Part shown: positions 1-12,747 of the stretch, piece by piece
Numbering within the stretch: the first letter of the stretch is position 1
Layout: the number at the start of each line of letters is the position of its first letter
UHGV virus genome: UHGV-0250286
DNA: 12,747 bases
Origin: a virus
Direction: 5' to 3' (one strand)
The notes under the pieces: generated by a model
What the model saw: the letters and a program-made list of their open reading frames with translations, nothing else
What the model was told of the DNA's origin: nothing
Database searches by the model: none
Made by a program: the position numbers and the translations under genes

Positions 1-134
1 AGGTGAATCATTGGGGAGTGCCGTTAAGCGGTATATGTCAATGAATACTGACGCAGCGCCAGCACAAGATTCGACACCTTCAGGAGAACCACGGAATCAG
101 GTTGGATCATATACCTCAAGATCAGGCATTCAAT

Positions 135-1208
135 TTACTCAACGTCTTTATCCGTTGCTGGGCCGGGAGGTAGGAATTTAAGAACCTGACTGTTAACAAG
201 GGCATTTTGGCGAATGCGCAAATCACGCAATGTCGTATCGCTTCCGGTAAGTTTTGCGAACATGTTCTGTGCGTTACCGAACAAGCCGGTCGTTGGTTTT
301 TCTGCTCTGAACTGTTGAGCAAGCGCACTCATGGAATTGGCTGAGTTTGATGATGCTGTGGCATTGTTTACAGCCGTCTCGATGCCTTTTTCCATGTTTA
401 CTGACAGCTTAGGTGCTTCGCTAATCAACTGCTGAGCCTTTTCCTGCGCTTGCTGCATCTTAAACCCGAACTCTTGCTGATCCAGAGCCAAGCGTTGTGC
501 TGCGATATTGTGCCCAGTCATTGCTGACTGATAGGAAAGGTTTTGCCCTCTCGCCTGAAGTGCTTCACCAGCCTGATTGCTGCGGATTGTCTCTGCCAGC
601 CCGCCTCGGTCAATCTCACGACCAGCCATCTTGTCCTGAACATTGAAGTAATCAATCGGACCAAGAGCAGCCATTCCAAGGTGATCAACAAACTCACCAA
701 ATCCTGAAGGATTCTGCTGATACATCTGAGCAACGCTGTTAGGGTCAACACCGACGCGAGTCAGTTCCTTGGCGTTGTTTTGCAGCCATGATTGCATTGC
801 TTCTGGAGACGATGACGCAAGGCGTGCGCCAGCCGCTAATGTACCGATAGAATTACGCTGGTCTTCATCAATGAATCCCATGCCTTTACGAACGGATTCA
901 ATCTGGTCTGGATATTGAGTAGCTAACTGACGCAAAGCACCGCGATCACCAGACGCATAAGCATTAGCGTATGCCTGCTGAAATTCTTTCTGCCGCTGAG
1001 CCTGCTTTTCCTGCTGAAACACCCCTGCAATACCTGAAAGGCCTTGCAAAGCAGTCAGCCCAACATTGTTAGCGCCTGAACGCTCAATATCATTGTTCTG
1101 CCTGATAAGCTGAAGCGTATTGCCGATGTCATTTACGCTCGGAGCGTTTGAGTTGACGCCGCCGATACCAGCCAACAATCCGCCGTTTGTTCCTTGCCAA
1201 GTAGCCAT
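135..1208 (-). CDS. ejection (E) protein, P22 gp20-like
   Basis: 357-aa ORF directly downstream of the gp7-like gene, the position gp20 occupies in P22. Start ATG at 1206-1208 is preceded by a GGGG Shine-Dalgarno in the 9-bp gap after the gp7 stop. Gln/Ala-rich, low-complexity composition typical of ejection proteins. Shorter than my recollection of P22 gp20 (~470 aa). Confidence 0.6.
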   Translation of the reverse strand: MATWQGTNGGLLAGIGGVNSNAPSVNDIGNTLQLIRQNNDIERSGANNVGLTALQGLSGIAGVFQQEKQAQRQKEFQQAYANAYASGDRGALRQLATQYPDQIESVRKGMGFIDEDQRNSIGTLAAGARLASSSPEAMQSWLQNNAKELTRVGVDPNSVAQMYQQNPSGFGEFVDHLGMAALGPIDYFNVQDKMAGREIDRGGLAETIRSNQAGEALQARGQNLSYQSAMTGHNIAAQRLALDQQEFGFKMQQAQEKAQQLISEAPKLSVNMEKGIETAVNNATASSNSANSMSALAQQFRAEKPTTGLFGNAQNMFAKLTGSDTTLRDLRIRQNALVNSQVLKFLPPGPATDKDVE

Positions 1209-1217
1209 GATTACCCC

Positions 1218-1910
1218 TTAAAACAACGAGCCAAGCAATCCGATACCAGCACCAATGCCAGCGCCCCAAGGCGTTGATGTTCCCAAAAGGCTGGCAAGAC
1301 CTGCACCGGCAATCGCACCAGACGTGCCACCGCTAATTGCAGTCTGAAGACTTGATGGTTTATTGGCATTAGCAGCGGCAAGTGCTGCGCTTTGCTGTGC
1401 AATGCTGCTCATGTTGTTGGCGTATGTCTGCCCAGCGTTTGCCTGACCTTGCAGCGCACCAAGCCCAACGTTTGCCAGATTGTTGTAATTGCTCATCTGA
1501 TTTGATAACCAAGACTGACCGAGTGTCGGCGCGATCGTAGCCAGTTGATTGCTTGTGGCTGTCGAACCAAGTCCACCCGTCGCCTCCGCAGCAGCAAGAC
1601 TCTGGTAACGAGCCTGCCCTGCAAGGTCTTTATACTGCTGAGAGTTGTAATACTGATTAAGTGCCTGCCCCTGACCTTCTAAACTGGAAAGGCTCTGAAG
1701 CTGGTTAACATACTGCTCCGCAAGAGGCGTGAACTGAGCAAGGTTTTTCATGATCGTCTGCCACTGCTGATTTTGCAGGTCTGCAGCATACTTCTGGGCT
1801 TCTGCTGCATACTTTGCGCTTTTATCAGAACTGCCACCTTTCCCGCCTTTTTCAGGGCAATAAGGTTCCTCGCCGCGCAGTTTTCTGCCCAGCTTAAATG
1901 CATATAACAT
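1218..1910 (-). CDS. ejection protein, P22 gp7-like
   Basis: 230-aa ORF. N-terminus MLYAFKLGRKLRGEEP... and the Gly/Ala-rich C-terminus ...WGAGIGAGIGLLGSLF match the P22 gp7 family as I recall it. Correct position between the gp14-like and gp20-like genes. Confidence 0.8.
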   Translation of the reverse strand: MLYAFKLGRKLRGEEPYCPEKGGKGGSSDKSAKYAAEAQKYAADLQNQQWQTIMKNLAQFTPLAEQYVNQLQSLSSLEGQGQALNQYYNSQQYKDLAGQARYQSLAAAEATGGLGSTATSNQLATIAPTLGQSWLSNQMSNYNNLANVGLGALQGQANAGQTYANNMSSIAQQSAALAAANANKPSSLQTAISGGTSGAIAGAGLASLLGTSTPWGAGIGAGIGLLGSLF

Positions 1911-1912
1911 GG

Positions 1913-2371
1913 CTATCTCCCGTGATTCAGGAAGTCGATTAGTTCTTCGCGTGTGGCGCTGTAAAACGTCACGTCATCCACGCCTTTAAAGTATTTCTTG
2001 ATGGTTCCTACACGATTAAGGCCAATCATTGCGCAGTACATCTGCCCGTGGCGGAATTTGCGTGCAGCGAACGATGTGACACACTGAACAGTGGTGTTAG
2101 TCAGAATGTATCGCCAGAACGCCAGCCCGATTTCCTTGCTGAATCCACGAACCTCTGGCAGGTACATGGCGTGGCAATCAAAGGTCAAAGGCTGAATCTC
2201 CTGATAGTAAACAATGCCGCCGAACTGCCCGTGCACGTTCACCTCGAAGTAACGGCATTCAGGCTTGTAGTCGTATCCATCACCGTTGTTGCTCCCGGCA
2301 ATAATGTCAGGGTGATTTCCGACTGCTTCGATCAGGTCGATGTTTCGCGTTTGGTTGAACTGAATCATCAC
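1913..2371 (-). CDS. P22 gp14-like protein (assigned by position)
   Basis: 152-aa ORF between the tail needle and gp7-like genes, where gene 14 sits in P22. Its ATG (2369-2371) overlaps the tail needle stop as ATGA, suggesting translational coupling. Assignment is positional only. Confidence 0.5.
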
Positions 2372-3321
2372 TGCTCCGCGATTATCTTGATGGTTGTGGC
2401 AGTAAACGCCGCCACATTTGACTGGATGGTTAACGTACTGCCATTTGTGGCAAGAAAGCCGTCTTTATCCACGCTGAAGAACGTAGCTAACAGGATGTTA
2501 TCGGTTGTTGTCGCCGAGTTGCGACTGCTTACCAGTGTGTCAGGAACAGATCCGGAAAAGGTTAGCTGCATTGACCTGTTTGCGGTTCCGCTGGGCCACG
2601 TCCCGACAATCGACAGCTTGAAGAACAGGGTTTTGTTCTCGTTGAAAACAACCATCTTGTTGTTATCAGTATCGAAGAATGGTGCCAACGTCCCGGATGA
2701 CGGCGTGAGCGTTTTCAGCAGGCTAACAAGGTTGGTCGGCGCTGTTGGAATGGTTACCGATACTCCTGAGTAAACAACCTCTGATTTCTTGCGCGTGGTG
2801 GCATACTCAAGCGCAGATATTCTTGTTGAGTGATCACCAACTGTGCTTTGTAGCGTCGAAATACTTCCCTCTGCCGCTGTGAGCCTGGTATCAAGTGCGT
2901 TGATATCGGTTGTATTCTGAGTTATTCGCGCATCATGGTTTGCTAACTCAGATTCATTGGCAGCAATTCGCGTCTCGTGATCAGCCAGCTCTGTTTCGGC
3001 AGCCGTAATCCTTGTTTCATGATCTGCAAGAGTGCTTTCCGCTGCTGCGATTCTATGTTCATGATTGACGAGAGTTGCTTCAGCAGCAGCAATTCTGGAT
3101 TCATGGTCTGCAAGGGTGACATCCTGCTCATCATTCTTCACCTGTGCATCATAAGCTCCCTTCCCTGCTTCGTTGGCCTTGTTAGCCACGTTACCAACAT
3201 CAGTACCCTGTGCGATAACGTACAGCAGATATGACTGCGAGAAGATATTGCGTGGAAGGACTGATGTGTCGAGTCGTGTAGCCTGAATGATTACCGGCTC
3301 ATTGAGATTCGAATCAGCCAT
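2368..3321 (-). CDS. tail needle (P22 gp26 family) with a C-terminal knob-type domain
   Basis: True start is [43 protein letters not shown]..., the conserved gp26 N-terminal domain. Its ATG (3319-3321) overlaps the gp10 stop. A central coiled-coil repeat region is followed by a ~150-aa Ser/Thr-rich C-terminal domain unlike the P22 gp26 C-terminus, resembling the knob seen in Sf6/HK620-type needles. The ORF track's 351-aa form includes an upstream extension I regard as spurious. Confidence 0.8.
2905..3114 (-). repeat. five imperfect 42-bp tandem repeats (14-aa repeats) in the tail needle coiled-coil region
   Basis: Protein shows [14 protein letters not shown] / [14 protein letters not shown] / [14 protein letters not shown] / [14 protein letters not shown] / [14 protein letters not shown]. 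The DNA shows recurring gcagcaattc/gcagccgtaatc/gctgcgattc blocks. Confidence 0.7.
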
Positions 3322-4748
3322 TACTCGATCCTTATCTGGCAGCCAGACAGAGTGACAGGTGACTTCGTGATAACGCGCAATTTGAAGCCGACATTTTTCC
3401 TGATGCGCCCGACTCGCTTCCACAAAACACGCTTGTCGTAAACGAACGGTTCATTCTGCTCAATCATCTGCTCACGACCGTAATTGATGCCATCAGTGGT
3501 TGCCGAGAGGAACAGGCGGTCGGCGTACTGAGCGACCCCCGTCGATGATTCCACCTCCAGATCAAAGCATCTGGCGTTATCTGCTTTGAAGAGTGGAGTA
3601 AACAGCAGGTGTTCTTGCTGTAGCCCATACTGGCTGCTGATGTCGAACTGCAATTTTCCGGTCACGGACTCCAGCTTATCGCCGCACGTTATCTGATTGC
3701 CTTCGTAAATGAAGTCGATAGCGCGGTACACATCGTCATACAGGCCTGTTTTCAGCACACACCATTGCGGACCATTGGCGCTTGAAGATGCGTCGTACAC
3801 AAGGACGTGACGCGAAAGATGGATAATCAGCAACTCATGAGCATCAAACCGCAACGATTCCATCACACCATCAGCCAGTTCATCAGCAGTGTAGGAGCGG
3901 AGGATTTTCTCAATGCTCGCGCTGGCGATTGGTGATACCTGACCGGAGCCGATGATGTATACAGACGGAGCACCTGTTGCCGGATTGCTGATAAACGCAT
4001 AGGAATCAGCAAACGGCGTTTTGCAGTAAGTTCCGGCAATGCCTTTCTGCACCATCAGTGATGGCTGTGCGACATACAAAGCGGCACCAACGGTGGTTGC
4101 CCCAGTCAGGGAAAAATATTCAATCGTCGATGAACCAAAGCAGACGATGAAGTCTCGCCATGTTCCGATGCCGAGGATACCGTCCGGCTGCGATTCTGCG
4201 CGATATTGTGCGCTGTAACGGTCAGGATGCGATTCGTCTTCAGGGTCAGTGATAAACCATGAATCCGTGCCGTCTTTTGACCACGCATAACGCCCACGTA
4301 AACGCGTAATGTCGCGAACCGAACCTAACTCATACTGAGTGAATCCGCTGTCTGTAGGCCAGTTTGAGACTGTTTTAACCGTTCCATCATAGCGATACTC
4401 GACCAGTTGACCATTAACGCCTACCGCCTGAGATGTTCGACCATGCGCCATTGATACGCGACCACTTCCGGCAACATCACCGACCTCGCTTTCGCCCTTA
4501 TACAACTTGCCACCGCAAACGCGATAAACAGCATTCTGCGCCATGTTGTACTCGACACCGCGCGATACACCATTCACATCAGAGCGTTTGGCAATGCCAG
4601 GGAATGAGCGAAGATATCCACTGCTGTTGAGGATTTCTTTGGGGGTTGCCAGCATATTCACTGGCAGATAGTCGATATAGTCGGCGTTTCGAAAGTCTTT
4701 GCCACCTTGAAATGATGATGGCTGAATGGCTTGGCGGTGATGTGTCAC
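3321..4748 (-). CDS. gp10-like head-completion/tail-hub protein; native first ~12 codons replaced at a rearrangement junction
   Basis: From [38 protein letters not shown]... to the C-terminal ...[11 protein letters not shown] the ORF matches the P22 gp10 family. Upstream of codon G(12) at about 4703 the reading frame continues into the reverse complement of a gp4 fragment ([15 protein letters not shown]), beginning with GTG at 4748 and no Shine-Dalgarno. The native N-terminus [20 protein letters not shown] is found instead on the plus strand at 5089-5151. Confidence 0.7.
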
Positions 4749-4807
4749 CTGGTATCAACGTTGGCTACATTTTCGCTGATGCAGATGTCGCTCCAGATCC
4801 GGGCGAT
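4678..4807. repeat. left junction block: 26-bp (4678-4703) plus 104-bp (4704-4807) segments whose exact reverse complements occur at 5125-5150 and 5151-5254
   Basis: I reverse-complemented both segments by hand and they match 26/26 and 104/104. 4678-4703 is tagtcggcgtttcgaaagtctttgcc; 4704-4807 runs accttgaaatgatgatggct...gatccgggcgat. Confidence 0.9.
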
Positions 4808-5089
4808 GAGCACGGTTTATCAAATAACGCTATCAATGCCGTCATTTTCAACCTTGCCTGCCGCATTGCTCCGGATTATGCGCTGGAAGCGTCTGCAAAA
4901 CTTATAACCACTGCCAGATACGGGAAAGAGAGACTCGTCAAACTGTCTGCAATGGACAGAGCAAAAGCCGCTAAATGTAAGTCCGGTTATCCAAACCGTA
5001 TGCCTGTTGGTAGTGGTAACCAGTTGGCGAAGTGGAACGGCTGGAATTACTTCCAGCGAAAGGAACCTTGCGATAACGGGAGCGAATAA
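4704..5089 (+). pseudogene. 3' portion of the gp4-like adaptor gene, inverted onto the plus strand
   Basis: Plus-strand frame encodes [127 protein letters not shown]. Joined to the minus-strand N-terminal fragment this gives a ~166-aa gp4-like protein. No Shine-Dalgarno ahead of this fragment. Confidence 0.75.
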
Positions 5090-5151
5090 TGCCGATTCAG
5101 CAACTTCCGCTTATGAAAGGTGTCGGCAAAGACTTTCGAAACGCCGACTAA
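5089..5151 (+). pseudogene. first 20 codons of the gp10-like gene, inverted onto the plus strand and detached from the gene body
   Basis: ATG at 5089-5091 overlaps the gp4 stop (TAATG) and encodes [20 protein letters not shown], then a stop. GKDFRNAD continues as YIDYLPVN only on the minus strand at about 4677. Confidence 0.75.
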
Positions 5152-5254
5152 TCGCCCGGATCTGGAGCGACATCTGCATCAGCGAAAATGTAGCCAACGT
5201 TGATACCAGGTGACACATCACCGCCAAGCCATTCAGCCATCATCATTTCAAGGT
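5125..5254. repeat. right junction block: 26-bp (5125-5150) and 104-bp (5151-5254) inverted copies of 4678-4703 and 4704-4807
   Basis: ggcaaagactttcgaaacgccgacta followed by atcgcccggatctggagcgacatc...catttcaaggt. Perfect reverse-complement identity to the left block, but the two sub-blocks are in swapped order, so this is not a simple palindrome. Confidence 0.9.
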
Positions 5255-5369
5255 CGTTGACGCCGTCTTCCATAGACTGCGGTTCGACATCGGTTAACGT
5301 GGCATTTGATGCCACACCGAGCTTACGTAATGCCGCAAGAACTAAATCACCCTTCGTTGTCAGGTTCAT
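5148..5369 (-). pseudogene. 5' portion of the gp4-like adaptor gene (73 codons), ending in a junction-created TAG
   Basis: ATG at 5367-5369 with an AGGCGG Shine-Dalgarno 6 nt upstream. Encodes [73 protein letters not shown], then TAG exactly at the 5150/5151 junction. The track's upstream [10 protein letters not shown]... extension is the hexanucleotide repeat read in another frame. Confidence 0.75.
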
Positions 5370-5595
5370 CTGCTGCCGCCTTAGGTTTTCGACCAGGCTT
5401 TTTACGCTGTTTTTCTTCTGGCTCTGGCTCTGGCTCTGGCTCTGGCTCTGCAACATCATTCAGAAGATTATCAGGATGTGCAAACCAGCCAGCATCCAGA
5501 TATTCCTGAAGCTCTTCGGCTTTCACGATTTCAAAGTCGTATCCAACGCCTTTCCATTTCTTCATGTCGCCATGACGAAAGATCATGTGTGTCAT
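5347..5595 (-). CDS. hypothetical small protein (82 aa) between the coat and adaptor genes, with an acidic (EP)5 repeat and a basic KKPGRKPK tail
   Basis: ATG at 5593-5595 with a GGAG Shine-Dalgarno 6 nt upstream, located just downstream of the post-coat terminator. Encodes [82 protein letters not shown]. Its 3' end overlaps the gp4 start by 23 nt. Sf6-type genomes carry a small ORF in this position; P22 itself, as I recall, does not. Confidence 0.55.
5417..5450. repeat. hexanucleotide microsatellite, (GCTCTG) x5 plus a partial unit
   Basis: tctg gctctg gctctg gctctg gctctg gctctg is read directly in the sequence. It encodes (EP)n in the 82-aa ORF on the minus strand. Confidence 0.9.
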
Positions 5596-5608
5596 GCTTG
5601 TCTCCAGA

Positions 5609-5632
5609 TAAAAAAGGGAGCCGAAGCTCCCT
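5609..5632 (-). terminator. rho-independent terminator immediately downstream of the coat gene
   Basis: Minus-strand RNA would read aGGGAGC-uucg-GCUCCCu followed by UUUUUU: a perfect 6-7 bp GC-rich stem, a UUCG tetraloop and a U-tract, 8 nt after the coat TGA stop. There is no T-tract in the plus-strand orientation. Confidence 0.75.
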
Positions 5633-5639
5633 CTGGTTA

Positions 5640-6935
5640 TCACGCAGTCTGGTTAGGCAGACCAACACCAATTGCCTCTGGTCGTACAGCACATGCTGAA
5701 TACCACACAGCAATACGGCACTTACCAGACAGAGTGTTGATATCACCCTGCGTTGCGAAGATGCCGTTAACACCAATACCTGGAATGCTGAAGGAAGAAG
5801 TTTTCATGCCAGCAAACAGTTCATGGGTTACCGGAATCGGCTGAGACAGCAGGCGGATTGAGTCATCAGCCCAGAACACGTTAGCGGTGGTTGTTGCCAC
5901 GTTCAGAACGTTTACCGGAGTGGTATTAGCAAGAGAGGTGTTTACGTTAGCGTAAGCCTTCTCTTCTTTTGTCAGTGACGCGTCATCCAGCGCAATCGGC
6001 TTCGGCGTGATTTCGATGTGAGTATTATCGATCACTCGGGTGATTGAGAAAGTCGCATCATCAGTCAGCACGTTCTTCGCCATCTGAGACAGGAATTTCA
6101 CACCAGTGAAGCTGATTTTGTCGCCGCGCTTAAATCCGGTGGTGGAGGATACGGTCACCGTTGCAACACGGTTGTCGACGTTCTCCTTGTTACCATCGGT
6201 ATCAAGGGTGTATGCCTGCGGCTTAAACTTCTGCGCTCCAGACACAGTTACACCAGTAGCGGTTGACTTGGTAACTGCCGGAAGTTTCGGTGAGCGAAGA
6301 ATTTCATCAAAGCCAGCAATCTGACGCTGAATAGTACCGTTGCGATACGCTTCTTCAGGAACGCGACCGAAGATGTCACCATCTACCAGGTTGCGGCCTG
6401 CTTTGCGGTAATCGTCAGGATTCAGGAAGTAACTGATGCCCATATCGCGGTTTAGCTCACGGGAGAACATCAGTCGCTCTGCATCAGACACAAAATCCCA
6501 TCCAGACAGGCCAGTAGATGGACCAATTGCGCGGGTATCGTGAACAACAAGCGAGCCCATTTCAGTTGCCTGTTTGGCAATTGCTGACTCAATGTTATTC
6601 GCCAGTTTTTTGGCGGATGCCTGGATGCGGCGACGGTAAGAACGCTCATCACGCAGGTCATCTGCACGAAGCTCGAAGAAATCGTTATCCGGATCGCCCA
6701 TGTTGCATTTCACGGAGAGTTCCAGAATCCCGGTTGCGTTGTCAGTTAAATCCCAGCCAGTCTGGGTTGGCGCTTCCTGCTCAACAGGCATCCACACGGT
6801 GTTGCTTGAACGCTGCATTGATTCTGCCGGAGGGGTGTATTTTGTCACTTTGGACGCCATTGGCGTCAGGTTCTGGACGGTTTCGATGATTTCATCCAGA
6901 GCATATGTGACCAGTTGACCTTCATTTAATGCCAT
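5640..6935 (-). CDS. major capsid (coat) protein, P22 gp5 family
   Basis: 431 aa. [27 protein letters not shown]...[14 protein letters not shown] is collinear with the P22 coat protein as I recall it ([20 protein letters not shown]...GVGLPGQTA). ATG overlaps the scaffold stop. Confidence 0.95.
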
Positions 6936-7846
6936 TATCGAATTCCTTTATTCAGTTGCGCCTTAAGCTTGCGGTACGTCTCTACATCCCCTTTGTTTGC
7001 TGCCGCTTCCATCTGCTTTTCAATCGCAGAGATATTTGCAGCAACAGCGTGTCCCTGAATGGGTTCATCAGGTAACGGGGCTTCTGAAACAGGCTTTGCT
7101 CGAGGCTTGAGAGTTAAACGTTCTGACAGTCGAGTGAGTTCAATCAGCGCGGATTGCCCGTCCATCGCCAGCAACTGGCGTGTTTTCTCAGGATTAGCAC
7201 CAAGGTGATACATGAGAGCAGCGGATTTCTCCGGGAAGAGGCGCATGATGTCGGCACCGACTGCTGGCGGCACCAGTTGCATGAATGCATCCTCTTTCTC
7301 CTGATAGTCAGGGATATTGAGCTTTTCCGCTGCGTCGTAGTGCTTACGGGCTGCCTCGACGTATTGCGCTGATTGCTGGGTGAACTCCTGAGTTTTGCGA
7401 CCCTGCTCGGCGACAGCCTGGCTTCGTGCGTCCATAGCCTTGATCTGCCATTCACTGTTTGCCTGCTGGAAGGCAGCCAGTGCGCGGCTCTGGTCATAGT
7501 CGTACTTAGCCAGTGCATCTTCGGAAAGATAATCGTTAGGGTCTGGTTGTTTTGGTAACTCAGGGTTCACCCGCAGGTGCTCCGGCAACTCTCCACGCTT
7601 AACCGCTTCCATCTGCTGCTCAAGCTCACGCTGGCGTTTGCGTTCGATGCGGCGACGGGCAAATTCAGCATTAGTTGCCGGGTCTTGTTTTGGTTTCTCA
7701 TCGTCTTTCAGGACAATCTCAAAGCCTTCTTCCTGACCTGCACTGTCGTTGGCATTATCGACAACTAAGCCATCAGCAGATGCCGCTGCATGATTGCCGG
7801 GCAGGGTTAATTCTTCAGAAGCCTGAATGTCGGTGGTTTGGTCCAT
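6935..7846 (-). CDS. scaffolding protein, P22 gp8 family
   Basis: 303 aa, highly charged and helical in composition, between portal and coat. Same length as P22 gp8. A GAGAGAG Shine-Dalgarno precedes the ATG. Confidence 0.93.
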
Positions 7847-7859
7847 GGTTAACTCTCTC

Positions 7860-10025
7860 TTATTGAGGTGTCTCGGCTACTCCGCCGGAGGGGATTTGAA
7901 CTTGACGCATAAGATTCGCGAAATCCATGCGTTGTGAATGAGTCTGGTCTGCATCTTTAAGAAGCAGCTCAGCGTTAGCACGAGCATCTTTGCTGCGCTG
8001 TTGCTGGAATTGAACTACGAGCTTGAGGTACTCACGCAGTTCTGCCTGCTTGTCGAGGTCCATATTGTTGAAGATTTCTGCAATCTTCGCGGCGTTGAGT
8101 TGGTTTTGGGCTTCAACCTTGGCGGCTTCAACCTGAATCTGCGCCTGTTGGTTCTCTGCCTTGAGCAATTCAGCCTGACCTTGCAGAAGGATACCCTGCG
8201 CCTGAATTTGCTCTGCTGATGGCTGCTGCGGCTGCTGTTGAGCCTGCTGTACCATCTCCATCTCTTCAGGTGTTTCTGGTTTCTTCAGCCCCATCATCAC
8301 CAGTTGCTTGTTCGCGTACTCTCGCATCATCTCGACGCCTTTACCGTCAAGCAGCGTGAAGTATTGCAGCATCAGCATCTGGAACTCTGGAGTACCTTGC
8401 GGAACCTTGGTGAGCAACTCCTGAATCTCTGCGCGGTTCTGTTCCTTCATGCTCTGGAAGGATGGTCCAACTCCTATATAGCACTCGTAGCGACCGCGAA
8501 TGTCGTTGAGTGTGACCACATTACCGGACTGGTAATCGACAACTTGCGCGTAGAGTTGAACGTCTTTCTCGCTTCCATCTTCAAGTGTCAGCGTTACATG
8601 ACGAGGGATGTCATAAATATCATTGACCATTGAGGCATAAATCTCGCCATCACGCCGCATTGCGGTAGCCAGGTTATCCTGAAACACGTATGTCTCAAGG
8701 TCTGACCGCATGTTCAGTTGATTGACGGTATCGAAAGAGACCTGAGAGTTTGCTGCCTGTGCATCCACGCCAAGACTAGCCACCTCTTTCACTGCGTTGG
8801 TGGCAGCCTCAAGCATGTAAGCGTTGGCTTGCGGCACTTCAGGGTTTTCCATGTAGGAGATTGGACCAATCGGCAGGTCGTTACCGTTTTCATCAGTCCT
8901 GTTCTGGAGATAGTACGGATAGTCATCATTTCCACCGTACATGTATTCGTAGCCTTCGATTTGCTCAGGGAAGAAGGTCGGTTTCTTCTTCGGTGAACGA
9001 CCAACAATATCGGCGTTGAATGACATGATCATGTTACGAAGGCGTTGACCGTCTTTCGTCAGCCTTACCACTCCTTCGTAGCACTCCTTGTCACCAGCGA
9101 ATGACCATTCGCCATACACTGGAACGATTGGAATATGCTCTCCTGCTATCTTCTCGCGGTCTTTCAGTATCTGTGTGCAGGTGATGATCGACTTATACAC
9201 ACGCCGACGCTTCACCTTGCGCTCTGCTACCTTAATGAATCCACGATTAGCCAGGTCGTCGATGACGTCTTTAATATCCTGCTGGTAATAGCTGACCGGC
9301 TCACCTGTCAGCGGGTCGCGGTAGATGAAGACCTTCTCTTTCTTCTCTTCTATCTCGTAATACTCAGCGACGTAGACGACATCATTCGATACCCACGGAA
9401 ACAGCCATGTGTCGTTCGGATTCTGGAAAGATGGCAAGGTGTCCGGATCAATACCGTAATCCTCTGCGAACTCTTTCCAGCCATTGCGTGACAAGGCGTT
9501 AATCACCGTGCAGTGCTTAGCGTCGCTCTTATCCATCTGCTTGCTGTTGGCGTCCCATATGACGTGTGAGCAGGCCTCATGGATTGGCAGGCGTCTGATT
9601 ACCTGATTGTTGCTTGTTGGATCGTTGTCTTCGTACTGTGTGACCAGACGCCATGCACCAACGCCGGACTCTATCTGCTCACGAACGCCAACGTTAACGG
9701 CAATCTTTGCCGTGTTATGGCGCATATCAGTACGATACATCCCCATCAACACATCGGCTGCATCAGGATTAGCGCCGTCTTTGGGTCGGAAGAGAACGTC
9801 GATAGGGTTCCGGCGCATCTCTGCGACCAGTTTCCTGACCACTGGGCGAACAACATCGAATTGTCCGCGATATTGCAGGGTGGTGTAGTTTGATAGCCAG
9901 TCATCCCATTGCGACACTCGGCTAAAAAACAGGTCATTTGTCGCCTCGGTTCTGGCTTCATCGCTCGCCATCCAGTCTGCGTCAAACTTACACAGAATGG
10001 AATTGAGTCTGTTTTCGTCGGCCAT
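7860..10025 (-). CDS. portal protein, P22 gp1 family
   Basis: 721 aa. [44 protein letters not shown]... and the C-terminal ...[10 protein letters not shown] match the P22 portal family. The Gln-rich C-terminal barrel region is present. Confidence 0.95.
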
Positions 10026-11525
10026 TTAAGTTCTCCGTGCGATGGGCCTGATTGGGGCTGGTATCTTTTTCTCTTTTGGTTTTTTGATGTCGCGCATCAT
10101 TTTGGCGAAGCGGCGCATCATGTATGCATAGCGAACGGCTGAGAGAACGTCGTCGTTAAGCTTGACGATCTTCCCGTTTTCATCACGGTGATAGAGGCGG
10201 AACTCCTCAAAGAATGGCTCACAGGTGTTGAATACTTTGAAGCGACCATCGAGCATCATGTCGCGCAATTCAGTGATGCCAGGCTCCACAGCATTACCGC
10301 CATCAGGCCATGTCGCATGCTCCTGCAACATCATAAAACCAGCGTCCGCGTACTGCCCTTTGAGCTGCTCACCGCCGCCCTTCTCATGCTGGTTTCCGTC
10401 ATGAGGCCATGCGGTTGGCACTTTATGCGCCCATGATTTAACAGCTCCCCATGCCTGAACAGCTGTTTTTTCTTTCGCCTTCCACACGCGTGAAACGTAG
10501 ATTGTGTCTGCGTCCTTATCCCACCAAAGCTGAACCTGCGCCTGTGGGTGATCCCATCCGAAATCCATCCCACCAATTACGTAGAAGTGATCAGGACACT
10601 CGAACGGCTGACACTTAATAGTCTCTTCCGGTATCTGGAAGATTCGACCACTACCCATCGTAGGAATACCGCGAGCACGCGCCTCTCTCTCATGCTCGGG
10701 ATAGGATGCGATGATTTGCTCTTTCTGCTCGTCGGTGTAGTGCTCTGCGTCATAGATGGTCATGTTGACCACTTTCTGCGACTTGCTGGGATTCTTCAGG
10801 AACTTGGTAACAACGTCAGACATCCCCATCAGCGGGGTAAACGTCAGAATTGAGAATTGCCCGTATTTGTTGGTACGGGTAAGACCTTCGCCATAAATGC
10901 TGTATGGTGGCTCTTCGTCAAACCACACGCCGTGGATTGTGTCACCCTGCCAGCGAGCGCGGCCTTGCGAGTATGGTTTGAAGTAGCAGATTGAAATGCC
11001 ATCTTCAACGCCATCAGCCGTGTGATGCTTAACCAGAAGATGATCAACAAGGTTCGGAAAGAAAGGAGACTTCTTCCAGCTAATGATGTCCTCTTTCGGT
11101 ATAGAACCGTAGCCCGGTTCATCATTCTCTTCAATACGACCGCACAGGATGCGTTGAGTCGTTTTGGTTACCGTCTCGTTTGTCTCGCCACCAATCCAGA
11201 AGACAACAGGCTCATAGAAACGCTTACCTTTCCACTCCCCACCATATTTACCATCAGCAGGATAGCCTTTTGTGCCCGGATAACGCCCTGTAAGGTGAAA
11301 CGCGACTTCAGCAGCACCAGTAAATGACTTACCAAGCTGGTTACCAGCCATAAAACAGCGCTCTGGATAGTCATGCCCGGCGTCGATGAACTCACGCTGT
11401 TTGCTGTATGGCGTAAATTCATATAGCAGGTGTGTGTTCCGGTAGTTCTCTTCTTCTTCGAGTAGCTCGAGCAATTCGATTTGCTCTTCGTCGCTCAGGT
11501 TATCAAGAATCGCGTCCAGTTCCAC
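10026..11525 (-). CDS. terminase large subunit, P22 gp2 family
   Basis: 499 aa, the same length as P22 gp2. Has a Walker A-like motif ([10 protein letters not shown]) and a nuclease-type C-terminal half. Stop TAA abuts the portal ATG (TTAAATG) with a GGAGAA Shine-Dalgarno. Confidence 0.95.
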
Positions 11526-11991
11526 GGTTGAATAGCTCCTTGATACGAGAGCGTCGCTTATCGCGATCTCCCTTATCAGGTGTCACGTCTTCAACTTGCG
11601 ACTGCTCTTTGAGGCCCAAATCACGGGCGATGATGTTAGCGTTGAGAAGGTCAGCGGCTGCGCCAGAGAATTTCTGGTCGTAGATGATGTCTTCCGCTCG
11701 TGATGTGACGTCAGAAAAACCTTCCATTGACCGGAAGGTTCCCCATGTTTGCCTGGTGATATCAAGGAAGGTACACAATCCTGAAATAGTCATGGCTCGC
11801 ATCTTAGGGACATTAGCCTTAATTATTTCTCCCTGATATGAAAATACCTTACCCTCCCATAGCGGGTTATCATCAGCCCACTCGAAGTATTCACAACAAG
11901 CTGCCCACAGCGCCTCAGGCGATTCGAATTTAGGATTTCGCCCATGACTACTGCGGGCCTCCCAAAATCGGTTGCCCTTTGGTGCTGCCAT
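11503..11991 (-). CDS. terminase small subunit, P22 gp3 family
   Basis: [38 protein letters not shown]...[14 protein letters not shown], 162 aa from the second ATG (Shine-Dalgarno AGTGAG 6 nt upstream). The track ORF begins two codons earlier (MNM..., 11997). Overlaps the large terminase gene by 23 nt. Confidence 0.9.
11701..11724 (-). other. candidate pac (packaging initiation) site, diverged from the P22 pac sequence
   Basis: Minus strand reads gaaggtttttctgacgtcacatca (codons EGFSDVTS) at the position in the small terminase gene where the P22 pac site GAAGATTTATCTGAAGTCGTTA (codons EDLSEVV) lies, as I recall it. Several positions match (GAAG.TTT.TCTGA.GTC). Confidence 0.35.
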
Positions 11992-12026
11992 ATTCATCTC
12001 ACTTAATCGTTATTTCAGGTTGAGCA

Positions 12027-12269
12027 TCATGCTCCGGTGGTGAACAGGTCTAACGCCTCCTTCGATTTACGCACCGCTTCGATTGTGCGGGTCGTGATAT
12101 CTGAATTAGCGCCACCTGACTGGAAGTGAATTTTGAATAGCTCAAGCTTCAGCTCGTCAGTGCCAATGAACTGAAATGCTTCTTCTGCGGCTGCGTTCTG
12201 GTTCATGACCAGTTTGTAAATCTCTAACTGGAATTTCTGTTCTTCAGTCATGGGAATAATCTCTGCCAT
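12027..12269 (-). CDS. hypothetical protein (80 aa) immediately upstream of the small terminase gene
   Basis: Open frame MAEIIPMTEEQKFQLEIYKLVMNQNAAAEEAFQFIGTDELKLELFKIHFQSGGANSDITTRTIEAVRKSKEALDLFTTGA ending 30 nt before the small terminase Shine-Dalgarno. Weak ribosome-binding site, start uncertain, and I do not recognise the family. Confidence 0.35.
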   Translation of the reverse strand: MAEIIPMTEEQKFQLEIYKLVMNQNAAAEEAFQFIGTDELKLELFKIHFQSGGANSDITTRTIEAVRKSKEALDLFTTGA

Positions 12270-12351
12270 TGTTGGCTCAAGATTCTTTGTGGTGGCGGAC
12301 TGATGGAAAGACATCCGCTGAATCGATGATAAACAAGTGGAAGAGGTTGCG

Positions 12352-12522
12352 ATGGTTTCCGTGAACAAAGATCCGAAGGAAGGCGTTGAATACATCACTG
12401 GTGCTGATGGTGTGAAAAGACCAATGGCTTATTACAAAGCGGCTGAAGAGAGGGCAAGAATAGAAAATCCCCCTAAATGCGGATCATTTTTCGACATGCT
12501 GGACCTTCAATGGAAGTTGTGA
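12352..12522 (+). CDS. hypothetical small protein (56 aa) on the strand opposite the late operon
   Basis: ATG at 12352 with a strong GGAAGAGG Shine-Dalgarno 5 nt upstream. Encodes MVSVNKDPKEGVEYITGADGVKRPMAYYKAAEERARIENPPKCGSFFDMLDLQWKL. A terminator-like hairpin follows 11 nt after the stop. Confidence 0.4.
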   Translation: MVSVNKDPKEGVEYITGADGVKRPMAYYKAAEERARIENPPKCGSFFDMLDLQWKL

Positions 12523-12532
12523 ACAACTAACA

Positions 12533-12557
12533 GGTCGCTCAGGCGGCCTTTTTTATT
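12533..12557 (+). terminator. candidate rho-independent terminator for the plus-strand small ORF
   Basis: GGUCGC-ucag-GCGGCC (6-bp stem with one G.U pair) followed by UUUUUUAUU. The minus-strand orientation has no U-tract, so it would not stop late-operon transcription. Confidence 0.35.
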
Positions 12558-12747
12558 GCCATCACAAAAGCCATTCCCTACAGAGTGGCTTTGGTAATGG
12601 CTTATAATCAGGCAGGAGGTTCATCTTTCAGTGGCTGCCAGTGTTATTTCCCCACTTACTGGCTTGGGTTGTTTCGCGGTACTGCCGTAACTGGTTGCCC
12701 AGAATAAATTCCGGTTTCATTATCAAGCCCACCCGTAGATAGGCTTT

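Follow-up and report, generated by a model that had tools for sequence, protein, structure and literature searches.

Work published between 2009 and 2013 described the HS1-type needle protein, the structure of its knob, its shaft of 16 heptads and the mosaic distribution of needle tips among P22-like phages; annotation of the gene is routine. Extending past the tailspikes, the needle makes contact with the surface of the cell; as the particle reorients the needle is shed, and the ejection proteins and DNA then leave (PMC9400499). The hexameric tail hub, gp10, holds a quasi-sixfold plug made up of the trimer’s N-terminal helical hairpin (PMC9728967). Needle tips assort independently among P22-like phages, and a survey of 164 genomes found the Sf6-type knob in 69 and P22-type tips in 95, with HK620 typifying subtype A of the P22 type (PMC3741392). 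The HS1 needle has a shaft of 16 heptads, compared with 11 in Sf6 and P22, and the HS1 and Sf6 shafts share 67% identity (PMC3741392). The HS1 knob, solved at 1.1 Å, is 99% identical to that of Sf6; its L-glutamate ligands are Glu181, Lys235, Ser283, Asp285, Leu290 and Lys312, and a phosphate site is formed by Ser266-Arg267-Asn268 (PMC3741392). Homologues of the knob in T4-like phages and in Mu-like Vibrio prophages keep the glutamate-contacting residues (PMC3741392).

The stretch analysed here, referred to as the window, is the whole 12,747 nt of DNA from virus genome UHGV-0250286. The gene under study (Table 1) almost certainly belongs to a P22-like (Lederbergvirus) E. coli prophage and encodes its tail needle, in the HS1 variant of the Sf6 type; no observation speaks against this identification. 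It is 100% identical to genes annotated in RefSeq as ‘tail needle knob protein’ in complete E. coli chromosomes (e.g. Ecol_881, IR53017, EC11 and CUVET19-970), and the exact protein is present in 604 blocks of a public contig index. The full-length form also occurs in the isolated phages vB_EcoP-720R6, JEP4 and Gally, at 94–96% DNA identity. The gene order gp10, needle, gp14, gp7 places the needle between the tail hub and gp14 in a P22-like late operon. Its start codon overlaps the stop of the upstream gp10 homologue by 1 nt (TAATG) and its stop codon overlaps the start of the downstream DUF2824/gp14 homologue by 1 nt (TGATG), which is the tight packing expected for a late operon. The downstream product is 97% identical to both Sf6 gp10 and HS1 gp14. 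Two antisense ORFs inside the needle region, both on the plus strand (2048–2773, 241 aa, and 2977–3234, 85 aa), were taken as spurious because they have no Pfam family and lie opposite strongly conserved genes.

Table 1. Features of the needle locus and the inverted segments of the window (nucleotide positions are those of the window).
Feature	Position	Strand	Basis and remarks
Gene 14 homologue (DUF2824), downstream of needle	1913..2368	-	PF11039, E 1.5e-52
Tail needle gene (P22 gene 26 / Sf6 gene 9 homologue)	2368..3321	-	ORF and translation, 317 aa plus stop; ATG 3321-3319, TGA 2370-2368, 317 codons
C-terminal knob (TNF-like jellyroll trimer), residues 173-317	2371..2805	-	PF16532; 4K6B/3RWN
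Distal non-repetitive part of coiled-coil shaft, residues 139-172	2806..2907	-	Heptad register continues to residue 172
Five 14-residue (42-nt) units, residues 69-138; four clear, fifth degenerate	2908..3117	-	Unit identities, lag-14 test, Tandem Repeats Finder
N-terminal plug / helical-hairpin domain, residues 1-68	3118..3321	-	Alignment and PDB matches 8EAP_B, 2POH, 5BU5
Gene 10 (tail hub) homologue, upstream, colinear part only (residues 13-472)	3321..4703	-	99% identity to Sf6 gp8 from residue 13
Inversion 1	4704-5154		Inverted copy of Ecol_881 15021-15472, in place of 15125-15441
Inversion 2	1-138		Inverted piece of gp20 3′ end; gp20 truncated
Inversion 3	12279-12606		328-nt inversion, with 46-nt and 7-nt losses vs strain MS14385

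Among named needles, the closest relative of the window needle is that of HS1 from E. coli HS (EcHS_A0316 / WP_000785558), which has the same 317 aa, 16-heptad shaft, 14-aa units and knob and is 96.5% identical. The two proteins are separated by 11 substitutions, two of which fall in the knob (V219D and G303V). Sf6 gp9 (282 aa) is 35 aa shorter; its N-terminal domain and its knob (3RWN) are nearly identical to those of the window needle, whereas its shaft has lower identity, consists of 11 heptads and lacks 35 aa (28 + 7) of the window needle’s shaft. P22 gp26 (233 aa; 2POH, 3C9I and 8EAP) occupies the same gene position and has a homologous plug and proximal coiled coil, with 54% identity over residues 1–159, but it ends in an unrelated P22-type tip without PF16532, where the window needle has a knob.

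An initial annotation, made from the sequence of the window, had assigned the first ~60 residues to the conserved plug domain, and structural and sequence comparisons agree. Residues 1–73 are near-invariant in an alignment with P22 gp26, HK620 gp26, Sf6 gp9 and the HS1 needle. A P22 gp26 chain (8EAP_B) matches residues 3–64 with an E value of 1.5e-27, P22 gp26 chains in the PDB match residues 1–139, and the HK620 gp26 structure (5BU5) matches residues 1–79 with differences at only 3 positions.

The plug is followed by a single unbroken heptad register that runs from residue 70 to residue 172. The a positions read L I L I L I L I L I I L I V I and the d positions H A H A H A H N H N L A L H L, a register (a = L/I/V, d = H/A/N/L) that would suit a three-stranded coiled coil. 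Each 14-aa unit comprises two heptads, L..H... and then I..A... (a = L/I, d = H/A), and the 14-residue periodicity arises because these two kinds of heptad alternate. Four of the units are clear (residues 69–82, 83–96, 97–110 and 111–124, with pairwise amino acid identities of 64–79%), and a fifth (residues 125–138) is weaker, at 36–50% identity. Self-identity at a lag of 14 residues reaches 36 of 56 positions, compared with 6.2 ± 2.3 in shuffled sequences, and none of 5000 shuffles reached 36. The same units are only 40–79% identical at the DNA level, where Tandem Repeats Finder reports just 3 copies of period 42 (at 2995–3118); near-perfect DNA repeats were not found among the units, and the longest exact runs common to them are 7–8 nt. 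The proposal of five tandem 14-aa (42-bp) repeats is therefore sound for the protein, with the reservation that the fifth unit is weak, and generous for the DNA. The accompanying statement that these repeats take the place of a simple heptad pattern has to be withdrawn, as the heptad register is plain and uninterrupted. Residues 70–172 correspond to the 16 heptads counted for HS1, five more than in Sf6 or P22, so that the shaft should be ~50 Å longer than that of Sf6.

The C-terminal part is a knob of the Sf6 type. Residues 136–317 match the Pfam family PF16532 (Sf6-type phage tail needle knob) with an E value of 8.6e-106 and a score of 351.6 bits against a cutoff of 27, and residues 165–317 are ~98% identical to the TNF-like knob crystal structures of HS1 (4K6B) and Sf6 (3RWN). 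The window protein has every one of the L-glutamate ligands (E181, K235, S283, D285, L290 and K312) as well as the S266-R267-N268 triad, and all 11 positions checked are as in HS1. Collinearity with the C-terminus of P22 gp26 (∼141–233, the P22-type tip) was considered and rejected: in the numbering of the window protein, the blastp alignment with P22 gp26 ends at residue 159 and that with HK620 at residue 98, and the C-terminus aligns with neither the P22 nor the HK620 C-terminus. Sf6 gp9, by comparison, aligns from end to end. The initial annotation was right that the C-terminus departs from P22 gp26 and resembles the Sf6 knob, and mistaken in naming HK620 as a second bearer of that knob; HK620 gp26 is a 233-aa protein with a P22-type tip that has no match to PF16532, in agreement with the alignment and with its published place in subtype A (PMC3741392). 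Outside the P22-like phages, the knob homologues of T4-like phages and Mu-like Vibrio prophages and the adenovirus and PRD1 fibre knobs are likewise distal TNF-like jellyroll trimers, but, unlike the window needle, they are not known to have a gp26-type plug domain or to sit in a P22-like tail.

The surroundings of the gene are mosaic, as had been proposed on the grounds that P22-type head genes accompany an Sf6-type needle. In blastp comparisons with P22, the window proteins are 82% (TerS), 93% (TerL), 77% (portal), 85% (scaffold) and 73% (coat) identical, whereas the same five proteins are at most 32% identical or undetectable in Sf6 and HK620, and at most 34% identical or undetectable when HS1 is included. 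The comparison with Sf6 gives 99% identity for gp10, 97% for gp14, 98% for gp7 and 83% for gp20. Judged by these identities, the head module of the window, from TerS through coat, is of the P22 procapsid/head type, and the Sf6-like block is larger than the needle alone, running from gp10 to gp7. HS1 itself has a different head module: its coat protein is only 26% identical to the window coat and 29% identical to the P22 coat. In HS1, this needle type sits behind a third head type.

Three small inversions distinguish the window from its closest references and disrupt gp4, gp10 and gp20 (Table 1). Inversion 1 yields inverted repeats of 107 nt (4704–4810 / 5148–5254) and 26 nt (4678–4703 / 5125–5150). 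It places gp4 residues 24–159 on the plus strand and leaves a gp10 that matches its homologues from residue 13 only, its first 12 codons being disrupted; colinearity of gp10 with Ecol_881 stops at window position 4703. Around inversion 3, strain MS14385 is otherwise 100% identical to the window. The inversion junctions show 0–4 nt of homology. The needle gene itself lies within the colinear block 138–4703 and is unaffected.

These rearrangements raise the alternative that the prophage is defective and its needle gene in the window a dead remnant that no longer works. If the sequence is correct, the disruption of gp4, gp10 and gp20 would keep this needle copy from being built into a virion, and knob-only remnants are common in O157:H7, both in our length sample (60 of 954 records; see below) and in earlier work (PMC3741392). 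None of the complete E. coli genomes that match (911, 305 or 1212) has any of the inverted arrangements as contiguous sequence. On the other hand, the inversions may be either real, marking a defective prophage, or artefacts of sequencing or assembly. The arrangement was likewise not found in contigs with an identical needle protein; 10 contexts of that protein all have intact gp4 and gp10. Moreover, the needle ORF is undamaged and matches, at 100% identity, the copies found in prophages whose gp4 (166 aa) and gp10 (472 aa) are intact, and decay would bear on the state of this copy, not on the identity of the gene. We consider the remnant explanation possible but rather unlikely, and read the window-specific inversions mainly as a warning on the integrity of the sequence.

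The identity of the gene, its domain limits, heptad register, conserved ligand residues, mosaic context and natural unit-number variants are shown here directly. Assembly of the needle as a trimer, its plugging of the tail and its ejection at infection are known for P22 and Sf6 from the literature, which is also the source for an effect of the knob on kinetics. By analogy with these needles, three chains would form one fibre. Residues ∼1–68 of each chain would contribute a helical hairpin to the plug that closes the channel of the gp10 tail hub and retains the packaged DNA, residues ∼70–172 a continuous trimeric heptad coiled coil, and residues ∼173–317 a TNF-like jellyroll knob with three L-glutamates bound at the subunit interfaces. 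At infection, the needle would meet the outer membrane and be expelled, leaving the channel open for the ejection proteins and DNA. The tip would modulate the speed of delivery and not the choice of host.

A contrasting possibility is that the knob is a receptor-binding domain that sets host range, so that a swap of the module would re-target the phage. The knob is the distal tip and makes first contact with the cell surface, it shares its TNF-like fold with the fibre knobs of adenovirus and PRD1 (PMC3741392; PMC9728967), and knob needles were formerly known from Escherichia and Shigella only (PMC3741392). However, a P22 phage given the HS1 knob is efficient at infecting Salmonella, mutants of the glutamate site are functional (PMC3741392), host-range mutations of Sf6 map to the tailspike and not to the needle (PMC9400499), and knob-type needles are now found in Klebsiella aerogenes and Serratia genomes as well. 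A role in setting host range is therefore improbable. Changes to the tip slow K+ release, which places the role of the tip in the kinetics of delivery and not in host specificity (PMC3741392). The earlier suggestion that the knob may affect interaction with the host envelope survives in this kinetic sense and not as a statement about specificity.

The modestly new point about this needle gene, and the only one, is that shaft length varies stepwise among relatives in units of 14 aa. Among the best 120 homologues, needles with an HS1-type shaft form a ladder of 289, 303, 317, 331 and 345 aa, and those with an Sf6-type shaft a ladder of 254, 268, 282, 296, 310 and 338 aa. The rungs of each ladder are 14 aa apart, and the layouts of the shafts indicate whole units gained or lost in register. 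The two ladders are offset by one heptad, which lies in the segment of residues 139–172. A lone 324-aa protein in the same set has the standard shaft of the 317-aa form plus additional N-terminal residues. By length arithmetic, the observed range of 254–345 aa corresponds to roughly 7–20 heptads, compared with the 11–16 described previously (PMC3741392), so that shaft lengths span a wider range than the published one.

The DNA of eight length variants was used to place the junctions, which are in register at homologies of 2–8 nt. For example, three 303-aa variants have each lost a different unit: P0010 lacks 42 nt, lost at a 7-nt CGCGAAT homology, and otherwise is essentially the window allele (11 mismatches), P0019 lacks another unit, lost at ATCATGAA, and P0011 lacks yet another. 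Two 289-aa variants (P0041 and P0044) carry two different 84-nt deletions, and a 268-aa variant (P0063) carries a 147-nt deletion at TGATCAC. Gains are seen in P0001 (345 aa) and P0009 (331 aa), which have 84-nt tandem duplications of units 1–2. Within the Sf6 series, the 254-aa form lacks a 28-aa unit that is doubled in the 310-aa form and tripled in the 338-aa form. The prediction that the repeats are a substrate for expansion and contraction that changes needle length is thus matched by natural variants in 14-aa steps with in-register junctions, in which the number of units differs between relatives across 289–345 aa (HS1-type) and 254–338 aa (Sf6-type).

Of the 954 E. coli records with a match, 60 were sampled at even spacing; the 954-nt gene (317 aa) occurs in 10 of these and the 912-nt gene (303 aa) in 1. 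About 19 records have the 849-nt gene of Sf6 length (282 aa), about 21 have knob-only remnants (mostly in O157:H7), and 8 match in the N-terminus only and have P22-type tips. The needles of Klebsiella aerogenes and Serratia are also 317 aa long, though only ∼70–80% identical overall, with knobs at 77–79%. The low DNA identity between units, together with the retention of 317 aa in these genera, points to rare short-homology events on a generally stable length. We propose that the shaft grows or shrinks by ∼21 Å at a time (14 residues at a rise of ∼1.5 Å per residue) through infrequent in-register recombination or slippage between the diverged 42-nt units.

Two further readings of the array concern what its length changes are for. 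One holds that shaft length is a selected ‘ruler’, its 14-aa steps being adaptive for projection of the knob past the tailspikes, and that histidine layers act in release. Projection could be matched to how long the tailspikes are or how thick the O-antigen or capsule layer of the host is, and the histidine layers at d positions (H73, H87, H101, H115, H129 and H164) might be a pH- or ion-sensitive element in needle release; we give this combined reading little credence. Known contingency loci have near-perfect repeats. That the 14-aa/42-nt array is such a locus, a fast-switching repeat that varies needle length at high frequency, is very improbable: length classes do differ by exact multiples of 14 aa, the 303-aa class does combine three independent 42-nt deletions, and P0001 and P0009 do carry 84-nt duplications, but the units are 40–79% identical in DNA with exact common runs of no more than 7–8 nt, one length dominates in the sample (10 records with the 954-nt gene to 1 with the 912-nt gene), and the constant 317 aa of the K. 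aerogenes and Serratia needles speaks for stable length and rare change.

With rare, stepwise change of the shaft as the preferred reading, the population-level picture adds a small amount to what is known of these needles, in that shafts shift by exact two-heptad quanta via short-homology events. The proteins of 289, 303, 317, 331 and 345 aa form a natural allelic series in which the effect of needle length on the kinetics of DNA delivery could be tested. A few further length variants, of 285 and 309 aa, are out of register and may be defective.

Full-length knob-bearing needles occur outside Escherichia and Shigella. The needle homologues P0064–P0076 and P0115, 316–318 aa long, come from Klebsiella aerogenes, Serratia marcescens, and S. 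fonticola. Among the eight 317-aa needles checked from this Klebsiella aerogenes and Serratia set, the knob shares only 77–89% identity. In 2013, all knobs of P22-like phages were reported to differ from one another by no more than 4.9% and to occur solely in Escherichia and Shigella (Leavitt et al. 2013, PMC3741392).

Examination of the heptad register of the needle coiled coil places histidine at six core d positions, residues 73, 87, 101, 115, 129, and 164 (window 2830–3105). The needle trimer should therefore hold six histidine triads, which might make the coiled-coil core sensitive to ions or pH.

Small in-frame repeat changes are also seen in the N-terminal domain of relatives (P0082, P0084, and P0078; needle residues ∼39–54). 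The tripeptide KAN is present two, three, or four times, giving forms of 285 and 288 aa, and a 298-aa relative carries a 16-aa duplication ([16 protein letters not shown]) in the same domain.

Other relatives encode fused or partial needles. In P0062, a 394-aa homologue from Shigella sonnei, gp4 sequence passes straight into needle residue ∼57. This direct gp4–needle fusion implies, from the protein sequence, that gp10 and the needle plug domain would have been deleted in that prophage. The knob half alone (needle nt 507–954) was matched in approximately a third of the sampled E. coli records (an evenly spaced 60 of the 954 that match the needle gene), in O157:H7 and its relatives (sample rows H161–H181). 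A small P22-like remnant, the counterpart of these knob-half-only matches, has been mentioned previously (PMC3741392).

The window also contains a complex inversion where gene 4 meets gene 10 (4678–5254). Comparison with Ecol_881, a complete E. coli genome with an identical needle gene, shows that its segment 15021–15472 is present inverted as window 4704–5154, in place of 15125–15441. The inversion left two inverted repeats (see table), divides the gp4 coding sequence between both strands, and removes the first 12 gp10 codons. This arrangement was found contiguous in none of the 911 matching complete E. coli genomes.

Inverted segments likewise lie towards both ends of the window. At positions 1–138, part of the 3′ end of gp20 (Ecol_881 20199–20336) lies in inverted orientation. 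It abuts Ecol_881 position 20010 and thereby truncates the gp20 homologue; the junction was seen in none of 305 matching genomes. Towards the other end, the window matches E. coli MS14385 with 100% identity within a 328-nt segment (12279–12606) and on both of its flanks, but the segment has the opposite orientation, and 46 nt and 7 nt are lost at the junctions. None of 1212 matching genomes has this arrangement.

Repeats and truncated gene in the window
Feature	Position	Strand	Description
Inverted repeat, 107 nt	4704–4810 / 5148–5254		99% identity; left by gene 4/gene 10 inversion
Inverted repeat, 26 nt	4678–4703 / 5125–5150		left by gene 4/gene 10 inversion
gp20 homologue	135–1208	-	truncated
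Hexanucleotide repeat TCTGGC × 5.7	5417–5450		perfect; inside the small ORF69-like gene, which lies between the coat gene and gene 4
Tandem repeat, 21 nt	1780–1821		two copies, 86% match; within gp7 homologue

Two small tandem repeats lie elsewhere in the window. The TCTGGC repeat codes for an (EP)n run, and its copy number differs between the window and Ecol_881. Among the ten contexts listed with an identical needle protein, the counterpart of the ORF69-like gene encodes 78 to 104 aa in nine and 199 aa in one.

Follow-up and report, generated by a model that had tools for sequence, protein, structure and literature searches.

The window analysed here, a stretch of 12,747 bases, comes from a P22/Sf6-like E. 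coli prophage and represents its late (morphogenesis) region, in which the genes are read from the minus strand. In this region the neighbouring genes for the head-to-tail adaptor gp4 and the tail hub gp10 are both broken by a single inversion with duplicated ends, and this rearrangement is far beyond chance. Comparison with an intact public contig of otherwise identical sequence suggests that the damage most likely has a non-biological origin, introduced while the sequence was produced. The likeliest route is that an intact sequence was edited or simulated; a chimera or mis-join is less likely.

The intact sequence is contig k119_55360 (ENA ERZ27235180), which matches the whole window at 100% in six exact pieces with no mismatches. 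Window positions 139-4703, 5151-12278 and 12607-12747 correspond to contig positions 15327-10763, 10445-3318 and 2936-2796, respectively, while positions 1-138, 4704-5150 and 12279-12606 are inverted and correspond to 15517-15654, 10342-10788 and 2944-3271. These three inverted segments are the sole differences between the two sequences, with no substitutions and no small indels over 12.7 kb. The comparison revealed no IS element in the window, and marks of natural decay (accumulated point mutations, deletions, IS insertions) were not found relative to the contig over the same 12.7 kb. The next-closest relatives already diverge from the window by about 1% or more.

Both genes are intact in k119_55360, which encodes a gp4 of 166 aa and a gp10 of 472 aa, and the same lengths were found in all of nine other loci that carry an identical 82-aa neighbour gene. 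The segment at 4704-5150 is inverted relative to strain Ecol_881 (NZ_CP019029.1) and to all ten related loci compared (10/10). The window shares its gene order with intact P22/Sf6-like (Lederbergvirus-type) E. coli prophages and phages: small terminase, TerL, portal, scaffold, coat, the 82-aa ORF, gp4, gp10, needle (with an Sf6-type knob), gp14-like, gp7 and gp20. Phages Louie, Dewey, IME10, HK620 and Sf6 are 91-94% identical to the window over positions 3000-5700. In these phages, as in k119_55360 and Ecol_881, gp4 and gp10 are collinear and intact, whereas the inversions are present in the window only.

The inverted segment between gp4 and gp10 is 447 bp long (4704-5150, plus strand) and extends from codon 39 of gp4 to codon 21 of gp10. 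It replaces the usual 317-bp connection between gp4 codon 73 and gp10 codon 13, and sequence at both of its ends is consequently present twice. A 26-bp block covering gp10 codons 13-21 (contig 10763-10788) occurs as a direct copy at 4678-4703 and as an inverted copy at 5125-5150. A 104-bp block covering gp4 codons 39-73 (contig 10342-10445) occurs as an inverted copy at 4704-4807 and as a direct copy, inside the remaining gp4 fragment, at 5151-5254. Both pairs are perfect and are the sole inverted repeats of at least 20 nt in the window; the repeat tool stretches the longer one to 107 nt at 99% identity, the extra bases being due to chance. Relative to the reference order A-B-C, the window thus reads A-C'-B'-A'-C, which is the arrangement of a dupINVdup inversion. 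Because of this inversion, gp4 ends after 73 residues, the start of gp10 lies on the opposite strand, and the gp10 body is left with no initiation site. The exact wild-type sequence is restorable in two steps, by a flip via one of the inverted repeats and then a deletion between the resulting direct repeats.

The remaining N-terminal fragment of gp4 (5151-5369, minus strand) keeps its native ATG and Shine-Dalgarno sequence and is identical to contig positions 10227-10445. An earlier reading of the sequence alone (the sequence-only reading) had proposed that gp4 is cut after codon 73 by a TAG formed at the junction. The cut itself was confirmed, as the ORF starting at ATG 5369 ends in VAPDPGD, but the origin of the stop codon has to be corrected. 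The TAG (5150-5148, minus strand) lies wholly within inverted DNA, as the three bases with which the inverted segment opens past junction 5150/5151, and is not built from bases on both sides of it. The 73-aa fragment matches family PF11650 (P22_Tail-4) with 96.8 bits over profile positions 3-70 of 159. The displaced C-terminal part, residues 42-166 and the stop codon, is found on the plus strand at 4712-5089 (ATG at 4712, stop at 5087-5089), antisense to the late operon, and matches the same family with 111.3 bits over profile positions 44-151. Its ATG lacks a Shine-Dalgarno sequence (pairing -0.4), and no plus-strand promoter-like site for the displaced fragments was found within 4200-5700. 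Because residues 1-73 are encoded on the minus strand but residues 42-166 on the plus strand, a single continuous gp4 ORF that includes the C-terminal arm no longer exists. Once the parts are rejoined across the junction, the gp4 sequence matches solved P22 gp4 chains (e.g., 8tvu, E about 5e-57). The C-terminal arm of the adaptor binds the portal by inserting between portal protomers (PMC9728967), and the 73-residue fragment lacks this arm. A 73-aa gp4 product is on record once, in a 522-bp contig with 0.84x coverage. We rejected this contig as a case of the same inversion; its product stems from a GAG-to-TAG point change and is an unrelated coincidence.

For gp10, the body extends from 4703 to 3321 on the minus strand without native codons 1-12, the ATG and the Shine-Dalgarno sequence. 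The sole long ORF left for it (4748 to 3321) starts with GTG and encodes a fusion of 475 aa, in which 15 foreign codons read from antisense gp4 precede gp10 residues 13-472. The match to PF11134 (Phage_stabilise) is full-length, with 973 bits over profile positions 9-469 of 469. The predicted anti-Shine-Dalgarno pairing energy is +0.6 kcal/mol at GTG 4748, compared with -6.6 kcal/mol at the native gp10 start and -7.5 kcal/mol at the gp4 start, and every other in-frame start within the first 70 codons of the fusion pairs at -3.0 kcal/mol or more weakly. The native gp10 start normally overlaps the gp4 stop (TAATG); here the Shine-Dalgarno sequence, ATG and codons 1-20 have been moved to the plus strand at 5089-5151, where their reading frame ends at a TAA (5149-5151) lying across junction 5150/5151. 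The ORF coordinates and pairing energies therefore agree with the earlier proposal that gp10 has lost its start and Shine-Dalgarno sequence, leaving a GTG-initiated fusion without a ribosome-binding site.

P22 mutants defective in gene 4 or gene 10 were reportedly described by Strauss and King in 1984 as impaired in head completion and in the stabilisation of packaged DNA. The same two families are hit here (PF11650 for gp4 and PF11134 for gp10), and the same phenotype would be expected: since the adaptor and hub connect the portal with the tailspikes and needle, heads should fail to hold packaged DNA and no tail should form. Unlike in the P22 mutants, both genes are hit together by one structural rearrangement rather than by point mutations, and the phenotype is a prediction from sequence for a lesion that is probably not biological. 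In P22 and Sf6, gp4 and gp10 make up the tail body, which stabilises the packaged DNA and recruits the tailspikes and needle (PMC9728967; PMC3741392). Given these adaptor and hub roles, the reasoning that the window would represent a defective prophage if the sequence is real is sound. Such a prophage is predicted to be unable to make infectious particles, because its gp4 fragment lacks the portal arm and its gp10 body lacks a usable start.

The damage is not confined to gp4 and gp10. The first 138 bases of the window are the end of a second inverted segment, which is cut by the window edge and joined to the remaining sequence at junction 138/139. This junction cuts the gene of the gp20-like ejection protein (PF16928; 135-1208, minus strand) after codon 357 of 468, with a TAA (137-135) directly past it. 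The sequence-only reading, in which the remaining morphogenesis genes all appear intact, is thus wrong on this point. Next to a third inverted segment (12279-12606), 46 bp of parental sequence are missing on one side and 7 bp on the other. This event turns a 56-aa ORF around and breaks the Shine-Dalgarno region of a DUF2560 gene (ATG 12269). All three inversions lie within 12.7 kb; they measure 447 bp, 328 bp and, for the one cut by the window edge, at least 138 bp. An inverted-repeat scan of the window (at least 20 nt) found no repeats flanking the other two.

All five junctions are blunt, with microhomology of 0, 0, 0, 0 and 1 nt. This fits random blunt joining and does not fit processes driven by homology or microhomology, or assembler joins that require k-mer overlaps. 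No common recombination or cleavage motif was seen across the ten parental break sites, and an Rfam scan of the whole window gave no family at threshold. The 24-mers spanning the two gp4/gp10 junctions had no exact matches in the viral_contigs, genome_contigs and metagenome_contigs collections, which hold part of all sequence data, while the canonical 24-mer, used as a positive control, was found in at least 120 IMG/VR contigs. Among 5,426 complete E. coli genomes, 914 match window positions 4400-5600, and none is collinear across that stretch. The whole window is likewise collinear in none of the complete genomes, the best of them covering 93% of it in four pieces starting at base 138. Neither the 357-aa truncated gp20 nor the 475-aa gp10 fusion is present among 153 billion gene positions.

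Whether the damage reflects a recent event or an artefact had been left open by the sequence-only reading. The exact intact contig, the blunt inversions, the absence of the gp4/gp10 junctions from the collections scanned, the lack of a collinear E. coli genome and the unrecorded products of two of the events favour the artefact and disfavour the recent event. We infer that the rearrangements are non-biological; by the likeliest route, an intact sequence would have been edited or simulated in a way that introduced three blunt-ended segmental inversions and no point changes. Artefact is likelier than biology because three flips alone separate the window from a base-identical intact contig, and three complex structural changes without point substitutions in 12.7 kb are not the expected spectrum of natural divergence. 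Plain scripted flips, however, would not normally leave duplications of 104 bp and 26 bp or deletions of 46 bp and 7 bp, so an artificial origin would require something other than simple flipping. A laboratory or assembly chimera (from MDA, library ligation, a long-read chimera or an assembler mis-join) would be a sub-case of the non-biological origin, and one that we regard as quite improbable. Inverted sequences with an intervening deletion make up more than 85% of MDA chimeras (PMC1855051), a pattern that the event at 12279-12606 resembles, and the uniqueness of the gp4/gp10 junctions would also fit. The chimeras described by Lasken and Stockwell (2007) share with the window the short-distance inverted joins within one molecule and the intervening deletion, but complementarity of 2-21 nt is present at more than 70% of MDA junctions, whereas five of five are at 0-1 nt here, so that the microhomology typical of template switching is missing (PMC1855051). 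Each event in the window needs, in addition, two matched junctions to regain the starting strand, and the consensus would have had to adopt three of these pairs. A noisy long-read assembly is hard to square with the perfect identity elsewhere, and De Bruijn mis-assembly at a repeat was rejected, as a shared k-mer or sequence is absent at every junction.

Some observations do count against a non-biological origin and for a real complex rearrangement that took place very recently in a lysogen, with breaks in the late region rejoined in the wrong orientation to give a defective prophage. In other organisms, inversions bordered by small duplications or deletions form an accepted class of natural rearrangement (PMC5338099). 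In the classes of Collins et al. (2017), the 4704-5150 event would be a dupINVdup (inversion with inverted duplications) and the 12279-12606 event a delINVdel (inversion with two deletions). Those variants were defined from human genomes and measure kilobases to megabases, whereas the window's events span a few hundred bp, number three in 12.7 kb of a bacterial prophage, and are all blunt (PMC5338099). The gene consequences are present in the sequence, the affected gp4 and gp10 are needed for packaged-DNA stability and tail building, and the absence of any point difference from k119_55360 would fit a very recent event. Such lesions would be tolerable in a repressed prophage, and no selection acts to retain these genes once a prophage is defective. 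We nevertheless consider a genuine rearrangement unlikely, as it needs three independent blunt inversions within 12.7 kb and no substitutions. Known rearrangements in E. coli mostly proceed via IS elements, homology or microhomology, and canonical Ku/LigD end joining is, to our knowledge, absent from the species, which is difficult to reconcile with microhomology of 0-1 nt. The gp4/gp10 junctions also occur in no collection scanned, with no collinear E. coli genome and no novel product recorded. That three real inversions arose together, when one catastrophic shattering of the late operon, for example by nuclease attack or abortive induction, was followed by homology-free rejoining, is very improbable. 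Still less credible, to the point of being negligible, is an intragenic inverton, a programmed and reversible flip that would toggle head completion via the 104-bp and 26-bp inverted repeats. Perfect inverted repeats do flank the segment, and homologous recombination between them is physically possible. These repeats are, however, coding sequence duplicated by the rearrangement itself: no inverted repeats exist at the breakpoints of the intact parent k119_55360, either at 10342/10445 versus 10763/10788 or at those of the other events, where an inverton would have pre-existing boundary repeats. An inverton would also have two orientations that are functional or observed in nature. In silico, flipping via the 104-bp repeat restores gp4 only, with a 130-bp insertion left in gp10, and flipping via the 26-bp repeat restores gp10 only, so no orientation gives both genes, and the alternative orientation occurs in no public genome (rearranged gp4/gp10 junctions 0 versus canonical at least 120). 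A recombinase domain is absent among the Pfam domains listed for the intact parent's genes across this stretch. The inverton was rejected on the lack of pre-existing repeats, the lack of an orientation with both genes, and the repeat-free sister inversions.

With a non-biological origin as the preferred explanation, the main value of the finding is cautionary: calling this prophage defective rests on gp4/gp10 junctions found in no other sequence, while an otherwise identical intact copy is public, and read-level support is needed before any biological conclusion on the viability of the phage is warranted. In a cell that really carries this sequence, head completion would be defective, as would DNA ejection via gp20. 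With functional gp4, gp10 and gp20 lost, a genuinely rearranged prophage would at best produce DNA-leaky, tailless and non-infectious heads, and the rearrangement would represent an unusually clean single-step prophage inactivation. Clustered, homology-independent inversions in E. coli would then be of interest to the field of bacterial break repair. A one-event shattering would be chromothripsis-like in an organism lacking canonical end joining, and would instantly disable the functions of gp4, gp10 and gp20.

All long ORFs of the window lie on the minus strand and constitute the late operon of an E. coli prophage, a P22/Sf6-like podovirus. The operon comprises the small terminase (11991-11503), TerL (11525-10026), portal (10025-7860), scaffold (7846-6935), coat (6935-5640), an 82-aa ORF (5595-5347), gp4 (from 5369), gp10 (to 3321), an Sf6-type tail needle (3321-2368), and gp14-like (2368-1913), gp7-like (1910-1218) and gp20-like (from 1208) genes. 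The nearest phages were Escherichia phages Louie, Dewey, IME10 and HK620 and Shigella phage Sf6 (91-94% over window 3000-5700), and related DNA was found in 1,920 of 5,426 complete E. coli genomes. The needle carries the knob domain of the Sf6 type (PF16532, 352 bits) and is not of the P22 type; its length ranges from 233 to 317 aa across four relatives (L006, L007, L009 and L010), indicating mosaicism at this gene. Within the 82-aa ORF, an array of TCTGGC hexamers codes for an (EP)n stretch (window 5417-5450; 8890-8950 in the related locus L002). Its copy number differs among relatives, and in the collinear strain Ecol_881 (NZ_CP019029.1) the array is 30 bp longer than in the window. A terminator-like hairpin with a T-run (AGAGGGAGCTTCGGCTCCCTTT TTTAT; 5613-5634, minus) lies directly 3' of the coat gene, before the 82-aa ORF and gp4. 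Some relatives have an HNH endonuclease gene (NUMOD4 and HNH_3) between gp4 and gp10 with both flanking genes intact (locus L012, 10868-11452; Salmonella phage UPF_BP1), so this boundary is a natural insertion site for mobile genes.

Looking up the 82-aa protein returned ten loci, all of which encode a 166-aa gp4 and a 472-aa gp10. The whole window was recovered at 100.000% from an intact public contig, L004 (ENA ERZ27235180, contig k119_55360, 414,950 bp), as six exact pieces. Window 139-4703, 5151-12278 and 12607-12747 are collinear with L004 15327-10763, 10445-3318 and 2936-2796, and window 1-138, 4704-5150 and 12279-12606 are inverted copies of L004 15517-15654, 10342-10788 and 2944-3271. 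Three inverted segments are therefore the sole differences between the window and this prophage.

The gp4/gp10 rearrangement was defined by comparison first with Ecol_881 and then with the identical contig L004. Window 4704-5150 (447 bp) is the reverse complement of gp4 codon 39 to gp10 codon 21, and stands in place of the 317 bp that normally join gp4 codon 73 to gp10 codon 13. Because the reversed 447 bp replace only 317 bp, inverted duplicates of 104 bp (4704-4807 and 5151-5254) and 26 bp (4678-4703 and 5125-5150) flank the event. It is an inversion with flanking inverted duplications in the order A-C'-B'-A'-C, which belongs to the "dupINVdup" class (Collins et al., PMC5338099).

The damage to both genes is as the sequence-only reading described it. 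The gp4 ORF from ATG 5369 (minus) is cut after codon 73, ending in VAPDPGD with TAG at 5150-5148, and the fragment matches profile positions 3-70 of 159 of PF11650 in Pfam. What remains of gp10 opens at GTG 4748 and stops at 3321. Its first 15 codons are unrelated, after which the gp10 sequence is taken up at residue 13; this fusion ORF matches PF11134 (profile positions 9-469 of 469). The native gp10 start is lost, and GTG 4748 lacks a ribosome-binding site, with a predicted anti-Shine-Dalgarno pairing of +0.6 kcal/mol as against -6.6 at the native start of gp10 and -7.5 at that of gp4. By predicted pairing, no usable Shine-Dalgarno sequence was found at other early in-frame gp10 starts. The displaced pieces have moved to the plus strand. 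One, from ATG 4712, encodes gp4 residues 42-166; the other, from 5089, has the native gp10 Shine-Dalgarno sequence, ATG and 20 codons, and ends at a TAA (5149-5151) that spans the junction. No promoter-like site on the plus strand was found near them.

That reading also described the other morphogenesis genes as apparently intact, which is contradicted at the left end of the window. The inverted segment ending at 138/139 extends past the left edge, and its junction cuts the gp20-like ejection protein gene (PF16928; ORF 135-1208, minus) after codon 357 of 468, with TAA immediately next. The third inverted segment (12279-12606, 328 bp) is missing parental sequence at both sides, 46 bp at one and 7 bp at the other; it places a 56-aa ORF on the plus strand (12352-12522) and truncates the GGAG Shine-Dalgarno region upstream of a DUF2560 gene (ATG 12269). 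In both truncated genes a minus-strand stop directly follows the last native codon (TAG, 5148-5150; TAA, 135-137), and three breaks fall exactly at codon boundaries. No motif accounts for the immediate stops, which have a chance of about 3/64 per event, and those after gp4 codon 73 and gp20 codon 357 may be coincidence.

The arrangement appears to be confined to this sequence. Exact 24-mers over both gp4/gp10 junctions gave no matches in IMG/VR, one genome per GTDB species, or JGI metagenomes; at least 120 IMG/VR contigs contain the canonical 24-mer. Window 4400-5600 was matched by 914 complete E. coli genomes, none with collinear coverage, and none of the complete E. coli genomes covered the whole window collinearly. 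The 357-aa gp20-like and 475-aa gp10 fusion products were not on record. The 73-aa gp4 product was found once, in a 522-bp contig at 0.84x coverage (L003 1-522; ENA ERZ2271888 NODE_49682), where it arises from a GAG-to-TAG change at codon 74 of an otherwise collinear gp4. This point change, which probably reflects an error in sequencing or an independent nonsense mutation, was rejected as a second instance of the inversion and is an unrelated coincidence.

Microhomology at the five junctions (138/139, 4703/4704, 5150/5151, 12278/12279 and 12606/12607) was 0, 0, 0, 0 and 1 nt, against 3.3 nt in total expected under random blunt joining (P of 1 or fewer = 0.20), with no sign of homology- or microhomology-guided joining. 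Neither inverted repeats at the breakpoints of the intact parent L004 nor a motif common to the ten break sites were found, which, with this microhomology, argues against site-specific recombination. Template switching or MDA priming is likewise disfavoured, since more than 70% of such junctions use 2-21 nt (PMC1855051). De Bruijn mis-joins would require a shared k-mer, which is absent. A programmed inversion switch can effectively be dismissed, as no orientation restores both genes: in silico, a flip via the 104-bp repeat restores gp4 only, and one via the 26-bp repeat gp10 only. A flip followed by deletion between the resulting direct repeats regenerates the exact wild-type sequence in silico, so the lesion, if real, would be revertible at very low frequency.

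Taken together, we consider the rearrangements probably non-biological. Three complex inversions came with zero point changes, an identical intact copy exists in public data, and the gp4/gp10 junctions and novel products are unique to this sequence, and nothing collinear with the window was found anywhere. Moreover, the joins are blunt, and E. coli is not known to have canonical end joining. Among the non-biological routes, an intact sequence that was edited or simulated is the better fit; chimeras from amplification and errors of an assembler predict microhomology or shared k-mers, and these are absent. A genuine event, which would have to be very recent and clone-specific, is unlikely. Accordingly, although gp4 and gp10 are indeed disrupted, the sequence-only interpretation was borne out only in part: the gp20-like gene is truncated too, and the gp4/gp10 feature most likely does not reflect real biology.

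The portal of P22-like phages brings in the adaptor (P22 gp4/Sf6 gp7), the hub (gp10/gp8) and the needle, which jointly displace terminase and retain the DNA inside; the adaptor attaches by inserting a C-terminal arm between portal protomers, and the hub recruits the tailspikes (PMC9728967; PMC3741392). The gp20 homologue belongs to the ejection proteins that build the DNA conduit (PMC8402733). Here the 73-residue adaptor fragment lacks the arm, the hub body has neither an initiation site nor its first 12 residues, and the gp20 homologue lacks its last 111 residues. With all three damaged, the prophage, if the sequence were real, should yield no infectious particles. The earlier prediction of a defective prophage thus holds conditionally, but complementation with gp4 and gp10 would be insufficient, and gp20 would also be needed.

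What the first reader, a model, noticed from the sequence alone, without database searches (positions are those of the whole stretch)
4678..5254. Inverted segment with perfect flanking inverted duplications at the gp4/gp10 junction
In a normal P22-type genome gp4 and gp10 are contiguous on one strand. Here 4704-5150 (gp4 codons from LEMMM to the stop, plus the first 20 codons of gp10) lies on the plus strand. Its two ends are duplicated in inverted orientation on the opposite sides: 104 bp at 4704-4807 versus 5151-5254, and 26 bp at 4678-4703 versus 5125-5150, both 100% identical. In window orientation the structure is X'-Y-Z-X-Y', where the wild type would be X'-Z'-Y', so the locus is 130 bp longer than wild type with its centre inverted. 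Flipping the segment would not restore the wild type, so this is not a simple invertase switch. It looks like a fold-back or template-switch inverted duplication, a chimeric assembly, or an engineered construct.
Basis: seen in the sequence. Interest (0 to 1): 0.85.

Follow-up and report, generated by a model that had tools for sequence, protein, structure and literature searches.

The report
Backwards-joined piece in a prophage sequence
The inverted gp4/gp10 segment is really in the sequence, but it is one of three short pieces put in backwards by blunt joins in an otherwise wild-type P22-like E. coli prophage, so it is most likely a sequence-construction artefact and not a biological switch.

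Summary
Window 4704-5150 (447 nt) is reverse-complemented relative to wild type. It is bracketed by perfect inverted duplications of 26 nt and 104 nt, which makes the locus 130 nt longer than wild type.

The event is not unique in the window. Against a public wild-type contig (L007, ENA ERZ1304673 NODE_230), the window splits into six segments. Each is a 100% exact substring of L007, and their strands alternate: 1-138, 139-4703, 4704-5150, 5151-12278, 12279-12606 and 12607-12747. That gives five strand-switch junctions and three short inverted pieces.

- **Junctions:** All five are blunt, with 1, 0, 0, 0 and 0 nt of microhomology. The wild-type breakpoints carry no inverted repeats.
- **Uniqueness:** No junction was found in any collection it was checked against: 5,426 complete E. 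coli genomes, 50,697 phage records, IMG/VR, and (for J1-J3) GTDB genomes or JGI metagenomes. The wild-type site is common.
- **Damage:** The events cut three genes whose P22 counterparts are essential (gp20, gp10, gp4).
- **Placement:** Each inverted piece brackets a mosaic, variable module, as an assembly-graph bubble arm would.

Blunt junctions argue against template switching or MDA chimeras. Missing repeats argue against an invertase. The best reading is misjoined or misoriented short pieces, from assembly or in-silico handling. Interest is low.

The parts
1..138 (.). S0: the first inverted piece, cut by the window's left end. It is the reverse complement of wild-type T2083-2220, which is the C-terminal end of the gp20-like ejection protein gene. 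Junction J0 lies at 138/139. The next segment starts 327 nt further on in wild type (T2410).
   Evidence: No E. coli genome or phage record spans J0. The J0 28-mer is absent from IMG/VR.
139..4703 (-). S1: a collinear wild-type block (T2410-6974). It holds gp20' (codons 1-356, ORF 135-1208), gp7, gp14, the gp26 tail needle and gp10 codons 13-472.
   Evidence: Exact substring of L007. Gene identities come from the Pfam table for L007 and the RefSeq annotation of L001.
4678..4703 (.). X': the 26-nt end of S1 (gp10 codons 13-20 plus 2 nt). It is the inverted duplicate of 5125-5150.
   Evidence: (repeat I2, 100%).
4704..5150 (+). S2: the inverted 447-nt piece of the finding. It is the reverse complement of wild-type T6949-7395 and carries gp4 codons about 39-166 with the stop, plus gp10 codons 1-20, now on the plus strand. 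Junction J1 is at 4703/4704 and J2 at 5150/5151. Both have 0 nt of microhomology.
4704..4807 (.). Y: the 104-nt inner copy (gp4 codons about 39-73, plus strand). It is the inverted duplicate of 5151-5254.
5125..5150 (.). X: the 26-nt inner copy, forming the end of the gp10 codon 1-20 stretch on the plus strand.
5151..5254 (.). Y': the 104-nt outer copy at the start of S3. It belongs to the truncated gp4 N-terminal fragment (minus-strand ORF 5148-5369, 73 aa), whose TAG stop is created by junction J2.
5151..12278 (-). S3: a collinear wild-type block (T7292-14419). It holds gp4 codons 1-73, an 82-aa ORF with an (EP)n repeat, coat, scaffold, portal, large terminase, small terminase and DUF2560.
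   Evidence: Exact substring of L007. Gene table.
12279..12606 (.). S4: the third inverted piece (328 nt). It is the reverse complement of wild-type T14466-14793 and contains a 56-aa hypothetical ORF. Here 46 nt and 7 nt of wild type are lost at the two ends (a delINVdel form). Junction J3 is at 12278/12279 and J4 at 12606/12607. Both are blunt.
   Evidence: No E. coli genome spans it. The J3 and J4 26-mers are absent from IMG/VR, and J3 is absent from GTDB genomes.
12607..12747 (-). S5: the collinear wild-type tail (T14801-14941, 141 nt). The window's right end falls on a mosaic boundary of the phage family.

Best explanation
This is not a biological element. The window is the late (structural) region of a common P22-like E. 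coli prophage. Three short pieces (at least 138, 447 and 328 nt) sit at their proper places but in reverse orientation, joined to their neighbours by blunt end-to-end joins. The 26-nt and 104-nt perfect inverted duplications of the finding are stretches of wild type held both by the backwards piece and by its two neighbours. At the third piece the ends fall short instead, so 46 nt and 7 nt are missing.

The most likely origin is the construction of the sequence record. The phage's variable modules came out as separate short contigs, as graph bubble arms do, and were then re-joined in the right order but the wrong orientation, without overlap merging. An equivalent in-silico manipulation of a wild-type contig would give the same result.

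Shown: the six-segment structure, the blunt junctions, the uniqueness of the junctions and the gene disruption. Inferred: the step at which the misjoins arose.
For: 1. The window decomposes into six alternating-strand segments. Each is a 100% exact substring of the wild-type contig L007.
2. There are five strand-switch junctions in 12.7 kb, not one event.
3. Microhomology at the junctions is 1, 0, 0, 0 and 0 nt. That matches random blunt concatenation, where P(1 nt or less) is 0.84 per junction.
4. None of the junction k-mers occurs in IMG/VR. JGI metagenomes lack J1 and J2, and GTDB genomes lack J1 and J3. None of the 131 fetched loci has J1 or J2. The wild-type site is present in more than 120 IMG/VR contigs.
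5. No place in 5,426 complete E. coli genomes or 50,697 phage records is collinear across J0, J1/J2 or J3/J4.
6. Contigs that carry the identical portal protein all have an intact gp4 (166 aa) followed by gp10 (472 aa). L008 and L010 share five of the six segments exactly and are collinear.
7. The chimeric ORF products are not on record in the 153-billion-gene index.
8. Three genes are cut: gp20, gp10 and gp4. Their P22 counterparts are essential (my knowledge).
9. Each inverted piece brackets a mosaic variable module plus a short conserved flank. The random-segment P values are 0.029, 0.034 and 0.055. The number of related loci aligned falls 131 to 42 to 101 across S2 and 40 to 7 to 34 across S4.
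10. The window's right end lies on a mosaic boundary, as a real contig end would.
Against: - No reads are available, so the junctions cannot be shown to lack read support.
- A pure de Bruijn assembler cannot invent junction k-mers, so a separate joining step, or real chimeric molecules, has to be assumed.
- Simulating unitig boundaries against 130 relatives at k = 15-141 did not reproduce all piece ends with any single k.
- The overlaps (26 and 104 nt) and the gaps (46 and 7 nt) do not match one fixed k-1.
- The module-bracketing statistic rests on a locus set that is biased towards the S2 site.
- The strict alternation, long pieces forward and short pieces reversed, has only about a 6% chance if each contig's orientation were random.
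Confidence: 0.8

Rival explanations
1. Amplification or library chimeras captured by the assembler. In this reading, inverted template-switch products of multiple displacement amplification, or of an enzymatic fragmentation library, became dominant molecules and were assembled as such.
For: MDA chimeras are 85% inverted joins between segments less than 10 kb apart, at about one per 10-22 kb (PMC1855051). The five junctions here are all inverted joins with jumps of 327-421 nt. Viromes containing induced P22-like phages are often MDA-amplified (my knowledge).
Against: For inverted joins less than 10 kb apart, 93.5% of MDA junctions show at least 2 bp of priming complementarity. Here all five junctions have 1 nt or less. 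That has a probability of about 0.065^5, roughly 1e-6, under the MDA model. The pattern of a forward backbone carrying short inverted inserts needs paired switches 330-450 nt apart, at least twice. Chimeras are normally outvoted at normal sequencing depth.
Confidence: 0.06
2. A real in-vivo rearrangement by replicative template switching (FoSTeS/MMBIR, or a remodelled tandem inversion duplication) in a now-defective prophage. The fork copies forward to wild-type T6974, switches to the opposite strand at T7395, copies back to T6949, and then switches back at T7292.
For: The X'-Y-Z-X-Y' geometry is exactly the dupINVdup class of complex structural variants (PMC5338099). A prophage can tolerate the loss of gp4, gp10 and gp20.
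Against: The junctions are blunt, whereas polymerase re-priming needs microhomology. There are no quasi-palindromes at the wild-type breakpoints. It would take three such events, two of them double switches, within 12.7 kb that is otherwise 100% identical to wild type. There is no second occurrence anywhere.
Confidence: 0.04
3. A real in-vivo break-and-rejoin event, either staggered breaks or breaks in sister copies followed by end-joining. [quoted passage not shown]
For: The Drosophila staggered-break model predicts inverted duplications at both breakpoints, blunt non-homologous joins, and reciprocal deleted forms (PMC1885836). S2 is the duplicated form and S4 the deleted form, and the junctions are blunt.
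Against: E. coli has no Ku/LigD end-joining pathway, and its alternative end-joining is rare and usually microhomology-assisted (my knowledge, not tested here). Three clustered events are needed. No independent occurrence was found.
Confidence: 0.04
4. A programmed invertible segment, such as a Hin/Gin-type invertase switch or a shufflon.
For: An inverted segment bounded by perfect inverted repeats looks superficially like an inverton.
Against: The repeats are created by the rearrangement. Wild type has none at the breakpoints: the longest inverted match within 60 nt either side is 5-9 nt, the same as random positions. Flipping the segment does not restore intact genes. None of the Pfam families listed for this region's genes is a recombinase family. 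The two 130-nt blocks are not reverse complements of each other as wholes.
Confidence: 0.005

Closest known systems
dupINVdup / delINVdel complex structural variants of human genomes (Collins et al. 2017, PMC5338099)
   Same: The topology is identical. [quoted passage not shown] S4 is the form flanked by deletions.
   Different: Those variants are read-supported events, tens of kb to Mb in size, and are attributed to replication-based switching. Here the pieces are 330-450 nt, the junctions are blunt, three events sit within 12.7 kb, and there is no independent support.
Staggered-break inversions with inverted duplications in Drosophila (Ranz et al. 2007, PMC1885836)
   Same: Ancestrally unique sequence is duplicated in inverted orientation on both sides of an inversion, with non-homologous joins.
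   Different: That model requires NHEJ in a eukaryotic germline, and the inversions are fixed and shared between individuals. Here the host lacks canonical NHEJ and the arrangement is seen only once.
Inverted chimeras of multiple displacement amplification (Lasken & Stockwell 2007, PMC1855051)
   Same: Both involve local, strand-inverting joins at roughly one per 10-20 kb.
   Different: MDA junctions between nearby segments almost always show 2-21 bp of complementarity. These junctions show 0-1 nt. MDA typically gives single fold-backs, not short inverted inserts within a forward backbone.
Wild-type P22-like late operon (gp4 followed by gp10, overlapping by 1 nt)
   Same: All six segments are 100% identical to a wild-type contig of this phage lineage (L007), and the gene content is the standard P22-like morphogenesis module.
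   Different: The order is kept, but the orientation of three short pieces is reversed.

Membership tests
Site-specific invertible DNA switch (Hin/Gin/Cin, shufflon) | Inverted repeat recombination sites are present at the segment borders in the un-inverted state. | tested here: not met
   Wild-type L007 has no inverted repeats at the breakpoints above the random expectation. The repeats exist only as products of the rearrangement.
Site-specific invertible DNA switch (Hin/Gin/Cin, shufflon) | Inversion interconverts two functional states. | tested here: not met
   Flipping 4704-5150 gives neither an intact gp4 nor an intact gp10, because 130 extra nt remain.
Site-specific invertible DNA switch (Hin/Gin/Cin, shufflon) | A recombinase gene lies nearby. 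| tested here: not met
   None of the Pfam families listed for the genes of this region (gp20 to the 56-aa ORF) in L007 is a recombinase family.
Replicative template-switch rearrangement (FoSTeS/MMBIR, dupINVdup) | An inverted segment is flanked by inverted duplications. | tested here: met
Replicative template-switch rearrangement (FoSTeS/MMBIR, dupINVdup) | Microhomology is present at the junctions, to prime on the new template. | tested here: not met
   Microhomology is 1, 0, 0, 0 and 0 nt at the five junctions.
MDA inverted chimera | An inverted join links segments less than 10 kb apart, with an intervening jump. | tested here: met
   The jumps are 327, 421, 343, 374 and 335 nt.
MDA inverted chimera | At least 2 bp of complementarity at the junction (93.5% of local inverted chimeras, PMC1855051). 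| tested here: not met
Staggered-break / end-joining inversion | Inverted duplications occur at both breakpoints, with blunt non-homologous joins. | tested here: met
   (S2). S4 has the reciprocal deletion form.
Staggered-break / end-joining inversion | The host has an end-joining pathway, and the arrangement is inherited or shared. | tested here: not met
   The arrangement was found in no other genome or contig. The absence of Ku/LigD in E. coli is my knowledge and was not tested here.
Assembly / joining artefact | The junctions are unique to one record, while each segment is identical to wild type elsewhere. | tested here: met
   (100% exact segments). (junctions absent).
Assembly / joining artefact | Several junctions of the same kind occur in the same record, with no sequence logic at the joins. 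| tested here: met
   There are five blunt strand-switch junctions and no inverted repeats at the wild-type breakpoints.
Assembly / joining artefact | The pieces correspond to units that an assembler would emit separately. | tested here: inconclusive
   The pieces bracket variable modules (P about 0.03-0.05 each). Exact unitig simulation did not reproduce all the ends.
Assembly / joining artefact | Raw reads do not support the junctions. | not testable with these tools
   No reads are available and the source record was not found.

The most novel reading that the evidence does not exclude
The five junctions could be real: one clustered, chromoanagenesis-like event in a P22-like prophage of E. 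coli. Such an event would have cut out or re-copied three 0.3-0.45-kb pieces and rejoined them backwards by blunt joining, in a host with no canonical NHEJ. It would have preferentially hit the phage's mosaic modules.
Probability: 0.05. Interest if true: 0.6.

Novelty: not a real feature. Interest (0 to 1): 0.08.

Why it matters
If the structure were real, clustered blunt-ended micro-inversions with flanking inverted duplications in an enterobacterial prophage would point to an undescribed end-joining or multi-switch repair activity in E. coli or its phages. As an artefact, its value is practical. The record should not be used to infer gp4/gp10 gene structure, prophage decay or invertible elements. 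Any longer sequence from the same source should be screened for further backwards pieces of 0.3-0.5 kb.

Tried and rejected
1. **Source record.** I looked for it through the chimeric ORFs. gp10' (475 aa), gp4' (103 aa), gp20' (357 aa) and the 147-aa plus-strand ORF are not on record.
   - The 73-aa gp4' product hit one contig, L003, but that is a collinear wild-type gene with a GAG to TAG point change at the same codon. The match is a coincidence.
   - The 125-aa product hit L004, a wild-type contig that merely begins inside gp4.
2. **Junction k-mers.** I scanned for them exactly in IMG/VR (J0-J4), JGI metagenomes (J1, J2) and GTDB genomes (J1, J3). All scans returned zero. The positive control gave more than 120 hits.
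3. **Inverted repeats in wild type.** I tested for inverted repeats or quasi-palindromes at the wild-type breakpoints and found nothing above chance. One 9-mer reached P of about 0.03 among six tests.
4. **Near-junction microhomologies.** 'ACCTT' lies 3 nt from J1 and 'ATCG' 1 nt from J2. I treated these as chance.
5. **Mosaic boundaries.** I tested whether the breakpoints themselves sit on mosaic boundaries. They do not, with 0-2 alignment end-points within 10 nt either side. Only the window's right end does.
6. **Unitig simulation.** I simulated de Bruijn unitig ends against 130 relatives for k = 15-141. No single k explains all the ends. The single (L041, k = 95) match to both ends of S2 is expected by chance, and it mispredicts the flanks.
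7. **Read-pair concatenation.** I considered read-pair (R1+R2) concatenation, and the fact that S5 is 141 nt long, the same as the MEGAHIT maximum k. Neither explains both junction types or the 138-nt left piece.

Full report
**1.
The window is the late (morphogenesis) region of a P22-like E. coli prophage, read antisense. From right to left it carries small and large terminase, portal, scaffold, coat, gp4, gp10, tail needle gp26, gp14, gp7 and gp20 (annotations of the close relatives L001 and L007).

The repeat finder reports inverted arms at 4704-4810/5148-5254 (107 nt at 99%, with an exact 104-nt core) and at 4678-4703/5125-5150 (26 nt, 100%). These are the only inverted repeats of 18 nt or more in the whole window. 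The plus-strand ORF 4646-5089 reads ...[11 protein letters not shown]...DNGSE*, which is gp4 codons about 39-166. It is followed by [20 protein letters not shown], which is gp10 codons 1-20.

**2. The structure relative to wild type.**
A first comparison with the RefSeq prophage L001 showed a flip of 4704-5150. Unexpectedly, it also showed a flip of window 1-138.

Looking up the window's portal protein by exact sequence returned WT-collinear contigs, each with gp4 at 166 aa followed by gp10 at 472 aa. One of them is L007 (ENA ERZ1304673 NODE_230, 42.9 kb, coverage 40). It is 100.000% identical to every part of the window.

A greedy exact-substring decomposition gives six segments, each a perfect substring of L007, with alternating strand. 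Coordinates marked T are L007 in window orientation.

| Segment | Window | Wild type (T) | Orientation |
|---|---|---|---|
| S0 | 1-138 | 2083-2220 | reverse complement |
| S1 | 139-4703 | 2410-6974 | forward |
| S2 | 4704-5150 | 6949-7395 | reverse complement |
| S3 | 5151-12278 | 7292-14419 | forward |
| S4 | 12279-12606 | 14466-14793 | reverse complement |
| S5 | 12607-12747 | 14801-14941 | forward |

So the window has five strand-switch junctions and three short backwards pieces. The gp4/gp10 piece overlaps its neighbours by 26 and 104 nt, and those overlaps are the 'perfect inverted duplications'. The right-hand piece falls short of its neighbours by 46 and 7 nt. The left-hand piece is cut by the window edge.

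**3. The nature of the joins.**
For each junction I asked how far either segment could be extended across the join. The result is 1, 0, 0, 0 and 0 nt of microhomology. Random blunt joining gives 1 nt or less with probability 0.84 per junction.

Local inverted MDA chimeras show at least 2 bp of complementarity in 93.5% of cases (PMC1855051). Five junctions out of five at 1 nt or less therefore has a probability of about 1e-6 under that model. In-vivo replicative switching (FoSTeS/MMBIR) likewise needs priming homology.

The wild-type sequence has no inverted repeats around any pair of joined breakpoints beyond what random positions give. A recombinase or repeat-mediated inversion therefore has no substrate.

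**4. Uniqueness.**
- No place in 5,426 complete E. coli genomes or 50,697 phage records is collinear across J1/J2, J0 or J3/J4.
- Exact junction k-mers are absent from IMG/VR for all five junctions. J1 and J2 are absent from JGI metagenome contigs. J1 and J3 are absent from GTDB species genomes.
- None of the 131 fetched loci has J1 or J2.
- The phage itself is a widespread clone. L008 (NCBI GCA_049557475.1) and L010 (ERZ1303991) contain five of the six segments exactly, and both are collinear.
- The chimeric ORF products are not on record. Two apparent hits were coincidences: L003 is a wild-type gp4 with a nonsense point change at the same codon, and L004 is a wild-type contig that starts inside gp4.

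**5. Consequences for the phage.**
gp20 loses its last 112 codons or so. gp10 loses codons 1-12. gp4 is split after codon 73. The region upstream of DUF2560 is disturbed. In P22, gp4, gp10 and gp20 are essential (my knowledge), so the sequence cannot be a viable phage. It could only be a dead prophage or an artefact.

**6. Where the pieces lie.**
The internal breakpoints themselves are not mosaic boundaries, with 0-2 alignment end-points within 10 nt either side. Each backwards piece does, however, enclose a variable module plus a short conserved margin.
- S2 brackets the boundaries at T7015 and T7369. The number of loci aligned goes 131 to 42 to 101 across it.
- S4 brackets T14489 and T14757, where the count goes 40 to 7 to 34.
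- S0 contains T2111 and T2117.

The random-segment P values are 0.029, 0.034 and 0.055. The caveat is that most loci were selected by a k-mer next to S2.

This is the shape of a graph bubble arm, which is a piece an assembler emits separately when related phages co-occur. The window's right end also sits on a mosaic boundary, with 27 end-points within 10 nt either side against about 1.2 expected. That is typical of a genuine contig end. An exact unitig simulation for k = 15-141 against the available relatives did not reproduce all the piece ends with one k. The specific assembler mechanism therefore remains unproven.

**7. Interpretation.**
The evidence has five parts:
- several events of the same kind in one record;
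- blunt joins with no sequence logic;
- perfect identity of every segment to a public wild-type contig;
- absence of every junction from all searchable collections;
- placement of the pieces on graph-like units.

Together these point to a construction artefact. Short pieces were re-joined, or deliberately rearranged in silico, in the right order but the wrong orientation, without overlap merging. I put about 0.8 on this reading and about 0.9 on 'non-biological' overall, which includes library chimeras.

The geometry alone matches known real classes: dupINVdup and delINVdel complex variants (PMC5338099) and staggered-break inversions (PMC1885836). I therefore keep about 0.05-0.1 for a real clustered rearrangement. 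That reading would require end-joining in a host not known to have it, and three events within 12.7 kb of otherwise unchanged sequence.

**8. Verdict.**
This is not a real biological feature, and interest is low. Only reads or PCR from the source sample can close the question.

Noticed in passing
window 1-138 and 12279-12606: Two further short pieces are reverse-complemented relative to wild type. Their junctions are blunt, at 138/139, 12278/12279 and 12606/12607. They lie outside the finding's coordinates but are the same kind of event.
   Followed up: yes
window 5417-5450: A perfect hexanucleotide tandem repeat, (TCTGGC)x5.7, lies inside the small ORF between coat and gp4. It encodes an (EP)n / (SQ)n run. 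Copy number appears to differ between otherwise near-identical prophages. BLAST breaks the alignment at the repeat, matched spans range from about 1,870 to 1,960 nt across the listed genomes, and the small ORF is 78, 80 or 82 aa in L009, L008 and L007.
   Followed up: partly
window 12747 (wild-type T14939-14948): The window's right end coincides with a sharp mosaic boundary of the P22-like family. There are 27 alignment end-points within 10 nt either side, against about 1.2 expected. This suggests the window ends at a true contig end. The last segment, S5, is exactly 141 nt long.
   Followed up: partly
window 4731-5083 (wild-type T7016-7368): The C-terminal two-thirds of gp4 is a discrete mosaic module. 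About two-thirds of related loci (131 to 42) lose nucleotide similarity exactly between the gp4/gp10 boundary and gp4 codon 48 or so.
   Followed up: partly
L003 (ENA ERZ2271888 NODE_49682), positions 58-279: A low-coverage (0.84x) metagenome contig carries a collinear gp4 with a GAG to TAG change at codon 74. It yields exactly the same 73-aa product as the window's junction-truncated gp4. The match is a coincidence, and the change is probably a sequencing error or a nonsense variant.
   Followed up: yes
L002 (Escherichia phage Dewey PQ850600), locus 5880-6401: This related phage carries an HNH endonuclease gene inserted on the opposite strand between the scaffold and coat genes. It is absent from the window and from L001 and L007.
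   Followed up: no

Follow-up and report, generated by a model that had tools for sequence, protein, structure and literature searches.

The window analysed here is a 12,747-nucleotide stretch of the virus genome UHGV-0250286, and it carries the late operon, for virion assembly, of a P22-like E. coli phage or prophage. The nearest named phages are Louie, Dewey, HZ41, IME10, and APC_JM3.2, at 95-97% nucleotide identity. According to ORF calls and profile searches, all late genes of the window are encoded on the minus strand. The small terminase (11997..11506; phrog_606), large terminase (ORF 11525..10026), and portal (ORF 10025..7860) are followed by the scaffold (7846..6938; PF09306) and the 431-aa coat, or major head, protein (5643..6935; PF11651 P22_CoatProtein, E 1.1e-165; phrog_283). 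By sequence and ORF end, the coat gene stops at a TGA (5642..5640), with an in-frame TAA directly behind it (5639..5637). Then come a GC-rich hairpin, an 82-aa ORF that carries a Glu-Pro repeat and has no known function (5350..5595; phrog_1175, E 8.9e-37), gp4 in fragments (PF11650), gp10 (4748..3324; PF11134), and, downstream of gp10, more needle and ejection genes. The low-copy portal and terminase genes are thus upstream of the hairpin on the same transcript, and the essential gp4, gp10, and needle genes are downstream of it. At 44 nt, the gap that holds the hairpin is the widest between late genes in the window; the others measure 0-29 nt or are overlaps.

The first gene after the hairpin is the 82-aa ORF, whose ATG at 5595 is preceded at a distance of 6 nt by a Shine-Dalgarno GGAG (5602..5605, minus strand, read from the sequence) and whose N-terminal part matches phrog_3769. 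It occupies the position of the small ORFs known as epsilon34 gene 6, P22 orf69, and Sf6 gene 6, and the P22 version has been called non-essential (PMC2629481). An earlier sequence-only reading of the window had placed the hairpin between the coat gene and the head-completion genes further down. The gene that comes next is this ORF of non-essential type and not gp4.

The ORF is itself variable. Its Glu-Pro repeat is encoded by a coding-strand (GAGCCA)n repeat at 5417-5450, with five copies in the window. The repeat is hypervariable, with 3-15 copies in 53 of 80 close relatives; a pattern search found no run of three or more in the other 27. Among relatives with 99% identical coat genes, the downstream gene (window 5350-5605) exists as two alleles. 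The short allele, of about 82 aa (ATGACACACATG...), occurs at 64 loci, and the other (ATGAGCGTAATG...) at 16 loci (L009, L018, L027, and others, 2820-3350), where about 510 nt pass until homology with the window resumes. The divergence between alleles begins right after the U tract of the hairpin, which makes the hairpin a mosaic boundary.

Several other features of the window were noted. A 451-bp segment within the gene for gp4, the head-tail adaptor (4704-5154), is inverted relative to Louie, to all 80 IMG/VR relatives, and to every complete E. coli genome with a match; of 910 such genomes, none spans 80% or more of window positions 4560-5400. The junctions of the inversion (4678-5254) are duplicated as inverted repeats, 4704-4810 with 5148-5254 (107 nt, 99%) and 4678-4703 with 5125-5150 (26 nt). 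As a result of the inversion, gp4 is split into an N-terminal part on the minus strand (5369..5151) and a C-terminal part on the plus strand (4646..5086). It probably arose in the assembly, or else through a template switch private to this genome, which would leave the phage inactive. In Louie, an HNH endonuclease gene on the opposite strand lies between scaffold and coat (L001, 5268-5795), whereas the window has no HNH gene there, and its scaffold stop and coat start overlap by 1 nt. At the far end, the plus strand carries a 61-aa ORF (12337-12549; phrog_5425, E 6e-40) antisense to the late operon, followed by a good plus-strand terminator (AGGTCGC-TCAG-GCGGCCT, then TTTTTATT; 12532-12549). 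The arrangement suggests a moron, located upstream of the terminase genes and transcribed on its own.

Anatomy and conservation of the post-coat hairpin

Past the last coat codon, the minus strand reads UGA UAA CC AGA GGGAGC UUCG GCUCCC UUUUUU AUCU GGAG ACAAGC AUG. The core stem pairs 5631..5626 (GGGAGC) with 5621..5616 (GCUCCC) in six perfect pairs, five of them GC, and closes a UUCG tetraloop (5622..5625) with a C-G pair. The 5' arm (5626..5634) includes an optional extension, AGA (5634..5632), and the 3' arm (5616..5621) runs into the U tract UUUUUUAUCU (5606..5615), which consists of U6 at 5615..5610 followed by A, U, C, and U. The first three of these U can also lengthen the stem, which extends to nine pairs when AGA pairs with UUU at 5615..5613 through A-U and G-U pairs. 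The distance from the coat stop is 8 nt to the core stem and 5 nt to the extended stem. Both stem and loop fall within the range of Rho-independent terminators (stem of about 5-14 bp, loop of 3-8 nt), and UUUUUUAU abuts the core stem on the coding (minus) strand, as the U tract of an intrinsic terminator does. The sequence-only reading had located the element at 5609-5632, with a UUCG loop and a U tract, 8 nt after the coat stop; reading the sequence again bears this out, the distance being that to the core stem.

Folding and scanning agree with this anatomy. The folding-energy calculation that had been proposed as a check gave -10.8 kcal/mol for the core hairpin and -14.4 kcal/mol for the extended one. 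For the 61-nt context, the value is -21.1 kcal/mol (z = -3.1), equalled by one of 200 shuffles. In a terminator scan, the hairpin was the top match and the sole convincing one on the coding strand, the other two minus-strand matches being weak 5-pair stems within genes. Taken together, anatomy, scan, and folding confirm that an element shaped like an intrinsic terminator lies on the coding strand right after the coat gene. The loose form of the scan was not enriched over shuffles (10 matches found against 12.4 expected), so the significance of the hairpin rests on a strict motif, on position, and on conservation. The strict motif (six perfect pairs, at least five GC, a loop of 3-6 nt, and at least 7 T in the next 9), defined only after the site had been seen, has a single match in the window, at the hairpin, against an expectation of 0.008 per dinucleotide-shuffled window on both strands. 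An Rfam scan of the whole window returned no family at the gathering score. A bidirectional terminator was considered and rejected; the plus-strand version has no T tract, and the element is consequently unidirectional.

Among 80 IMG/VR relatives with 99-100% identical coat proteins, the 6-bp core stem is invariant (80/80). The loop is UUCG in 76, UUCU in three, and UUUG in one, and the tail is U7, U6, U5, U4C, or GU5. At least four U lie within 1 nt of the stem throughout; they follow it directly in 79 relatives, the remaining one (L040) having a G and then U5. The codons next to the hairpin differ among the same 80 relatives.

The comparison was extended to distant relatives through a tblastn spread search of phage records, from which a sample was fetched with coats 22-100% identical at the amino acid level. 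The 17 names compared reduce to 15 distinct sequences, because Louie equals the window and HK620 equals Sf6. A GC hairpin stands right after the coat stop in 14 of these 15 sequences with P22-type coats, and 13 of the 14 hairpins have a U-rich tail. The hairpin of Vibrio phage PVA1 has a poor U tract, and Ralstonia phage Hennie shows no hairpin in a gap of just 14 nt. Stem sequences vary widely (GGGAGC, AGGGGC, AAGGGGC, GGGCGGC, GGGGCC, GGGGAGCC, GGCCAAG, and others), and the 3' arm carries compensatory changes relative to P22, Sf6, the Vibrio phages, and lambda. In an alignment of ten representatives, 91% of cells are paired, six of nine pairs are altered on both sides, and 0 of 500 shuffles match; the alignment was anchored by hand at the loops and includes sequences that are not homologous, which biases it towards structure, and it illustrates covariation rather than proving it. 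Judged by these comparisons, the hairpin and its U tract are under selection, since both persist after the coat gene even in phages that have diverged widely. Termination requires a U tract, whereas blocking an exonuclease does not. Its conservation therefore argues for real terminator activity.

RNA levels and expected read-through

RNA data are available for BTP1, a P22-like prophage with high spontaneous induction for which a TPM table covers 17 conditions (Owen et al. 2020, PMC7067206 supplement). Its own hairpin, AGGGGC-UUCG-GCCCCU-UUCUUAUUU, has a weaker U tract than that of the window. In the reanalysed TPM, which are low, averaged over a lysogen population with spontaneous induction, and unable to separate termination from decay, RNA is lower for the gene after coat than for coat itself in 16 of the 17 conditions (median log2 -0.76, Wilcoxon p = 5e-5). 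The drop amounts to 1.7-fold at the median and to 1.9-fold in the six conditions of highest late expression; in these six, scaffold and coat reach about 29 TPM, compared with 18 TPM for portal and 20 TPM for large terminase. A comparable drop occurs from gp10 to gp26 (median log2 -0.89, about 1.9-fold), where no hairpin is known. The equal size of this second drop means that the two-fold step is not specific evidence for the hairpin, and the BTP1 data fit a modest 3'-end effect without being specific to it. The proposal that a partial terminator attenuates all late genes downstream is partly supported: RNA is lower after coat, by a step of only 1.7-1.9-fold.

Among the ncRNAs in the BTP1 supplement, none ends at the coat terminator. 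One candidate ncRNA there, STnc6020, lies inside the BTP1 gp4 gene (S. Typhimurium D23580, 397372-397660), at 23-200 TPM compared with about 10 TPM for the gp4 mRNA. A literature search found no 3'-end mapping, Northern blot, or reporter assay for the hairpin or its homologues, nor any specific discussion of the site in P22-like phages, and neither the text nor the supplements of a P22 RNA-seq paper (PMC8575938) give values by gene or by base.

In its native setting, the hairpin is expected to be leaky, an expectation that carries over to this site what other terminators show of Q and the ribosome. Polymerase modified by Q resists downstream terminators. The lambdoid late operons of P22-like phages depend on Q antitermination (PMC2629481), and Louie, the closest isolate, carries a Q-like antiterminator gene upstream of its lysis and late genes; leakiness would follow because such a polymerase reads the late operon. 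It would also follow because the stem begins 5-8 nt past the stop of a heavily translated coat gene, where a trailing ribosome can block folding. For lambda tR2 in E. coli, termination is "almost fully repressed" at a short distance from the stop codon (PMC4824070). Shifting the stop to a distance of 5 bp cut its efficiency from about 90% to below 10%; more than about 30 bp was required for full efficiency, and the effect disappeared once translation was uncoupled (PMC4824070). Leakiness would further follow because essential genes lie beyond the hairpin and there is no promoter-like site nearby. A scan of the window found no such site near 5600, and together with the essential gp4, gp10, and needle genes that follow, this also led to rejection of an operon-end terminator with a restart promoter.

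The spacing between stop and stem varies by phage group. It is 2-8 nt in eight of nine distinct sequences from P22-like podoviruses, Vibrio phages, lambda, and HK97, the ninth being Vibrio phage 1.275.O with about 14 nt. In the siphoviruses Sortsne, Kc166B, C130_2, sortregn, and ST231, the spacing is 20-33 nt. Given the ribosome-occlusion data for tR2 (PMC4824070), these two spacing classes may differ in terminator efficiency. By the same reasoning, the element might be a ribosome-gated terminator, which would act only on transcripts with no ribosome close behind in the coat cistron; this idea is improbable. If the short spacing were selected, transcription of the downstream genes would be coupled to translation of coat, and the hairpin would serve as a dosage or quality-control device on top of Q antitermination.

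Weighing the explanations

The reading favoured here, to which a probability of roughly 0.6 is assigned, is that the element is the conserved post-coat hairpin of P22-like and lambdoid phages, acting as a leaky terminator and as a hairpin that protects 3' ends, with translation doing most of the stoichiometric work. A minority of transcripts would probably end at the U tract, and those read-through transcripts that are cut downstream could be trimmed back to the hairpin. By either route, the hairpin would shield the head-gene message at its 3' end against 3' exonucleases, for a net outcome of about two-fold more scaffold and coat RNA than downstream RNA. Larger differences in protein copy number would then arise from translation initiation. 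The P22 virion contains about 415 copies of coat, at most 12 of gp4, gp10, and gp26, and 12 of portal. A two-fold step is too small for a ratio of about 415 to at most 12, and low-copy portal and terminase are encoded upstream; most of the ratio must consequently be set by translation. For the lambda late genes, work by Sampson and colleagues from 1988 is reported to have concluded the same. The claim that the hairpin controls the stoichiometry of coat and scaffold versus gp4, gp10, and gp26 is overstated on the same two grounds, the small step and the upstream low-copy genes.

That claim in its full form would have most late transcripts stop after the coat gene, with termination as the main device behind the ratio. 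A canonical hairpin with a U6 tail, a U tract kept across relatives, and the drop in BTP1 RNA after coat would all suit it, and T7 offers a precedent in balancing its late genes with an inefficient terminator (PMC9163698). It is improbable all the same, since the BTP1 step is just 1.7-1.9-fold, the portal and terminase genes share the transcript upstream, the late operon is driven by Q-type antitermination (PMC2629481), and a spacing of 5-8 nt predicts strong repression by the ribosome. These last two points, by suppressing termination, would favour the opposite extreme, in which nothing terminates and the hairpin blocks 3'-to-5' exonucleases after endonucleolytic cleavage, as REP and puf hairpins do, leaving a longer-lived scaffold and coat segment. 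Scaffold and coat RNA exceed that of both upstream and downstream genes in the BTP1 conditions of high expression, as a stable processed segment would; the P22 record says only 'stem_loop' and compares it to HK97 and lambda, and the hairpins of lambda and PVA1 have poor U tracts. What makes a pure stability element rather unlikely is the U-rich tail, which 13 of 14 hairpins after P22-type coats and the close relatives retain and which an exonuclease block does not need.

The hairpin could instead matter outside late transcription, as a safety device that stops polymerase not modified by Q, whether stray, from internal promoters, in the lysogen, or early in infection, so that head-completion and ejection genes stay silent with little late effect. 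Intrinsic terminators are fully active on unmodified polymerase, and the element is found in temperate phages. However, hairpins with even longer U tracts also follow coat in Sortsne, C130_2, sortregn, and ST231, presumably virulent siphoviruses. Ribosome occlusion would also affect stray transcripts if they are translated, and this role is very unlikely even though dRNA-seq places four coding-strand promoters in the BTP1 capsid cluster (PMC7067206). Lastly, the element might have no regulatory role, being a chance palindrome or simply a conserved stretch that links two modules and acts as a joint for recombination. The two downstream alleles, which diverge right after the U tract behind a coat gene conserved at 99%, are what such a joint would leave. 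Yet the strict motif is expected only 0.008 times per window, and position and structure are kept with compensatory changes across coats of 22-100% identity and in lambda and HK97, which makes this account scarcely credible.

Comparison with known systems

The hairpin is already known, having been annotated in curated phage records since about 2001. Sf6 (AF547987) carries it as the regulatory feature 't coat' (6147-6173), HK620 (AF335538) as 'tGP5' (25827-25853), and P22 (BK000583) as a stem_loop (6102-6119) that the record likens to those of HK97 and lambda. The HK97 counterpart is labelled "terminator, putative" right after gene 5, and in lambda, AUGGCCC-UUCG-GGGCCAU lies 2 nt past the stop of gene E. 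The earlier interpretation is accordingly right in kind, overstated in degree, and not new. What the window confirms is a familiar design rule, namely that late operons of tailed phages put a terminator-like hairpin right after the major capsid gene, and it illustrates that the form of a terminator is no proof of its strength. The conserved short spacing between stop and hairpin in temperate phages poses a small question on transcription-translation coupling.

The layout of the window is that of 't coat' and 'tGP5', with the coat stop at 5640, the hairpin at 5634..5613, and the ATG of the 82-aa ORF at 5595, on the late-operon strand. In Sf6, HK620, and P22, the hairpin stands 4-5 nt past the coat stop, and, as in the window, a small ORF of non-essential type comes between it and the gene for the gp4 homologue; a GC stem of 6-7 bp, a 4-nt loop, a U-rich tail, the operon, and the gene order are shared. 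The stems differ (GGGAGC in the window, AGGGGC in P22, AAGGGGC in Sf6 and HK620), as do the loops (UUCG in the window, UGCG in P22, UUAC in Sf6), and the U tract is longer in the window (U6) than in P22 (U3CU3). The coats of Sf6 and HK620 share only about 25% amino acid identity with that of the window.

Lambda, in the gap between E and FI, and HK97, between gp5 and gp6, likewise have a GC hairpin 2-4 nt after the stop of the capsid gene, in a Q-antiterminated late operon with head-completion genes next, and the lambda loop is also UUCG. Their coat genes, in contrast, are unrelated in sequence to that of the window, and their U tracts are poorer (lambda tail UGUUUCUC, HK97 tail UUUUAACG). T-phi of T7 is an incomplete terminator placed, like the window hairpin, right after the gene for the most abundant structural protein, major capsid gene 10. 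This inefficient terminator is generally read as balancing the expression of downstream virion genes (PMC9163698, citing T7 work). T-phi, whose activity has been measured, differs in acting on T7 RNA polymerase, whereas the window hairpin would be met by host polymerase carrying a Q-type antiterminator.

A further set of counterparts consists of operon hairpins. The REP sequences in malEFG and the hairpins of the puf operon and papBA are intercistronic stabilisers, generally without a U tract, and are not terminators. Where such a hairpin follows the gene whose product is most abundant, the mRNA segment upstream of it lives longer, and expression from one operon becomes unequal. The window hairpin resembles these stabilisers in position, standing, as they do, after the gene for the most abundant product.
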